The translations under genes were made by a program, and so were the position numbers. The notes under the pieces are model-generated. The model was not told where the DNA came from and did no database searches. It saw only the letters and a program-made list of their open reading frames with translations. This document shows positions 1 to 64,000 of a stretch of DNA of 64,000 nucleotides, piece by piece; the first letter of the stretch is position 1, and each line of letters opens with the position of its first letter. The DNA comes from Bacilli bacterium (GTDB lineage: Bacteria > Bacillota_I > Bacilli_A > RFN20 > CAG-826): contig JAKSVB010000007.1 in assembly GCA_024408335.1 (NCBI GenBank), forward strand, positions 18,408-82,407. The letters run 5' to 3'.

Positions 1-561
1 GGATTTGATGATGTCCACTAGTTCGAATGTCGTTTCGATTCGCTTTGTCTCACGAACGTTAACGATCTTCTTAGCGACTCTATACGAGTCTTGGTCTTCG
101 CCATAGTTTCTGAAGATTCTCGTTAAGTCTTCAAGACTATAGGTGTTGACGATTTCCGCTGCTGATAGCGGATTGCTTAAGTCCATTCTCATGTCGAGAG
201 GGCCATCGAATCTGTAGGAGAATCCTCTTTCTCCTTCATCGAATTGAGGAGAAGAGACACCTAAGTCGATTAAGATGCCATCCACCTTGTTAACGCCAAG
301 CTCTTCAAGCTTTTCGACGAAATAGGCGAAGTTGGACTTGATGATGGTGAAGTTGGAACCGACTTTCTCAAGACGACCCCTACTTTTTTCTATCGCTTCC
401 TCATCCATATCGAATGAGTAGAGATGACCTGTTTTGAGTCTCTTTAGGATTTCAGAGGAATGTCCCCCTCTTCCTAAAGTAAGATCGACATAGATACCGT
501 CGCTTTTGATGTTAAGGAGTTCAATTGATTCCTTAAGAAGAACGCTATAGTGCTCTGCCAT
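1..561 (-). CDS. rsmH: 16S rRNA (cytosine1402-N4)-methyltransferase RsmH/MraW, N-terminal part only (3' end outside window)
   Basis: Reverse translation from the ATG at 561 reads MAEHYSVLLKESIELLNIKSDGIYVDLTLGRGGHSSEILKRL..., which includes the SAM-binding GRGGHS region. It lies 1 nt downstream of mraZ, the conserved mraZ-rsmH order. Confidence 0.9.
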   Translation of the reverse strand, partial: MAEHYSVLLKESIELLNIKSDGIYVDLTLGRGGHSSEILKRLKTGHLYSFDMDEEAIEKSRGRLEKVGSNFTIIKSNFAYFVEKLEELGVNKVDGILIDLGVSSPQFDEGERGFSYRFDGPLDMRMDLSNPLSAAEIVNTYSLEDLTRIFRNYGEDQDSYRVAKKIVNVRETKRIETTFELVDIIKS

Positions 562-562
562 C

Positions 563-997
563 TTATTTGACCTGACTTTCTACGATGTGTTGGGCGAGAT
601 CGTCATAATCATCGTTATGAGCGGTGATTGCTTTCGCGTAATTCTCTTTTCCCCAAACTTCGAAGTGGTCGATGACGCCGACGAGGTTCACTTCCCCTTC
701 AAGCCCATAAGCTTCTGCTATGGCACTTGGGAAGGCGATACGTCCATGCGAATCGACATCTAGAACAATTGTTGAGCCTGCGACTTGTCTGATATAAGCG
801 CGGACATCATGATCGAGGTAAGAACGGGTTTGGAGTGTTCCTAAGAATGTCTTATAAGCTTCTTCTTCAAATACCGCCAAGCAACCTTCGTGACCTTTGA
901 CAGCGTAGAAGCGTGCTGGGAGCTCTGCTACGAGCTTTGTTGGTATTTGTAAGCGATGCTTTGCGTCTAATGAACGCGAATAAGTTCCGAAAAACAT
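563..997 (-). CDS. mraZ: Transcriptional regulator MraZ
   Basis: MFFGTYSRSLDAKHRLQIPTKL... and a second SpoVT/AbrB-like repeat (DSHGRIAFPS). I start it at the internal ATG (997), not the track start (1054), because the promoter and GTGGGA repeats lie inside the longer ORF. Confidence 0.9.
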   Translation of the reverse strand: MFFGTYSRSLDAKHRLQIPTKLVAELPARFYAVKGHEGCLAVFEEEAYKTFLGTLQTRSYLDHDVRAYIRQVAGSTIVLDVDSHGRIAFPSAIAEAYGLEGEVNLVGVIDHFEVWGKENYAKAITAHNDDYDDLAQHIVESQVK

Positions 998-1013
998 TCC
1001 CACTTTTTCCCAC
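998..1013 (-). promoter_or_regulatory. Two direct GTGGGA repeats (10-nt period) abutting the mraZ start; putative MraZ boxes
   Basis: The minus strand reads GGTGGGAAAAAGTGGGA-ATG. MraZ proteins are known to bind direct GTGG/TGGG-type repeats spaced one helical turn apart upstream of their own operon. Confidence 0.35.
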
Positions 1014-1023
1014 CTTTGACAAA

Positions 1024-1051
1024 AGTTTACCATTTGTAAGGACATTTGCAA
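1024..1051 (-). promoter_or_regulatory. Candidate sigma-A promoter of mraZ-rsmH (TTGCAA-16-TAAACT)
   Basis: Hexamers read on the minus strand, directly after the yceD-like terminator. Confidence 0.4.
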
Positions 1052-1062
1052 CACTTTTTAAC

Positions 1063-1088
1063 AAAAAACCGCCTCAAATTGAGACGGC
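1063..1088 (-). terminator. Rho-independent terminator after the yceD-like gene
   Basis: An 8-bp stem (GCCGUCUC/GAGGCGGU, two G.U pairs valid only on the minus strand) is followed by UUUUUUG. Confidence 0.7.
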
Positions 1089-1107
1089 TTTGAAGTTTGT
1101 TGATGTT

Positions 1108-1584
1108 TTATTCCAAATCAGGGACTTCGATATGTTGGGTTTGGCTTTCGTGAATCTTCTCTTCTTCGCTTACGATTCTAACGCCACCACATTCGTTTTT
1201 GATGGTGCTTTCCTCTTTGCGGATGAGCCTAATTGGAAGGGATGATTTGACGATTTCAAGAGCAAGAGCGTCGAGGTCGAAGCTGCTTCCTGCGATGATG
1301 TATCCTTCGGATTCCCCATCTTCATCATCAAGAACGAGTGTTTCTTCATGAATGTTGACTGGATAAACGAAGGGAACGTTATCTCTTGAATCCAAAACCA
1401 CGAGCTTGCCTTTGATATGGATCTCGACAAGAGGCTTATCCTCATATTTGCTAAGCTTCGCTTCATAGTGAAGGGACTTAACTTCTTTTAGAGGATATCC
1501 TAAGGTCGAAGGATCATAAGAGGCATCAACGACATACTCCTTTGGATACGCGCTAGTTAAAGCGGATTTGTTGATTTTGGTCAT
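1108..1584 (-). CDS. DUF177/YceD-family protein (ribosome large-subunit accumulation protein-like)
   Basis: 158 aa and acidic, with the size and pattern typical of DUF177. The ATG overlaps the pheT stop (TAATG). Confidence 0.6.
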   Translation of the reverse strand: MTKINKSALTSAYPKEYVVDASYDPSTLGYPLKEVKSLHYEAKLSKYEDKPLVEIHIKGKLVVLDSRDNVPFVYPVNIHEETLVLDDEDGESEGYIIAGSSFDLDALALEIVKSSLPIRLIRKEESTIKNECGGVRIVSEEEKIHESQTQHIEVPDLE

Positions 1585-3977
1585 TAGCCACGGACCTCTG
1601 CGTTGAATTTCATCTTGATCATGCCAGTGACTTTTTCCATGATGGCGGAGACTTCCTCGTCTTTGAGGGTTCTGTCTTCAAGACGGAATGAGAGGGAAAG
1701 AGCGATGCTCTTCTTATCGCTAGGAATGCCGACGCCTTGATAGCTATCAAAGATATCAACGTCGACGATCATTCTGTCGATCCTCATGATTTCACGTTTG
1801 ATGTTCATGTAGTCTTCGCTACGGGAAACGACGAAGGCAAGGTCACGGGTGACGGTTGGGAACTTTGGAGGGACGCTTGCTTTCTTTTCGCTGGTCTTCA
1901 TATCAAGGAGAGCAACGAGATTGAGTTCAAGAGCCACTACTGGGGCTTTGCCAAAACCGAGTTCCTTGGCTTTGTTTGGATGGAGTTCACCAAGAACGGC
2001 GATTGGATCTTTTCCAGCGTAGATCATTGCGGATCTATATGGGTGGAATTCCTCTTTGTCGCTCTTAAGCTTTTCTAAGCGGAATCTTTGTGGGTTGAGG
2101 TTAAGGAGAGAGAAGATGCCCTCTAAGTAGCCTTTGACGCTATAGAAGTCATAGGTTCTGCGTTCGAGTTTGCCAGCAAGTGATTCTTCGCCGACAAGGA
2201 CGATGCCTAAGTGTCTTCCTTCTAAGCCTTTTGCATCGACGTCGCTGATTTCATAGATAGCGACATCTTTGTTTTGGTGAGCGTAGTTATAGGCTGCTGT
2301 TTCAAGAAGTGAGGCAAGGATGTTCTTTCTCATGTATTCCTTGTCATCGGTAAGAGGGTTGATTAAACGGTAGTTCTCGCCATGAGCGATGTATTCAAAT
2401 GCATCCTTCTTCTTTAAGTCGACAAGAGAATAAGTAAGGACTTCGGTAAGACCTTCGTTTCTTAAGAAACGTCTGATGGCGATCTTGTTCTTTTGGGCTT
2501 CGCTATATCCACCTTTATGTCCGCCTTCAGGGAGTTTTGAGGTGATGTTCTCGTAGCCTAAAAGTCTAATGACTTCTTCGCTGATGTCAGCTTCACCACC
2601 CATATCGATTCTGTAATATGGGACTTCACATTCGAAGGCACCATCTTCGAGTTCTTTGACAACGATGTGGTCACGGGTAAGAGTTGAAACGACTTCTTCT
2701 TTGCTGAAGTTTGTGCCTAAGCGGCCATTGATGTAAGCAAGGCTAGTCTTGATGATCTTCTTTTCATGAGGAAGTTCATCATAGGTGTCGCAGCTAAGGA
2801 CTTCTTTTGCGTCTGCAAGCTCAACCATAAGAGCGCTACAGATACGAAGAACCTTTTCGTTTTGTTCTGCGTTAAGTCCTTTGACGAAACGTGATGATGA
2901 ATCGCTAGCAAGACCTAAGCGGTTCGAGGTACGTCTAATTGAAGCGCCAAAGAAGTTAGCGGCTTCGATGATGACGTTTTTGGTTTCTTCTGTGACTGCG
3001 CATGCTTTTGAGGTCATGATACCGGCAAGGCACATTGGAACTTCGTTACTTGAAACGACGAGGTCGCCTTTGGCGAGGGTGTATGATTGCTCATCCATTG
3101 CGACGTATTCGCCTTCGAAGTCTTCTCTGACTTCTAAGGTTCTACCAAGAAGCTTGTCAGCGTCATACATGTTGATTGGTTGTCCTGTAAGAAGCATGAC
3201 GAAGTTACCAATATCAACGACATTGTTGATTGAACGGACACCCATTGATGTGAGGATGTCGCTCATCCATTTTGGTGAAGGTTTGGTGACGACGTTTCTG
3301 ATTTCTCTGCCACCAAAGAGCTTACATTTATCGGTGAGGCTAGTGACGACGAAGTCGCTTTTGCCTGTTGAGTATTCTTTGTATTCAGGGAGTTTAACTT
3401 CTCTTTCTAAGAGAGCGCCAACTTCCATAGCGACGTTTTGCATCGCATACATATCTGGACGGTTTGCAAGAAGCGAAAGGTCAAGAATGACGTCATCGAG
3501 TCCTAAATAGCCAAGGACGTCTTCTTCTCCGACTGGAGCGTCTTCTGGAAGCTCTTCGATTCCTGCGACTTGCTTTTCGCTAAGGAATTTCTTATCGACA
3601 CCAAGTTCGAGGAGTGAGCAGCACATACCATCTGATTCGACGCCACGGATGACGCCTTTCTCGATTGTGACGCATGGAAGGACCGCTCCTTCTCTTGCGA
3701 CGATGACATTTAAGCCAACTCTAGCGTTAGGTGCGCCGCAGACGATTTGGTGGACGCCGTATTTTTGTCCTTCATCAACGTTCAAGATGTGAAGGTGGTC
3801 GCTATCTGGGTGAGGGACGCAGGTAAGGATCTTACCGATAACGAGATTAGTTCCGCTTGCGAGCTTGTCGATGCTTTCGACTTCGACTCCAGCGAAAGTG
3901 AGTTTGGAGGCAAGGACTTCTGGTTCAATGCCATCAAGGTTTACGAATTCTTTTAACCACTTTAATGAGATTTTCAT
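1584..3977 (-). CDS. pheT: Phenylalanine--tRNA ligase beta subunit
   Basis: 797 aa. It has an N-terminal tRNA-binding domain (MKISLKWLKEF...VPHPDSDHL), B3/4 and B5 domains and the FDXACB C-terminus, and lies directly after pheS. Confidence 0.97.
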   Translation of the reverse strand: MKISLKWLKEFVNLDGIEPEVLASKLTFAGVEVESIDKLASGTNLVIGKILTCVPHPDSDHLHILNVDEGQKYGVHQIVCGAPNARVGLNVIVAREGAVLPCVTIEKGVIRGVESDGMCCSLLELGVDKKFLSEKQVAGIEELPEDAPVGEEDVLGYLGLDDVILDLSLLANRPDMYAMQNVAMEVGALLEREVKLPEYKEYSTGKSDFVVTSLTDKCKLFGGREIRNVVTKPSPKWMSDILTSMGVRSINNVVDIGNFVMLLTGQPINMYDADKLLGRTLEVREDFEGEYVAMDEQSYTLAKGDLVVSSNEVPMCLAGIMTSKACAVTEETKNVIIEAANFFGASIRRTSNRLGLASDSSSRFVKGLNAEQNEKVLRICSALMVELADAKEVLSCDTYDELPHEKKIIKTSLAYINGRLGTNFSKEEVVSTLTRDHIVVKELEDGAFECEVPYYRIDMGGEADISEEVIRLLGYENITSKLPEGGHKGGYSEAQKNKIAIRRFLRNEGLTEVLTYSLVDLKKKDAFEYIAHGENYRLINPLTDDKEYMRKNILASLLETAAYNYAHQNKDVAIYEISDVDAKGLEGRHLGIVLVGEESLAGKLERRTYDFYSVKGYLEGIFSLLNLNPQRFRLEKLKSDKEEFHPYRSAMIYAGKDPIAVLGELHPNKAKELGFGKAPVVALELNLVALLDMKTSEKKASVPPKFPTVTRDLAFVVSRSEDYMNIKREIMRIDRMIVDVDIFDSYQGVGIPSDKKSIALSLSFRLEDRTLKDEEVSAIMEKVTGMIKMKFNAEVRG

Positions 3978-3990
3978 TTTTCTTTCCTCC

Positions 3991-5031
3991 TTACTTCTCG
4001 CTGAAATCCTTTAAGAAACGGATATCGTTCGCGTATATTCTACGAATATCATCGATGCCATATCTAAGCATTGCTAAACGCTCAATACCGACACCGAAGG
4101 CAAAACCGCTATAAACTTCTGGGTCATATCCGCACATTCTAAGGACGTTAGGGTGGACTTCGCCTGCACCAAGGATTTCGATCCAGCCGGTGCCTTTGCA
4201 GATATTGCATCCCTTGCCACCGCATTTAGCACAGCTAACGTCGACTTCGACTGATGGCTCGGTGAATGGGAAGAATGATGAACGGAGTCTGATTTCTCTC
4301 TTTTCGCCAAACATCTTCTTAACGAAGAGCTCAAGGGTGCCTTTAAGGTCAGCAAGAGAGATGTTTTTGTCAACGACAAGACCTTCGATTTGACCAAATT
4401 GGTGAGAGTGTGTTGCGTCATCGTCATCACGTCTGAAGCATTTGCCAGGGCAAATCATCTTGATTGGCTCTTTGCCGCCTTTTGAAAGCATGTAGTGAGC
4501 TTGGGCAGCTGATGTTTGGGTTCTTAGAAGAAGCGAATCATCGATATAGAAGGTGTCTTGCATATCACGTGCTGGGTGATCCTTTGGGACGTTAAGGAGT
4601 TCGAAGTTGAAGTGATCTGTTTCAACGTCACGTCCTTCAACGATATCGAATCCCATGCCAGCGAAGATGTCCATCATCTCATCGACGATGACCCAGCAAG
4701 GATTAACAGCGCCTGCTTGGTGAGTTCTTCCTGGGAGAGTTAAGTCAATCTCCTCTGCTTTGAGTTTGAGTTCCATTGCTTTACGTTCAATGGCTTCTTT
4801 CTTTGCGTTAAAAGCCGCTTCGATTTTGGCTCTCGTGTCATTGACGATTTTACCAAATGCGCCACGAAGCTCGGCTGGTATGTCTTTCATTTTGCCCATA
4901 AGAGCGCTAAGTTCGCTCTTCTTGGCAAGGTAAGTGTTTCTGAAGTTCATTAATGCGTCTTGATCATTAACGTCATTAAGGTCTTCCATCGCCTTATTTT
5001 CTAAGGCTTCAACTTGCTCTTTTGGTTCCAT
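3991..5031 (-). CDS. pheS: Phenylalanine--tRNA ligase alpha subunit
   Basis: 346 aa with class II aaRS motifs (HPARDMQDTFY, FRRDDDDATHSHQFGQIEG, GFAFGVGIERLAML). Confidence 0.97.
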   Translation of the reverse strand: MEPKEQVEALENKAMEDLNDVNDQDALMNFRNTYLAKKSELSALMGKMKDIPAELRGAFGKIVNDTRAKIEAAFNAKKEAIERKAMELKLKAEEIDLTLPGRTHQAGAVNPCWVIVDEMMDIFAGMGFDIVEGRDVETDHFNFELLNVPKDHPARDMQDTFYIDDSLLLRTQTSAAQAHYMLSKGGKEPIKMICPGKCFRRDDDDATHSHQFGQIEGLVVDKNISLADLKGTLELFVKKMFGEKREIRLRSSFFPFTEPSVEVDVSCAKCGGKGCNICKGTGWIEILGAGEVHPNVLRMCGYDPEVYSGFAFGVGIERLAMLRYGIDDIRRIYANDIRFLKDFSEK

Positions 5032-5035
5032 TTTG

Positions 5036-5272
5036 AACCTCCTACTAAATAAAAAAGAGGACGACAGGAGTGCTTCCGCACGGTACCATCCCTCTCATTT
5101 CTCCAATATGGAGAAACACTCATTCGGCTATAACCCACCACGGGGAGAGTCTCCTCTCCGTTCTCATAGGCGAATTCGCTAGGCTCGTAACGAGATGGTC
5201 ACTCTATTCATCTCTCCCACTTCTTACGAGGGGTCTAGGTACTACTCCTCTTCAACGAACGTAATTATTCTA
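5036..5272 (-). promoter_or_regulatory. T-box leader (Phe-specific) with terminator/antiterminator upstream of pheS
   Basis: The minus strand carries the T-box sequence AAUGAGAGGGAUGGUACCGUGCGG, followed by a terminator stem and UUUUUUAUU just before the pheS RBS. Upstream are an AGAGA-type stem I element and a GAA-UUC-G candidate specifier (UUC = Phe). Confidence 0.85.
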
Positions 5273-5286
5273 CAACCTTTTTCTTA

Positions 5287-6462
5287 TTAAAGAAAAGAAG
5301 TATATGTAACCTCTTTCCAAATATTTCTATCGGTGAGGTTATTAGGGTATGTAGTTTGATCGATTTCGTTACCGCTAAGAAGGGTAAGGCCCATATTGAA
5401 CTCAAAACCACCGCCGACGAATGAACTAGAATCGATGTCCTCGCTATCGTAAGCAGGTTTCATATTGGCTCCGAAATTGATCGAGTCGACTTTGCCTTCT
5501 TCGAAAAAGATATCGAAATTCATGCTGAAAGATTCAATTCTCTCTAAATAGAGAGCAACCGCTTCTTTGACGAGGACTTTGATGAGTCTTTCTGCAAGAT
5601 TAGAGCCGAAAGAGTCGTCAATCATATCCATTAAAAGGGTTGTGAGCTCATCCTTGTCTCTAATCGAAGCGCTAAGCCAGAAATGTTCGTCTTTGGTTGC
5701 TTTTAATGAGCCATAAGGGCTAGCGATTCTGTTTTTTAAGAAATCCATGAAGGATGGAAGAAGCCTTGTTAAGGCATCACTTAACGGGAGGAAATAGTCA
5801 ATGATGGTAAATAGGGTTCCGATTTCGAAATACGAATAATCAGTTATGTTACTCGAATCAAGGATGTTAGCAATTATGGTCTTGCTAAGCTTGGCTTTAG
5901 ATAAATCTAAATAAGCGCCTTTCACGGTTGTCTTTCTACTGGTGTCAGGATCGGTTATTTCGGTCTCGTCGAGATAGAATTTGTATGTTTGTTTTAGCGA
6001 AAGCACATCGTCGTCATCGCAATTGACGACAAGATTGGCTTTATCGAAAGTTGAACGGCTCTTGAAACCGTCTTTCTTTGTGCAGTTAAAGAATTCTATT
6101 TTGGCGTTTTCATCATAAAGCTTGATGGTGTAATCCATGAGTTCGGCGTCTTCGCTTTGGGTTTCGCCAAGAGTGATGTCCTCTTTGCTCTTAAAAGAGA
6201 AAACGATAAGAGGTTTGTCATCGATTTCTTTGACTTTGAATCCCTGCTTGTCGTTAGAGAAAACTGGTCTTAGACCAGATTCAAGATATAAAAGCCCTTC
6301 GGTAGGGTCCTTGACTTCTTTGTATGTTTCGGTTGGGGCAACGCTAATTGAGGTGGAGTCTCCACTACTTATGATTTGGCTTGATTCAAGGGGATTAGAA
6401 ACAGTTTCTCCACATGAAGCTAAAGCGAATAGTGAAACGAGTCCTAGTAATCTTTTCTTCAT
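5287..6462 (-). CDS. Lipoprotein, unknown function
   Basis: Signal peptide plus lipobox: MKKRLLGLVSLFALA-SC. No recognisable catalytic motifs. Confidence 0.75.
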   Translation of the reverse strand: MKKRLLGLVSLFALASCGETVSNPLESSQIISSGDSTSISVAPTETYKEVKDPTEGLLYLESGLRPVFSNDKQGFKVKEIDDKPLIVFSFKSKEDITLGETQSEDAELMDYTIKLYDENAKIEFFNCTKKDGFKSRSTFDKANLVVNCDDDDVLSLKQTYKFYLDETEITDPDTSRKTTVKGAYLDLSKAKLSKTIIANILDSSNITDYSYFEIGTLFTIIDYFLPLSDALTRLLPSFMDFLKNRIASPYGSLKATKDEHFWLSASIRDKDELTTLLMDMIDDSFGSNLAERLIKVLVKEAVALYLERIESFSMNFDIFFEEGKVDSINFGANMKPAYDSEDIDSSSFVGGGFEFNMGLTLLSGNEIDQTTYPNNLTDRNIWKEVTYTSFL

Positions 6463-7193
6463 TAGTTTTTTCCTCCTAGTTCATACATCAAAATGCCACC
6501 TGCGACGCCTACATTGAGCGAGTCGATGCCACTCATCTCAATACGCACGCTTTGATTAGCGAAGGCGATCGCTTCTTTTGTAAGTCCTTTGCCCTCGTTA
6601 CCAAGAAGCAGAGCAAATTTATTATCGACTTTAAGTTCTTTTAACGGGTGCGATGTGGTTAAATCGGTTGCAAGGATATGATATCCAGCATTTTTAAGTT
6701 CTTTTAAGTCATCAAGCGAATCATCGTTCTTCGATTCTTTGATATTGAGTTTGAATATCGCGCCTTGCGAGGCCATAAGAACCTTTGAGGAATATACGCT
6801 AGCGCATCCTTTTGAAAGGATGACATCATAGAAACCAAAGGCTAAAGCGCTTCTAAGAAGGGTGCCAATGTTCCCTGGGTCTCCAACTCTTTCGAGATAT
6901 AGCAAGCGGTCATTGCTTGCTTCTTTTGGAGAGATCTTCTCACATAAAGCGACAATGCCTTCTGGAGTTTTGGTTGAAGTGATTTTGTTAAGGATCGCTT
7001 CGGTTATGAGATATTGAGGAACATCCGTGTCTAAGACTTTTTTGACTGTGAAAATCATCTTGGCAGCTTTTGCTTCAAGAGCCATCTCAACCATATGAAA
7101 GCCTTCGACGACAAATAAGTCGCCTTTGGCGTCCATGGCTTTGGATACCGCTTTGATCTTGGAGTTTGTTAGGGATGTAATTGTCTCAATCAT
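6462..7193 (-). CDS. TrmH/SpoU-family RNA 2'-O-methyltransferase (YsgA-like)
   Basis: SPOUT C-terminal motifs (LLLGNEGKGL, IEMSGIDSLNVGVAGGILMYE). The position upstream of pheST matches ysgA in Bacillus. Confidence 0.8.
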   Translation of the reverse strand: MIETITSLTNSKIKAVSKAMDAKGDLFVVEGFHMVEMALEAKAAKMIFTVKKVLDTDVPQYLITEAILNKITSTKTPEGIVALCEKISPKEASNDRLLYLERVGDPGNIGTLLRSALAFGFYDVILSKGCASVYSSKVLMASQGAIFKLNIKESKNDDSLDDLKELKNAGYHILATDLTTSHPLKELKVDNKFALLLGNEGKGLTKEAIAFANQSVRIEMSGIDSLNVGVAGGILMYELGGKN

Positions 7194-7722
7194 AAATGTG
7201 GTGAATTAGCTTTTTTCTATAATACCAATAATTTGGACATTCTTTTAAAAGAATTGTGTAGAATTTTTTGGAGTGGGCGTGAACATAGTGATGGGCAAGC
7301 TCATGAGAAACGACGGATTCGATTGTGTCTTTTTTGTAATGAACGAGCTCAAGAGAGTAAGTTATGTATCTTTTTTGAGTGTGGTGAACGCCATAAACGG
7401 TCTTGCAATCTCTTACTTTTACTTCGTAACTTGTCTCAATTCCCATATTTCTTTCATGAATTGGATTCACTTCTTTGAGGAACGAGAGAAGATACCTCTT
7501 GAGTATCAGATTCTGTTTTTCTTTTGTTAACGAGGCGTATCCAGAAATAAGAACCTTTTCGCCAAAGATCCAAACGTTATCGCCTTCGCTAGATTGAGGT
7601 ATTGGTTTTATTCTTCGCTCTAACTTAGGAATCGCAGAAATAACAAAATCCTCGATTTCTTTTTCTTTTTGAAACGTTGGGGCGTTACAAACAAAGCCGG
7701 TTTTGCCTGTTCTTAATGACAA
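7186..7722 (-). CDS. DUF45/YgjP-like zinc metallohydrolase
   Basis: HExxH motif in VVSHELAHHYVHAHSKKFY. Overlaps the next gene by 8 nt and ends with a TGA stop. Confidence 0.65.
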   Translation of the reverse strand: MSLRTGKTGFVCNAPTFQKEKEIEDFVISAIPKLERRIKPIPQSSEGDNVWIFGEKVLISGYASLTKEKQNLILKRYLLSFLKEVNPIHERNMGIETSYEVKVRDCKTVYGVHHTQKRYITYSLELVHYKKDTIESVVSHELAHHYVHAHSKKFYTILLKECPNYWYYRKKLIHHIYD

Positions 7723-7829
7723 GGTCCTTCTATTCTCACTATAACAGACTTCGACATTCTAAGGCTTCTCATTAACTATGAGCTCAATGGTCTTAGTCTC
7801 TATTTTTCTTTTAAAAACTTTCTTCCTCA

Positions 7830-7858
7830 TTGTGAATAATTATAAAACTATTTATAAT
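7830..7858 (+). promoter_or_regulatory. Candidate promoter TTGTGA-17-TATAAT
   Basis: Consensus -10 with 17-nt spacing, about 38 nt upstream of the ATG at 7896, which is preceded by GGAGG. Confidence 0.55.
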
Positions 7859-7895
7859 TCATTGCACTTCAGTTCGAAACTCGGAGGATGATTGT

Positions 7896-8759
7896 ATGGA
7901 AAAGATATTAGTAAGCGGCTGCCTTTGCGGTCTCAAGGTTAGATATGATGGCAAAGCAGGTAGTTTCCCTCTTTTAGAGAAACTCAAAAAACATTATGAA
8001 ATCGTTCCATTTTGTCCTGAAATCGAAGGAGGCTTAAGCATCCCTCGTCCAAGAGCAGAGATCGTCCGCAGCGAAGTCGTCACCGAAGAAGGCAAAAACG
8101 TCACAAAGGCATATAACTTAGGCGCTGAAAAAGCCCTTAACCTCTGCCGCTTTCTTGGCATAAAGATCGCTATCCTTAACGACAAGAGCCCTTCCTGTGG
8201 TTCAAGATTCATCCACGATGGTTCTTTCAAAAACAACGTCATCGAAGGCTTAGGCGTCACTGCTAGATACCTCATCGCTAACGGCATCAAGGTCTATAGC
8301 GACAAAGACGCTCTCGAATTCTTAATCCCAGAAGAGGAAAAACAAAAGAAGAGAACAAGCCACCACATCACCCAAAAGAAGTCATATAAGAAGACATTCA
8401 AGAAGGATGAAGGCGAAGAAAAACCTAAGGCCAAACGTTCATTCAAAAAGGATACATTCAAAGAAGAAAAACCATTTAGAAAGCCTAGATTCAAGAAAGA
8501 CGAAGGCGCTGAAGAGAAGAAACCATTCAGAAAAGACTTCAAAAAGAAGCCATATCACAAAGACGCTGAAGGCAAGCCATTCGCACGTAAAGGCGACAAG
8601 AAACCTTATGGTAAGAAGTCATTTGGCGACAAGAAGAAGTCATTCGGCGATAAGAAGAAATCATTTGGCGATAAAAAGCCATTTGGAAAGAAGCCATTTG
8701 CCAAAAAGGACGGTGCTCGTGCAAGAGGACCAAAGACAGGCTTCAAAAGAAGCAAATAA
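7896..8759 (+). CDS. DUF523 (TudS/YbbK-like Cys-rich) domain fused to a ~140-aa lysine-rich repeat tail
   Basis: The N-terminus MEKILVSGCLCGLKVRYDGK...CPEIEGGLSIPRPRAE...SPSCGS is typical of DUF523. From about residue 148 the sequence is K/F/G/P low-complexity. Confidence 0.75.
   Translation: MEKILVSGCLCGLKVRYDGKAGSFPLLEKLKKHYEIVPFCPEIEGGLSIPRPRAEIVRSEVVTEEGKNVTKAYNLGAEKALNLCRFLGIKIAILNDKSPSCGSRFIHDGSFKNNVIEGLGVTARYLIANGIKVYSDKDALEFLIPEEEKQKKRTSHHITQKKSYKKTFKKDEGEEKPKAKRSFKKDTFKEEKPFRKPRFKKDEGAEEKKPFRKDFKKKPYHKDAEGKPFARKGDKKPYGKKSFGDKKKSFGDKKKSFGDKKPFGKKPFAKKDGARARGPKTGFKRSK
8610..8708 (+). repeat. In-frame tandem 21-nt repeats (GKKSFGD/KKKSFGD/KKKSFGD), then degenerate 18-nt units (KKPFGK, KPFAKK)
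   Basis: Three near-identical units at 8610-8630, 8631-8651 and 8652-8672 were read directly. Confidence 0.9.
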
Positions 8760-8771
8760 GAAAAAAGAGTA

Positions 8772-8815
8772 TAAAAAAATCCCTACCTCATTTGTTGAGA
8801 TAGGGATTGTTTTTG
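8772..8815. terminator. Bidirectional rho-independent terminator between convergent genes
   Basis: A long stem (AAATCCCTA-CCTCA...TGAG-TAGGGATT) is flanked by an A-run on the 5' side and a T-run on the 3' side. Confidence 0.8.
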
Positions 8816-8817
8816 TA

Positions 8818-9231
8818 TTAAGCTCTGTGGATGGTTTGGATGCCAACAGCCTTGGTGAAGAAATTGCCGATTGAGTTAAGCGATCTAACAACAAAGTTCA
8901 CTGGGTTATAAGTGACTTGGCATGAATAGTGCTCGCCATAACCTTCATCGAGTTCTCTTCTGATGAGGTATCCAAGAAGGATCTTCTTTTGCTTGCCGCC
9001 GACATTGACGTTAGCGGTGATGTAGTATGGGAACTCAGAGGCGTATAAATAGTTGAATTTTCTATCAAGTTTCTTGGAGGTAGTAATTTCAAGATCAGCT
9101 TCTGTGAGTTCTTCGATTCCTCTTGCGTATGCAGGAGATTGTTCTTTGATGTTTTGGAAGGATCTGCTGAGCATATACTTCTTTAAGCATCTGAGGGCGT
9201 TTTTGTTAAGTACTTCTTTAGTCTGTTCCAT
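8818..9231 (-). CDS. Hypothetical protein (137 aa)
   Basis: Clean ORF with an RBS and terminator context. I recognise no family. Confidence 0.5.
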   Translation of the reverse strand: MEQTKEVLNKNALRCLKKYMLSRSFQNIKEQSPAYARGIEELTEADLEITTSKKLDRKFNYLYASEFPYYITANVNVGGKQKKILLGYLIRRELDEGYGEHYSCQVTYNPVNFVVRSLNSIGNFFTKAVGIQTIHRA

Positions 9232-9316
9232 AATTCGTGCTCCTTACGACACTAAATTTATACGCTTTAAAAAAAACTTGCAATACATAAAAAACGCATT
9301 TATCAACGAACCGCTA

Positions 9317-9348
9317 AAACAAAAACCCCAATTACTAAAGTAATTGGG
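9317..9348 (-). terminator. Rho-independent terminator
   Basis: A 9-bp stem (CCCAATTAC/GTAATTGGG) followed by GUUUUUGUUUU on the minus strand. Confidence 0.8.
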
Positions 9349-9370
9349 ATTAGTGAAAATAACGCTAATA

Positions 9371-9931
9371 TTAACGACCGTTACTTGCAAGTTGGAAATA
9401 TAGTTCTAGAAGTAAGGCGTTATGGTAGTCTCTGACGTCAAGATTAGTAAGCTCGATAAAGGACTTGAGGCGGTAATTGAAAGTGTTTCTGTGTATCTTT
9501 TCTCTTTCCGCGGTCTTGATGCCATTAAGGTCACTTCTAAGGAAGCTTCCGACAGTCTGCATAAGTTCTCTAGGGACATCGCGGAATTCTTGGCTAAGAA
9601 GAGGGATGCTTGAGAAGTTGCCGAATGTGAGTTCTTTCATTAAGACGTCGGTGAGGAAGACGCACTGATTAGGGAAATAGCCAAACGCTTCTTTGAGAAG
9701 TTTCTTTTCGAGCGGCCAGTTTCTATGAGAGACCACCACTGTGATTGGCATATCGAAAAATGAAGCGAGTTTCTCTGAAAGCTCGTGAGCGATGTCGAGC
9801 TCGCTTTCGAAATAGCCGTTTCTAGTGCCTTCATAGGTAAAGGTGCCATTAGGATCAAGGGAAGCGAATAACGGCTCAAATTTGACCGTTTCTATGTCTT
9901 TACCAGTCTCAAATAGGTATAGCCTTTTCAT
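9371..9931 (-). CDS. Putative regulator with PucR-type C-terminal HTH
   Basis: The C-terminus TAEREKIHRNTFNYRLKSFIELTNLDVRDYHNALLLELY resembles PucR/CdaR HTH_30 domains. Confidence 0.5.
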   Translation of the reverse strand: MKRLYLFETGKDIETVKFEPLFASLDPNGTFTYEGTRNGYFESELDIAHELSEKLASFFDMPITVVVSHRNWPLEKKLLKEAFGYFPNQCVFLTDVLMKELTFGNFSSIPLLSQEFRDVPRELMQTVGSFLRSDLNGIKTAEREKIHRNTFNYRLKSFIELTNLDVRDYHNALLLELYFQLASNGR

Positions 9932-9935
9932 ATTA

Positions 9936-10430
9936 TTAATAATGTGTCTCTTGTCTTACGTAATTGACCTTGAGTTTTTTGTGATAAGCCTCAAGCATAT
10001 CATCGCCGTTATATCCAAGTTGTGGGAGGATGTCGAGATAGCTATGGAAGGCTTCTTCATAAAGTTCTTTGGTTGTGTTTTTGGAGAAGTCCACCACTTT
10101 TTGATATACGTCAATGATGGCTTCAGTCAAGTTAGCGAAAGGGACCATCTTGTTGAAGCGGTGTTCAAATGAATCGATGCCGATAGTTAGACCCAAAGAA
10201 AGGAAGAAATGGATTGCGTCAGCGTATTCATCCATGATGACTTCCTTTTCGCTTGGTCCTTTTAGCGACCAGAACTTGAAGGTTCTTGTTTCGTTTGCGA
10301 ATTCTCCAAGCTCTACTAAAAGAGCGAGGATTCTTTTTTCTTTGGTTGTTTCATAAGAGACTCCTGGATGCTTTTCCATGATCTCCTTATCAAGCCCTAA
10401 TTGAAGGGCGTAAAGTTCACGTAATTCCAT
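9936..10430 (-). CDS. All-alpha NTP pyrophosphohydrolase, dimeric dUTPase-like (dUTPase_2 family)
   Basis: The pattern LALLVELGEFANETRTFKFWS...MDEYADAIHFFLSLGL matches my memory of dimeric dUTPases. Confidence 0.55.
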   Translation of the reverse strand: MELRELYALQLGLDKEIMEKHPGVSYETTKEKRILALLVELGEFANETRTFKFWSLKGPSEKEVIMDEYADAIHFFLSLGLTIGIDSFEHRFNKMVPFANLTEAIIDVYQKVVDFSKNTTKELYEEAFHSYLDILPQLGYNGDDMLEAYHKKLKVNYVRQETHY

Positions 10431-10431
10431 C

Positions 10432-12846
10432 TTATTTCACCTTATATGGGGTCAAGTGCCAGATATCGCGGTTATATTCTTCGATTGTTCTGTCGCTTGA
10501 GAATGGGCCTGACATAGCGATGTTATTGATGCTTGCTTTTGCCCATCTGGCTTTGTCGCTATAGAATTCGTCGACTTTAGCGCAAGCCTTATCATAACTA
10601 TCGAAATCGGCCAGGATGAAGTATTGATCGCCGTGGTTCATGACTTCGTCAAAGATCATTCTGAAGCGGTCATGAGCTCTAAGTGCCCAAGGACCATTAA
10701 AGAGAGAATCAAGGACTTCTTTGACAATCTCGTTTGATTCATAGATTTGCCATGGGTTATATGTGCGATCATCATACTTGGCTTGGACTTCGTCTGCTGT
10801 TAAACCGAAAATGACTTCGTTGTCACGTCCTGCAAAATCAGCGATTTCGATGTTAGCGCCGTCAAGTGTACCAAGAGTGATCGCGCCGTTCATCATAAGC
10901 TTCATGTTTGATGTGCCCGATGCTTCTTTGCCAGCTGTTGAGATTTGTTCACTGACGTCGGCTGCTGGGATGATCTTCTCTGCAAGAGATACGCCATAGT
11001 TCTCAACGAAGACGATCTTCATGTATTTGCTTGCTTCTGGGTCATTGTTGACGATGCCAGCAACAGCAAGGATGAGTTCAATGATACGTTTAGCGTATTC
11101 GTAGCTAGGAGCAGCTTTTGCGCCAAAGATATAGACGTGCTTTTCCATATGGAAAGTTTCTGGGTTCTTTTTCAAGCGGAGATAGTTCGCCATGATATGG
11201 AAGACATTAAGAAGCTGTCTCTTGTAGGCGTGGAGTCTCTTGATTTGGACATCAAAGATGGCGGTTGGATCAATTTCGACGCCATATCTTTCTTTGACGA
11301 AGGCGGCAAACTTCTCTTTGTTATGGGCTTTGACTTCCATTACAGTTTTCTGGACTTCTGCATCATTCTCAAATTCTTTGAATTTTGCGAGTTCTTCAGG
11401 ATGGGAGATCCAGCCTTTGCCAATCTTTGAAGAGATGAGATCGGCGAGTTCTTCGTTGCTATAAAGGAGCCAACGACGGTGAGTGACGCCGTTAGTCTTG
11501 TTATTGAATTTGTATGGGAAGAGTTCGTAGAAGTTTTTGAAAGTGTAGGCCTCAAGGATACCAGTGTGGATCTTAGCGACGCCATTGACGCTGAAACCTG
11601 CATAGATAGCCATATTTGTCATGTGGATTTGGCCATCTCTAATGATTTGCATGGTGTATTGCTTCTCTGGAGATACACCTTTTTCGTTCATGTAGATATT
11701 AAATCTACGGTTGATTTCCTCAATGATCATATAGACTCTAGGAACGAGGAGTTGAACGTAATGGACAGGCCACTTCTCAAGAGCTTCTGGCATGACGGTG
11801 TGGTTGGTGTATGCGATTGATTTTTGGACGGTGTTCCAAGCGTCATCCCAGCCATAACCGTATTCGTCCATCATGAGTCTCATCATTTCTGGGATAGCAA
11901 GAATTGGGTGGGTGTCATTAAGCTGGAAGACATAGTGCTCTGCTAAATGGTCGAGGTTGCCATATGTTCTAGCTTCGCCACGCATAATCGATTGAAGACC
12001 CGCTGAGACGAGGAAGTATTGTTGCCTAAGACGGAGCATTCTGCCGTTTTCCGTTGAATCGTCTGGGTAAAGACCAAAGGAAAGTTCCTTAAGGGTCTCA
12101 AGGTATTTGTTAAAAGAAACGTCTGTTGGGAGGTTTGATTCGCTAGGTTCAGCGCTCCAAAGACGAAGGGTGTTAGCGACGCCATTATCGTGTCCAACGA
12201 CCGAGACGTCATATGGAACTGCTCTAACACATGTTGCGTTAACAGTTCTTAAAGCGTATTCGCCATTTGGCTTAAGGTAAGTTTCAGCACTGCCGCCGAA
12301 CTTGACTTCGACTGCGTGCTTTGGTTTTTTGACTTCAAAAACGAAACCGTTGCTAAGCCATTGATCAGGAAGCTCGGTTTGGCCGCCATGAACGAATTTC
12401 TGGCGGAAGAAGCCATATTCATAACGGATGGTGTTGACATGCATCGGAAGGCCAAGCGAAGCGCTTGAATCAAGGAAGCAAGCGGCAAGACGGCCAAGGC
12501 CGCCATTACCAAGACCTGCATCAGGTTCCATGTCTTCTAAATCGTTGATGTTGATGCCTAAATCTTCCAAACCTTCTTTGGCTACTTTGTAGATACCAAG
12601 GTTTTGCATGTTGTTAAGAAGCAAACGTCCAATTAAGAACTCCATGCTGAAATAGATGCACTGCTTCTTGTTTTCTTGGAAAACGCTGTCACGGCAATAA
12701 CGCCAGTCTTTGCCAGCGTAGTCTCTCACCATTTCGCCAAGAACTTCAAATTTCTCGGTTTCATGAGCGTTATCAACGGCCGTGCCAAAACGGTCTGTCA
12801 ATCTTCTTTCAAATTCTTTTTTGAATGATTCTTTATTTTCAAACAT
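10432..12846 (-). CDS. glgP: Glycogen/maltodextrin phosphorylase
   Basis: 804 aa with the PLP-lysine region EQISTAGKEASGTSNMKLMMNGA. Confidence 0.95.
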   Translation of the reverse strand: MFENKESFKKEFERRLTDRFGTAVDNAHETEKFEVLGEMVRDYAGKDWRYCRDSVFQENKKQCIYFSMEFLIGRLLLNNMQNLGIYKVAKEGLEDLGININDLEDMEPDAGLGNGGLGRLAACFLDSSASLGLPMHVNTIRYEYGFFRQKFVHGGQTELPDQWLSNGFVFEVKKPKHAVEVKFGGSAETYLKPNGEYALRTVNATCVRAVPYDVSVVGHDNGVANTLRLWSAEPSESNLPTDVSFNKYLETLKELSFGLYPDDSTENGRMLRLRQQYFLVSAGLQSIMRGEARTYGNLDHLAEHYVFQLNDTHPILAIPEMMRLMMDEYGYGWDDAWNTVQKSIAYTNHTVMPEALEKWPVHYVQLLVPRVYMIIEEINRRFNIYMNEKGVSPEKQYTMQIIRDGQIHMTNMAIYAGFSVNGVAKIHTGILEAYTFKNFYELFPYKFNNKTNGVTHRRWLLYSNEELADLISSKIGKGWISHPEELAKFKEFENDAEVQKTVMEVKAHNKEKFAAFVKERYGVEIDPTAIFDVQIKRLHAYKRQLLNVFHIMANYLRLKKNPETFHMEKHVYIFGAKAAPSYEYAKRIIELILAVAGIVNNDPEASKYMKIVFVENYGVSLAEKIIPAADVSEQISTAGKEASGTSNMKLMMNGAITLGTLDGANIEIADFAGRDNEVIFGLTADEVQAKYDDRTYNPWQIYESNEIVKEVLDSLFNGPWALRAHDRFRMIFDEVMNHGDQYFILADFDSYDKACAKVDEFYSDKARWAKASINNIAMSGPFSSDRTIEEYNRDIWHLTPYKVK

Positions 12847-12847
12847 A

Positions 12848-14749
12848 CTATCTCCTCTTTGTCGTCTTTCTTCTTGTGGTAGTTTTCTTATTTATCGGTT
12901 TGACTGGTTCATCTTTCTTCGTTTTCCTTTTCAGGATAAGCGCGGCAAACGAACCAAGTTTGATCGTCACGTGATGAGGTTTCCCTTCAGGTCCATTAGG
13001 ACTTGAGGTTAATGGCAAGCCATTATATTGGTTACGACCTCCATAAACGTCTTTGTCGCTATTGAAGAGTTCTTCCCATTCTCCTTCGTGAAGCACCCCT
13101 ACATCGTAGTTCTCGTAATAGTTCCCTGTCATATTGAAGACGAAGAGCAGGTCGCTATCATTCGCACTTCTTTCAAAGGCGAATACGCTTTGGTCAGCGT
13201 TATTCACCATCGTCCATTCAAAGTGGGCAGGATTATATTCTTCGAATCTCATCGCATCCTCTGCCTGATAAATCAGGTTTAGGTCTCTCACAAGTCTTCT
13301 AATCGAATCGTGCTTTGGGAAAGTGAGCAAGTTCCAAGGAAGGGACTTCTCTTCATTCCATTCGTCAAATGAAGCAAGCTCATTACCCATGAAGTTCAGT
13401 TTCTTGCCAGGGTGAGCGAATTGATATACGTAAAGGTTTCTTAGCAACGCGAATTTCGTTTCATAGTCCCCATACATCTTATTAATAAGGGTTCCTTTTC
13501 CATGAACGACTTCGTCGTGGGAAAGAGGAAGAAGGAAATTCTCACTCCAGAAATATGCAAATGAGAAGGTGATTTGGTTATGTTCCCATTTCTTATATAT
13601 TGGATCCTTCGAATAATATTTGAGGGTATCGTTCATCCAACCGAGGTCCCATTTGTAATCAAATCCTAGACCTCCATATTCGGTAGGACGCGTGACGCCT
13701 TGGAAGTCGGTGCTATCTTCGGCGATCATCATAACCGATGGGTGAGCGTAATGGATCTTGCCATTTAGACGCTTAATGAATTCGGTTGCTCCAACGTTTT
13801 CGCCTTTTGATTTGTCGCCATCCCAGTAAAGGATGTTGCTTACTGCGTCGCATCTAATGCCATCGAAATGGAAATAGTCGAGGAAGTAATTCATCGCTGA
13901 CATCAAGAAGCTTCTTACAGGATCTTTTCCAAGGTCAAATAAGCATGAGCCCCATTGCGAGAACGTATGTTCTTCGTCGCCATATTCGAATAAGCAAGTT
14001 CCATCGAATTCCCTAAGGGCAAATTTGTCGTTAGCGAAATGGACTGGGGCGAAATCGAGGATGACCCCAAATCCCGCCTCGTGCATTCTGTCGACGAATG
14101 ACATGAGTTGCATTGGGTTACCATATCTAGAATCAACGCTATAGAAGCCAGTTGCTTGATATCCCCAAGAACCATCGAATGGGTATTGGGTGATAGGCAT
14201 GATCTCGACATGGGTGAAGCCATTCTCTTTTAAATATGGAATGAGATAATCCGCGACTTCTTCATAAGAAGGGAAGCGGTCACCGATCTTGCCTTTCCAT
14301 GAGCCAAGATGGATTTCATATATGGACATGGCATTATCGAAATTGCGGTTTCTACAAGAAAGCCATTTCTCGTCGTGCCAGATGAAGTTTTCAATATCAA
14401 AAAGTCTTGAGCATGTCTCAGGACGAAGTTCGCTATAGAAGGCAAAAGGGTCTGCTTTATCAACGTATTCACCTTTGGCGTTTCTAAAATGGAATTTATA
14501 GCTTTGGTAATTGGTTAAACCAGGAATGAAGATTTCCCAGGTTCCGGAATCGTCTATCTTGCTAAGTTTGTTAGCGCCGACATCCCAGCCGTTCCAGTCA
14601 CCGATCACGGATACGTCACTAGCCATAGGAGCGTAAAGTCTAAAGGTTACGCCTGACTCCTCACCCTTCTTTTCGAAGTGGGCACCAAAGTACTTGTAGG
14701 CATCAATGGATTGACCATTTAAGAAATCGTAGAGAATTCCGAAAGCCAT
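12848..14749 (-). CDS. glgB: 1,4-alpha-glucan branching enzyme
   Basis: 633 aa GH13 enzyme with DGIRCDAV, MIAEDST and LPLSHDEVVHGK motifs. Confidence 0.95.
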   Translation of the reverse strand: MAFGILYDFLNGQSIDAYKYFGAHFEKKGEESGVTFRLYAPMASDVSVIGDWNGWDVGANKLSKIDDSGTWEIFIPGLTNYQSYKFHFRNAKGEYVDKADPFAFYSELRPETCSRLFDIENFIWHDEKWLSCRNRNFDNAMSIYEIHLGSWKGKIGDRFPSYEEVADYLIPYLKENGFTHVEIMPITQYPFDGSWGYQATGFYSVDSRYGNPMQLMSFVDRMHEAGFGVILDFAPVHFANDKFALREFDGTCLFEYGDEEHTFSQWGSCLFDLGKDPVRSFLMSAMNYFLDYFHFDGIRCDAVSNILYWDGDKSKGENVGATEFIKRLNGKIHYAHPSVMMIAEDSTDFQGVTRPTEYGGLGFDYKWDLGWMNDTLKYYSKDPIYKKWEHNQITFSFAYFWSENFLLPLSHDEVVHGKGTLINKMYGDYETKFALLRNLYVYQFAHPGKKLNFMGNELASFDEWNEEKSLPWNLLTFPKHDSIRRLVRDLNLIYQAEDAMRFEEYNPAHFEWTMVNNADQSVFAFERSANDSDLLFVFNMTGNYYENYDVGVLHEGEWEELFNSDKDVYGGRNQYNGLPLTSSPNGPEGKPHHVTIKLGSFAALILKRKTKKDEPVKPINKKTTTRRKTTKRR

Positions 14750-14826
14750 TAGACACTCCTCCTTATACGCATACCATTATATTACAGCCTCTTTCTTATA
14801 GAAAGATAATCGATTTTTTAATGCAA

Positions 14827-14855
14827 TTGTTTCTAGCGCTTTATTAGAGTAAAAT
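14827..14855 (+). promoter_or_regulatory. Candidate ackA promoter TTGTTT-17-TAAAAT
   Basis: Hexamers and spacing read directly. AGAGG RBS lies before the ATG at 14885. Confidence 0.5.
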
Positions 14856-14884
14856 ATGGGCGTTACAAAAAGAGGTAAACAATT

Positions 14885-16084
14885 ATGGCAAAATGTATGG
14901 CAGTCAATGCCGGTAGCTCAAGCATCAAGTACAAACTTTACGAGATGCCAGAAGAAAAGGTTATCTGCAGCGGCTTAGTCGAAAGAATTGGACATGACGA
15001 TGCTCACTTCGTTATCAAATACGATGGCAAGAAAGTCGAAGAAGTCCTTCCAATGAAAGACCACTCAATCGGTGTCGAAAAGATTCTCAAGGCTCTCCTT
15101 GATCTTCACATCATCGAATCATACGAAGAGGTCAAAGCTGTCGGACACCGTGTTGTCCAAGGCGGTAAATACTTCTCAAAATCAGCTCTCTTCGATGCTG
15201 ACGCAGAAGAAAAGATCACCAAGCTCATCCCTCTCGACCCACTTCACGCTCCAGCACACTTAATGGGTTTCCACGCATTCAAAGAAGCTCTTCCAAACGC
15301 TGTTGCTATTGCAGTCTTCGATACTGCCTTCCACCAAACAATGGAACCAGAAGATTACACCTTCCCAATCCCATACGAATTCACTGAAAAATACGATTGC
15401 CGTAGATATGGCGCACACGGTACTTCACATAACTTTGTTATGTTAGAAGGCGAAAAGTACGTCACTGACACAGAGCACAAGCGTATCATCACCTGCCACC
15501 TTGGCTCAGGTGCTTCACTTGCTGCTATCAAAGATGGCAAATGCGTCGCTACCTCAATGGGTCTTACCCCTCTTGGCGGCATCATGATGGGCACCAGAAC
15601 CGGTGACATGGATCCATCCGTCTACTACTATCTCTGTGACGAAGCCAAGATCCCATATGATGAACTCTACGACATCTTAAATAAGAAGAGCGGCTTCCTT
15701 GGAGTCTCTGGCATCTCAAACGATACCCGTGACGTCCTCGCTGCTGCTAAAGCTGGCAACGAAAGAGCAAAACTCGCTATCGATTTATGGGCAAGACGCG
15801 TTGCTGACTTCATCGGTTCTTACTATGTAAGACTCGGTGGCGCCGACCTTATCATCTTCACCGGCGGTATTGGCGAAAACGCAACCGATTACAGACAAGC
15901 AATCCTTTCAAGAATCACCGAAGCTCTCGGACTTTCAATCGACAACGAACTCGACGCAACAATCTGCGGCAAAGAAGCTTTAATCAGCAAGCCAGATAGC
16001 AAAGTCAAAGTCGCTGTCATCCCAACTGACGAAGAAGTCATGATCGCTCGTGATTGCATGAAGGCCCTTAACGGCACTTTATAA
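14885..16084 (+). CDS. ackA: Acetate kinase
   Basis: 399 aa: MAVNAGSSSIKYKLY..., HRVVQGG, GAHGTSH, FTGGIGEN. Confidence 0.97.
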   Translation: MAKCMAVNAGSSSIKYKLYEMPEEKVICSGLVERIGHDDAHFVIKYDGKKVEEVLPMKDHSIGVEKILKALLDLHIIESYEEVKAVGHRVVQGGKYFSKSALFDADAEEKITKLIPLDPLHAPAHLMGFHAFKEALPNAVAIAVFDTAFHQTMEPEDYTFPIPYEFTEKYDCRRYGAHGTSHNFVMLEGEKYVTDTEHKRIITCHLGSGASLAAIKDGKCVATSMGLTPLGGIMMGTRTGDMDPSVYYYLCDEAKIPYDELYDILNKKSGFLGVSGISNDTRDVLAAAKAGNERAKLAIDLWARRVADFIGSYYVRLGGADLIIFTGGIGENATDYRQAILSRITEALGLSIDNELDATICGKEALISKPDSKVKVAVIPTDEEVMIARDCMKALNGTL

Positions 16085-17079
16085 TGAAACTCGATCCAAC
16101 AATTTCAAATTACGCAAAAGAACACGCCAAGGAATTCAACCTTTTTAGGCGTGCTATTTTGCGTTATGACCGTATCGCAATCTTCCGTCACATCAAACCA
16201 GATTCAGACGCTTTAGGATGCCAGTTCGGTTTACAAACGTTTATCAAAGATAACTTTCCTAATAAAGAGGTCAGAGTCTTAGGCGACCACCACGTCACTT
16301 TGACACCTCGTGTTTTCCCTAATGCCGACAAGCTTAGCGAATCATGGTTTGATGAACCATTCCTCGCTATCGTTCTTGACGTTGGAGACCATGAACGTAT
16401 TGCTGACCCACGTTATAAGAAAGCTTCTTACATCTGCAAAGTCGACCACCACCCTTTCAAAAAGGAAATCGCACGTCATCCAATCAACGATGAAAAGATG
16501 GCGGCTGCAAGCGAACTTCTTTCTAATATTCTCCTTTCTTGGAAAGGAACAACTCTTAGCAAAGAAGCAGCTAGATACCTTTACATGGGCATCGTTGGCG
16601 ATTCAGGCAGATTCGAATTCTCAAGCACTTCCGCCCATACGTTTGCGGTTGCAAAAGCTTTAATTGAGACTGGAATCAATATCAATTCCATCTACTTAGA
16701 GATGTATGAGAAGAAGATCGAAGACCTTAGAACAGTCGCCTACATCCTTTCTCATTTCGAAGTGTCCCCTCATGGCGTCGCTTACTATGTGTTAAGTGAC
16801 GAAACTCAAAAGGAACTTGGCATTTCTAGAGAGCAAGGAAAGGAAAACGTCAACCTTTTCTCAAATATCGCAGGGCTTAATGCCTGGTGCAGCGTCACCG
16901 AAGACCCTCAGCCAAAAGACTATTGCTGGAGAGTCTCAATCCGTTCAAAAAAACTTGATATTTCAGGAATTGCTTCAAAGTGGGAAGGCGGAGGCCACCC
17001 ACAAGCTTCTGGCGCTAAAGTCAGAAGCCTCGATAAGCTTCCTGAACTCATAAAAAATCTAGATGAATTATTCATCTAA
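16084..17079 (+). CDS. nrnA: DHH/DHHA1 phosphoesterase (NrnA-type nanoRNase/pAp phosphatase)
   Basis: FRHIKPDSDALGC, DHH in KVDHHP, and GGGHPQASGA (DHHA1). The start overlaps the ackA stop (TAATG). Confidence 0.85.
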   Translation: MKLDPTISNYAKEHAKEFNLFRRAILRYDRIAIFRHIKPDSDALGCQFGLQTFIKDNFPNKEVRVLGDHHVTLTPRVFPNADKLSESWFDEPFLAIVLDVGDHERIADPRYKKASYICKVDHHPFKKEIARHPINDEKMAAASELLSNILLSWKGTTLSKEAARYLYMGIVGDSGRFEFSSTSAHTFAVAKALIETGININSIYLEMYEKKIEDLRTVAYILSHFEVSPHGVAYYVLSDETQKELGISREQGKENVNLFSNIAGLNAWCSVTEDPQPKDYCWRVSIRSKKLDISGIASKWEGGGHPQASGAKVRSLDKLPELIKNLDELFI

Positions 17080-17088
17080 GGAGGCAAT

Positions 17089-18162
17089 ATGAATAACGTT
17101 CTCGCTTGTTTTTCATTCGCTAGCATTGATTCATTTCCATTAATTCTTCTTTATCTCGTCGCTGCTGCTACGCTTGTTTTCGTTTCGATAAAGCTAAGCG
17201 ACTACCTTAACATCATCGATAAGAAGAGCAATGTGAGTGGAGCGTTCCTTGGAGGCGTCATCCTAGCGATGGTCACTTCCCTTCCTGAACTCTTCTCATC
17301 ATTAACCGCGACCGTTCTTGTTAAGAACAACTCCTACGTCTTAGGTAACGTTCTTGGCAGTAACATCTTCAACATGATGATCTTCGCTTTGATCTTCTTC
17401 ATCTTCTACAAGTCGATGATCGAGAAAAAAGTTAGCAAATTCTTCCTTATAAGCATGGCTTTTGCCGGTGGCTTATATGTCTTAGTCGGTTTAGGTGGAT
17501 TCGTCTTCGCTCAAAACGGATGGTTAATTGGATACTTCAATCCAATCAGCATCTTAGTCGTTGCTCTTTACGTTATCTCAATCGTTAAGACTCCAAAAAT
17601 CGAAGAAGCCGAGGAAGAAGACGAAAAAGAAAGCAACATGACCCTTAAAACCGCGACAATCTTATTCGTTATCTTTGCTCTTGTCCTTATCGGCGTCAGT
17701 ATCCTTACCACATATCTAACAGACGCCATCAGCGTTAAGTTCAATCTCGGCGCTTCATTTGGCGGTGCGCTTTTCCTTGGTGTTGCTACTTCAATCCCAG
17801 AGCTTACAAGCACCATCAACCTCGTAAGAAAGAAGAACTTCCAAGCCGCTTATAGCGACTTAATCGGAAGCTGCATCTTCAATTTCCTTATTCTCGCTAT
17901 CGGCGATGCTCTCTCATTCAGATGCTCTTCAAACGCCTATTCCTTTGATCAATCATCATTTATGATGATAGTCTTCGGGGTTATTGAGTTTGCTGTTCTT
18001 GTTATCGCTCTTATCAAACTCATCAAAGGCGTTGACGCAGCAAAGCCAATCAATAGAATCCTCTTCTACTGCTTTGCTTTCATTCTCGTTGCCTCTTACG
18101 TTGGATTCATCATCACTTCAAACGTGAACTTAGGAATCCCATTCGCACCGTTTATTAAGTAG
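17089..18162 (+). CDS. Ca2+/Na+ antiporter-family (CaCA, YrbG-like) membrane protein
   Basis: Two alpha-repeat motifs (TSLPELFSS...GNVLGSNIFNM and TSIPELTST...GSCIFNF) within about 10 TM segments. Confidence 0.8.
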   Translation: MNNVLACFSFASIDSFPLILLYLVAAATLVFVSIKLSDYLNIIDKKSNVSGAFLGGVILAMVTSLPELFSSLTATVLVKNNSYVLGNVLGSNIFNMMIFALIFFIFYKSMIEKKVSKFFLISMAFAGGLYVLVGLGGFVFAQNGWLIGYFNPISILVVALYVISIVKTPKIEEAEEEDEKESNMTLKTATILFVIFALVLIGVSILTTYLTDAISVKFNLGASFGGALFLGVATSIPELTSTINLVRKKNFQAAYSDLIGSCIFNFLILAIGDALSFRCSSNAYSFDQSSFMMIVFGVIEFAVLVIALIKLIKGVDAAKPINRILFYCFAFILVASYVGFIITSNVNLGIPFAPFIK

Positions 18163-18182
18163 TCGAAATAATTTTCAAATAA

Positions 18183-18575
18183 TCAAAGCTCTTCGATGGA
18201 ACTAAGAACTTCAAAATAGTTCTCTAGTTCAAGGAGAGCTTTTTCAATTCTATTTAGTTCCACTTTAAAGCCAATAATGTATCTGGTTTTGGTTTCCCAA
18301 AGCGAAATGACATCCGCTTTATCTTTTAGGTATTCCGGAAGATACAAATCGATGTTATTGCTTTCAGCGTAGTTTATTAATTGATCTAAGTCATGAGTCT
18401 TTTGGAAAGGTTTTCCATGCAAGGAAAGGATATACGTAATCGCAAATTCGATGGATTGTTCGATATGATATGCGGCCATATTGAGTTGTTCTTCATCATT
18501 TGAAGCCATTCTAAAAAGAATCTTGGCAGTTTTGAAATTCGACAAAGCTTTCTCGTAATATGTGCTAGCGAGCAT
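18183..18575 (-). CDS. HEPN-domain protein (PF05168-like), putative toxin partner of the upstream MNT
   Basis: AAYHIEQSIEFAITYIL...KTHDLDQL pattern. I use the ATG at 18575 (MLASTYYEKA), which overlaps the MNT stop by 11 nt. Confidence 0.7.
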   Translation of the reverse strand: MLASTYYEKALSNFKTAKILFRMASNDEEQLNMAAYHIEQSIEFAITYILSLHGKPFQKTHDLDQLINYAESNNIDLYLPEYLKDKADVISLWETKTRYIIGFKVELNRIEKALLELENYFEVLSSIEEL

Positions 18576-19080
18576 AAACGACCACCCCTTTCTTCTGAAT
18601 CTCTTCATACATTTCAGGCGACACATCGAAGTTTGTCCATAGATCGACTGGTTTATCTACGTTATATTTTTTGACGTTGATGTTTTTGTTCAGTTCGACA
18701 TATATGTCGATGTCCGATTCGTAATTGCATCTTTCTTCGGTTGAGGAACCAAACACGACGACTTTTTGGACTTCTTCATATTTTTTAAGTTCTCGAAGAA
18801 TCTCTTCAACGCTTTCTTGTTGAAGAGGATGGATCTTCTCGTTGTTTCTGAATCTATGTTTGTTAATAACTCTAAATCTCCTAAGAGGTTTACGTTTAAA
18901 TTTTAATACATCAAAAAACGATTCCTCAGACACTTCGTTTTCTAGAAGCGAGATAAGGTATGGAAGAGGTTCGGAATCGTGCTGTTCCCATTTCTGAATA
19001 GTTCTTAATGGGATGCCGAAAAAGTCAGCGAATTCCTTCTGGGTCATTTTCTTTTTCCTGCGTAGATCTTTGATTTCCAT
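18565..19080 (-). CDS. XRE-type HTH fused to a minimal nucleotidyltransferase (MNT) domain
   Basis: The N-terminus MTQKEFADFFGIPLRTIQKWEQ is an HTH. The C-terminus VVVFGSSTEERCNYESDIDIYVEL is the GS-x9-DxD NTase motif. Ends with a TAG stop. Confidence 0.8.
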   Translation of the reverse strand: MEIKDLRRKKKMTQKEFADFFGIPLRTIQKWEQHDSEPLPYLISLLENEVSEESFFDVLKFKRKPLRRFRVINKHRFRNNEKIHPLQQESVEEILRELKKYEEVQKVVVFGSSTEERCNYESDIDIYVELNKNINVKKYNVDKPVDLWTNFDVSPEMYEEIQKKGVVVYAR

Positions 19081-19086
19081 ACTAAA

Positions 19087-19114
19087 ATAATACTCTACTA
19101 GAGTACTTTTTCAA
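19087..19114 (-). promoter_or_regulatory. Promoter TTGAAA-16-TATTAT containing a 15-bp palindrome (19091..19105); the -10 ends 6 nt before the ATG
   Basis: Read directly. TACTCTA-C-TAGAGTA lies between -35 and -10, and there is no SD before the ATG at 19080. Confidence 0.55.
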
Positions 19115-19125
19115 TGCTTTGGACT

Positions 19126-19146
19126 AAATATATGAAAAAATGGCTT
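19126..19146 (-). terminator. Rho-independent terminator after the HD-domain gene
   Basis: ATGGCU-GCCA-AGCCAU followed by UUUUUUC on the minus strand. Confidence 0.7.
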
Positions 19147-19154
19147 GGCAGCCA

Positions 19155-20231
19155 TTATTCATCTAATATGATTTCTCCATTGCTATCGAAATATGGAAGG
19201 ACGTTTTCCTTTAAGCAAGGGTCGCCTGGGAAGAAAGTAAGATCCACGACGTTTTCAAAATAGGTTTTGAAGGTTGGTTGAATATATTCGCCTTTATGAA
19301 GAAGGAAGACTCCGTGCTCGTTCTTTTTCACGAATGCGTCGTTCTCCATATCGTAATAGTATTCATTCTCCTCACTCTCTAGATCTGGATACCTTTCAAT
19401 AAGAGACAGGCTCTTAAAGTAATAAAGAGACTTTGGTGAGTGTTTCTCTCCATTACGGGTTTCATCAAGGTTATCTAAGAGATCGCCTCTTTTGACTGCT
19501 CTAGCGATATCGTTTTTAGCGATTTTAAGAACATATTTGAGATATGGTACGTTCTTTTCGTGGGTTAAGAGCCCTACCGCTTTAATGACATCTGCTGGTA
19601 TTCCTTTTTCTAAAAGAACTTCAGGAGAAAAGATATCTCCATGGTCTTCAATCACATCATGAAGAAGGGCTGTAGCAATGGCTTTTTCTTCGTTGCAACG
19701 AAGAGCCACTCTAATAGGGTGATATATATAAGGCATCCCACCTTTATCCACATCGTTTTTGAAAGCGTCATAAGCGATTTCAAACGCTAAAACGGTTAAT
19801 GGAGTTTCCATTAACCCCCTACTAAAGAAAGCGTAAAGCTTTACGTCTTCCTTCTCTTCTTCGTTTTTGATGAGGTAAAGAGCCTCTTCTTTTAAAGAAG
19901 AGATAAGATTATCAATTGTTTCATTAAATAAACCCGCATCAAAAACGCTGGAATCTTTGATGTAGGAATAATGATAAGCGCTTAGTATGGTGAGTTTTTC
20001 GAGTAACGAATATTCGTCAAAAGATTCCTTTTCTTTAAGAGGATCAAAGCCACTAGGAAAAGACGCATTGGCGATAATGAGACCTGATTTATCAAGAGCC
20101 TCCTTAAAGTGAGCGCGTCCTTCATGCTTCTTCCCTTGAATGCCCCTAGTAATTTTAGGAGCCTCAGGGAGAGCGAGAATCGACTCATAGGTCAAATGGC
20201 TATAAACGAAATCCTTCTCTAGAAAAGTCAT
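19155..20231 (-). CDS. HD-domain protein of the RelA/SpoT-hydrolase (small alarmone hydrolase-like) type with extra N- and C-terminal regions
   Basis: The central region YIYHPIRVALRC...ALLHDVIEDHGD...KRGDLLDNL matches the (p)ppGpp-hydrolase HD fold. The flanking ~165 aa (N) and ~90 aa (C) are unassigned. Confidence 0.6.
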   Translation of the reverse strand: MTFLEKDFVYSHLTYESILALPEAPKITRGIQGKKHEGRAHFKEALDKSGLIIANASFPSGFDPLKEKESFDEYSLLEKLTILSAYHYSYIKDSSVFDAGLFNETIDNLISSLKEEALYLIKNEEEKEDVKLYAFFSRGLMETPLTVLAFEIAYDAFKNDVDKGGMPYIYHPIRVALRCNEEKAIATALLHDVIEDHGDIFSPEVLLEKGIPADVIKAVGLLTHEKNVPYLKYVLKIAKNDIARAVKRGDLLDNLDETRNGEKHSPKSLYYFKSLSLIERYPDLESEENEYYYDMENDAFVKKNEHGVFLLHKGEYIQPTFKTYFENVVDLTFFPGDPCLKENVLPYFDSNGEIILDE

Positions 20232-20236
20232 GTATT

Positions 20237-21952
20237 TTATTCTGCCTCAAGAGGTACGAAATCGAATTTGATGACGTCGAAGAGTCCTTTGTCGACTAAG
20301 CGGAGATGAGGAATGACGGCAAGAGAGAGGAAGGTAAGAGAGAAGAAAGCTTCTTTGTTCTTATCAACGCCCATATCGTATGCCTTATCGGCAAGCTTCT
20401 TGCTTTGTTCTTGGACGATTTCGCTTGCTTCGCTAGACATGAGTCCTGCGATATCGAATTTGACTGAATCGACAGTTCCTTTTTCCTTATCAACGATAAC
20501 CATGCCACCGCCGATTTTTGCGAGTTCATTGACTGCTTTTAAGATGCATTCATTATCGTCGCCAAGAATGATGATATTGTGTGAATCGTGAGCGACTGAG
20601 ATACCCATTGCACCGCCTTTAAAGCCATAGCCTTTGATGAGAGCTTTGCCAATGTTTCCAGTCATCTTATGCCTTTCGACAACGATCATTTTAAGTAAAT
20701 CGGTTCCTTCAAGGGTGACATCTCCATCCTTTGAAGCGACCTCAATTATGGCTTCGCCAGTCATAACGCCGCTAGATTCAGTTGTCATGACTCTAGCCTT
20801 CTTTGATTTGATTTCGATTTTGAAATCATCGGCCTTGAATTCTTTAACGTGAACGGTGTTCTTAACGAATTCTGGAAGATAGCGTTTTGAGGTATCGAAT
20901 AAGGCTTTGCCGTTTTCTGCAACAACTTCGCCATCCTTAAGGACTAAGAGAGGTTTGAAGTCCTTAAGATCTTCGACCACAACAAGGTCAGCATAGTAGA
21001 AAGGTGCGATGGCGCCTCTATATTTGAGACCATAGCATTCGCAAGCGTTGATGGTGCCGCAAGCGACAGCAAGGACTGGATCTAGACCTGCTTCGACTGC
21101 TCTTTTAAGAGCATTATCAAGGTGTCCTGCTTTTTTGATATCGGCAGCGTGTCTATCGTCGGTACAAAGAATGACACGGCGGTAGTTATATGGGGTGATG
21201 GCCTTAACAAGATCCATATTTCTAGTATATGAGCCAATACGGAGGTGGCAGTAAACGCCTTTGGAGATCTTTTCTCTCATCTCCTCTACTGTGATGCATT
21301 CATGATCTGTGGAGATGCCACCACAAAGGTAACCGTTAAGCTCGTCTCCAGTTAAAAGTGGAGCGTGGCCATCGATGATCTTGCCTGCAGCGTGAGTTGC
21401 TTCGAGTTTCTTTAAGGTATCTGGATCGCACATCAAAACAGAAGGATATGCCATGAATTCACCAAGTCCATTAATGTTTTGATTGACGATGTTTTCAGCG
21501 ATTTCTTTGCCTCCAAGAATAGCGCCGCTAGTCTCATAAGGAGTTGCAGGGACGCAGCTAGGAAGTTGGACTTTAATATCAAGAGGGACGTTCTTTGAAG
21601 CTTCAACGACGTAGTTGACACCATTCATTCCAAGGACGTTTGCGAGCTCATGAGGATCGGCGATGATTGTTGTTGTACCATGAGGTACGATCATGGCAGC
21701 GAATTCTTCAGGTGTAGCTTGTGAGGATTCGATATGGACATGACCATCAACGAGTCCTGGAAGGACGTATTTTCCTTTACAGTCGATCTCTTTTTTACCA
21801 GAGTAGACGCCATAACCGACGATTTTGTCATCTTTGATACCGATGTCACCGGTCTTGATGTTTCCATCGAAAACATCAACGAAAGAAGCGTTCTTAAGAA
21901 CCAAATCGCATTCGGTTTCTTTTAACGCGGCTTTGATATACTTTTCAAGCAT
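20237..21952 (-). CDS. ade: Adenine deaminase
   Basis: LPGLVDGHVHIESS, IADPHE and GISTDHE motifs. The start is set at the ATG at 21952 (MLEKYIKAAL), preceded by GAGAGG. Confidence 0.9.
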   Translation of the reverse strand: MLEKYIKAALKETECDLVLKNASFVDVFDGNIKTGDIGIKDDKIVGYGVYSGKKEIDCKGKYVLPGLVDGHVHIESSQATPEEFAAMIVPHGTTTIIADPHELANVLGMNGVNYVVEASKNVPLDIKVQLPSCVPATPYETSGAILGGKEIAENIVNQNINGLGEFMAYPSVLMCDPDTLKKLEATHAAGKIIDGHAPLLTGDELNGYLCGGISTDHECITVEEMREKISKGVYCHLRIGSYTRNMDLVKAITPYNYRRVILCTDDRHAADIKKAGHLDNALKRAVEAGLDPVLAVACGTINACECYGLKYRGAIAPFYYADLVVVEDLKDFKPLLVLKDGEVVAENGKALFDTSKRYLPEFVKNTVHVKEFKADDFKIEIKSKKARVMTTESSGVMTGEAIIEVASKDGDVTLEGTDLLKMIVVERHKMTGNIGKALIKGYGFKGGAMGISVAHDSHNIIILGDDNECILKAVNELAKIGGGMVIVDKEKGTVDSVKFDIAGLMSSEASEIVQEQSKKLADKAYDMGVDKNKEAFFSLTFLSLAVIPHLRLVDKGLFDVIKFDFVPLEAE

Positions 21953-22021
21953 GTTAATACCTCTCAATGTTCAATAATATTATAGTTTGAATTTATGTCC
22001 TTTTCACATGAAAGTGGTTAC

Positions 22022-22048
22022 AAAAAAGCCTTGAAGTGATTCAAGGCT
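22022..22048 (-). terminator. Rho-independent terminator after guaA
   Basis: AGCCUUGA-AUCAC-UUCAAGGCU followed by UUUUUUG. Confidence 0.8.
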
Positions 22049-22066
22049 AATTTAATTAAAGATACA

Positions 22067-23614
22067 TCATTCCCACTCAATGGTTGCCGGTGGTTTTGAT
22101 GTGATATCGTAGACGACTCTGTTTGCGTTTTCGACTTCGTTACAGATACGGTTAGAGATCTTTTCGAGGACTTCGTAAGGGATTCTTGCCCAGTCGCAAG
22201 TCATCGCATCGATTGAGGTGACTGCTCTAATGGCAATGACGTTTTCATATGTTCTATGATCGCCCATGACACCGACTGTTTTTGAATTGGTGACAACGGT
22301 GAAGTATTGCCAGATATCTCCTTCTAAGCCAGCTTTTGCAATCTCATCTCTAAGGATGTAGTCGCTATCGCGGAGAGTTTCGAGTTTTTCTCTTGTGACA
22401 TCCCCCATGATACGGACTGCAAGTCCAGGTCCTGGGAAAGGTTGTCTCATGACGGCTTTTGCAGGTAAACCAAGCTCAAAGCCGACTTTTCTAACTTCAT
22501 CTTTGAAGAGGTCTCTAAGAGGTTCGATGATCTCGTCGAAGTCGATGACTGATGGAAGACCGCCGACATTGTGGTGACTCTTGATGACATCAGCTGGGCC
22601 TTTGCCACTTTCGATGACGTCAGGATAGATGGTGCCTTGGACTAAGAAATGGACTTTCTTGCCAAAACCTTTTGAGAAACGTTCGAATGAACGGATGAAT
22701 TCCTCACCGATGATCTTTCTCTTTTTCTCAGCTTCGCTAACACCAGCTAAACGAGAAAGGAAGATTTCGCTTTCATCGAGTTTGATGAGGTTCATGCCAA
22801 GTTCATCTTTGAATGTGTGCATGACTTCCTCTGCTTCATATTTACGGAGTAAGCCATGGTCAACGAAGACACAGGTGAGTTGGTTTCCGACTGCTTTATG
22901 GAGAAGAGTGGCTGCAACGCTAGAATCAACGCCGCCGCTCATCGCGCATAAAACGGTCTTGTCGCCGATCTTTTCTCTAAGTTTGGTGACTTGCTCATTG
23001 ACGAAGTTAGACATTGTCCAGTCGCCTTTAGCCTTACAGACTTCATAAAGGAAGTTCTCTAAGATCTTGTTTCCGTATTCGCTATGGACGACTTCTGGGT
23101 GGAACTGAACGCCATAGATGCCTTTTTCTTCATTTTCGAATGATGCGATTGGGCAAGTGCCAGCTTCGGTTTTGGATGTGGCTTTGAAACCAGCAGGAAC
23201 TTCGCTAACGAAGTCGGTGTGGCTCATCCAGCTGATTGATCTTTCTGGGACGCCTTTCCAAAGTTTGCTTTCGCTACTAGTTCTAACGATTTCACGTTTG
23301 CCATATTCGCTAGTTTCAGCGTGGCTAACGGTGCCGCCTAATGTATAGGCGATAAGTTGGCAGCCATAACAAATGCCAAGAACTGGTATACCGAGTTCAA
23401 GGATGGCTGGATCGATATGAGGCGAGCTCTCTTCATAGACGCTATTAGGGCCACCTGTGAAGATGATGCCGATTGGATTGTATTCCTTGATTTCCTCAAC
23501 GCTCATTGAGTTTGGCTTGAGGTCGCTATAGACGTGAAGGTCTCTGACACGACGGCAGATAAGCTGGTTGTATTGACCTCCGAAGTCAAGGACTAGTACT
23601 CTTTCATGATTCAT
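22067..23614 (-). CDS. guaA: GMP synthase (glutamine-hydrolysing)
   Basis: GATase plus ATP-PPase (SGGVDSSV) plus C-terminal dimerisation domain ending PPATIEWE. Start at [15 protein letters not shown] (23614) with an AAGGAAGG RBS. Confidence 0.96.
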
Positions 23615-23691
23615 TTTTGTACCTTCCTTTGTTCCATTATGATAACGCATATTAATGTAGGACATTAATTGAAAGCGCTTTATGAGTTAAA

Positions 23692-25530
23692 TTATTCGAC
23701 TGTGACTGATTTAGCAAGGTTACGTGGCTTGTCAACGTTAAGTCCCTTAGCGACACTTAAATAGTAGCTAAGAAGTTGAAGAGGGATGATGGCAAGAGAC
23801 GTCGTGAAGTATCTTGAAGTTGTTGGGATATAGCTAACGAATTCAGAAATATCTTCGAATGTCTTATTGTCTTCGTTGGTGATGCCATAAAGCTTAGCGC
23901 CTCTAGTTTGAACTTCGACCATGTTGGATCTGATTTTCTTATAGAGGTCTTCTTGGGTGGCAACGCCTACGACAAGCGTTCCTTCTTCGATAAGCGAGAT
24001 TGGACCATGCTTGATTTCGCCAGCGGCATAAGCCTCACTATGGACATATGAGATTTCCTTCATCTTGAGGGATCCTTCAAGAGAGATGCCATAGTCGATG
24101 CCTCTACCGATGAAGTACATATCGCTAGCGCCGGCGTACTTTGAGGCGAACCATTGGATCTTTTCCTTATCTTTGATGACGGTTTCGATTTGTTCAGGAA
24201 GCTTCTTAAGGTCTTCGATCATCGAATCGTATTCATCTTTGATGATGGTGTTCTTTGCTAAAGCAAAGTTCATTGCTAAAGCGTAGATAGCGATAAGCTG
24301 CGCGCTATAAGCTTTGGTTGTAGCAACAGCGATTTCTGGACCGGCCAAGGTATAGAAGACGTGATTGGCTTCTCTAGCGATTGATGAACCGATTACATTA
24401 ACGATGCCAAGAGTTGTAGCGCCATGTTGCTTAGCGAGTCTAAGAGCCGCTAAAGAATCTGCGGTTTCTCCTGATTGAGAGATGATGATGACAAGGTCGT
24501 CTTTGCCAACGACTGGGCATCTATAACGGTATTCTGAAGCAAGTTCAATGCGAACTGGAACCCTAACTAGGTCCTCGAAAACGTATTGACCAACAACACC
24601 GACGTGATAAGCGGAACCGCAAGCGACGATGTGGATGTTCTTAAACGATTTGATCGCCTCATCGGTGATACCAATGCTATCAAGATCGAGTTTACCGTTC
24701 TTAAGGACGCTATTAAGAGTGTCGGCGACGGCTCTTGGTTGCTCGTGGATTTCTTTGATCATGAAGTGCTCATAACCGCCGCGTTCAGCAGCATCGACAT
24801 CCCACATGATCTCAGTCATTGGGATTTCGATTTGCTCTTGGTCGATATCAAAGAATTCGGCTTTGCCTGCCTCGATTCTTGCGACTTGCATGTTGTCTAA
24901 GAAATAGACTTGCTTGGTGTATTTGATGATTGGGGTAACGTCACTTGCTAAGAATGTCTCATCGTCTTTGACACCGACAACGAGTGGTGACTCGTTTCTA
25001 GCGGCGAAAATGACGCCTGGGTATTCTTTGAACATTACCGCAAAGGCGTATGAACCAGTGATTCTTCTCATCGCGTGAGTGATCGCGTAGAGAGGTCCTT
25101 GCTGGTATTTTTTGTAATAATAGTCAATGAGTTTTGCGGCAACTTCGCTGTCTGTTTGACCATAGAATTTGTATTTGTGCTTTAAGAGTTTCTCTTTAAG
25201 CTCGGCATAGTTTTCGATGATGCCGTTATGGACAAGAGTTACGTTGTGATCGTCAGAAATATGAGGGTGAGCGTTGTTCTCGCTTGGTTCGCCGTGTGTT
25301 GCCCATCTAGTGTGGCCAATACCTAAAGTGCCCACAAGGTCATTTCCTTCGTGGGTGCGTTCGCTTAAAACGGAAAGCCTTCCTTTTGCCTTAGCGACAA
25401 CTGGATCTTTTTCCTCTAAGCGGACTGCGATGCCTGCGCTATCATAGCCACGGTATTCGAGTTTGGTGAGTCCTTCTAAAAGGATTGGGCCGGCTTGGCG
25501 CTTGCCATTATAACCAACGATCCCACACAT
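23692..25530 (-). CDS. glmS: Glutamine--fructose-6-phosphate aminotransferase
   Basis: MCGIVGY N-terminal nucleophile, two SIS domains, C-terminus ...AKSVTVE. Confidence 0.97.
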   Translation of the reverse strand: MCGIVGYNGKRQAGPILLEGLTKLEYRGYDSAGIAVRLEEKDPVVAKAKGRLSVLSERTHEGNDLVGTLGIGHTRWATHGEPSENNAHPHISDDHNVTLVHNGIIENYAELKEKLLKHKYKFYGQTDSEVAAKLIDYYYKKYQQGPLYAITHAMRRITGSYAFAVMFKEYPGVIFAARNESPLVVGVKDDETFLASDVTPIIKYTKQVYFLDNMQVARIEAGKAEFFDIDQEQIEIPMTEIMWDVDAAERGGYEHFMIKEIHEQPRAVADTLNSVLKNGKLDLDSIGITDEAIKSFKNIHIVACGSAYHVGVVGQYVFEDLVRVPVRIELASEYRYRCPVVGKDDLVIIISQSGETADSLAALRLAKQHGATTLGIVNVIGSSIAREANHVFYTLAGPEIAVATTKAYSAQLIAIYALAMNFALAKNTIIKDEYDSMIEDLKKLPEQIETVIKDKEKIQWFASKYAGASDMYFIGRGIDYGISLEGSLKMKEISYVHSEAYAAGEIKHGPISLIEEGTLVVGVATQEDLYKKIRSNMVEVQTRGAKLYGITNEDNKTFEDISEFVSYIPTTSRYFTTSLAIIPLQLLSYYLSVAKGLNVDKPRNLAKSVTVE

Positions 25531-27134
25531 TACTTAATGCCCTTTCTTGCTTTTGCAGCCTTAACAAGCTCAACGAATAATGGTTGTGGTTTGTTAGGAC
25601 GTGATTTGAATTCTGGGTGGAACTGAACACCGATGTAGTGTGGGTGGGCAGGGATTTCGACTGTCTCGACGATTGTGCCACCATCGAGTTGACCGGTGAC
25701 CTTTAAGCCCTTGGCCTCAAGTTCCTCGCGGAATTCGCTATTGTATTCGTATCTATGACGGTGACGTTCACTGATGACTTCTTCACCATAAGCTCTTTCC
25801 ATGATTGTGCCTTTAACAACACGGCATGGATATGCGCCTAAACGCATTGTGCCACCTTTTGTTTCGACGCTCTTTTGAGCTTCCATAAGGTCAATGACCT
25901 TGTGCGTTGATTCAGGAGCGAATTCAGCGCTATGTGCGTCTTTGTAACCAAGGACGTTTCTTGCGAATTCAATAACGGCGATTTGCATACCAAGGCAGAT
26001 GCCAAAGTATGGAAGACCGGTTTCACGGCAGTATTTTGCGGAAAGGATCATGCCTTCGATGCCACGGTTTCCAAATCCTCCTGGAACGATGACACCATCG
26101 ACGTCGCCTAGTTTTTCTGCGACATTCTCTTCGGTGATGAATTCACTATCAACCCATTTGATCTTGACGTTGACGTGTTCTTTGAATGAAGCGTGGTTGA
26201 ATGATTCGACGACTGAGAGGTAAGCGTCTTCGAGGGCAACGTATTTGCCAACAAGAGCGATTACGACTTCTCCTCTTCTTGTTCTTTCGTCGACGATGAC
26301 CTTTTCCCAATCAGTCATATCTGGTTCAGGAAGTTCTAAGCCAAGAGTTCTACAAACGACGTCATCTAAGCCTTTTTCGTGAAGGAAGACTGGGCATTCG
26401 TAAAGGGATGAAAGGGTAAGGTTTTCGATGACTGCATCTTTCTCAACATTACAGAAGAGAGCAATCTTATCAAGGATGCCTTGATTTAAGTGACGGTCAG
26501 CACGAGCGACGATGATATTTGGGTGGATACCAAGTGATTCGAGGGTTCTTACTGAGTGTTGGGTAGGTTTGGTTTTGTGTTCTTTTGCGAACTCAAGATA
26601 TGGAACGAGGGTAACGTGGATGAAGCAGCAATCGTTTCTATGTTCGATGCTGATTTGACGGATGGCCTCTAAGAATGCTTGTGATTCGATGTCGCCGATG
26701 GTACCGCCGATTTCAGTGATGAGGACATCGCATCCGGTCATCTCTGCTTCCTTATAAAGGTAGGCTTTGATTCTATCGGTGACGTGAGGGATGATCTGAA
26801 CGGTCTTGCCAAGATAGAAGCCTTCTCTTTCCTTTTGAAGGACCTTTTGGTAGATACGTCCACTTGTGATATTTGAGTATTTATTAAGAGATTCGTCGAT
26901 GAATCTTTCGTAGTGGCCTAAGTCAAGATCTGTTTCAAGACCATCATCGGTGACGAAAACCTCACCGTGTTGGACAGGGTTCATTGTGCCTGGGTCAACG
27001 TTTAAATATGGGTCACACTTAACAACAGCGACTTTGAGTCCTCTATTTTTAAGAAGACGGCCAAGAGAGGCAGCTGTGATGCCTTTTCCGAGTCCTGAAA
27101 CGACTCCTCCTGTGACAAAAATGAATTTGCTCAT
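25530..27134 (-). CDS. pyrG: CTP synthase
   Basis: [19 protein letters not shown]..., GICLGMQ, HRHRYE. Confidence 0.97.
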
Positions 27135-27212
27135 ATTTGTTTTCCTTTCAATTTTTGTTCTTCTTATTACCTAAATAGACCTAGAGCATCAACTCCAGGT
27201 CATATTAGTTAT

Positions 27213-28487
27213 TTAGCGATAGATAATTTCGTCTCTTGCAGCACCTACTGAAACGTAAGTGATTGGAGCGCCGATTTGTTTCTCAACAAATTCGATGTAG
27301 TTACGAGCTTCAATAGGAAGTTCTTCGTATTTTCTACATTTGGAGATATCGCACTTCCAACCTGGCATCTTGATGTAGACAGGTTCGCAATCGTTTAACA
27401 TCGATGGGAATGGGAAGTAATCGATTTCTTCGCCTTTGTGCTTATAAGCGACGCAGAGTGGGATTTCTTCCATGTAAGAAAGAACGTCCATCTTAGTTAA
27501 AGCGATATCGGTAGTGCCTTGAACTTCGACACCGTATCTAGTAGCGACGAGGTCAATTGGGCCAACTCTTCTTGGACGGCCTGTCTTAGCACCGTATTCG
27601 AAGCCTGCTTCTCTAAGTTTGTCTGCTTCTTCGCCAAACCATTCAGCGACGAATGGGCCTTCGCCAACACATGTTGAGTAGGCTTTGACAACGCCGATGA
27701 TCTTTTCGATCTTAGCGCTTGGGCAGCCTGAACCAACTGGAGCGAATGCTGCGGTTGTATTTGAGCTTGTGGTAAATGGGTGAATGCCAAAGTCAAGATC
27801 TCTAAGTGAACCGAGTTGAGCTTCGAAGAGGATTGATTTTCCTGCTTTGTTGCTTTCTCTTAATAAGCGACCTGTATCTTTGATGAATGGCTTAAGTTTC
27901 TCGCCATAGTCATCGAGGTAAGCGAATATGTCTTCGACAGTGTAGGTTTTGCCACCATACACCTTTTCGAGAACGAGGTTCTTGAAGTCGAGGATGGTTT
28001 CGATGTGTTCTTTGAGAGCGTCTCTATGAACGATCTCACCTGCTAAGATGGTCTTCTTTGAGTATTTGTCTGCGTAGAATGGTGCAATGCCTTGCTTTGT
28101 TGAGCCAAATGCACGGTCTGCGAGTCTAAGTTCTTCGAGTTGGTCAAGGTCTTTGTGCCATGGCATAAGGACTGAGCAGCGATCGCTGATGACGACGTTG
28201 TCAGGAGTGATCTCAACGCCTTGGGCTCTAACTTGCTCGATTTCCTTCCAAAGGTTTTCAAGATCAAGAGCAACGCCATTACCTAAAACGTTAATGACGC
28301 CATCTCTGAAGATGCCGCTTGGAAGAAGGTGAAGAGCGAATTTGCCCTTTTCGTTGATGACTGTGTGCCCTGCGTTGCCACCACCTTGGTATCTGACAAC
28401 GATATCGTAGCTTTCGGTAAGAAGGTCGACCATACGGCCTTTGCCTTCATCACCCCAGTTGATGCCTACAATAGCGCAATTATTCAT
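27213..28487 (-). CDS. purA: Adenylosuccinate synthase
   Basis: GINWGDEGKGRMVD, GGNAGHT, GTTKQGIAP-like STKQGIAP. Confidence 0.96.
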   Translation of the reverse strand: MNNCAIVGINWGDEGKGRMVDLLTESYDIVVRYQGGGNAGHTVINEKGKFALHLLPSGIFRDGVINVLGNGVALDLENLWKEIEQVRAQGVEITPDNVVISDRCSVLMPWHKDLDQLEELRLADRAFGSTKQGIAPFYADKYSKKTILAGEIVHRDALKEHIETILDFKNLVLEKVYGGKTYTVEDIFAYLDDYGEKLKPFIKDTGRLLRESNKAGKSILFEAQLGSLRDLDFGIHPFTTSSNTTAAFAPVGSGCPSAKIEKIIGVVKAYSTCVGEGPFVAEWFGEEADKLREAGFEYGAKTGRPRRVGPIDLVATRYGVEVQGTTDIALTKMDVLSYMEEIPLCVAYKHKGEEIDYFPFPSMLNDCEPVYIKMPGWKCDISKCRKYEELPIEARNYIEFVEKQIGAPITYVSVGAARDEIIYR

Positions 28488-28529
28488 AAATGCTTGTATC
28501 TCCTTGTTAATTAAATCATTGATTTAATA

Positions 28530-30569
28530 TTAGTATAGCATTTCTTTGTAAGTTGGTAATGGATAATCGATGTCGCTAGCGATTTTTTCATAGCTATCGA
28601 CGACTTCTCTAAGGGAAGCGAGGAGAGGAACGATTCTTGCTTTGATATCAAGACCCTTTTCAAGTTCGCTTGCATATTCTTTGGTAGCGAATGCTTCGGT
28701 CTTGAGTTTTGTAAATGCTGTTCCGAGTTCGTCGAGGAGGGAAGAAACCTTCTCAAGCTTCTCTTTAGCGTACTTGCTATAAGCAGCTGCTTTGCTATAG
28801 TTTTCAATTTCTTTGACCATGTTAGGAACGACATATCCATCGACTAAGCTAAGCATTGTCTTTGCTTCGAGCATGATTGATGAGATGTATTGTTCAGCCA
28901 TGACGGTCTTTCTGGCTTCGATTTCTTTTTCGGTGTAGATGCCAGATTTGGTAAGAAGAGCGACGTTCTTCTCACTGTCGAAATGAGCGACTGCTTCAAT
29001 TGATGAAGTGATGTTTGGAAGTCCACGTCTAGCAGCTTCTTCAATCCATTCTTGGGAGTAGCCGTTTTTGCCATAGACGACGCGGCCATGGTTTTCCATG
29101 ACGTCTTTGACGTAAGCTTTAAGGACTTTTTCGTAATCTTCTTTTGCAGTCTTTTCTAACATTGCTATGACTGAAGCGACTTCGTCACCGATGATGGTAT
29201 CAAGAACGACGTTTGGCATAGCGCCACTAGCGCTGCTGCCGAGCATTCTGAATTCGAATTTGTTGCCAGTGAAAGCGACTGGTGAGGTTCTGTTTCTGTC
29301 GGTGTTATCTGAACCAACGTAGCCAAAGCCTTCGATTTTGCTAACTCTGCCTGTTTCTTTGGTGCTGATGCCAGCATATTCATCGATGATGTTTTCGATG
29401 GCGTCACCAAGGAAGATTGAGATGATTGCTGGAGGAGCTTCGTTGCAGCCAAGACGGAAATCGTTGCCTGGGTTTGAAGCGCTGATTCTAAGAAGTTCTG
29501 GATAGGTATCAACAGCTTTGATTAAGCAAGCTGTGAAGACTGGGAAGACGTCTGTTTTTGGATCGAAGACGTTAAGGCCGGTGTTAGCGCAAAGTGAATA
29601 GTTGTTGTGTTTGCCACTTCCATTAACGCCACCGAATGGTTTCTCGTGAAGGAGACAAGCAAAGCCGTTCTTGTAAGCCATTCTCTTAAGGACGTCCATG
29701 ATGACTTGGTTTTGGTCAACGGCGACATTTGCTTCAGCGAAAAGTGGAGCAAGTTCGAATTGGCGTGGAGCGACTTCGTTGTGCTCGGTTTTTGCATAGA
29801 TGCCGAGTTTCCAAAGTTCTTTATCGACATCGTGCATGAAAGCGTGAACACGGCTTGGGATTGAACCGAAATAGTGATCTTCGAATTCTTGTCCTTTTGG
29901 AGCGCTGTCACCAAAGAGGGTACGGCCTGTAAGCATGAGGTCGAGTCTCTTCTTGTATTGGGCTCTATCGATGAGGAAGTATTCTTGTTCAAGACCGACG
30001 TTTGGTTTGACTTCAGTTACATCCTCGTGTCCAAGCATGTTAAGGAGCTTTGTGCATTTTTCATTAACGAATGCGATTGACTTAAGGAGTGGTCCTTTCT
30101 TATCAAGGGATTCGCCATAGTAGCTAACGAAGACTGATGGGATGCAAAGAACATTGTCTCTGATAAAGGCAGGTGAAGTGACATCCCAATATGTGTAGCC
30201 TCTTGCTTCGAAGGTGCTTCTAAGACCACCGCTAGGGAAGCTTGATGCGTCTGGCTCGCCTTTGATTAAGGTCTTGCCATTGAATTTGATGATGGCGTTT
30301 CCTTTAGAATCCTTGTCAATGAAGGCTTCATGCTTTTCTGCTGTTAAACCTGTTAATGGGTGGAACCAGTGGGTGTAGTGTGTGCAACCATGTTCAATAG
30401 CCCATGTCTTCATAGCAGAAGCGATTTCGTCTGCGCTTTGCTTATCGAGCTGTGTAGCGCTCTTCTTGCATTCTAAATACTTGATGTAGGTGTCTTTTGA
30501 TAAACGTGACTTCATGATTTCACCATCGAAGATCAACATACCAAAATCTTCAAAAACGTTCTTTTCCAT
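28530..30569 (-). CDS. glnN: Glutamine synthetase type III
   Basis: About 680 aa: THYTHWFHPLTG, EPDASSFPSGGLRSTFEARGYT, NGSGKHNNYS. The start is set at MEKNVFEDFG (30569), preceded by AGGAGAG, not at the track start (30614). Confidence 0.9.
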   Translation of the reverse strand: MEKNVFEDFGMLIFDGEIMKSRLSKDTYIKYLECKKSATQLDKQSADEIASAMKTWAIEHGCTHYTHWFHPLTGLTAEKHEAFIDKDSKGNAIIKFNGKTLIKGEPDASSFPSGGLRSTFEARGYTYWDVTSPAFIRDNVLCIPSVFVSYYGESLDKKGPLLKSIAFVNEKCTKLLNMLGHEDVTEVKPNVGLEQEYFLIDRAQYKKRLDLMLTGRTLFGDSAPKGQEFEDHYFGSIPSRVHAFMHDVDKELWKLGIYAKTEHNEVAPRQFELAPLFAEANVAVDQNQVIMDVLKRMAYKNGFACLLHEKPFGGVNGSGKHNNYSLCANTGLNVFDPKTDVFPVFTACLIKAVDTYPELLRISASNPGNDFRLGCNEAPPAIISIFLGDAIENIIDEYAGISTKETGRVSKIEGFGYVGSDNTDRNRTSPVAFTGNKFEFRMLGSSASGAMPNVVLDTIIGDEVASVIAMLEKTAKEDYEKVLKAYVKDVMENHGRVVYGKNGYSQEWIEEAARRGLPNITSSIEAVAHFDSEKNVALLTKSGIYTEKEIEARKTVMAEQYISSIMLEAKTMLSLVDGYVVPNMVKEIENYSKAAAYSKYAKEKLEKVSSLLDELGTAFTKLKTEAFATKEYASELEKGLDIKARIVPLLASLREVVDSYEKIASDIDYPLPTYKEMLY

Positions 30570-30720
30570 AGATACTCTCCTATTTGCTTTTTTGTCATCA
30601 ATAGTTGTTTCCATTAATCAAAGATCAATCGCTACTTATCCTCATGCTATAAGGATCCGAAGCACTAGACTTAACTGGATTGCCTTTACTTTCTCCGACA
30701 AAAAATAAAAACATGGTCAT

Positions 30721-30749
30721 ACTATAATTAATGCAACCATTAGTTGCAA
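30721..30749 (-). promoter_or_regulatory. Candidate glnN promoter TTGCAA-17-TATAGT
   Basis: Read on the minus strand. It leaves a ~150-nt leader. Confidence 0.5.
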
Positions 30750-30824
30750 GAGGTAATTAACGAATTTCTATCAAATTTTATATATATACGCGTGCGCTAT
30801 GGTCAAATTAGCCGTTATTTGGCC

Positions 30825-30856
30825 AAAAATAAATAAACGCACTTTTTAGGTGCGTC
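30825..30856 (-). terminator. Rho-independent terminator after the FAD-oxidoreductase gene
   Basis: ACGCAC-CUAAAAA-GUGCGU followed by UUAUUUAUUUUU. Confidence 0.7.
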
Positions 30857-30884
30857 TATTATAGTTGTTTTGTTTTTGGATCAG

Positions 30885-32366
30885 TTATTGCTCGTTTTTG
30901 TGTTTATCATCGTGGTCGATGAGTTTGGCGACAAGCTTTCCAGTTATGGCGCTGCAGCCTAGTCCTCCAGGGGCGTAGACCCACTGATTGGATAAATATA
31001 AGCCTTCGATGTTTGATCTAGAGGACATGATGTTTTGCTTCATCTTAGGTCCTAAAGGATAGGTCATGAACGCTCCTCTATAGGCGTGGTTATACCTCTC
31101 ATATGTATGAGGGGTTGAAACGTCAATGAGTTCAAATTCGGCGCCATATTTCTTCTCAAGCATCTCTTTGTAGAAGTTTCCGATATCGCTTTTGAGCTTA
31201 ACGTATTCACTTCTAGGAAGAGAATCGATGAGCTTATAGTCCTCGTCATATGTTGTAAGCATGACTTGGACGGTAATGTATTCGTCGTTATTTAATGACT
31301 TATCGTAAGTGTAATGTCTAACAGAAAGGTAATCGTGGGTTCTACCAAAGAACTCGTATGGTTCAACTTTCTCAATGACCCCTACTTCTTCGTTAGATAA
31401 ATCCGCTTTAGTTTTGTAGCAAGCGATAACGAAGCTATATGTTGGGTGCTTAACTGGGTCAGCATCATATACTTCGTAAGGAGTTATAAGCGCGCCCTTT
31501 GGAAGAAGGTTATCAATCGCGTAATGTATGTCGCTAGCGATGACGACGTAGTCTGCATAGTATTCTTTGTCTTTGACCACTACGCCTTTGGCTATGCCAT
31601 CTTCTATGATGATTTTAGAGACATCAGAACAGTAATTGATCTTGCCACCAAGTGAGATGAATCTATTAACGATTCTATCTCTCATCGCATGGGATCCACC
31701 TTCAGGGATGCCATCGTTGCCAGCTATGAGGTTAGCAAGCGTTTGAAGGAAATAGAACGCATTGAAGTGATGGTTGATAAGAGATGTGTTAAGAGCCCAT
31801 CTGATAATTGGACTATTGAAGCTTAAAGCTAAGTCCTTAAGGGATAACTTCAAATATGAAGCGCAGTTTCTAATGAAATCCTTATCAAGAGTCATTTTGC
31901 TAGGGTCAAATAACTCCATAGGAGTGTCTGAATCAGGTTCAAGGTGACTCGTGTCGATAAGATACTTAATAGTCTGAAACATCTTTTCGATCGTTTCTTC
32001 ATCGCCTTCTGAATATCTTAAAAACTCTTCTTTGAGTTTCTCGAAGTCGTTATAGAAATTAAAAACCTTACCTTCGAACTGGGTTTGGTAGAAAGTATTG
32101 GTTTTGATGATTTTTGTGTCACTAGTCAACGCGCCTAATTCGTGCCAGATTTTGTTAATACCTGTGCCTTCTTTGGTGCCAAGCATCCAGTGAACGCAGC
32201 CATCGATCGTATTGCCTTTACGGTACCAGGATGTCAAAAAGCCACCGCAGTAAGGGTTCTTTTCGAAGATGGTCACATCATATCCAAGGAGTCTAAGGTG
32301 AATGGCTGTTGAGAGGCCAGATACCCCTCCTCCAATGATAATCACGTTTTTAATACTAGATGTCAT
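30885..32366 (-). CDS. NAD(P)/FAD-dependent oxidoreductase (phytoene desaturase/amine oxidase-like fold)
   Basis: Rossmann motif VIIIGGGVSGLSTAIHLRLLGYDVTIFEKN at the N-terminus. Substrate unknown. Confidence 0.7.
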   Translation of the reverse strand: MTSSIKNVIIIGGGVSGLSTAIHLRLLGYDVTIFEKNPYCGGFLTSWYRKGNTIDGCVHWMLGTKEGTGINKIWHELGALTSDTKIIKTNTFYQTQFEGKVFNFYNDFEKLKEEFLRYSEGDEETIEKMFQTIKYLIDTSHLEPDSDTPMELFDPSKMTLDKDFIRNCASYLKLSLKDLALSFNSPIIRWALNTSLINHHFNAFYFLQTLANLIAGNDGIPEGGSHAMRDRIVNRFISLGGKINYCSDVSKIIIEDGIAKGVVVKDKEYYADYVVIASDIHYAIDNLLPKGALITPYEVYDADPVKHPTYSFVIACYKTKADLSNEEVGVIEKVEPYEFFGRTHDYLSVRHYTYDKSLNNDEYITVQVMLTTYDEDYKLIDSLPRSEYVKLKSDIGNFYKEMLEKKYGAEFELIDVSTPHTYERYNHAYRGAFMTYPLGPKMKQNIMSSRSNIEGLYLSNQWVYAPGGLGCSAITGKLVAKLIDHDDKHKNEQ

Positions 32367-32580
32367 ATAATGTAATATACATTATTAATTTAGAAAGTCA
32401 TTCTTTTTTTACTACTTTGTCAAAAACTTTTAAAACAACAATCGTTTCTTAATTTTTTCTAAGTAACGATCGTCTTTTAGTTTTACAAAGATTTGTCTCA
32501 CCGGTGGTGCGACAATTTGTGTTTTTAATTTCCTTTGACTATTGGAAATCAAAGTCGAATAATCTTTCAAAATTCAAATA

Positions 32581-32612
32581 AAAACTCCGATGAATTTCGG
32601 AGTTTTGTTTTT
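32581..32612 (-). terminator. Rho-independent terminator downstream of tRNA-Pro
   Basis: A 10-bp stem (AAAACUCCGA/UCGGAGUUUU) with U-rich sequence following it on both strands. Confidence 0.75.
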
Positions 32613-32615
32613 AAA

Positions 32616-32693
32616 TGGTCGGGATGATGAGATTCGAACTCATGATCTTCAGTTCCCAAAACTGACGCGGTAACCAAGCTGCGCTACATCCCG
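32616..32693 (-). tRNA. tRNA-Pro (anticodon UGG), CCA encoded
   Basis: Acceptor CGGGAUG/CAUCCCG, anticodon arm UCAGU-UUUGGGA-ACUGA, T arm AUGAG-UUCGAAU-CUCAU. The D arm is slightly unusual. Confidence 0.85.
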
Positions 32694-32698
32694 GACTT

Positions 32699-32775
32699 TG
32701 GCGCGCCAGACAAGATTCGAACTCGTGACCCACAGATTCGTAGTCTGTTACTCTATCCAGCTGAGCTACTGGCGC
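32699..32775 (-). tRNA. tRNA-Arg (anticodon ACG), CCA encoded
   Basis: Full 77-nt cloverleaf folded by hand: acceptor GCGCCAG/CUGGCGC, anticodon loop CUACGAA, T loop UUCGAAU. Confidence 0.92.
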
Positions 32776-32812
32776 ATCTTATTTAACGTGCCCCTTTAAT
32801 AGGCGCTCAATA

Positions 32813-32841
32813 AATATAATGAAGTTAGGCATAGGAAGCAA
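32813..32841 (-). promoter_or_regulatory. Candidate promoter of the tRNA-Arg/tRNA-Pro unit (TTGCTT-17-TATATT)
   Basis: Read on the minus strand, about 35 nt upstream of tRNA-Arg. Confidence 0.45.
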
Positions 32842-32899
32842 GTACAAATTTATATTTTTCCCTATGTTTTTGCGATTTTTCTTCGTTATATTGCTTCTT

Positions 32900-32928
32900 A
32901 TAAAGAAAAGCCCCTTTTAAAGGGCTTT
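32900..32928 (-). terminator. Rho-independent terminator after the HTH gene
   Basis: AAAGCCC-UUUAAAAG-GGGCUUU followed by UCUUU. Confidence 0.7.
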
Positions 32929-32932
32929 AGGA

Positions 32933-33172
32933 TCATAGTTCCTCTTCTTCATTAGGACGATATTCTAGAATATCGCCTGGCTGACAATGAAGGATTTTGC
33001 ATATGGCATTAAGGGTTGAGAGCCTTACAGCGCTTACCTTGCCTGTTTTGAGGTTAGACATGTTCGCGTTGGTTATGCCTACTTTCTCAGCGAGCTCCGT
33101 AAGCGATATCTTACGGTCCGCCATAACTCTATCTAATCTTAGGATAATCATACTTGTTTTAGATTGTCTCAT
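32933..33172 (-). CDS. Small XRE-family HTH regulator (YozG-like)
   Basis: IILRLDRVMADRKISLTELAEKVGITNANMSNLKTGKVSAVRLSTLNAICKILHCQPGDILEY. The start is ambiguous: 33172 has an AAAGGA RBS, and 33151 is the alternative. Confidence 0.8.
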   Translation of the reverse strand: MRQSKTSMIILRLDRVMADRKISLTELAEKVGITNANMSNLKTGKVSAVRLSTLNAICKILHCQPGDILEYRPNEEEEL

Positions 33173-33737
33173 CGACATCCTTTTGGAGGGATGCGCCATA
33201 TTGATAGAGATAATATACTACAACAAGTACAAGTCCAACAATCAATGCAACCACCACTGTTGAGTTGATAAGAACCAAGATGGTGATACCGATGAATGAT
33301 TTCTTGAGGTCGCCATTGAGTTCAGTGTTGAATGGTGAATCGGCGTTTTCGAGTTTTAAGAACATCGACTTGATGAGGTTCATAAGGACAAGAGTGATGG
33401 CGCATGTGACAGCACCTTCAATGCAATCGATTGCAGCATTGCCAAGAACTCTTAATGCAAGATCCTTGTTTTCGAAGAGTTCAAGAAGAGTTGTCTTATC
33501 GAATAAGGCGATATAGATGTGGCTTGATTCACTAAGATTGATTTCGATAGCGCCCATTGTGTTTGGGTTAGCTCTAATATAATCAAGCACTGGGTCATAT
33601 GCTATTGCAGTAACACCGATGCAGATGAGGCCGATAATACAGAAGACAAGACCGACGATTGAGAGGATCTTTCCAACTTTAGCAACAGTAACGATTCCTT
33701 TTGAGAACTTATTAATTCTTTCTTTGTTTTGTTCCAT
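33159..33737 (-). CDS. DUF2975-like multi-pass membrane protein
   Basis: Four hydrophobic segments, immediately upstream of a YozG-like HTH, which is the usual DUF2975/YozG pairing. Start at MEQNKERINKF with a GGAGAA RBS. Confidence 0.6.
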   Translation of the reverse strand: MEQNKERINKFSKGIVTVAKVGKILSIVGLVFCIIGLICIGVTAIAYDPVLDYIRANPNTMGAIEINLSESSHIYIALFDKTTLLELFENKDLALRVLGNAAIDCIEGAVTCAITLVLMNLIKSMFLKLENADSPFNTELNGDLKKSFIGITILVLINSTVVVALIVGLVLVVVYYLYQYGASLQKDVDETI

Positions 33738-33924
33738 TTTCGTTTCTCCTTTTTTGGACAGGCATATTATTTGGCTAAATTTATTGTTTTGCAAGCACTT
33801 TTTATTGTTTTGCGATAATTCTTTATTGTTTTAGGTTATTGCGATTCAGTTATGCATCTTCTCTTTTTCTCTTCTTCTAAACAAAAAAGGCATCCTGCAA
33901 TAACAGAATGTCTAGTCTGATGTT

Positions 33925-33998
33925 TGGAGCATCCGGGCGGATTTGAACCGTCGGTGATTGAGTTGCAGTCAATTGCCTTACCACTTGGCTACGGATGC
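33925..33998 (-). tRNA. tRNA-Cys (anticodon GCA), CCA encoded
   Basis: Acceptor GCAUCCG/CGGAUGC, discriminator U, anticodon arm AUUGA-CUGCAAC-UCAAU. Confidence 0.88.
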
Positions 33999-34008
33999 AG
34001 CGCTATGA

Positions 34009-34037
34009 ATTATAGCACCCTCTTTTTATTGTGGCAA
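34009..34037 (-). promoter_or_regulatory. Candidate promoter of tRNA-Cys (TTGCCA-17-TATAAT with TGc extension)
   Basis: The consensus -10 ends about 10 nt before the mature 5' end. Confidence 0.55.
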
Positions 34038-34046
34038 TTCTTTCAA

Positions 34047-34080
34047 ACAAAAAAACCGCCTAAGTTTTTCTTAAGCGGTT
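34047..34080 (-). terminator. Rho-independent terminator after potD
   Basis: An 11-bp stem with one mismatch, followed by UUUUUUUG. Confidence 0.8.
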
Positions 34081-34097
34081 AAAGATTAATCTTTAAA

Positions 34098-35453
34098 TTA
34101 GAAGCTGGCTTTGAAGTTGTTCCACATTGTGTAGAGAGCAGCGTTTCCTTCAGCGCCGAAATCCTTCATGATTGCGCATCTGGTGATGACATCTTCACTT
34201 GGATATTGAGCGTCGAATTGGCGGCCTCTATCAGCCTTTGGAACGGAGATGACTGCTTCGTCTTTGACGGTGTCGCCGAAGAAGTAGCTAAGATCGACTT
34301 CATCGACATCCCCTTCTTCTGCATCATCTTCTGCTGCGTAGCATTCGTTGACATAGTCCCAGATTGCTTCGCCTGCGACAGCTGAGGTGTAACCGACAGC
34401 GTCCATGTTGTTGACGGCGACTTCTGGATCGTTAAGGAAGTTGACGAATGCTTTTGCTGCTTCGACGTTAGCGCCTTTTGGCATGCACCAGCCATCGAAC
34501 CAGACATTTGAGCCCTCGACTGGGACTTCGTAAGCGAGGATAACATCATCTTCTTCTGCTTCATCCATTGAGAAGACTGAGTCACCACTCCAAGCGAGGT
34601 TGACAAGGATGTTTTCAAGAACCATTTCGTTCTTGCCTTCATCGACTTCGAGGGTAACGTTGTCTTTGGTTGCGATGAGTGCTCTTTCGACTGCTGCTAA
34701 GGTTGTTGCATCGTGGCGGTTGAAGATCTCTGCGAGAGCGTCGTTGTATTCCTTATCGGATAATATTTCTGCATCATGTTGAGCTTTAAGGGTCATGAGT
34801 TCGTCTTTGTAGACGTGCATAACGCCTGTGAAGTAGGTATCACGGACAGAGTCTTTGAGGGTGATCTTCTTCTTTAATGAAGCGCCATTGATTGCGTTTC
34901 CTGGATTCCATTGGAAGTCCCAAGTTGAAACTTGTTCTTTGGTGACATATTTGGTGTTGTAGGTGTAACCCATTGTGCCCCAGAAATAAGGAACAGCGAA
35001 GTCGCTGAAGTTGTTGTCATTAAACAAGTCTTTGATGTATGGAGAAAGGTTATCGTTAACGTTATCTAAGCCTTCGGTGTATTTCTTACTTGTTTTGTTG
35101 TAGCCAAATGATTCGAGCATGCCTTCACTTTGCATCTTTTGAATCATGTAATCGCTTGGGCAGCAAAGGTCTGCTTTGACAAGACCATTTGAGATTTGTG
35201 AATACATGTCTTCGCAAGTGGAGAAAGTCTTATAAACGACTTTGATGGTTTTGCCAGTCTCTTCGAAATACGCTTTTTCGAAAGACTCGACTGTTGAATC
35301 ATCTACTTTGTTGTCTTTCTCATCGAGACCTTCGTAGATGTAGTCTGCCCAGTTATAGACAGTGAGAACGACATCGGCCTTTGGGCCACATGATGTCAAA
35401 GCGCCCATCGCAAGTAATGCGGAAGCGGCAAAAACGAGTGCTGATTTTTTCAT
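34098..35453 (-). CDS. potD: Spermidine/putrescine ABC transporter substrate-binding lipoprotein
   Basis: Lipobox MGALTSC, PotD-like body, last gene of the potABCD order. Confidence 0.85.
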   Translation of the reverse strand: MKKSALVFAASALLAMGALTSCGPKADVVLTVYNWADYIYEGLDEKDNKVDDSTVESFEKAYFEETGKTIKVVYKTFSTCEDMYSQISNGLVKADLCCPSDYMIQKMQSEGMLESFGYNKTSKKYTEGLDNVNDNLSPYIKDLFNDNNFSDFAVPYFWGTMGYTYNTKYVTKEQVSTWDFQWNPGNAINGASLKKKITLKDSVRDTYFTGVMHVYKDELMTLKAQHDAEILSDKEYNDALAEIFNRHDATTLAAVERALIATKDNVTLEVDEGKNEMVLENILVNLAWSGDSVFSMDEAEEDDVILAYEVPVEGSNVWFDGWCMPKGANVEAAKAFVNFLNDPEVAVNNMDAVGYTSAVAGEAIWDYVNECYAAEDDAEEGDVDEVDLSYFFGDTVKDEAVISVPKADRGRQFDAQYPSEDVITRCAIMKDFGAEGNAALYTMWNNFKASF

Positions 35454-35466
35454 TTTTATTCCCCTT

Positions 35467-36336
35467 TTAAGCCTTTTTCTTGGCTTTTCTTATATTAACA
35501 ATCGTATAGGCAACCATTGCCGCGACGATTAATACCATGATTATGGCCGTGTACGACCTGATTTGGATTGGAATGCTGCCTTTAGCAAGCTTTCCTTGGA
35601 CATAGGTAGAGATGGTTTGGAAGTCACCTGCTGAAGGCTTGGTGAATTCGGTGATGACATAGTCATCGAGCGAGAGAGTCATTGAGATCATGAATCCGCT
35701 TAAGATGCCTGGAAGAAGATCTGGAACCATGACTTTGAAGAGGGCTCCGGTTCTTGAAGCGCCTAAGTCCATAGCGGCTTCATAGAGGCTAGGATCCATT
35801 GACTCAAGACGAGGTTGGACGTTAATGACAACGAATGGGATGGTAAGGACGACGTGGCCAATGATAAGAGTGAATGCGTTTTTCTCAAGTCCCACAGAAA
35901 GGAAGAGAATGCAAAGAGATAAGGCCATGACGATTTCGGCGTTGACGATTGGGATTTGAGTTGAGAAGTTAAAGACTGCTTTAAGCTTCTTACCAAGGTA
36001 ATGCATGCCGATTGCGCCTGTGGTGCCAAGGATTGTTGAGATTAATGAAGCGACAAGTGCAACCCAAACGGTATTCCATGTTGCGTTCCAAATATCCATC
36101 GCACTCTTGTTGTTTGGGCTAAAGAGTGTGGTATAGCAATCAAGGCTGAAGCCTGACCATTTGCCGATGATCGTTGCGTCGGTGAATGAATAGAGAACGA
36201 GATACATGATTGGGAGATACATGACAAGAAGCATGAGCCAAACGAATGTAAGCGCGCTCCACTTCTTCACCTTCTCCTTTTTCGCGATCTTTTGGAGTCC
36301 GGCGTTTGTGGATTCGATGTTTCTAGTTTCTTCCAT
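35467..36336 (-). CDS. potC: Spermidine/putrescine ABC transporter permease
   Basis: EAAMDLGASRTGALFKVMVP EAA loop; six TM segments. Confidence 0.88.
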   Translation of the reverse strand: MEETRNIESTNAGLQKIAKKEKVKKWSALTFVWLMLLVMYLPIMYLVLYSFTDATIIGKWSGFSLDCYTTLFSPNNKSAMDIWNATWNTVWVALVASLISTILGTTGAIGMHYLGKKLKAVFNFSTQIPIVNAEIVMALSLCILFLSVGLEKNAFTLIIGHVVLTIPFVVINVQPRLESMDPSLYEAAMDLGASRTGALFKVMVPDLLPGILSGFMISMTLSLDDYVITEFTKPSAGDFQTISTYVQGKLAKGSIPIQIRSYTAIIMVLIVAAMVAYTIVNIRKAKKKA

Positions 36337-37163
36337 TATTTGCGGCCTCCTTTCTTTTCGGAGAAGACATTCTCAAAGACGGCTGAGACACCGATAAGGA
36401 CAAGCATGATGATTGCATAGACCGAACCGATGTGAGGTTGAGTGTTCTTTAAGAACGTTGTTTCGATTAAGCCACCGATTAAGGTGATGGTTCTATTACT
36501 TAATGCGTCGGTGATGACGTAAGAGGACATTGTAGGCATGAAAGTCATCGTTGCTGCGCTCACGATGCCTGGGATTGTCATAGGGACGACGGTCTTGATG
36601 AAAACTTGGACAGGCGATGCGCCAAGATCTGCTGCTGCTTCGATTTGATTCTTATCGAGCTTGAGCATGGTGTTATAGAGAGGGAGGATGGCAAATGGAA
36701 GGTAGTTATAGACCATACCGATAATTGATGCCACCCATGGAAGCTCTGCTGGGTTAATGCCGATTGCAATAAGAAGCTGCTACGTTGCGGATGTTCTAAT
36801 GACGAAGATGATCCACATTGGAAGAAGGAAGAGATAAACAAGAACGGCGATCTTACTGAACTTGCTATTAGCAAGGATGTAGGCGATTGGATAAGCGATG
36901 ATGACGCAGATGACGGTTGTTAAGGCTGCGACACCAAGAGACTGGCCAATGACCTTGAAGGTTGTGTTTCCTGTTTTTCCTTCGAAGATGCTTGCGAAAT
37001 TAGAAAGAGTGAATTCACCTTTGGCGTTAGTGAAGGCGTACCAAAAGATGAGAAGGATTGGGATGATGATGAATAAGACGAGGAACACTCCATATGGGAT
37101 GCTATAGAGTGAGCGGCCTTCCCTCATCTTGCTAGGACGTTTTACTGCAAGAGTGTTTTCCAT
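36336..37163 (-). pseudogene. potB: Spermidine/putrescine ABC permease PotB, one 275-codon frame interrupted by a single in-frame TAG at 36780..36782
   Basis: The two track ORFs (36780..37163 and 36336..36734) are in the same frame. The sequence reads ...LPMWIIFVIRTSAT*QLLIAIGINPAELPWVASIIGMVYNYLPFAILPLY..., continuous with PotB family order (EAAADLGASPVQVF loop downstream). Confidence 0.8.
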
Positions 37164-37165
37164 TA

Positions 37166-38713
37166 CTATTTTCCGCCCTTGAATTTGACATCAACGCCAC
37201 CCTCTTTGATAACGAGGGAAACGATGTCGCCGATATTCCATAAGTCTGGTGTATTAACGACAAACTCTTCGTCGCTTTCTTTGTCCCAGAGAGTGACTTC
37301 GTAGTGGTCGCCAAGGTAAATCATATTAATGATTTCGCCATGGAGATCAGATGCATTGAGATCATCGCTAAGTTCAATATCATCGAAGCCGACTTCGACT
37401 GAAACTTGAAGACCTTCGACGTCTTTTTCTTCGCCTTTGTCGTTAATAAGAGTTCCTTCTTCGCTAAGTTTGAAGCCTGGGAAGAGCTTAAGAACGTCAA
37501 AGTCTGCGTGGATGCCAGCAAACGAAACGTGGCAGTGTGCGGTAAGGTGGCCATCATAGTAGTTGCTTGTGAATGGCTTTTTCATGATTTGGATGTTTTC
37601 AGGTTCGACCGAAACGGAGACCAGTGCGCCTTTTTGAGGGTGTTTTGTTGTTTGCGCGATCATTTCGTGTTTGCCAATCTTCGTGTTGTAGTCGTGTTGC
37701 TTGCCTTTGAAGATCTTGGAAACGATTGTGGCGTTGACGGTACCTTTTCCTTCATCGGCGATGATGACGTCTTCTGGACGAATGACTACGTCAACTTTCT
37801 CGTTATTTGCGAACTTGCCTTCGTCAGCTGGATCGCTATCGAAGGAAGCGCCTAAGAATTTGATCTTGTTATCTTTGAGGACTGTGCCTGTGTAGATTGA
37901 TGATTCGCCAATGAAGTCAGCGACGAATGCGTTCTTTGGTTCGTCGTAGATTTCTTTTGGTGTGCCGACTTGCTGGATTTCACCATCGCTCATGACGACG
38001 ATCGTGTCGCTCATGGTAAGAGCTTCTTCTTGGTCATGGGTGACATAGATGAAAGTGATGCCAAGTTTCTTATGCATCGCCTTAAGTTCGAGTTGCATTT
38101 CTTTTCTCATCTTGAGGTCGAGAGCGCCTAAAGGCTCATCGAGAAGAAGGATTTCTGGTTCGTTGACGATTGCACGAGCGATTGCGATACGTTGTTGTTG
38201 GCCACCTGAAAGGGTGCTGACGGCTCTCTTTTCGAAGCCTTCAAGGTCAACGAGCTTTAATGCGTATCTGACTTTAGCGTCGATTTCGGCTTTGGTGAGT
38301 TTTCTCTTTTTGTAAACAGGTTTGCCATTCTCATCAAGAACCTGCTTGCCTTCTTTGTCTAAGAGAGGCTTATCTAAATCGTCGAGTCTCTTATACTGGA
38401 GGCCGAAAGCGATGTTTTTGTAGATATTTAAGTGAGTGAAAAGAGCATATCTTTGGAAGACGGTGTTGATAGGTCTTTTGTATGGAGGCAAAAGGGATAT
38501 GTCTTGGCCTTTAAGAAGGATTTGGCCGCTTGTAGGCATATCGAAGCCGGCGATCATTCTTAAGGTTGTTGTTTTGCCACATCCAGAAGGTCCTAAGAAG
38601 GTGACGAATTCGCCTTTCTTAATGTCGAGATTGAAGTCCTCGACAGCAGTGAAAGAACCATCGAAAACTTTTTGAACGTGCTTTAATGAAATGATAGTGT
38701 TTTTCTCTTCCAT
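37166..38713 (-). CDS. potA: Spermidine/putrescine ABC transporter ATPase
   Basis: Walker A GPSGCGKTT, LSGGQQQR, LLLDEP. Start at MEEKNTIISLKHV (38713) behind GGAGAGGG. Carries a ~35-aa insertion and a long TOBE-like C-terminus. Confidence 0.93.
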   Translation of the reverse strand: MEEKNTIISLKHVQKVFDGSFTAVEDFNLDIKKGEFVTFLGPSGCGKTTTLRMIAGFDMPTSGQILLKGQDISLLPPYKRPINTVFQRYALFTHLNIYKNIAFGLQYKRLDDLDKPLLDKEGKQVLDENGKPVYKKRKLTKAEIDAKVRYALKLVDLEGFEKRAVSTLSGGQQQRIAIARAIVNEPEILLLDEPLGALDLKMRKEMQLELKAMHKKLGITFIYVTHDQEEALTMSDTIVVMSDGEIQQVGTPKEIYDEPKNAFVADFIGESSIYTGTVLKDNKIKFLGASFDSDPADEGKFANNEKVDVVIRPEDVIIADEGKGTVNATIVSKIFKGKQHDYNTKIGKHEMIAQTTKHPQKGALVSVSVEPENIQIMKKPFTSNYYDGHLTAHCHVSFAGIHADFDVLKLFPGFKLSEEGTLINDKGEEKDVEGLQVSVEVGFDDIELSDDLNASDLHGEIINMIYLGDHYEVTLWDKESDEEFVVNTPDLWNIGDIVSLVIKEGGVDVKFKGGK

Positions 38714-39116
38714 TTTTCCCTCTCCAAAACTCATCAAAATTTTGAGTGTTGTTTTCGTCAAATTTCGTAGTGAAAAATCACTATAAAACTTAACGCGAAA
38801 AATAATGAGGTAAAAACACTCAAAAAACAACAACTTTTTTTAACATTTTTTCGAAAAGATTTTTGACAAGAAAACTCAAAAAAGTAAAAGTTGGCTTTTT
38901 ATGGGCCTTATCGAGGTTTTTCCTCTTTTTTATAGCACAAAATTTTTAGTGAAATTTTTTTGAAAAAACCGTTAAAAAAATCATCAAAAAATCCTTTCGA
39001 GTTTTTTGAGGGTTTTTCACCCTCTTTTTCGAAAGGGGTTTCCTCGCGTGCGCGTACCTTTTATCAACGAAATATTTGGGTTAGTTTCGCGATCAAAAAT
39101 GCTATAGAATATAGGC

Positions 39117-40157
39117 ATGAAAAAATTAGCCCTTTTCTTAGCGCTTCCTCTTACCATAATCTCACTAGGAAGCTGCTCAAAACAAAGTAACGAAATCCTC
39201 TATCTCCCATATGGCAAACTTTGTGATGAAAACATTGAAGAAAACGAGGGCCAAAACCTTCTTGATTATCTTGATGTAATAGACGAGACAAAACTTGAAA
39301 GCAAAATCAAAAACAAGGACTCGTTTATCCTTCTTTCTTTTGATGACAATTCTTCCTCAAAAAGCATTAAGAAATTCATGTCTTCTTTCGCCTCTTATTT
39401 GAGGGTCGCTAACGCGCCTGTTTTCTTTGTTTCTAGAAGCGGCAACGAGAACGAATCCCTCCTCTCTTTGTATAGGGGCGGCAAAGAGATCCATAGACGC
39501 GAAACGAAAGGCGAAAATGATGCGTTCAATTCATTTGGGGGAATCGCTTCCTGGATGGATGAAAGAACCTCCATTTCAGATATGCTTTACGTTAACGAAA
39601 ACCAACTCGATTCCTTATTTGAAAAGAGCGATCAGTTCACTGTAGGCTTCCTTAGAGAAGGGTGTCCAGATTGCACTTATCTTAAAGAAAGCGTTCTTTA
39701 CAATTACAATAAAAACCACAATAACACCTCATATTTAGTGGACTGCGATTCTCTAAGTGAAGGCTTCAAAGATAAGTATGGATTGACCTCTTCTTCTAAT
39801 GAAGATTATGGGTATGATTCAGGCTACGTTCCAACGTTTGTGAGGTACGCTCCAGCGGGTGGAAACAAGGCCGAATCCATTGTTGACGCAGCGGTTTATT
39901 TGAACGATAAAGTCACTTTTGAAGGTGGCAAATACACTGTCTCAACCTCCTATTATTCAGAAGCAAGAAAAGACATTTTAGGCTTCTTTGGAAGCACTAA
40001 AATTGATACTAAAGTCATTGAAGGAATGACTCTTGACGAGAGCAAAATCAATAAGATCAGTGACGATTATTTCATGTGGAAAAGAGAGGAAGCCGCTAAA
40101 TTCCATAACCCAATAATCAAGGCGTTTTTAGACGCTTACGTATCAATAAAAAAGTAA
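39117..40157 (+). CDS. Lipoprotein with thioredoxin-like CxxC (CPDC) module
   Basis: Lipobox IISLGSC; FLREGCPDCTYLKESV in the second half. Confidence 0.6.
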   Translation: MKKLALFLALPLTIISLGSCSKQSNEILYLPYGKLCDENIEENEGQNLLDYLDVIDETKLESKIKNKDSFILLSFDDNSSSKSIKKFMSSFASYLRVANAPVFFVSRSGNENESLLSLYRGGKEIHRRETKGENDAFNSFGGIASWMDERTSISDMLYVNENQLDSLFEKSDQFTVGFLREGCPDCTYLKESVLYNYNKNHNNTSYLVDCDSLSEGFKDKYGLTSSSNEDYGYDSGYVPTFVRYAPAGGNKAESIVDAAVYLNDKVTFEGGKYTVSTSYYSEARKDILGFFGSTKIDTKVIEGMTLDESKINKISDDYFMWKREEAAKFHNPIIKAFLDAYVSIKK

Positions 40158-40211
40158 GAAATCCCACTACTTTTTCTTTAGAAAAAATAACCTTAAGAGT
40201 AGAATAACAAC

Positions 40212-41330
40212 ATGCCTTATATCAGAAACGTTTTAGCAGCTCTTCGTAGAGCAGACCTCAACTTCTCACTCATCGACGATGGCGACAGAATCGCTATCGG
40301 AGTCTCCGGTGGCAAGGATTCCCTTTGCCTTCTTAAGGCTCTCTCGATATATACCAAATATTCAAAGAAGAATTTTACAATCGTTCCAATTTTCTTGGAT
40401 TTAGGCTTTGATTTTGATAGAAACGAAATCAAGAAACTTGAGGATTTCTCTCTTGAATGCGGCGCTAAACTCAACGTTGTTGATAGCAAGTTCGTCTACG
40501 AAGTCCTTAAAGCGCACAAGAAGGATGATGGCCATCTCCCATGCTCAATCTGTTCAAGAATGAAGAAAGCCGCCATCAACGCCGAAGCCCTTAGACTCAA
40601 ATGCAACAAAGTTGCTTTCGCTCACCATAATGAAGACTCTATTGAGACTCTTTTCATGAATATGGTCCATGGAGGCAGAGTCGCGACTTTTGATCCAAAG
40701 ATGAGACTTGATAGAGCAGGCATTACCTTTATCCGCCCTCTCATCTACTGCTATGAGAAGCAACTCATTAACATGGCAAGAGAAGAAAACCTCCCAATCG
40801 TTGAGACTAATTGCCCTGCAAATAAGCATACAGAACGCGAAGTCATTAAGAATTTCGTCAAGAAGTGCTATCACGATTATCCTGAAACAGTTAATAACTT
40901 CAGGAACATGATGGAGAATTATGAGCCATTTAACCTCTACTTCAAGAACATCGAATTCGTTGATGAAGAGCATCAGCACTACTCCATCCGTCCAATCCTT
41001 GATTCAGATGATATGAGAGGCACTAAGATCGCTACAAAAAAGAAGAAAGAAGGCGAGAAAGATTTCCTTCTTCTCAAAGATCACAAACGTATTGGCGAAA
41101 TCTCTTATACCAACTTAAGTGCACACAAGGTACTTCTTTTTAACCTTTCCGGCGACATAAAAGAAACAGCTTACTGCATCAAACTTCTTTTGGATAAGAT
41201 TTCCGAAAAAGTCAACCCAGTCCACTTCTATTTCTTTGACAAAAAGAAAGAGGCCCTAGCTCTTGGCTTCAAAGAGACCTTCATCGAAGGAAGAAAGAGA
41301 CCTGTATATCTTTTGACCGTAAAAAAATAG
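40212..41330 (+). CDS. PP-loop ATPase of the TtcA/tRNA-thiolation type with a ~120-aa C-terminal extension
   Basis: IGVSGGKDSLCLL PP-loop, LPCSICSRMKKAAI and NCPANKH Cys motifs. The C-terminal domain is unassigned. Confidence 0.65.
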   Translation: MPYIRNVLAALRRADLNFSLIDDGDRIAIGVSGGKDSLCLLKALSIYTKYSKKNFTIVPIFLDLGFDFDRNEIKKLEDFSLECGAKLNVVDSKFVYEVLKAHKKDDGHLPCSICSRMKKAAINAEALRLKCNKVAFAHHNEDSIETLFMNMVHGGRVATFDPKMRLDRAGITFIRPLIYCYEKQLINMAREENLPIVETNCPANKHTEREVIKNFVKKCYHDYPETVNNFRNMMENYEPFNLYFKNIEFVDEEHQHYSIRPILDSDDMRGTKIATKKKKEGEKDFLLLKDHKRIGEISYTNLSAHKVLLFNLSGDIKETAYCIKLLLDKISEKVNPVHFYFFDKKKEALALGFKETFIEGRKRPVYLLTVKK

Positions 41331-41422
41331 AGTTTCAAATAAAGATACGCTAACAATAAAACTTTATGCCTTCCAAGCGAAGGCTTTTTCTTTACAATAT
41401 TCTTAACTAGGAGAGAAATATT

Positions 41423-42073
41423 ATGGCAAAAACACCTGTTATCAAAGATTTTCCTTTAATGGAACGTTGGAATAAATCAATCGGACTCAAAAGAAAGCCA
41501 AACAAAGCTGACGGATTAACCCAATTAGATACATACGTTTTCTATGGAGACGTTAACGTCTATACCCAATCGATGTTCAAAAACGGATATAGCACAGTCA
41601 TCTGTTTTGACCTTAGCGAAATCCATGAAGCCTATGGTCAACAATTGGGTGGACTTCAGGAATTCGTCAATAAGTTCTGCAAGAGATTTACCTACTTTGA
41701 GGATATCGGCGAAGGCCTTGTCACCTTCTCTGCTGACGAGCTTCTTGATAAAACATATTTCTCGAAGTTATTCTCAACATTCTGGTTCTTCGTCAAGAAC
41801 ATGAACGAATTCTTAGGCAAGAACGCTGATAACCCATACACTGACGACTACGCAAGAACGTTATATAGAGAGCATGTCACCGATCAAAAGAACAAACACA
41901 AAGGCATTATGATCGCTGGTCTTATCCTTGGCGGTGCTGGCTTAGTCTTAGCAATCATGGGTCTTGGTGTACTCGCTGGCTTAATGATGTTTGGAGGCGT
42001 CATTGGCGCCATCTATCATGGCGTGAAGATGAAAGTCTGCGACAACGAGTTCTTCAGAGTCAGAGAACGTTAA
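41423..42073 (+). CDS. Hypothetical protein with C-terminal double-TM glycine-zipper anchor
   Basis: IMIAGLILGGAGLVLAIMGLGVLAGLMMFGGVIGAIY near the C-terminus. No family recognised. Confidence 0.5.
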   Translation: MAKTPVIKDFPLMERWNKSIGLKRKPNKADGLTQLDTYVFYGDVNVYTQSMFKNGYSTVICFDLSEIHEAYGQQLGGLQEFVNKFCKRFTYFEDIGEGLVTFSADELLDKTYFSKLFSTFWFFVKNMNEFLGKNADNPYTDDYARTLYREHVTDQKNKHKGIMIAGLILGGAGLVLAIMGLGVLAGLMMFGGVIGAIYHGVKMKVCDNEFFRVRER

Positions 42074-42092
42074 ACCGCTAAACAAGTATTAT

Positions 42093-42118
42093 AGAGAGGT
42101 TTGATCCTCTCTTTTTTT
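42093..42118 (+). terminator. Rho-independent terminator (plus-oriented)
   Basis: AGAGAGG-UUUGAU-CCUCUCU followed by UUUUUU. Confidence 0.85.
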
Positions 42119-42124
42119 ACGTCT

Positions 42125-42296
42125 TTTAATGTAGCGCACCGTTGGAGCTGCGGCACTAACCCAAAAGGTAGCCCCGTTGTATTAACTATGCTTCTGTTGG
42201 CACCACTGCTATTAGTGGCTCTATTACCAACAACTCTCAATCTGTAGCGGACCCTTACGACACGCGAATATACCCTCCAGGGCAAGCCACTTAATC
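42125..42296 (-). ncRNA. Candidate structured small RNA (~165 nt, rod-like; family unassigned)
   Basis: A GC-rich, ORF-free segment boxed in by two inward-facing terminators. It hand-folds to a long imperfect hairpin whose G.U pairs exist only on the minus strand (see finding). Confidence 0.35.
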
Positions 42297-42306
42297 TTTA
42301 TAAGAT

Positions 42307-42334
42307 TAAAAATGCCCCTTTCATTAAGGGGCAT
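42307..42334 (-). terminator. Rho-independent terminator after rbfA
   Basis: AUGCCCCUU-AAUGA-AAGGGGCAU followed by UUUUUA. Confidence 0.85.
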
Positions 42335-42351
42335 ATATTGTTTTGGGAACT

Positions 42352-42717
42352 CTATTCCTTGCCTTCTTTGGCCTTTTGAAGTTGTTCTTCTTCTCTTTTC
42401 AACGCTGCGTTGATTTTCTCTTCTTTGTAGAAGATGTCATCAAGGATGAAGACGAGATTAGGAACCTTGCGAAGGTCCATCTTTTTGGCAAGTGAGCTTC
42501 TTACGAAACCTTTGCAGCGGTTAAGCTCTTCAAGGTTTTGGGTAGGATATTTCGCTCCAAGGAAGGAAACATAGACTTTAGCGACGCTGTAATCGTTAGC
42601 GACCACAACTTCGTTAACGCTTGGCATGCCAATGTGCGAGTTCTTAAGCTCAAACATCAGGATATCGCTGATATTACGAGCTATGACTGCTTTGATGCGT
42701 CCATTACGGTCTGCCAT
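42352..42717 (-). CDS. rbfA: Ribosome-binding factor A
   Basis: 121 aa: RIKAVIARNISDILMFELKN...; directly after infB. Confidence 0.92.
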   Translation of the reverse strand: MADRNGRIKAVIARNISDILMFELKNSHIGMPSVNEVVVANDYSVAKVYVSFLGAKYPTQNLEELNRCKGFVRSSLAKKMDLRKVPNLVFILDDIFYKEEKINAALKREEEQLQKAKEGKE

Positions 42718-42719
42718 CG

Positions 42720-44585
42720 TTATTCCTTGTCCACCATCTCGTAGCCTTCGATGATGTCCCCTTCTTTGATGTCGTTATAGTTTTTGATTGTGATACCGCA
42801 TTCGTAGCCGGTCTTGACTTCTTTTGCGTCATCCTTGAATCTCTTTAAGCCTGCGAGCTCACCTTCATAGACGACAACGCCTGCTCTAAGAAGACGGACT
42901 TTGCTGCCTGCTTTGATGGTGCCGCTAGTGACATAAGAGCCACCGACTGTACCGATGCTGCTGATCTTATAGATGTGACGGATTTCTGCTTGTCCAGTGA
43001 CATGTTCGACTTGCTCAGCCTTATACATACCTTTGACAAGGGCTTCCATTTCTTCAAGGACTTCGTAGATGATACGGTGGGTTCTGATTTCGACGCCGGC
43101 TTCTGCTGCTTTAGCGGTGATTCTTGCGTCTGGTCTAATGTTGAAGCCATAGATGATGGCGTGAGAAGCTTGGGCAAGAAGAAGGTCACTGTCATTGATT
43201 GCACCTGCGCTTGCGGCGAGGACTTTGATGTGAACTTGTTCGCTTGATTGCTTTTCAAGGTTTGCTTTAAGAGCTTCAGCACTGCCTTCTGTATCGGCTT
43301 TGATGATGACGTTGACGTCTTGAACCTTACCAGCGTTAACGAGGTTATTGAGATCGCTAAGAGACATAGCTGCATTTGCGCCTCTTTCTTGCTTTTGCTT
43401 TTCAAGGGCTCTCTTCTCAGCGATTTCTTTAGCTTCTTTTTCGGTTGGGAAAGCCATGAAGCGGTCACCTGCTTGAGGGACTGCGCTTAAACCTGTGACA
43501 GCGACTGGTGCGCTTGGGCCAGCGCTCTTAAGGACAGCATTGTATTCATTGGTCATTCTACGGATCTTACCATAGATTTCGCCAACGACGACGTAGTCGC
43601 TTGCGGCAATGGTACCGTTTTGGACGAGGAGCGTGGCTTTTGGACCTTCGCCTTTGTCGAGTTTTGCTTCGAGAACGGTTCCGATTGCGTATCTATTTGG
43701 GTTAGCCTTAAGTTCCATGACTTCGGCTTTAAGTGAGATGGTGTCTAATAAATCGTTTAAGCCTTTGCCTGTTTTGGCACTGACTTCGACGCACATGATG
43801 TCTCCACCATAGTCTTCGCTGATGACGTCATGAGCCATGAGTTCGTTTTTGACGCGGTTTGGATCGGCGCCTGGCTTATCCATCTTGTTGATTGCGACAA
43901 TGATTTCGCAGTTAGCAGCACGGGCGTGGTTAATAGCCTCGATTGTTTGAGGCATGACACCATCGTCAGCTGCAACGACAAGAACCATGATATCGGTAGC
44001 ATCTGCGCCACGGGCTCTCATTGCGGTGAAAGCTTCGTGCCCAGGAGTATCGATGATGGTGATTTTCTTGCCTTTGTATTCTTTTTGATAAGCACCGATG
44101 GCTTGGGAGATGCCACCAGCTTCGTGAGCGGCGACGTCGCTATGACGGATGGCGTCGATGATTGAGGTCTTGCCATGGTCGACGTGACCGGCAACGCAGA
44201 CGACTGGAGCGCGTTCTTGAAGGTCTTTTGGATCGTCTTCGATCTTAAGGGCTTCGAAGTTTACGGCGTCAACGATTTCTTCTTTCTTGAAGTCGTAGTT
44301 GTATTCCAAACAGATGGTGCCGATTGTTTCGTCATCGAGAAGTTGGTTGATGGTAACGGCTTTGCCGTTCATGAACATGAACTTGATGATGGCAGGAACT
44401 GGAACGTTGATGGCTTTTGAAAGCTCACCGACGGTAAGAGGCTTCGAATAAACGAAGACACCGCCGTTGACTTTGGCGAAGTCCTCTTTCTTCTTGTTAT
44501 TTGGGCGGGATTCAAAGTTTGCTTGACGGGAAGCATTGTGGTTCTTTACTGGACCGCTTTTCTTGTTAAATTGTTGTTTCTTCAT
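42720..44585 (-). CDS. infB: Translation initiation factor IF-2
   Basis: G domain [21 protein letters not shown]. Short N-terminal region. Confidence 0.97.
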
Positions 44586-44886
44586 CTTGCTCTCCTTTCT
44601 TGGCCTTTAAGAGGAAATTCATGCTGGCTTTCTTATGCAGAATGCCTATGAAATTGATTTTGTGATGTCCCAAGGCGTTTCCTAACTCAGTTGAACTGTA
44701 TTCTTGGAAAAATGGCTTATGGGCACGCTTGATCTTGCCTAAGTATTTCTCTCCTTCGCCGCTAACGATATCGCTTGCGGCTACGATAAGGGTCACCTCA
44801 TCGATTCTTCTCCAGAGTTCCTCGCCAATGATTACTTGACGAGATGGATAGAGAAGTCCAAGGAAACCTAAGGCATCTTTTTTCAT
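44566..44886 (-). CDS. ylxQ: L7Ae-family RNA-binding protein YlxQ
   Basis: 106 aa between ylxR and infB, overlapping both, with a VIIGEE...LIVAASD pattern. Confidence 0.75.
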   Translation of the reverse strand: MKKDALGFLGLLYPSRQVIIGEELWRRIDEVTLIVAASDIVSGEGEKYLGKIKRAHKPFFQEYSSTELGNALGHHKINFIGILHKKASMNFLLKAKKGEQDEETTI

Positions 44887-45122
44887 ACTTTTCTAATTTC
44901 TTCCTCTTCGTTTAAGGTTAATGGACGATGAAGGATCCTATTGAAGCACTGCCTTTCTAAGGCAAGGCTACCGGAACCCTTCTTGAGATAAACGCCTCGT
45001 CCTGGGAGTTTATGGTCGTCGTCTTTAGTAAGAACACCGCCAAAGACGACAAACCTCACTAAATCCTCTCTTGAAAATCTCTTTCTCGAGAGGATATCGG
45101 TTCTTGGGTTTTCGACTTTCAT
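44883..45122 (-). CDS. ylxR: YlxR/RnpM (DUF448) RNA-binding protein
   Basis: LPGRGVYLKKGSGSLALERQCFNRIL motif; the position after nusA is conserved. Confidence 0.85.
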   Translation of the reverse strand: MKVENPRTDILSRKRFSREDLVRFVVFGGVLTKDDDHKLPGRGVYLKKGSGSLALERQCFNRILHRPLTLNEEEEIRKV

Positions 45123-46912
45123 TATTCGTCGTAGTATTCGTCGTTATATTCGTATTCGAGGTTCTCGTCTTCTTCGCTATAGTAATCGGATTCGATTTCT
45201 TCTGCTTCGACTTCGGCGAGTTCTTCCTCGGTGTAGATTGGCATTGCGTTGATAGGAGCTTCTGGAGCGACGTGAGGAACTTCTTTTTCGGTGACTTTGT
45301 GAGGTTTCTTGTCATCCTTCTTGAACTTCTTCTTTTCGCCTTTCTTTTCGCTCTTACCAGTGTTAGCAAGATCTTTTTCAAGGTCATCAAGAGTGATGGT
45401 TGTCTTAACTTCGACTCTGATTTCTGGTTCTTTTTCTTCGACTGGTGCTGGAGCTGGAGCTTCTTCTTTAGCGACTGGGGCAGCTGCAAGAGTTTCCTCA
45501 ACAGCGACTGGTGCTGCTTCTTCTGCGGCAAGGGTTTCTTCGTCTTCGACGCCAAGTTCGATGGTTGGCATTTCTTCTTCTGATTTACGGAGAGCTTCTT
45601 TTTCTTCGGCAAGGCGGAGGGTACGAGCTGCGTAATCTGCTCTTTGATGAGCTTTCTTTTCTTCTTCGACTCTTGCTCTCATTGCTTCGACTGTCTCGAA
45701 TTCGATGCCGTCTTCTTTAGCTGCGGTCTCTTCATAGATTTCGATAGCGTAGCCAGTGAGTTTCTTAGCAAGGCGGATGTTAGCGCTCTTCTTGCCAAGA
45801 GCTAAGCTATATTGGCCATCTTCGACAATGACATATGCGCCTGGTTCGGTTTCTTCTTCATCAAGAGGTTTGATGCCAACGCCAAGGACTTTGGCTGGGC
45901 GAAGTGATTCGGCGATGAATAATGCTTTGTCATCGGTATAAGGAATGATGTCGATCTTTTCCTTTTCGTGGGAGTTGCCAAGTTGAGCGACGATCTTTTG
46001 GATACGTGAACCGCCAGTACCGATACATGCGCCTGTTGGATCGACGTCTTCTTTGAGGGAAGCGACTGCGACTTTGCTTCTCACACCTGCGATACGGGCA
46101 ATGCCTTTAATAAGGACTGTGCCTTCATAGATTTCGTGGATTTCGTCTTCGAAGAGTCTCTTTAAGAATCCTTCGCTTGAACGGGTGACTTCGATTTGTG
46201 GTCCTTTGTCTAATTCGTTTTCTGCTGGTTTTGCTTCTTGGATGTAGACTTTGACGACATCGTCGACTTTGAAGAATTCGTCGCCGATCATGTCTTTCTT
46301 ACCAAGTTCAACGGTTGTTCTACCGATGTCGATGGTGACGCCGCGTTCGGTGGCTGCAACGACTTTACCGGTGATCATTTCGCCGATTTGGTCTTTGTAG
46401 ATGTCATATAATGCGACTCTTTCAGCTTCGGTGATCTTGGCCTTAAGGATGGTCTTGACTGATGAAGTTGTGAATTTGGTTAATTCTGAAAGAGGGCAGT
46501 AGATTGAATATGCGTTGCCTTCTTTGATGTTTTTCTTTTCTTTTTCGACTAAAGAGAGAAGGTGCTTGAGATCGTCGCGTTGAAGTTTTTCTTCTCCACG
46601 AGGTCTAAGATAGGTTGCAATTTCTGCTTCAAGGTCAGCGATTGTTTTCTCTGCGTCCTCTAAAGCGTCTTCTTTAGAGATTTGAAGGTAATCGTCTTCG
46701 ACTTCTTTGACGACCCACTTCTTTTGGCAAAGAGTGATATGTCCTCCAACCTCATCGATAACGGCTTCGACCATTGCGTCGTCTCCGCCTTTGAGGTACT
46801 TGATGTAGGAGGTTTCCATTGCTTCTTTGAGGGAAGCGACAATAGCTTCGTGGCTAATTCCTTTTGCGTTTGCGATTAAATCAATTGATTCGCTGAATGC
46901 TTTCACGTCCAT
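45122..46912 (-). CDS. nusA: Transcription termination/antitermination factor NusA with an N-domain insertion and a ~170-aa acidic/low-complexity tail
   Basis: S1 (GEMITGKVVAATERGVTIDIG), KH1/KH2 (GACIGTGGSRIQ, ...AKKLTGYAIEIY), then an E/A/K-rich tail ending EYNDEYYDE. Confidence 0.95.
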   Translation of the reverse strand: MDVKAFSESIDLIANAKGISHEAIVASLKEAMETSYIKYLKGGDDAMVEAVIDEVGGHITLCQKKWVVKEVEDDYLQISKEDALEDAEKTIADLEAEIATYLRPRGEEKLQRDDLKHLLSLVEKEKKNIKEGNAYSIYCPLSELTKFTTSSVKTILKAKITEAERVALYDIYKDQIGEMITGKVVAATERGVTIDIGRTTVELGKKDMIGDEFFKVDDVVKVYIQEAKPAENELDKGPQIEVTRSSEGFLKRLFEDEIHEIYEGTVLIKGIARIAGVRSKVAVASLKEDVDPTGACIGTGGSRIQKIVAQLGNSHEKEKIDIIPYTDDKALFIAESLRPAKVLGVGIKPLDEEETEPGAYVIVEDGQYSLALGKKSANIRLAKKLTGYAIEIYEETAAKEDGIEFETVEAMRARVEEEKKAHQRADYAARTLRLAEEKEALRKSEEEMPTIELGVEDEETLAAEEAAPVAVEETLAAAPVAKEEAPAPAPVEEKEPEIRVEVKTTITLDDLEKDLANTGKSEKKGEKKKFKKDDKKPHKVTEKEVPHVAPEAPINAMPIYTEEELAEVEAEEIESDYYSEEDENLEYEYNDEYYDE

Positions 46913-46935
46913 GGTATTCTGTTTTCCTTTCTTCT

Positions 46936-47397
46936 TTAGAATTTTATGGCTAGGCGCGCCTTATCGACATCTTGACGCGTCAGTGTGACTTTTTTGTTGC
47001 GGCCTTTTTCTTTGATTCCGAGAGTTATCTCTTCATCAGCTATCTCTAGCAGGTCGCCTTCTAGATAGTTCTCACCTTTGTAAGGGTTAATAAGATGGAT
47101 GTTGATGTACTCGCCGACATATTTTGGAAGTTTCTCTAGCTTTAATGGCTTTTCGCTACCAGCGCTAGAAACGTCAAGCATGTAGGCTTCTGAAATTGGA
47201 TCTTCTTTGTCCAATATCGGATTGATGATGTCACTAACTTTAACAATCGCTTCAAGATCGATTGGGGTATCCCTATCGACGACGAGTTCAAGAGTCAAAC
47301 CGTCTTTCCCTCTATAGAGATTACAGTCAGTAAGCTCATAACCTTCCTTCTCGAGGACTGGTTCGAGTAGCTTTCTTACATTTTCAATTTGTCCCAT
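46936..47397 (-). CDS. rimP: Ribosome maturation factor RimP
   Basis: 153 aa with conserved order rimP-nusA and a LEVSSPG-like LDVSSAGSEKPL motif. Confidence 0.9.
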   Translation of the reverse strand: MGQIENVRKLLEPVLEKEGYELTDCNLYRGKDGLTLELVVDRDTPIDLEAIVKVSDIINPILDKEDPISEAYMLDVSSAGSEKPLKLEKLPKYVGEYINIHLINPYKGENYLEGDLLEIADEEITLGIKEKGRNKKVTLTRQDVDKARLAIKF

Positions 47398-47407
47398 TTA
47401 CCCTCCT

Positions 47408-47440
47408 AAATTAGAAAGAGTGGTCCTATTTGACCACTCT
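47408..47440 (-). promoter_or_regulatory. Terminator-like hairpin (9-bp stem + UUUCUAAUUU) in the rimP-nusA leader; putative attenuator
   Basis: AGAGUGGUC-AAAUAG-GACCACUCU lies immediately 5' of the AGGAGGG RBS of rimP. Confidence 0.5.
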
Positions 47441-47495
47441 AACAAATATTTGTTTGAGCTAATAGAGCCGCTTCCGCGGGTCATCTATCGGCATT

Positions 47496-47524
47496 ATTAT
47501 GCATACTTACGCGCACGCTTACAA
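47496..47524 (-). promoter_or_regulatory. Candidate rimP-nusA promoter TTGTAA-17-CATAAT
   Basis: Read on the minus strand. It gives a ~100-nt leader. Confidence 0.45.
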
Positions 47525-47551
47525 GGAAAATATGCAAGTTTTGTGCGCTTT

Positions 47552-48424
47552 TTAGGCAACTGGGTGATCGCCATCGTTCATATAGATGAGGGCGAGGCAG
47601 TTTTTGCCAGTATGGCAGCCGATTGTAGCGCCGGCATAGGTGATGTAGACATTCTTGAAACCGTAGTCCAAAAGCTTCTTTTTCGCTTCTTCCAAAATGT
47701 ACTGGTTTTCTTCGTCATAGATGGTGTGAGTTAAGAAGCACATCTCTTTGTCTGGGTTATGGAAGAGTCTAAGAGTCTCATCAATGTAGTCATTCATCCA
47801 CTTCTTAAGTGGACCACGGAATTTCTTGCCGCTTACGAGTTTGCCTGTATCGGTTTTAAGGAGGACTTGTGGGTGAAGTTTAAGGAGGTTAGCGCCAAGA
47901 AGAGCGATGATCGAGCATCTTCCACCGCGGTAAAGGAAATCAATGTTTTCTAGAGCAAGAGAAGTGTTGGTGTGCCATTTTCTTTCTTCGATTTCTTTGA
48001 CGATTTCAGTAGCGCTTCTTCCAGCATCAGCAAGTCTAGAAGCATAGATGAGTTGGGCGCCCATACCAGTAGCAAGCGCTCTAGAATCGATAACGTGGAC
48101 TTTGCCATCAAGTTCGTTAGCGGCATTGCAGGCGTTTTGGTAGGTACTTGAGATCTCTAAGCAAGGACAGATGTGAATGACTTCATCATAGTCTTTGAGG
48201 AGCTTTTCGAAATGCTCTTTGTATTCAAGGCTATTGACTGCTGCAGTACGGACAGGTTTCTTTGTTTGCATTGCGTATTCGATAAGCTGTCTAGCTGTTA
48301 TATCGCCATCTTTGCCTTCGGTTTCTCCAAGGACGACGTTAAAAGGGATAGCGTGGATTTTGAATTCTTTTAAAAGTTCTTCGCCCAAGTCACAGATTGA
48401 CTCGGTGGAAATTGCGATTTTCAT
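47552..48424 (-). CDS. DegV-family fatty-acid-binding protein (FakB-like), copy 1
   Basis: 290 aa: MKIAISTES..., the SSTYQNA motif region and YRGGRCS. Confidence 0.9.
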   Translation of the reverse strand: MKIAISTESICDLGEELLKEFKIHAIPFNVVLGETEGKDGDITARQLIEYAMQTKKPVRTAAVNSLEYKEHFEKLLKDYDEVIHICPCLEISSTYQNACNAANELDGKVHVIDSRALATGMGAQLIYASRLADAGRSATEIVKEIEERKWHTNTSLALENIDFLYRGGRCSIIALLGANLLKLHPQVLLKTDTGKLVSGKKFRGPLKKWMNDYIDETLRLFHNPDKEMCFLTHTIYDEENQYILEEAKKKLLDYGFKNVYITYAGATIGCHTGKNCLALIYMNDGDHPVA

Positions 48425-48481
48425 AATTTGTTTCTCCGATTTTGGGGGTTATACGACACGAGGTTAACTAGCTTTGTGGTA

Positions 48482-48524
48482 ATTATAAAAAACCGCTAAA
48501 AAAATATCTAGTATTAAAAACTAA
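48482..48524 (-). promoter_or_regulatory. TATAAT -10 plus 17-bp inverted repeat TTAGT-N7-ACTAG (48508..48524) over the -35 position
   Basis: The same box, the same flanking AAAATAT and the same 20-nt distance to the -10 recur at 49570..49612. Confidence 0.45.
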
Positions 48525-48609
48525 ATAAATTCGATTTTACAAATTTTTGATGCTCTTTCCGCAGGAACAGTCGATGTTTTTTAAATTCAATTTCAGAATT
48601 TTTATGATG

Positions 48610-48639
48610 AAAAAAATAAAAGCGGTATCACTACCGCTT
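48610..48639 (-). terminator. Rho-independent terminator after DegV copy 2
   Basis: AAGCGGUA-GUGA-UACCGCUU followed by UUAUUUUUUUC. Confidence 0.8.
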
Positions 48640-48657
48640 CAATTTTTGCACCTCTAT

Positions 48658-49530
48658 TTAAGCAATTGGATGATCGCCATCGTTCATATAAAGAACGCCG
48701 AGGGTGTTAGGGCCACAGTGGCAACTGATTGTTGCGCCAGCTAATGTGACATAGATGGTTTTGAATCCTTCTTGGATAAGTCTTTCTTTGATTGCGTCAA
48801 CGACTTTGAGATCTTCTTCGCCATAGATTGTGTGGGTGATGAAGACGACTTCTTTGTCTGGGTTATTAAATGTCTTAAGCGTTTCTTCGGTATAATCCAT
48901 TGCCCATTTCTTAACTGGACCACGGAATTTCTTACCGCTTTCCATCTTTCCTGTATCGGCCTTCATTAAGATTTGAGGGCGAAGTTTTAAGAGGTTTGCG
49001 CCGAATCTTGCCATCGCGCTACATCTGCCGCCTTTATAGAGGAACTCAACGGTTTCGAAACAGAAGGAAGTTTGGTTAGAAAGGATTCTATCTTCGACGA
49101 GCTTAACGATCTCTTCGCTGCTCTTGCCTGCCTTGATGAGCTTTGAAGTGTAGATGGTAAGAAGAGCGACGCCAGTTGAAAGGGAATGGCTATCGATTAC
49201 TTTGACTTTTCCTCCGAATTCTTGGCTTGCGATTACTGCGTTTTGGCAAGCACTGCTGATACCGCTAGAAAGAGCGATGTGGACGACTTCGTCGTGATCT
49301 TTAAGAAGCTTAGCAAAATATTCGCTATATTCAGAAACGTTGACGGCACTTGTTCTTCCAAGTTTGCCGCTTTTGATTGTGTAGTCGATAAGGTCTTTTC
49401 CAGTGATGACGCCATCGAAATCGCTTCTTTCGCCAATGGTGACGGTGAATGGGATGATATTAACGCCATATTCAGCAATTAGTTCTTTGGTAAGATCGCA
49501 TGCTGATTCGGTAGATAATGCAATTTTCAT
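48658..49530 (-). CDS. DegV-family fatty-acid-binding protein, copy 2
   Basis: 290 aa, very similar to copy 3 (for example NQTSFCFETVEFLYKGGRCSAMARFGANLLKLRPQILMK). Confidence 0.9.
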   Translation of the reverse strand: MKIALSTESACDLTKELIAEYGVNIIPFTVTIGERSDFDGVITGKDLIDYTIKSGKLGRTSAVNVSEYSEYFAKLLKDHDEVVHIALSSGISSACQNAVIASQEFGGKVKVIDSHSLSTGVALLTIYTSKLIKAGKSSEEIVKLVEDRILSNQTSFCFETVEFLYKGGRCSAMARFGANLLKLRPQILMKADTGKMESGKKFRGPVKKWAMDYTEETLKTFNNPDKEVVFITHTIYGEEDLKVVDAIKERLIQEGFKTIYVTLAGATISCHCGPNTLGVLYMNDGDHPIA

Positions 49531-49569
49531 AAAAATCTCTCCTAAAGTTATTTATCTTTCGGCTAAAAC

Positions 49570-49612
49570 ATTATAGCTATTGAAAACCAAAATATCTAGT
49601 TACCGAAACTAA
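49570..49612 (-). promoter_or_regulatory. TATAAT -10 plus inverted repeat TTAGT-N7-ACTAG (49596..49612)
   Basis: See 48482..48524; identical architecture. Confidence 0.45.
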
Positions 49613-49628
49613 GTTGTTTTTCGAGTAT

Positions 49629-49654
49629 GAAAAAAGGTAGTGTCTCCACTACCT
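49629..49654 (-). terminator. Rho-independent terminator after DegV copy 3
   Basis: AGGUAGUG-GAGA-CACUACCU followed by UUUUUC. Confidence 0.8.
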
Positions 49655-49660
49655 AGATTT

Positions 49661-50533
49661 TTATTCGATTGGGTGCTCGCCATCGTTCATATAGAAGACG
49701 CCGATGGTGTTAGGACCGCAGTGACAGCTGATTGTCGCGCCTGCATAGTTAACGTAGACGTTACGGAAACCTGCTTGTTTGACTCTTTCGATGACGGCTT
49801 CGACGGCTTTGTAATCCTCTTCGTTATAAACGGTGCTAGCAATGAAAGCGACTTCGTAGTCTGGATTATTAAACTCTTTAAGAGTTTCTTCGGTGTATTC
49901 AAGTGACCACTTCTTGATTGGGCCACGGAATTTCTTTCCGCTTTCCATCTTGCCGGTGTCGGTTTTCATTAAGATCTGTGGACGAAGCTTTAATAAGTTA
50001 GCGCCAAATCTTGCCATTGCGCTACATCTGCCGCCTTTGTAGAGGAACTCAACGGTTTCGAAGCAGAAGGAAGTTTGGTCGTATGGGACTCTTGCTTCAA
50101 CAAGCTTAACAACTTCATCGCTGCTCTTGCCTGCTTCAACAAGCTTTGCTGCGTAAAGGGCAAGAAGAGAGACGCCGCATGATAATGAGTGGCTGTCGAT
50201 GACTTTGACTCTGCCATTGAAATCTTGGCTAGCGACGACAGCGTTTTGGTAGGCACTACTGATGCCACTAGAAAGGCAGACTTGAATGACTTCATCGTAT
50301 TCTTTGAGAATCTTGGTGAAGTGCTCGGTGTATTCGCCAACGTTGACGGCGCTGGTTCTTCCAAGTTTTCCTGATTCGATTGTGTAGTCGATAAGGTCTT
50401 TTCCAGTGATAACTCCATCATAGTCGCTTCTCTCACCGAGAGTGACAGTGAATGGGATGATGAATATATGATAGCGTTCCGCAAGCTCTTTGGTGATGTC
50501 TGCGGCCGTTTCGACTGAAATAGCAATTTTCAT
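49661..50533 (-). CDS. DegV-family fatty-acid-binding protein, copy 3
   Basis: 290 aa DegV pattern. Confidence 0.9.
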   Translation of the reverse strand: MKIAISVETAADITKELAERYHIFIIPFTVTLGERSDYDGVITGKDLIDYTIESGKLGRTSAVNVGEYTEHFTKILKEYDEVIQVCLSSGISSAYQNAVVASQDFNGRVKVIDSHSLSCGVSLLALYAAKLVEAGKSSDEVVKLVEARVPYDQTSFCFETVEFLYKGGRCSAMARFGANLLKLRPQILMKTDTGKMESGKKFRGPIKKWSLEYTEETLKEFNNPDYEVAFIASTVYNEEDYKAVEAVIERVKQAGFRNVYVNYAGATISCHCGPNTIGVFYMNDGEHPIE

Positions 50534-50583
50534 AAAAAATTTCCTCGAATTTTCCTCTATTGTACCTAAGAAGATGCTTCATG

Positions 50584-50619
50584 AAAAGAAAAAGGGTCAA
50601 TGATTTAATCATTAACCCT
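50584..50619 (-). terminator. Rho-independent terminator after the GH3 gene
   Basis: A 12-bp stem with one mismatch, followed by UUUUCUUUUC. Confidence 0.8.
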
Positions 50620-50639
50620 ATGTTTTTTAGCGCTTTGGA

Positions 50640-53600
50640 TTAGTCAGCGTAGTTCTCTGGATGTTTCTTAGCATCGAGTGTGCGGTAAACGTTCCAAGCG
50701 ACAAGTCCAATGCCTGCGACGCCGAAGAGTGCTGTGACGCTTGTAAGGAGAATTCTCCATGGAGCGATGTCACGATATGTTTTTGCGCCAGGAGCGACGC
50801 CATTGAAGGCTGCGCTATTGACGGCGGTGTAACACATATTCTTGACTGAGCGTCTAATAGTTTGTCTTGCGGTTGCGCTTGTTGTGTCTTTGAAGACAGC
50901 TTGGAATGTTTCTTTAGCGCCACCCCAGTTTGCGTTAAGAAGGTAGTCGTTACCAGCACGGATCATTAAGTCGTGGTCGACATATGGTCCGAAGTCGGTG
51001 ATGACTTCACCTTGGAAGCCCCATTCGTCACGGAGAACCTTGGTAAGAAGTCCAGCGTGTCCTGAAGCCATTGTGGTACCGATGTTATTGAAGGAGCTCA
51101 TGACGGCTGTTGAGCCACGCATGACCTTGTAATCTTTTGTGCCTTGGTCATCTGAAGTGAAGTAGACTTTGCCTCTAGCTTCTTTTGCGACGATTTCGAA
51201 TGGCTTTAAGTAGATTTCACGGACTGCTTGTTCGGTTGCCCAAGTGCAAAGTCCATCCATACGGTTGGTTTCTTGATCATTGAGAGCGAAGTGCTTCATG
51301 AAGGCGTAGAAGCCTTGGTCAGCAGCACCGCTAACTGCAGCGGCAGCCATTTTACCAGCGAGAAGTCCATCTTCTGAATAGTATTCGAAGTTACGTCCTG
51401 AGAATGGAGTTCTGTGGGTGTTCATAGCAGGTCCATACCAGCCGACGACGTCGTTGGTAAGACCTTCTTGACCGATAGCTTCGCCATACTTATGAGCAAG
51501 CTCAACGTTCCAAGTTGAAGCGACGGTGACTTCTGAACAGTAAGCACAAGCATCAAGGCCTTGTGCCATGAATGATGAGATGCCTTGTGGGCCATCGAAG
51601 TCGTTGACTTTTGGTTTGCCAACGCAGTCGAGGTTTCCGCTGTTGTAAGCACCATAGTAGAGAAGGTCTCTTAACTGTTCTTGAACCTTTGAATCTGAGA
51701 AGTCGATTTGGTCAAGGAGATCATCCCAAAGGCGATCGTAGTAGCCTTTGCCACGGAGTACAGAAAGGGTTAAGCCGTTATCTTTGTGCTCAGGCATCTT
51801 CTCGCTATAGACGAGTGAGCCAACAACGTTACCGGTTTCTGGGTTTGTTGCGTAGTCGTATTTGCCACGTGCTGTCTTGTTCCAGTTAGCAAGATACTTA
51901 GCTGCAAGAGTGAAGTCGCTTCCTGTTGGAGCAGTTGGAAGAGCGTCCATTGCATCACGAGTAAGAAGCGTCATTCCGCTTTCGTTCATGAAGTCGCTAA
52001 GTTCTTGGAATTGGTTGGTTGCTGCAACGAAACTTGCACGTGAATCGATTGCGCTCTTTTCAGGAACGCCAGTTGGGTGGCCTTCCTTGTCGAGGATTGA
52101 TTGGCCATCTTTCTCGCTTTGACGTGGGTTTGAGTTGTCATAGTTGATGGTTGATGGGTTTGACCATGATTTGTGAGCCCATTCACTATGTGAATCTTTG
52201 CCAAGGTAGATGGTGTAATCACCGCTTGCGAGTTGGTAGCAGCCCTTGGTTCCATCACCATTTGATCTCATGTAGTTATATGAGGCCATATCTTCGATGT
52301 TCCATTCGAGAGTGATGGTTTCGTCTGCGCCTGGAGCAAGAACCTTGGTCTTAGCAAATTCGACTAAGTTCTTGGTGGCCTTTTCGACTTTTTCAGCCTT
52401 GTCCCCTGCTGTATATGGTGCAGCATAGTACATTTGGACAACTTCTTTACCTGCTTTGGTGCCGGTATTTGTGACTTTGACGGTTGCTTTCGCTAATGAG
52501 CCAACAACTTCGAAGCTAAGGAATTCTTGACTGAATGATGTGTAGCTTAAGCCATAGCCGAATGGGTAAACAACTTCGTTTTCATAAGTTATTTTTCCCA
52601 TGGCTGCTGCGGTTTCGTAATATTTGTAGCCAACATAGATGCCTTCTTCGTAGTGAACGAATGTGCCTTTATGTTGTGAGCCTTGCCACTCGAATTCGGC
52701 GTTGGTGTATTCGAAAGCGCCGAAGTTGGTAAGGGCTGGAGTCTTGAGGAGGTCTTTGGCGTAAATGTCAACGGTACGGCCTGAAGGGTTTACGTCACCT
52801 GCGAGGATGTCTGCCATTGATTCAAAGCCTGCAGCGCCTGGGCCACCGACGCTTAAGATTGCATCAGCTGCGTATTCGCCGCTTTGGAGTTCGCCAGCTT
52901 CGAAGACGTTACTTGCGTCAAGGATGGCGACGATCTTTGAAGCGCCATTATCTTTAAGGTATCTGATTGTTGCCTTTTCGTTGGCGGATAAGGTGAGGTT
53001 GTGTCTAGTGCCATCGGCATAACCGTCTCTCTTGATGTCGAAAGACTCACCGCCACCACGAGCGATGAAGATGATAGCGGTCTTACCAGAGATTTGGGTT
53101 TTGACGCCATCGTATTCTGCTACTGGAACGCCTTTGAGTCCGAAATCGTTTTCGAACATGCCACCCGCACCTTGAATAGCAGCTGATGTTCCTGCTGCTT
53201 CTTGGACGTCAACGATTTTTGCGTTTGTTTTGGTGATTGTGGCGATGGCGTTATTAAGAGTGAAGTGTTTCTTAAGAGCTTTTTCTGGAGTGTAGACGTA
53301 CTCTTTTGAAGTATCGATGCCACCCGATCCTTTGCCGCCATATGCCGGAGCGCGGAAGCCGTCTCCGAAGACGACGAGTTCGCTTCCTTTAGCAAGTGGA
53401 AGAGTGCCTTCGTTCTTTAAAAGAACGCATCCTTCGTCTGTGATTTGTTTTGAGATTTTGTTTGCGGCGTTACGGGATTCTTCTTTGCTTTGATATTTCT
53501 TATCAATGTATTTGGTATCCCAATTCTCACTGCCTTTGACTTCTTGGACATGAAGCGCACCTAAACCCATCGTTGTATCAATGGATGTGCTGAACATGTC

Positions 53601-53699
53601 ACCTAAGATTGGAAGGGCAATCGCAACTGCTAAACACACCCCTGATATTGGTAGCGTGATAGCACGGAATTTGCCGTTCTTCATATGTTTTTTGGCCAT
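50640..53699 (-). CDS. Glycoside hydrolase family 3 (beta-glucosidase/xylosidase-like), domain-permuted, with N- and C-terminal TM anchors
   Basis: After an N-terminal TM segment come the GH3 C-terminal sandwich domain (...FGYGLSYTSF) and an Fn3-like module (VKVTNTGTKAGKEVVQMYY). The GH3 catalytic (N-type) barrel follows (WGFQGEVITDFG), and the protein ends with a TM helix. Confidence 0.85.
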   Translation of the reverse strand: MAKKHMKNGKFRAITLPISGVCLAVAIALPILGDMFSTSIDTTMGLGALHVQEVKGSENWDTKYIDKKYQSKEESRNAANKISKQITDEGCVLLKNEGTLPLAKGSELVVFGDGFRAPAYGGKGSGGIDTSKEYVYTPEKALKKHFTLNNAIATITKTNAKIVDVQEAAGTSAAIQGAGGMFENDFGLKGVPVAEYDGVKTQISGKTAIIFIARGGGESFDIKRDGYADGTRHNLTLSANEKATIRYLKDNGASKIVAILDASNVFEAGELQSGEYAADAILSVGGPGAAGFESMADILAGDVNPSGRTVDIYAKDLLKTPALTNFGAFEYTNAEFEWQGSQHKGTFVHYEEGIYVGYKYYETAAAMGKITYENEVVYPFGYGLSYTSFSQEFLSFEVVGSLAKATVKVTNTGTKAGKEVVQMYYAAPYTAGDKAEKVEKATKNLVEFAKTKVLAPGADETITLEWNIEDMASYNYMRSNGDGTKGCYQLASGDYTIYLGKDSHSEWAHKSWSNPSTINYDNSNPRQSEKDGQSILDKEGHPTGVPEKSAIDSRASFVAATNQFQELSDFMNESGMTLLTRDAMDALPTAPTGSDFTLAAKYLANWNKTARGKYDYATNPETGNVVGSLVYSEKMPEHKDNGLTLSVLRGKGYYDRLWDDLLDQIDFSDSKVQEQLRDLLYYGAYNSGNLDCVGKPKVNDFDGPQGISSFMAQGLDACAYCSEVTVASTWNVELAHKYGEAIGQEGLTNDVVGWYGPAMNTHRTPFSGRNFEYYSEDGLLAGKMAAAAVSGAADQGFYAFMKHFALNDQETNRMDGLCTWATEQAVREIYLKPFEIVAKEARGKVYFTSDDQGTKDYKVMRGSTAVMSSFNNIGTTMASGHAGLLTKVLRDEWGFQGEVITDFGPYVDHDLMIRAGNDYLLNANWGGAKETFQAVFKDTTSATARQTIRRSVKNMCYTAVNSAAFNGVAPGAKTYRDIAPWRILLTSVTALFGVAGIGLVAWNVYRTLDAKKHPENYAD

Positions 53700-53721
53700 G
53701 ATATTGCCTCCTTATAACCAT

Positions 53722-53750
53722 ATATTAAGCAAGAAAAATCATTCTTTCAA
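53722..53750 (-). promoter_or_regulatory. Candidate GH3 promoter TTGAAA-17-TAATAT
   Basis: Read on the minus strand. The GGAGG RBS follows. Confidence 0.5.
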
Positions 53751-53768
53751 AAGAAATTCACAAAGCAA

Positions 53769-53800
53769 CTTTTGTCCATTGTCATTAATCTTTTGTCCAT
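53769..53800 (-). repeat. Two direct 11-nt repeats ATGGACAAAAG spaced 21 bp, upstream of the GH3 promoter (third, inverted copy at 53917..53926)
   Basis: Exact copies read at 53769..53779 and 53790..53800. Confidence 0.8.
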
Positions 53801-54022
53801 AATTTTTCATTTTATTGTCACCAGATTTCCATCAATTTTTTAGTTCGCTGTGTCGCAATTATTCACAAAAAAACACACTCCGTCTACTATTTGGATAAAT
53901 CGCTTTTTATTTTAATTGGACAAAAGTTTCTTTTTGTTTCTTTCAAAAGAGTTCTCAGTGCAATTTTTGACCTCGAACCAGGCCAATTTTTTCTTAGCGC
54001 TTCTTTACGAAAGGGCTTTCAT

Positions 54023-54358
54023 TTATTCGCCTAAAAGACGTTTTTTCGCTTCAATGTTAGACGAGATTATCATCTTGATCTTCTCGCACTTCTCTAAACT
54101 CTCGCAGCCTTTGCAGCTTTCTTTGGATTTAGAGATGACGCATTGACGGATTGGGCAAAGAGAATCACAAAACGGTGTCTTTCTGCCATTAGCCAAACAG
54201 CCATCGCAGTTAATCATTTCTTTGGTTATCGTGACTTGGTTTAGCTCGCTCCACTCCTTAGCAACCTTCTCTCTTAAAGAGTCGTCATCGCTTTGAGTGG
54301 CCTTATATGCCTCACATGACTTGCAGTCTAAGCCACAGCATGAATTAAGTTTTTCCAT
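54023..54358 (-). CDS. DUF3795-like cysteine-rich protein
   Basis: MEKLNSCCGLDCKSCEAYK... plus further CxxC pairs. Starts 1 nt after the deaminase stop. Confidence 0.7.
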   Translation of the reverse strand: MEKLNSCCGLDCKSCEAYKATQSDDDSLREKVAKEWSELNQVTITKEMINCDGCLANGRKTPFCDSLCPIRQCVISKSKESCKGCESLEKCEKIKMIISSNIEAKKRLLGE

Positions 54359-54359
54359 C

Positions 54360-55619
54360 TTATAAGACCTTCTTTCCTTTTACGAATTTGTTTACGATGA
54401 ATGAGTCTTGGCCGCTATAGATCAGCCTTTCGACTCTGTCTCTAATTGAAAACTTGATATGCGATGGATCGTTTTTCAAATCATCAACAACGACTATATC
54501 TGCGTCATAACCTTCAGCGAAGGTTCCAACTTTACCAAAGTAGGATCCTCCTCCAAGGGTACCTAGATAAAAGGCTTCTTCGGCAGTTAGCGGTGAATAA
54601 TCGGTGTCTTGGCCATAGTTAATGAGTTTTGAAAGCTGGATAGCTAGTTTCATAGCCTCTAGAAGATTCAAAGTCGAACCCCCTGCCACATCGCTTCCTA
54701 AACCGATATGCATATCTCTATCAAGGTATTTTCTGACTGGACAGATGCCACCTGTTGATACGTTGGTGTTGCTATCTGGGCAGTGCACTAAATAAACGTT
54801 CTTGTCTTTGAGGATTTGAAGTTCGTCTTCCCTAACGAAGATGCAGTGCGCCATAACGCTTCCTTCAAGAAGTCCTACTTTGTCATACGTATCTGTGTAA
54901 TGTTTTGCGTCAGGGCAAAGAGACTTAACGAAAGCAATCTCGTCACGGTTTTCATCTAAATGGGACTGGGAAGCCACACCATATTCTTTTCTAACTTCTC
55001 CTAACATCGAAAGCATTTCGTCGGTGCAGCTAACCGTGAATCTAGGAGTGATGATTGGCTTAACGTGCTTATAGTCTTTTAAGCGGTTAATGAATTCGAT
55101 GTTGTCATTCTTGGCTTCTTCAACTGAATGGCGATAGAAATCAGGAACGTTCCTATCCATATCGACAAGGCCAACATAGGCTTCGATTCCTGCTTTCTCA
55201 AGCATCGAGGCAAGGATTGTTGTGGCTTCTAGATGAAGAGTCGCAAAAATCACAGCGCGAGTTGTGAATGTCTTTCTTAATGATTCAACGAAGATCTTAT
55301 AGGCCTTCTTAGCGTATTTCTCGTCTTTGAATTTCGCTTCGATTGGGAAGGTGTATTTATCTAACCACTCCAAAAGAGTGACATCCATCGCAGTGCCTTT
55401 ATAGCCAAACTGCGAAGCGTGAAGATGGAGATCGCTCATTCCTGGGATGATGAGCTTTCCTGAATAATCTAGAAGCTTCTTCTTTTTTAGAGCCTCAGGA
55501 AGTCTTTTGTAAGTTCCTTCAATGATTCCGTTCTTTACGTGGATATATCCGTTTTTGATTGTTTCGAGAGTGTTTTTATTTTTCGAGAAGGCCAAATCGC
55601 CTTTGAGAATGTATTCCAT
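54360..55619 (-). CDS. guaD: Guanine deaminase (amidohydrolase superfamily)
   Basis: LIIPGMSDLHLHASQ..., LLEWLDKYTFP, SHLDENRDEIAFVKSL, HCPDSN, GLGSDVAGG. These are collinear with E. coli GuaD motifs. Confidence 0.8.
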   Translation of the reverse strand: MEYILKGDLAFSKNKNTLETIKNGYIHVKNGIIEGTYKRLPEALKKKKLLDYSGKLIIPGMSDLHLHASQFGYKGTAMDVTLLEWLDKYTFPIEAKFKDEKYAKKAYKIFVESLRKTFTTRAVIFATLHLEATTILASMLEKAGIEAYVGLVDMDRNVPDFYRHSVEEAKNDNIEFINRLKDYKHVKPIITPRFTVSCTDEMLSMLGEVRKEYGVASQSHLDENRDEIAFVKSLCPDAKHYTDTYDKVGLLEGSVMAHCIFVREDELQILKDKNVYLVHCPDSNTNVSTGGICPVRKYLDRDMHIGLGSDVAGGSTLNLLEAMKLAIQLSKLINYGQDTDYSPLTAEEAFYLGTLGGGSYFGKVGTFAEGYDADIVVVDDLKNDPSHIKFSIRDRVERLIYSGQDSFIVNKFVKGKKVL

Positions 55620-55697
55620 TTTGTTTCCTCGTGCCTTCTAAATTCTAAAGAAAAAAGGGCATTAAGAATACCCTTTTCTTAAGTTTATAACTTAACC

Positions 55698-56393
55698 TTA
55701 GACTGCTGTTGCGCCTGCAAGGCTTGGATAGCTGACTTTGACGTTATATGAGATTGCGAGTTTGACTTCGGTTTTTCCTTCTTCAGAATCGGAAACGCCT
55801 GCCATGGTAACTGGCAAATATTTGTCGTATCCGATTTTGACGCTTTGTTTTTCTTTTGTTTCGACGTCGATACCTGATGCCTTAATAGCAAGGTTGCCTT
55901 TGCCAGATGAATGGTAGCTAATCTTTTCAATACCACTTGCAGCGTTTTCGGCATCTGTTCTTTCGAATTCCGTTGCGAACGAGAGCTCAATCATGCCAGC
56001 AAGAAGCTCAAAAGCGCCGGTTATAGTTGCCTCGTATGTTGTGAATGTAAGACCAATCGAATCTGTCGTGTACATCTTTTCGCCATCTTCGTTTTGAACG
56101 GTGTAATATTTGCCGTCTTTTTTATAAGCCCATGCTTCGGTTACGCTTGTTCCTGTTTTTGAGGAGAAGTAAGCGAACGAATCTTCTTTTGAGTAAATCA
56201 TGGTTGTATCGCCTTCGCCAAGGATGTTGGTGGTGAATTTATAACTCTTCACTTCCTTCATTTTTGCTGCGCTATTTGCTTGGATATCTGCAAAAACTTC
56301 CACTGCCTTTTCTTTGGAAATAGTTGGTGCGTCGCATGATGTTAATGCGCCGACCATAAGAAGTGAGAATGCTGCCCTAGTTAATTTTTTCAT
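55698..56393 (-). CDS. Lipoprotein, unknown function
   Basis: Start at MKKLTRAAFSLLMVGALTSC (56393) behind GGAG. The longer track ORF lacks an RBS. Confidence 0.7.
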   Translation of the reverse strand: MKKLTRAAFSLLMVGALTSCDAPTISKEKAVEVFADIQANSAAKMKEVKSYKFTTNILGEGDTTMIYSKEDSFAYFSSKTGTSVTEAWAYKKDGKYYTVQNEDGEKMYTTDSIGLTFTTYEATITGAFELLAGMIELSFATEFERTDAENAASGIEKISYHSSGKGNLAIKASGIDVETKEKQSVKIGYDKYLPVTMAGVSDSEEGKTEVKLAISYNVKVSYPSLAGATAV

Positions 56394-56569
56394 AAATGAC
56401 TCCGAAGATGTGCGAAACGTAGCACATAAATCAAAATATAGCATACAATCCACCGTGTACAAATAGGTTAAACAAAAACATTTAAATTTTTGATTACCGA
56501 ATTAGCCTTCCTTAAAAATGCTTTGTGTATGGGGTTTCTCTTTTCTCTCTTTGCCGTTATACTTTTTTT

Positions 56570-58273
56570 ATGAAAAAAATCACAAACAAATTATTTAAAG
56601 GCGCTATGATTCTTAGCGCGTTGCTCCTCGTCTCGTCATGCGATGCTTTTGGCACCCCTACTAACGACAACAACGTCGATCTCGATATAAGTTACATCCC
56701 TCTTCTTAATGACTCACAAGAATTTGAACTCGGAGAGAATAAACTCAAAACATATTTCTACAAAGGCGGAAACGTTCCTCTTGTTGATTTTAGAGAATAC
56801 GTTACAACCCTCGAAGGTTATATTCAAAACCAAGGCCTTTCCTGGAAGGTTAGCGAAAACGGCAACTATGAGAAGATGTCATTTAGACGTTATGGATATA
56901 CATACGCAATGACAGTAAACTGGGAAAAGAATCTCATCCACATCAATGACCTCAACGTCACATACCATAGTTACCCATATTCCTCAACCGATTATGGTTC
57001 ACACCTCAAATTCACAGGAGGCCTAGAGACAGATAGCAATGAGCTAGATTTCTATTTGGACGATTACGATATCGATATCCTTTACGTCAACAAGAAGGTC
57101 CTTATCCCTCAATCGATCCTTAATGTCTTCTTTGGCTCAGTTAACTATCAAAACGTTATTTATAACGGCGATAATTTCATCTTTACCGATACCCCATATT
57201 TGAACCATCTTAAATCTTCAAAGAACGGAACAACCTGCCCAAAAGACGTTAGAGAAGCAAGTGCAAGCACCCTTTTATTCACCCTCGACTATTTCTATGG
57301 TCTCAAAGAGCACAAAAACATCAGGAATGGCTTCAAAGCATTCATTGGTGAAGAGCTTTTAGAAAAGCTCAAATCAACCGATCCAAATATCTACTTTGAT
57401 GCCTATTACGAGATTCTTCAAAAGAAGCTTAATGAATTCCATACCAATCTCACAAGTGGCAGCGTCTATCATGACATCAACTTCCACCGCACAATCGATT
57501 TATATGACGAAGAGAAATCAGGAACCAATTGGATTGAAGAAGGTCCTTATTTCGATGAGCTCGAAAGACAATATAGCGAACATATTAGCGATGAAGAAGA
57601 CGGTGCCGTCAAATATAGAGGCAACACCGTCGTTGTAAGTTTTGATTCCTTTAGTGTAGCCCCTACATCTGAGATCAAAAATAGCGATGGTTCTTATAAA
57701 GAAGACGCTTATACAAAAGACACATACGCTTTCTTTTTGAAATACATGAACGAAATCAAAAACAAGGGAGGCATCAAAAACGTCATCCTCGATATCACCC
57801 AAAACGGAGGAGGCAACGTCGGATGCATGTATGAAGCCCTTGGTTTCTTAACAAATAGAGACATCCAAATATACGGCATGAATGTCCTTTCAGACTATGG
57901 ATATCTAAATACATACGCTGTCGATACCGATAACGATGGCGATTTCAAAGACGATGACGCCTTCACCGATTTCAAATTCTCAATTTTGACTTCTCACTAC
58001 ACATTTAGCGCCGCCAACGCATTCACCGCAATCGCCAAAAACATGGGCATTGCCAAAATCATCGGTCAAAGGTCAGGAGGAGGCATGTGCTCCGTTCTTC
58101 CTTGCGTCCTTCCTGATGGAACTTACTACAGAATGAGTTCAAACAACTTAAGCAACATGTATATCAACGATGAGTTTGTCGAAATCGAATCCGGCATCGC
58201 TCCTGATGTTGAACTTACGATGGAGCAACTTTACGACCTCGACTACTTGAACACACTCGCTAACACTTTCTAA
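56570..58273 (+). CDS. S41-family (tail-specific/C-terminal processing-like) peptidase lipoprotein
   Basis: Lipobox LLLVSSC; VILDITQNGGGNVG and TFSAANAF...GQRSGGG motifs. Confidence 0.7.
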   Translation: MKKITNKLFKGAMILSALLLVSSCDAFGTPTNDNNVDLDISYIPLLNDSQEFELGENKLKTYFYKGGNVPLVDFREYVTTLEGYIQNQGLSWKVSENGNYEKMSFRRYGYTYAMTVNWEKNLIHINDLNVTYHSYPYSSTDYGSHLKFTGGLETDSNELDFYLDDYDIDILYVNKKVLIPQSILNVFFGSVNYQNVIYNGDNFIFTDTPYLNHLKSSKNGTTCPKDVREASASTLLFTLDYFYGLKEHKNIRNGFKAFIGEELLEKLKSTDPNIYFDAYYEILQKKLNEFHTNLTSGSVYHDINFHRTIDLYDEEKSGTNWIEEGPYFDELERQYSEHISDEEDGAVKYRGNTVVVSFDSFSVAPTSEIKNSDGSYKEDAYTKDTYAFFLKYMNEIKNKGGIKNVILDITQNGGGNVGCMYEALGFLTNRDIQIYGMNVLSDYGYLNTYAVDTDNDGDFKDDDAFTDFKFSILTSHYTFSAANAFTAIAKNMGIAKIIGQRSGGGMCSVLPCVLPDGTYYRMSSNNLSNMYINDEFVEIESGIAPDVELTMEQLYDLDYLNTLANTF

Positions 58274-58371
58274 ATTCGCGGATAATTCCCACAAAATCTA
58301 AATTTCTTAACAAAAGTAATTGCTATTTTTCTTAGTAATTGTTTTACTTAATTAACGGCTCAGGTTTTGAT

Positions 58372-59097
58372 ATGAACTATTTATACTGGATGATTATTTG
58401 CTTTGGCTATATTGGCCTTATGCTTTTCTTTTCTCTCAAATTCAAATGGAAAAAGAACGTTACCATTAACGTTATGGCGTGTTTAGCTTTATCTAGCGAA
58501 CTCGTTAAGTTCTTTAACCGCATTAGGGAAATCACAAATGAAAGCGGAAGAATCATCGGAGGCTTCATCGATGCGAAAGCGTTACCTCTCCATCTTTGCT
58601 CAATCCTCATCTTCCTTTTCTTCTATCTCGCTCTAACTCCAAAGAAAGAAAACAAAGCCATCATTAGCTTTGCTACCTCGGTTAGCTTAATAGGCGGTCT
58701 CTTAGGAGTGCTTGTTGCAACGAGCGGCACATCTTTTAATGATGTGAGCACTTACCAATCGATGCTATATCACGCTTCGATCGTGTGGTTTGCTCTCTAT
58801 TTCATCATCACTAAGCAAGTTGATTTGGGCTTAAAGGCTTACATCAGAAACTGCTTGGTCTTATGCGCTCTCTTATTCATCATGGTTTGGATCAATGGCG
58901 CCCTTCATGAAGACTATAACACCAATTTCTTCTTCACCGTCTATCCTCCAGTCGACAATATCCCATTCCTAACAACCAAATATGGATGGTACGTCTATTT
59001 CGTCCATCTCATATTCACGGGGCTAGTTGCCTTAGGACTCTTGTCATTGCCTTATATCATCATCGACATCAAAAAAGCAAAAAAGGTTGCCAAGTAA
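58372..59097 (+). CDS. Polytopic membrane protein (possibly YwaF/TIGR02206-like)
   Basis: About 7 TM segments; ALPLHLCSILIFL motif. The family call is from memory only. Confidence 0.45.
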   Translation: MNYLYWMIICFGYIGLMLFFSLKFKWKKNVTINVMACLALSSELVKFFNRIREITNESGRIIGGFIDAKALPLHLCSILIFLFFYLALTPKKENKAIISFATSVSLIGGLLGVLVATSGTSFNDVSTYQSMLYHASIVWFALYFIITKQVDLGLKAYIRNCLVLCALLFIMVWINGALHEDYNTNFFFTVYPPVDNIPFLTTKYGWYVYFVHLIFTGLVALGLLSLPYIIIDIKKAKKVAK

Positions 59098-59119
59098 GGC
59101 AACCTTTTCCTTTAGGAAA

Positions 59120-61153
59120 CTATTTTCTTGTAACCGTATATCTATTTGTCTCGCTTGAGTAAACGTATATGGCAGAGTAGCTATATTTCGTCGTCACATC
59201 TACCGTGTTAACGGTGTTACTTACCACGTAAGTTCCGATTGAGTAAGAACCGCTTAACGTGTATGAGGTAACGCCTGTCCCTAATGTTGGGTTGTTTTCA
59301 GGTCTCCCAAAGACGATAAGGGTTCCAGAACTAACCCTAGCCGTTCCATCAGTATCGAGTCCTGTTGACATTCCACCGTTTCCGCCTTTTGTTATGACTA
59401 ACCCTCCGGTTTGGGTGTAGGTGTTATTGCTATCAATGCCATCGACATCTCCGCCATAAACGGTGATATCGATCGTCCCTCCAGAGATATTGATTTCAGG
59501 ACTTACGCCTGCTTTATTTGCAGCGTTAAGCCCATCATCGGTGGAATACACTTTTACGGTGCCTCCAGAGATATTGATGATATTCCCTTCAATGCCTTCA
59601 TACGAATTCGTGACGTTAATGACTCCGCCAGAGATGTCATTAATGTTATCGGCGTGGATGCCATCATCCGAAGCGTAAAGAGATAAGTCACCTCCAGAAA
59701 TATGGACGTTTCCTAGTCCAGTTGATCCGTTTTCGAGTTCTGCTCCTCTTCCAGCATGGACCGCATCATCATAGGCCTTAACGGAGATTTCGCCTCCTCT
59801 AATGAATATCTCGTTATCGGATTTGATTCCTTTCGCGGAATAATCCGCTTTATCGTTATTGCCTTCTTGCATTCCTCCTCCTGGACCTCCAGGGAAACCT
59901 CCGCCTCCTTGTTGAGTAGTGAAGTTTGTCCATTGAGAACACGACACATTAGAAGATGAGACAGATAAGACTGCAGTATCGTAGTTAGGATTAATGGTTA
60001 TGAATGAAGATGACGCTAAAGCGGTGCTTTCGTTTCTGGTCGTTACCGATTTTTGATATAAGAACACCTTCATCGATGTTGCGTCGCTAGGTTTAGAAAG
60101 CTCGTAGAAATAGTAATAAGAACCCCTGCCACCTTGTTTCATCGTTGAATAGGCCGCGTCTCTCCAAGTCAAAACATTGCTACTATTTTTGAACTGAACA
60201 GAATAGTTATAGGTATTGTTACTCGTTCTAAGGTACATCTTTGTGGCGCTTTGATCGTTGCCACTTCCGGAGATGCTTCCTATGGTGTAAGGAGAATATG
60301 AACTTGTTTTGATATCTAATTTAGGTTCGTTTTCAATGACTACGTCATAGGCCGCTTCGATGGCATCCTCACATGAACTAATTGTGATATCGCCACCTGT
60401 GATGTTAATGCTTCCTTTTTGATTTCCTTTTGAGGATATGGAAGTGTTCTCTGTCTTTAAGCCTGAGCCACACTTAGAGATTAGGTTTATGGTTCCTGAC
60501 TCGACAGTAATGGAATCATTTCCTTTTACCGCGTGGTTGATGGATGTCACATTAATCGTGCCAGTTGATTTGAATTTGATGTCATCAGTTGAATGAATGC
60601 CGTTATTGTAAGAAGCGTTAACAGTAAGACTGCCAGTGCTGGTGATTTTCAAATCGCATTTCGAATAGATGGCTCCTTTACCTTGTAATGGATCTTCGTT
60701 ACTTGAATCTAAGGCCATGCGATTGTCGTTAATGACGTTATTGCCAATGAGCTTAATCTTTAATTCGCCAGCGCTTTTGCAGTATATAGGTGAATTGTCT
60801 GTTGATGTTATGGTCGCGCCATTTAAAACGACTTCCACTTCATCCGTTTCTGGGGCGTCGATTAAAATCGAGCCATTAACGTTACCTGAAAATGTATATG
60901 ATCCTGCTGCGTTAATTGTCCTAATGAAATTTTCAGGATTCATCGAAGAAGGCAAGGTGGATGATGAAACCTCGTTAGACGAAGAATCGTAGCTCGTAGA
61001 AGAGGTTTGACTACTTTCTAAAGATGATAAAAGTGACGATGACGCCTTATCTTCTTCGCTATAAAAAGAGGAAGAAACCTTTGAGTCTTCGATTCCGCCA
61101 CAACTGCAAAGCAGTGAGATGGATAGTAACATAACGAGTCTTTTCTTATTCAT
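59120..61153 (-). CDS. Lipoprotein with Cthe_2159-like beta-helix carbohydrate-binding repeats
   Basis: Lipobox LLCSCG, a Ser-rich linker, then repeated D-[AD]-[IGV]-[EHN]-[AS] turns (DAIEA, DDAVHA, DDGIHAD, DDGLNA, DGIDSN). Confidence 0.6.
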   Translation of the reverse strand: MNKKRLVMLLSISLLCSCGGIEDSKVSSSFYSEEDKASSSLLSSLESSQTSSTSYDSSSNEVSSSTLPSSMNPENFIRTINAAGSYTFSGNVNGSILIDAPETDEVEVVLNGATITSTDNSPIYCKSAGELKIKLIGNNVINDNRMALDSSNEDPLQGKGAIYSKCDLKITSTGSLTVNASYNNGIHSTDDIKFKSTGTINVTSINHAVKGNDSITVESGTINLISKCGSGLKTENTSISSKGNQKGSINITGGDITISSCEDAIEAAYDVVIENEPKLDIKTSSYSPYTIGSISGSGNDQSATKMYLRTSNNTYNYSVQFKNSSNVLTWRDAAYSTMKQGGRGSYYYFYELSKPSDATSMKVFLYQKSVTTRNESTALASSSFITINPNYDTAVLSVSSSNVSCSQWTNFTTQQGGGGFPGGPGGGMQEGNNDKADYSAKGIKSDNEIFIRGGEISVKAYDDAVHAGRGAELENGSTGLGNVHISGGDLSLYASDDGIHADNINDISGGVINVTNSYEGIEGNIINISGGTVKVYSTDDGLNAANKAGVSPEINISGGTIDITVYGGDVDGIDSNNTYTQTGGLVITKGGNGGMSTGLDTDGTARVSSGTLIVFGRPENNPTLGTGVTSYTLSGSYSIGTYVVSNTVNTVDVTTKYSYSAIYVYSSETNRYTVTRK

Positions 61154-61422
61154 GTTTTTTCCTCCTTGAATTTTCCTTAAGATATAAAATTTTTTTATCC
61201 CTCATAAGCGTTATTTTTGAGTTTTAACGCTTCTTTAATTAATTTTTTGGAATTTATAAAGGTGTCAATAATTGATATTCAAACAGTTTAGTCCACTTGT
61301 CACTATTTATTTTTCGTGGGTTTCAAAAATGGATGAGATAAAATAAGCCCACGAAAGAAAATAGAACCGCAAAACTCTATCTTCCAGGACTCTTTGAGTT
61401 CTATGAACTCTATAAGAGGTTC

Positions 61423-62253
61423 TTGGGATTATATAAGAACCACCGCGACTATTTTTATGACTTCATAGAAATCTCTTCGATTTACGGCGCCACCTCATCT
61501 TGCCTTTGGGGAGGAGGGAGAGTTGCTTTTGGAGATGATGATGTGTCTTCTTTCCTAGAACTCCTAAAAGATTCTGGGGTATCCGCTAGACTGACATTTA
61601 GTAATTCTCTTCTCCAAAAAGAACATCTAGATGATCCTTTATGCAATAAGTTATGTGCCTTATTAAATGATCCAAACGGTCATAACGGTGTCATCGTTCA
61701 TAGCGATTTGCTTAAAGATTATCTTTTAGAGAAGTATCCATATCTTGAACTCATATCATCTACCACAAAAGTATTGCTTGATGACGCTTCGTTAAAAGAG
61801 GAACTCGCCAAAAAGGAATTTAAATACGTCGTTCCTGATTTTAGATACAACAAGAGACTAGATTTCTTTTCTTCACTAAATGAAGAATCGAAAGATAAAG
61901 TTGAGCTTCTTATTAATGAATGCTGCTATATAGGCTGCAAAGAAAGAAAAGAATGCTATAAAAACGTATCGGAAAAGGCTCTTGGGTTGAATACCAGAGA
62001 CCATATATGCAAAGCCCCTTTCGGTAATGAAGGATACGTATTCTCTAGAGCCATGGAAAACCCTACTTTCGTTAGCGTTTCTGACATCAAAGAAACATAC
62101 CTTCCTTTAGGAATAAGCAACTTCAAAATCGAAGGAAGAGGTTTAGGAAGCGCCTTAGTATTTGAAATGCTCCTTTACTACTTAGTTAAGCCTGAATGTC
62201 AGCTTAAAGTACGAGAAGCAGTATATCTCGACGCCAACTTGGACTTGTTCTAA
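61423..62253 (+). CDS. U32-peptidase-like TIM-barrel protein; start uncertain (TTG, no in-frame ATG upstream)
   Basis: C-terminal GISNFKIEGRG resembles the U32 KIEGR region. The frame is open from 61342, but the only start-like codon with an AGAGG is the TTG at 61423. Confidence 0.4.
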   Translation: MGLYKNHRDYFYDFIEISSIYGATSSCLWGGGRVAFGDDDVSSFLELLKDSGVSARLTFSNSLLQKEHLDDPLCNKLCALLNDPNGHNGVIVHSDLLKDYLLEKYPYLELISSTTKVLLDDASLKEELAKKEFKYVVPDFRYNKRLDFFSSLNEESKDKVELLINECCYIGCKERKECYKNVSEKALGLNTRDHICKAPFGNEGYVFSRAMENPTFVSVSDIKETYLPLGISNFKIEGRGLGSALVFEMLLYYLVKPECQLKVREAVYLDANLDLF

Positions 62254-62261
62254 ACATAAAA

Positions 62262-62905
62262 GAGGCGCTCTACTCACATATTGGCTTTCTAATAGCCTCA
62301 TTATCTCCGGGTTTTTGAACCTTAACTAAAGACGTCACATCCCTTGGTAGCCAAGTATCGAAGATTGTCCTTATTTTGTTTCTTTCGAATCCAAAAAAGC
62401 GTATTTAGTACGGTGTTAAGCTTAGTCAGCGATTCTATTGGCTCCACCTCTCTTTTGCGGCCTACAAGAAAAGTGTTTAGGAACATTAATGATAGAATGT
62501 CTTTTTCATCATGGACTTTTCATTCTTTGGTTATATAGTGCTTCTCTTACCGTTTGAATTCCAATCTTTGCACACGAAACCCCAGGCCCGGCAGAGGATG
62601 GTTTAGCCCTTGAGACTTGGCCTCCCCCTCCCTTGTGTATTGTTTCATTCCCACTCATTGCTAGCTTTTCGGCGATTCGGTGAGAATAACTCGTATCGCA
62701 TCAATTTTTGTCGAAACGGGATATTAACCTCATTGCTTGGCTCAAGAAGAAATCCTTATTTTTTGAGCCGACGAATGAATCTACTATATCATCAGCTAGG
62801 CTACCGGTATAAGCAGTGCTCCCTGCATCAGCCTTTTCTATAAGGTTTCCGGCTGATGCAATCCGGCCTTCATCTCCTTCCATGGGGATAGCGCCCTTTT
62901 CATTA
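62262..62905 (-). ncRNA. Candidate large structured RNA (~640 nt; family unassigned) or decayed gene
   Basis: No credible ORF in any frame. Several hand-found helices, including nested ones, have G.U pairs valid only on the minus strand, and there are locally GC-rich tracts (see findings). Confidence 0.3.
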
Positions 62906-63015
62906 TTGCGATAAAGGCTTCTTAAAAGAAAAAAGGCCTGACACTACTGTATCAAACCTATTCTTGTTATATGGCTATGAACTAGTGATTTGATACCAAT
63001 TAAACACTTTTGAGT

Positions 63016-63048
63016 TTCATTGAACATTTTAACAGTTCATTGAACATC
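63016..63048. repeat. Two exact 12-nt direct repeats TTCATTGAACAT spaced 21 bp, each containing the 9-bp palindrome TTCATTGAA
   Basis: Read directly at 63016..63027 and 63037..63048. Confidence 0.85.
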
Positions 63049-63208
63049 ACCTATTTTAAGGTCTTTTTTAACTATTTTTTCCTATTTTTTGTCGAACCCA
63101 CGATGAGCCCACAACAGATTTAGGAGAACCTTTATATGATGGGGTCAAAGTGCTGATGCATTGTTTATAGTACTTAAATGCGAGCCCTACAGGACTATTA
63201 TCTACGTT

Positions 63209-63847
63209 TTAAGTATTATCATTATCAATTATAGTAACTTGCCGTTCCGAACTATCAATACGAAGGAAAGAATACAAATATTTAGAGTTGTGATCACTTT
63301 CTTGAAGAACAAAATATCCTTTCCCGACAAAAATTTTATCACCAACCTGTTCCCTTCTTAAATATTCGGCATCATTATCCAAATAAATATGGGTATAGCT
63401 TGAAACATTGTTATCAATGGTTTCCGAAATATTTTTGAGCCTAACAGAGATAAAACACAAAGCATCACTTTCAAAACTTGGTCTATCTTCAGTTAAATCT
63501 TCATGAGCGTCAAAAAAATTCATAAATACCTTGTTGCAAGATTCTAAATCTGATGACAGCACATTTTTGTTGAAGTCAAAGTCTTTGTCTACTTCAAAAT
63601 GATAATAGACACCATCAAAACCACCATCCGATCCTTTGTTTTTGTTGTAATGCTTTTTGATGAGGACTGTGTTATCTGGCAAATTAATATCCCAGTTTCT
63701 TAATCGTTCAATTGAGCCTTTTTCGGTTTCGGTTTCATATTCATCAATGTAATTTACGTCTCCATAATATTTGCAACTAGTAAACGCTAAGCACGTTATA
63801 GATAGAACAAAAATGGAGATTCTTTTAACAATCAAATCTGTTTTCAT
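63209..63847 (-). CDS. Lipoprotein, unknown function, in a lower-GC segment
   Basis: MKTDLIVKRISIFVLSITCLAFTSC lipobox, using the internal ATG at 63847. Confidence 0.6.
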   Translation of the reverse strand: MKTDLIVKRISIFVLSITCLAFTSCKYYGDVNYIDEYETETEKGSIERLRNWDINLPDNTVLIKKHYNKNKGSDGGFDGVYYHFEVDKDFDFNKNVLSSDLESCNKVFMNFFDAHEDLTEDRPSFESDALCFISVRLKNISETIDNNVSSYTHIYLDNDAEYLRREQVGDKIFVGKGYFVLQESDHNSKYLYSFLRIDSSERQVTIIDNDNT

Positions 63848-64000
63848 AATCAAGCGCTCTTTGTATTCCAATACATATGGATTGATTTATTCACGTTCAG
63901 TTCATTGGCATAAGTTATATATCTCATGCTTCCAGAGACATAACTTAATGTGATGTGCGTTGCAAATATTCTTCCTTTTGTAAGATTACTCTTATATTTT

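Follow-up and report, generated by a model that had tools for sequence, protein, structure and literature searches.

Between the stop codon of a plus-strand gene that ends at 62253 and that of a minus-strand gene that ends at 63209, the window (the whole 64,000-nt stretch of DNA that was analysed) has a segment, 62254..63208, in which no ORF exceeds 77 aa. The initial annotation had described this gap as gene-free, as is borne out here, and had proposed that 62262..62905 specifies a structured RNA of about 640 nt on the minus strand. We asked what the gap contains. Our results indicate, with a probability of roughly 0.85, that 62545..62918 on the minus strand is a dead, decayed fragment (374 nt) of an insertion sequence of the IS21 family. 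The element is of an ordinary kind and is not an RNA of a known family; only its terminal module, which is shared with phages, deserves follow-up, the rest of the finding being ordinary.

Extent and flanks of the gap

The GC content is 0.40-0.46 across 62300..62900, compared with 0.30-0.35 across 62900..63200, in agreement with the locally raised GC that had been reported for the candidate region. Conceptual translations of the gap gave zero matches to Pfam and NCBIfam. A nearly open minus-strand frame of 132 aa had zero relatives in a word-indexed search of 5.8 billion proteins, because it is the wrong frame. Also, no part of the gap sequence proved to be a repeat copy from elsewhere in the window.

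The left flank is a U32/PrtC-like gene (276/300 aa) with thousands of homologs. A 94%-identical contig (L074) matches the window from 61202 to 62261 and diverges exactly at 62261, and a 97.7%-identical contig (L063) matches from 63883 to 62972 and diverges beyond 62972. Synteny with the closest relatives is broken at these two positions, on both sides of the segment, and since both homologies stop there, 62262..62971 is private to this genome. By these sequence comparisons, the private segment appears to lie where two blocks, each mobile or variable, adjoin. In the 78%-identical genomes (L075-L080), other genes come after the U32-like gene, and the gap shows no trace of remnants of them (a 176-aa gene, DUF362, a GDSL lipase and a pseudouridine synthase). 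None of 61 loci of distant U32-like gene homologs is similar to the gap, and the neighbouring peptidase S41 gene, used as a synteny anchor, had no relatives among GTDB representatives.

To the right of the gap lies a gene for a lipoprotein of 220 aa (63209-63871). This right-hand block is found elsewhere in at least 4 differing contexts, and copies of the lipoprotein gene that are 92-97% identical occur in other metagenomes, where the neighbours include a sigma-70 operon, a 413-aa gene with an AAA_14/DUF4143 ATPase gene, and a serine recombinase gene. Because the lipoprotein gene stands beside quite different genes, the right side of the gap, from 63209 to beyond 64000, is a mobile or hyper-variable block. 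The intrinsic terminator of the lipoprotein gene marks the junction where the remnant of the insertion sequence (IS) is cut off. The terminator scan did not detect the terminator-like hairpin that had been proposed at 62261..62271. The limits of the original candidate, 62262..62905, match real breakpoints: homology of the left flank stops at 62261, and IS homology starts at about 62906-62918. The features to which we refer below are as follows.

62924..62959, minus strand: intrinsic terminator of the 220-aa lipoprotein gene, with an 11-bp stem (62959..62934) and a T-run (terminator scan)
62545..62918, minus strand: decayed, 5'-truncated IS21-family right end, the whole remnant (blastn, and istAB upstream in homologs)
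62796..62918, minus strand: istB pseudogene fragment, last 40 codons and stop, with an in-frame TAG at 62840..62838
62729..62779, minus strand: hairpin A, a long and imperfect inverted repeat directly beyond the stop codon of istB; its apical stem is the 7-bp helix 62739-45/62763-69
62713..62720, minus strand: an inverted copy of the terminus inside the IS end, which in the window reads CCCGTTTC (minimum free energy [MFE] folds)
62647..62687, minus strand: hairpin B (AUUCUCAC...GUGGGAAU), whose outer stem is the 8-bp helix of the initial annotation
62549..62633, minus strand: terminal module of ~85-88 nt, common to phages (blastn; nhmmer, 62633..62550)
62262..62544, no strand assigned: unassigned DNA of 283 nt with no homolog, from the IS terminus to the end of the convergent U32-like gene

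A decayed right end of an IS21-family element

Window positions 62906..62545 were 74-75% identical in blastn searches to three loci (L186, L176 and L188) over 370-376 nt (E 2e-63), and weaker DNA matches were observed to L202, L191/L193 and L185. Immediately upstream of the homologous end, each of the first three loci carries genes for IstA (PF00665, rve) and IstB (PF01695). In L176, a 496-aa protein matched PF00665, the DDE core of IstA, at E 2e-11, and the 220-aa protein encoded directly downstream of istA matched PF01695 (IstB_IS21) at E 1e-24; the homologous loci have IstA lengths of 490-496 aa and an IstB length of 220 aa. Twelve further copies were found in GTDB metagenome-assembled genomes (MAGs) labelled Mollicutes, Bacilli, Anaeroplasmataceae or Acholeplasmatales. 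Like IS21, IS5376, IS232 and IS100, the relatives of the remnant have istA (HTH and rve DDE domains, ~490 aa) followed by istB (AAA+, ~220 aa). The order in intact copies is istA, which encodes the DDE transposase, istB, about 330 nt of non-coding end, and a sharp stop at ...GGAGTTCAAACGG(TGA).

All that the window preserves of this arrangement is a dead fragment of 374 nt, made up of the last 40 istB codons and about 250 nt of the non-coding element end. In tblastn, residues 181-220 of the L176 IstB protein matched window positions 62918..62799 with 58% identity (E 4e-9) across an internal stop, and the natural istB stop is retained beyond the premature in-frame TAG. The 64-kb window has no istA sequence and no further istB sequence; from the window copy, the left end, istA and the greater part of istB are gone. 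That the region might be simply the remnant of a known protein gene, an alternative named at the outset, is borne out for 62796..62918, the istB pseudogene fragment. The initial annotation had, in addition, assigned the candidate to the minus strand, which is the correct strand of the conserved feature, and had looked to homologous non-coding regions for support; homologous, largely non-coding and hairpin-rich sequence does exist elsewhere, as the right ends of IS21-family elements.

In intact copies, cutting and transposition of the element would be carried out jointly by IstA and IstB, by the established IS21 mechanism (PMC10122671), and the inverted and direct repeats of the right end would be protein-recognition and insulating DNA of the terminus. 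Since the window copy has diverged to 74% identity and no longer gives the folding signal described below, we infer that it has drifted and cannot act alone. The gap represents a scar left behind by a transposon, and its annotation should read IS21-family remnant.

Element termini and mobility

In ~20 independent copies, conservation ends at TTCAAAC(G)(G), that is, at ...GGAGTTCAAAC(G)(G), after which the sequences differ. The sequences beyond this right terminus include 5'-truncated serine recombinase genes and RNase III, AAA_14 ATPase and GNAT genes; unrelated and often truncated host genes abut the intact right ends. One sharp terminus followed by unrelated flanks in ~20 copies is, therefore, recognizable as a transposon terminus. 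In their sharp terminus, in insertions that disrupt host genes, and in the repeated right-end blocks GGAGTCAAATC and GGAGTTCAAAC, which form a direct repeat, the relatives of the window copy resemble the IS21 family.

In other respects these relatives differ from it. The ends of IS21 carry terminal inverted repeats, arranged as pairs of direct repeats (L1/L2 and R1/R2), that end in CA (PMC10122671). The left end of the present element lies about 100 nt upstream of istA (TTTAAGGAGGTGRTG), a boundary that is approximate, and its comparison with the right end gave no clear match for an IS21 terminal inverted repeat and no identifiable terminal CA. With the left boundary approximate, the flanks of L203-L210 contain no convincing target-site duplication of 4-8 bp. 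The full element is not delimited here, because neither a terminal inverted repeat nor a target-site duplication is available to define it. Instead of standing at the left end, an inverted copy of the terminus sits ~175 nt inside the right end. L191 and L193 have common left flanks and different right flanks, and therefore the mobile unit may be larger, or may have been rearranged by adjacent deletions.

The hairpin-rich non-coding right end of the relatives is itself unusual. Described IS21-family ends are not known to reach the ~330 nt of conserved non-coding DNA that follows istB in this lineage, whose last 88 nt, moreover, are common to phages that infect the same hosts. The elements represent an uncatalogued IS21-family lineage of Mollicutes-like Bacilli with an unusually long, palindrome-rich right end.

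Several additional observations were made at these junctions. Five of ~15 right ends abut large serine recombinase genes (L176, L181, L191, L206 and L210), which differ in where they are truncated and are in every case oriented away from the IS; the abutment suggests either IS-mediated adjacent deletions or a preferred neighbourhood. Another 5'-truncated right-end remnant (L094 7244-7698, minus strand) directly follows a tRNA-Leu(UAA) gene with its terminator, and an AAA_14/DUF4143 ATPase gene lies 165 nt downstream of it. The same remnant recurs in L093, where it adjoins a version of this ATPase gene that is deleted at the 5' end. We considered a MITE reading of these two solo copies and rejected it; they are 5'-truncated IS ends in which homology runs into hairpin A.

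Hairpins of the right end

We used an alignment of 17 right ends (A5) to examine conservation of the hairpins. For hairpin A (columns 12-28 with 48-64), 89.6% of cells were paired, and 4 pairs showed two-sided changes; MFE folding predicted the hairpin for L176 as well as for the window sequence. Hairpin B, which begins ~100 nt beyond hairpin A, had 95% of cells paired in columns 124-130 with 156-162 and two-sided changes at 2 pairs, and was also predicted by RNAalifold. The third element that has been kept is a small G-rich hairpin within the phage-shared module. In L181, which has a different type of IstAB, a hairpin of unrelated sequence occupies the position of hairpin B. Finally, in MFE folds the terminal TTCAAACGG can pair with the internal inverted copy of the terminus about 165-175 nt upstream, which in intact copies reads ATC(C/T)CGTTTGAAT (ATCYCGTTTGAAT); 77% of cells were paired in this long-range helix, in which L203/L204 have G-C replaced by U-A, a double change. 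Overall, 89.5% of cells were paired in the conserved hairpins as opposed to at most 51% when the partner was slid. Two-sided changes were observed at 9 of 34 pairs, and the covariation score was 0.151 compared with 0.100 in shuffles (none of 500 reached the observed value), a score that comes from 17 related sequences only.

These observations could be accounted for if RNA were the functional form of the right-end region, which comprises the two hairpins (A and B), the long-range helix and the terminal module. Such an RNA might be a structured 3' UTR or a non-coding RNA encoded by the IS with a role in controlling or guiding transposition, and the window sequence would be a decayed copy of it. 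The compensatory changes in the hairpins, the differing hairpin at the same place in the distant L181, folding of intact copies at z -3.4 to -5.9, and the location of the region in the direction of istAB transcription all point that way. A foldable, conserved non-coding segment that ends exactly at an element boundary is also what is seen with the guide and regulatory RNAs of other insertion sequences (IS110 bridge RNA, IS1111 seekRNA and the omega RNA of TnpB/IscB). The present system differs from those, however: its transposase, a DDE enzyme, works with an AAA+ helper by a mechanism known to be free of RNA, and its fold signal is symmetric with respect to strand. Intact right ends had z-scores of -2.3 to -5.9, with a mean of -3.6 on one strand and an equally favourable mean of -3.8 on the antisense strand. 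In the IS part of the window copy this signal is lost (z -0.53 to -0.85 on the minus strand, -2.05 on the other). No stable fold specific to one strand was found, the window having z -0.80 and the intact copies being equally stable on both strands. Counts of G.U versus A.C mismatches, likewise, were symmetric in hairpin A (22 versus 21) and in the long-range helix (8 versus 7) and favoured the other strand in the inner part of hairpin B (7 versus 22), as DNA palindromes give. The minus-only G.U pairs from which the strand of an RNA had initially been argued do not hold up as an argument across the family. From the strand-symmetric folding and the mismatch counts, therefore, we conclude that the hairpins are conserved inverted repeats, probably DNA palindromes, and not strand-specific RNA. 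Inverted protein-binding sites would yield the same apparent covariation, and transposition of IS21 is understood without RNA (PMC10122671, PMC11208146). Some room for an RNA function, which we regard as unlikely, is still left by the covariation and by how strongly intact copies fold.

Two further RNA readings were tried and rejected. A 34-nt GAGCC...GUUC stretch, read as domain V of a group II intron, gave no pairing and no Rfam match, and GGGGGAUUCGAAUCUC, read as a tRNA-like T-arm, has a stem that does not pair in register.

A terminal module shared with phages

The last part of the IS21-family end consists of a G-run/AAGTCTC block, a variable spacer, a GCCTGGGGTTTCGTGTGCAAA block and the terminal TTCAAACGG, and includes the G-rich stretch GGGAGGGGGAGGCC that the initial annotation had singled out. 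A blastn search of GenBank phages gave one match, to window positions 62550..62591 (42 nt, 90.5% identity, E 3e-6), in Anaeroplasmataceae phage NatCom_34063 (PV036447.1), at a site between the genes for an HNH endonuclease and the small terminase (TerS). An exact 18-mer from this match retrieved 11 IMG/VR contigs, 10 of which have the order HNH-module-TerS, and in loci fetched by way of the small terminase protein the module was present at the HNH-TerS junction in 77 of 80. In the phages, the layout is GGGG..AAATCTCTAC, a spacer, and CGGCCTGGGGTTTCGTGTGCAAAAAT..TTCAAACGGGGTATTAACCCC, and the span common to the IS end and the phages extends from -49 to +38 around the core. The phage module is non-coding, ~100 nt long, and located ~100 nt upstream of the TerS start (L081 3975-4098; L082-L092; L095-L175); hosts of the contigs that bear it are Mollicutes, Ruminococcus, Oscillospiraceae, Streptococcus and Erysipelothrix.

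Searches of the module-bearing phage loci with Rfam identified no family, RNAalifold gave 0 consensus pairs in the phage module over 58 sequences, and the spacer of the phage module showed no hairpin tendency (mean z 0.03, n=50). With conserved blocks on either side of an unstructured, variable spacer, the module therefore looks like protein-recognition DNA. The HNH-TerS junction is presumably where the cos sites of phages with HNH-dependent packaging lie (HK97, with its HNH protein gp74, and staphylococcal phi12/phiSLT). By analogy with these, in position as well as in the arrangement of blocks and spacer, the phage module is probably a packaging (cos) recognition region; the related phage records are prophage- or metagenome-derived and without mapped ends, so that its designation as cos is by position.

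The module core is also found in the absence of HNH or TerS genes, in MAGs of Mollicutes and Firmicutes and in 9 of 27 gut-metagenome matches. The two types of IstAB, whose IstB proteins are only 39% identical, have ends that each resemble a different phage variant, and the likeness of L181 to the L099/L197 phage variants extends into the variable spacer. This matching of two IstAB types to different phage variants suggests either repeated exchange or a shared function. Possibly, though we would not expect it, the module is a functional copy of the packaging or late-region signal of helper phages, acquired more than once, that lets the transposon or adjacent DNA be seen by terminase and HNH (for hitchhiking, as a decoy or for recombination); the same low expectation covers the alternative that the whole 250-nt end is an IS21-associated non-coding RNA. 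Were the sharing of the module between IS and phages to have a function, it would represent a novel form of interaction between transposons and phages.

Satellites such as SaPIbov5 and the cos-PICIs provide a precedent for a non-phage mobile element that bears a copy of such a module, although the carrier here is a transposon end and not an integrase-bearing island. The precedent raises the question of whether the window itself holds the remnant of a prophage or phage satellite, with an orphan cos-type packaging site left in the chromosome. We consider this very improbable. The 85-nt module in common with the HNH-TerS junction of Anaeroplasmataceae/Mollicutes phages, and its situation at a variable, island-like junction, are what such a remnant would show; however, there is no flanking HNH, TerS or other phage gene remnant, homology continues upstream for another 290 nt, into hairpins specific to the IS and into istB, and the window is without the phage block that comes after CAAACGG (GGGGTAWTA..), the IS copy thus lacking the block that in the phages stands beside TerS.

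The candidate 640-nt RNA

We return now to the free-standing RNA gene on the minus strand, 62905..62262, that was first proposed for this locus. The six helices drawn by hand are all present on that strand exactly as they were written, and this holds for the G.U pairs and the perfect 10-bp helix as well. Relative to 100 dinucleotide shuffles, 62262..62905 contains 83 stems of at least 6 bp (79.7+-10.7 expected), 29 of at least 7 bp (29.6 expected) and 15 of at least 8 bp (9.6+-3.5 expected); stems of at least 10 bp are the sole enriched class, at 5 versus 1.2+-1.1 (p ~0.01). Three of the six helices (62739-45/62763-69, 62647-54/62680-87 and, roughly, 62593-98/62624-29) coincide with hairpins that have been kept, with compensatory changes, across the 17 homologs. 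Of the other three, two (62464-73/62541-50 and 62494-99/62521-26) fall within the homolog-less 62262..62544, and the third, the perfect 10-bp helix, is within what was once istB coding sequence.

The enriched long stems, the helices themselves and the raised GC are thus the points in favour of an ornate RNA. In its proposed size class, in having a Firmicutes/Mollicutes-like host and in being located in a variable region, the candidate is similar to ROOL, GOLLD, OLE, raiA and HEARO. The whole 644-nt region had an MFE z-score of only -0.80 on the minus strand, as compared with -2.31 on the plus strand. At gathering score, Rfam 15 identified three tRNAs in the full window, all of them outside the gap, and even at E<=10 there were zero matches in 62262..62905; ROOL, GOLLD, OLE, raiA, HEARO, group II introns, RNase P and tmRNA were included in this search. 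On the minus strand, the candidate comes immediately after the terminator at 62959..62934, and no promoter was found between the two. Conservation does not extend over the full length of the candidate and is confined to the IS21 end at 62545..62918, the upper 120 nt being istB pseudogene and the lower 283 nt having no homolog, and the homologs are always joined to istAB or are truncated IS ends. The reading as an ornate 640-nt RNA is, by these results, largely refuted, and we attach scarcely any probability to it.

Least probable of all is a small protein gene, the 60-aa ORF 62701..62883 (minus strand), which was predicted by a gene caller in L062, an identical Logan contig, and whose codon-usage score of 0.21 lies between those of wrong frames (-0.74) and real genes (0.41), since this ORF is another frame of the istB remnant that runs through hairpin A, is closed by TGA in the aligned L176 sequence, and has no homolog among 5.8 billion proteins and no match in Pfam or NCBIfam.

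The lower segment and other features of the window

Sequence 62262..62544, between the IS21-family remnant and the U32-like gene, showed no DNA or protein similarity to any fetched locus, to phages or to plasmids. A full HMMER search of 1.84 billion representative proteins with its 65-aa frame (62325..62519) gave one marginal match of 19 residues (E 9.5e-4). On these comparisons the segment would seem to be leftover, unassignable DNA.

A code-4 reading (TGA = Trp) of the open frame in the gap was considered because TGA is rare as a stop in the window (1/36), and was rejected; table 11 gives long, contiguous ORFs, and for the frame no homologs were found. The stop codons of the 36 long window ORFs are TAA in 30, TAG in 5 and TGA in 1, so that TGA is almost unused as a stop, yet the genome reads well under table 11.

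The U32/PrtC-like gene (61351-62253) encodes 300 aa in all close homologs, which places its start at ~61351, upstream of the TTG at 61423 in the ORF list; it has no Pfam match despite its thousands of homologs across many phyla. A gene for a serine-rich lipoprotein of the Cthe_2159 family (59120-61153) is situated between the TMEM164 and U32-like genes, and because these 2 genes are directly adjacent in L075-L080, the 59120-61153 gene looks inserted. A second long gene-free gap (53699-54360, 661 nt) was observed between genes for a GH3 glycosidase and an amidohydrolase, and it gave no Rfam match at gathering score. Elsewhere in the window, three tandem paralogs of the DegV family (290 aa each, 47552-50533) are located beside a rimP-nusA-infB operon.
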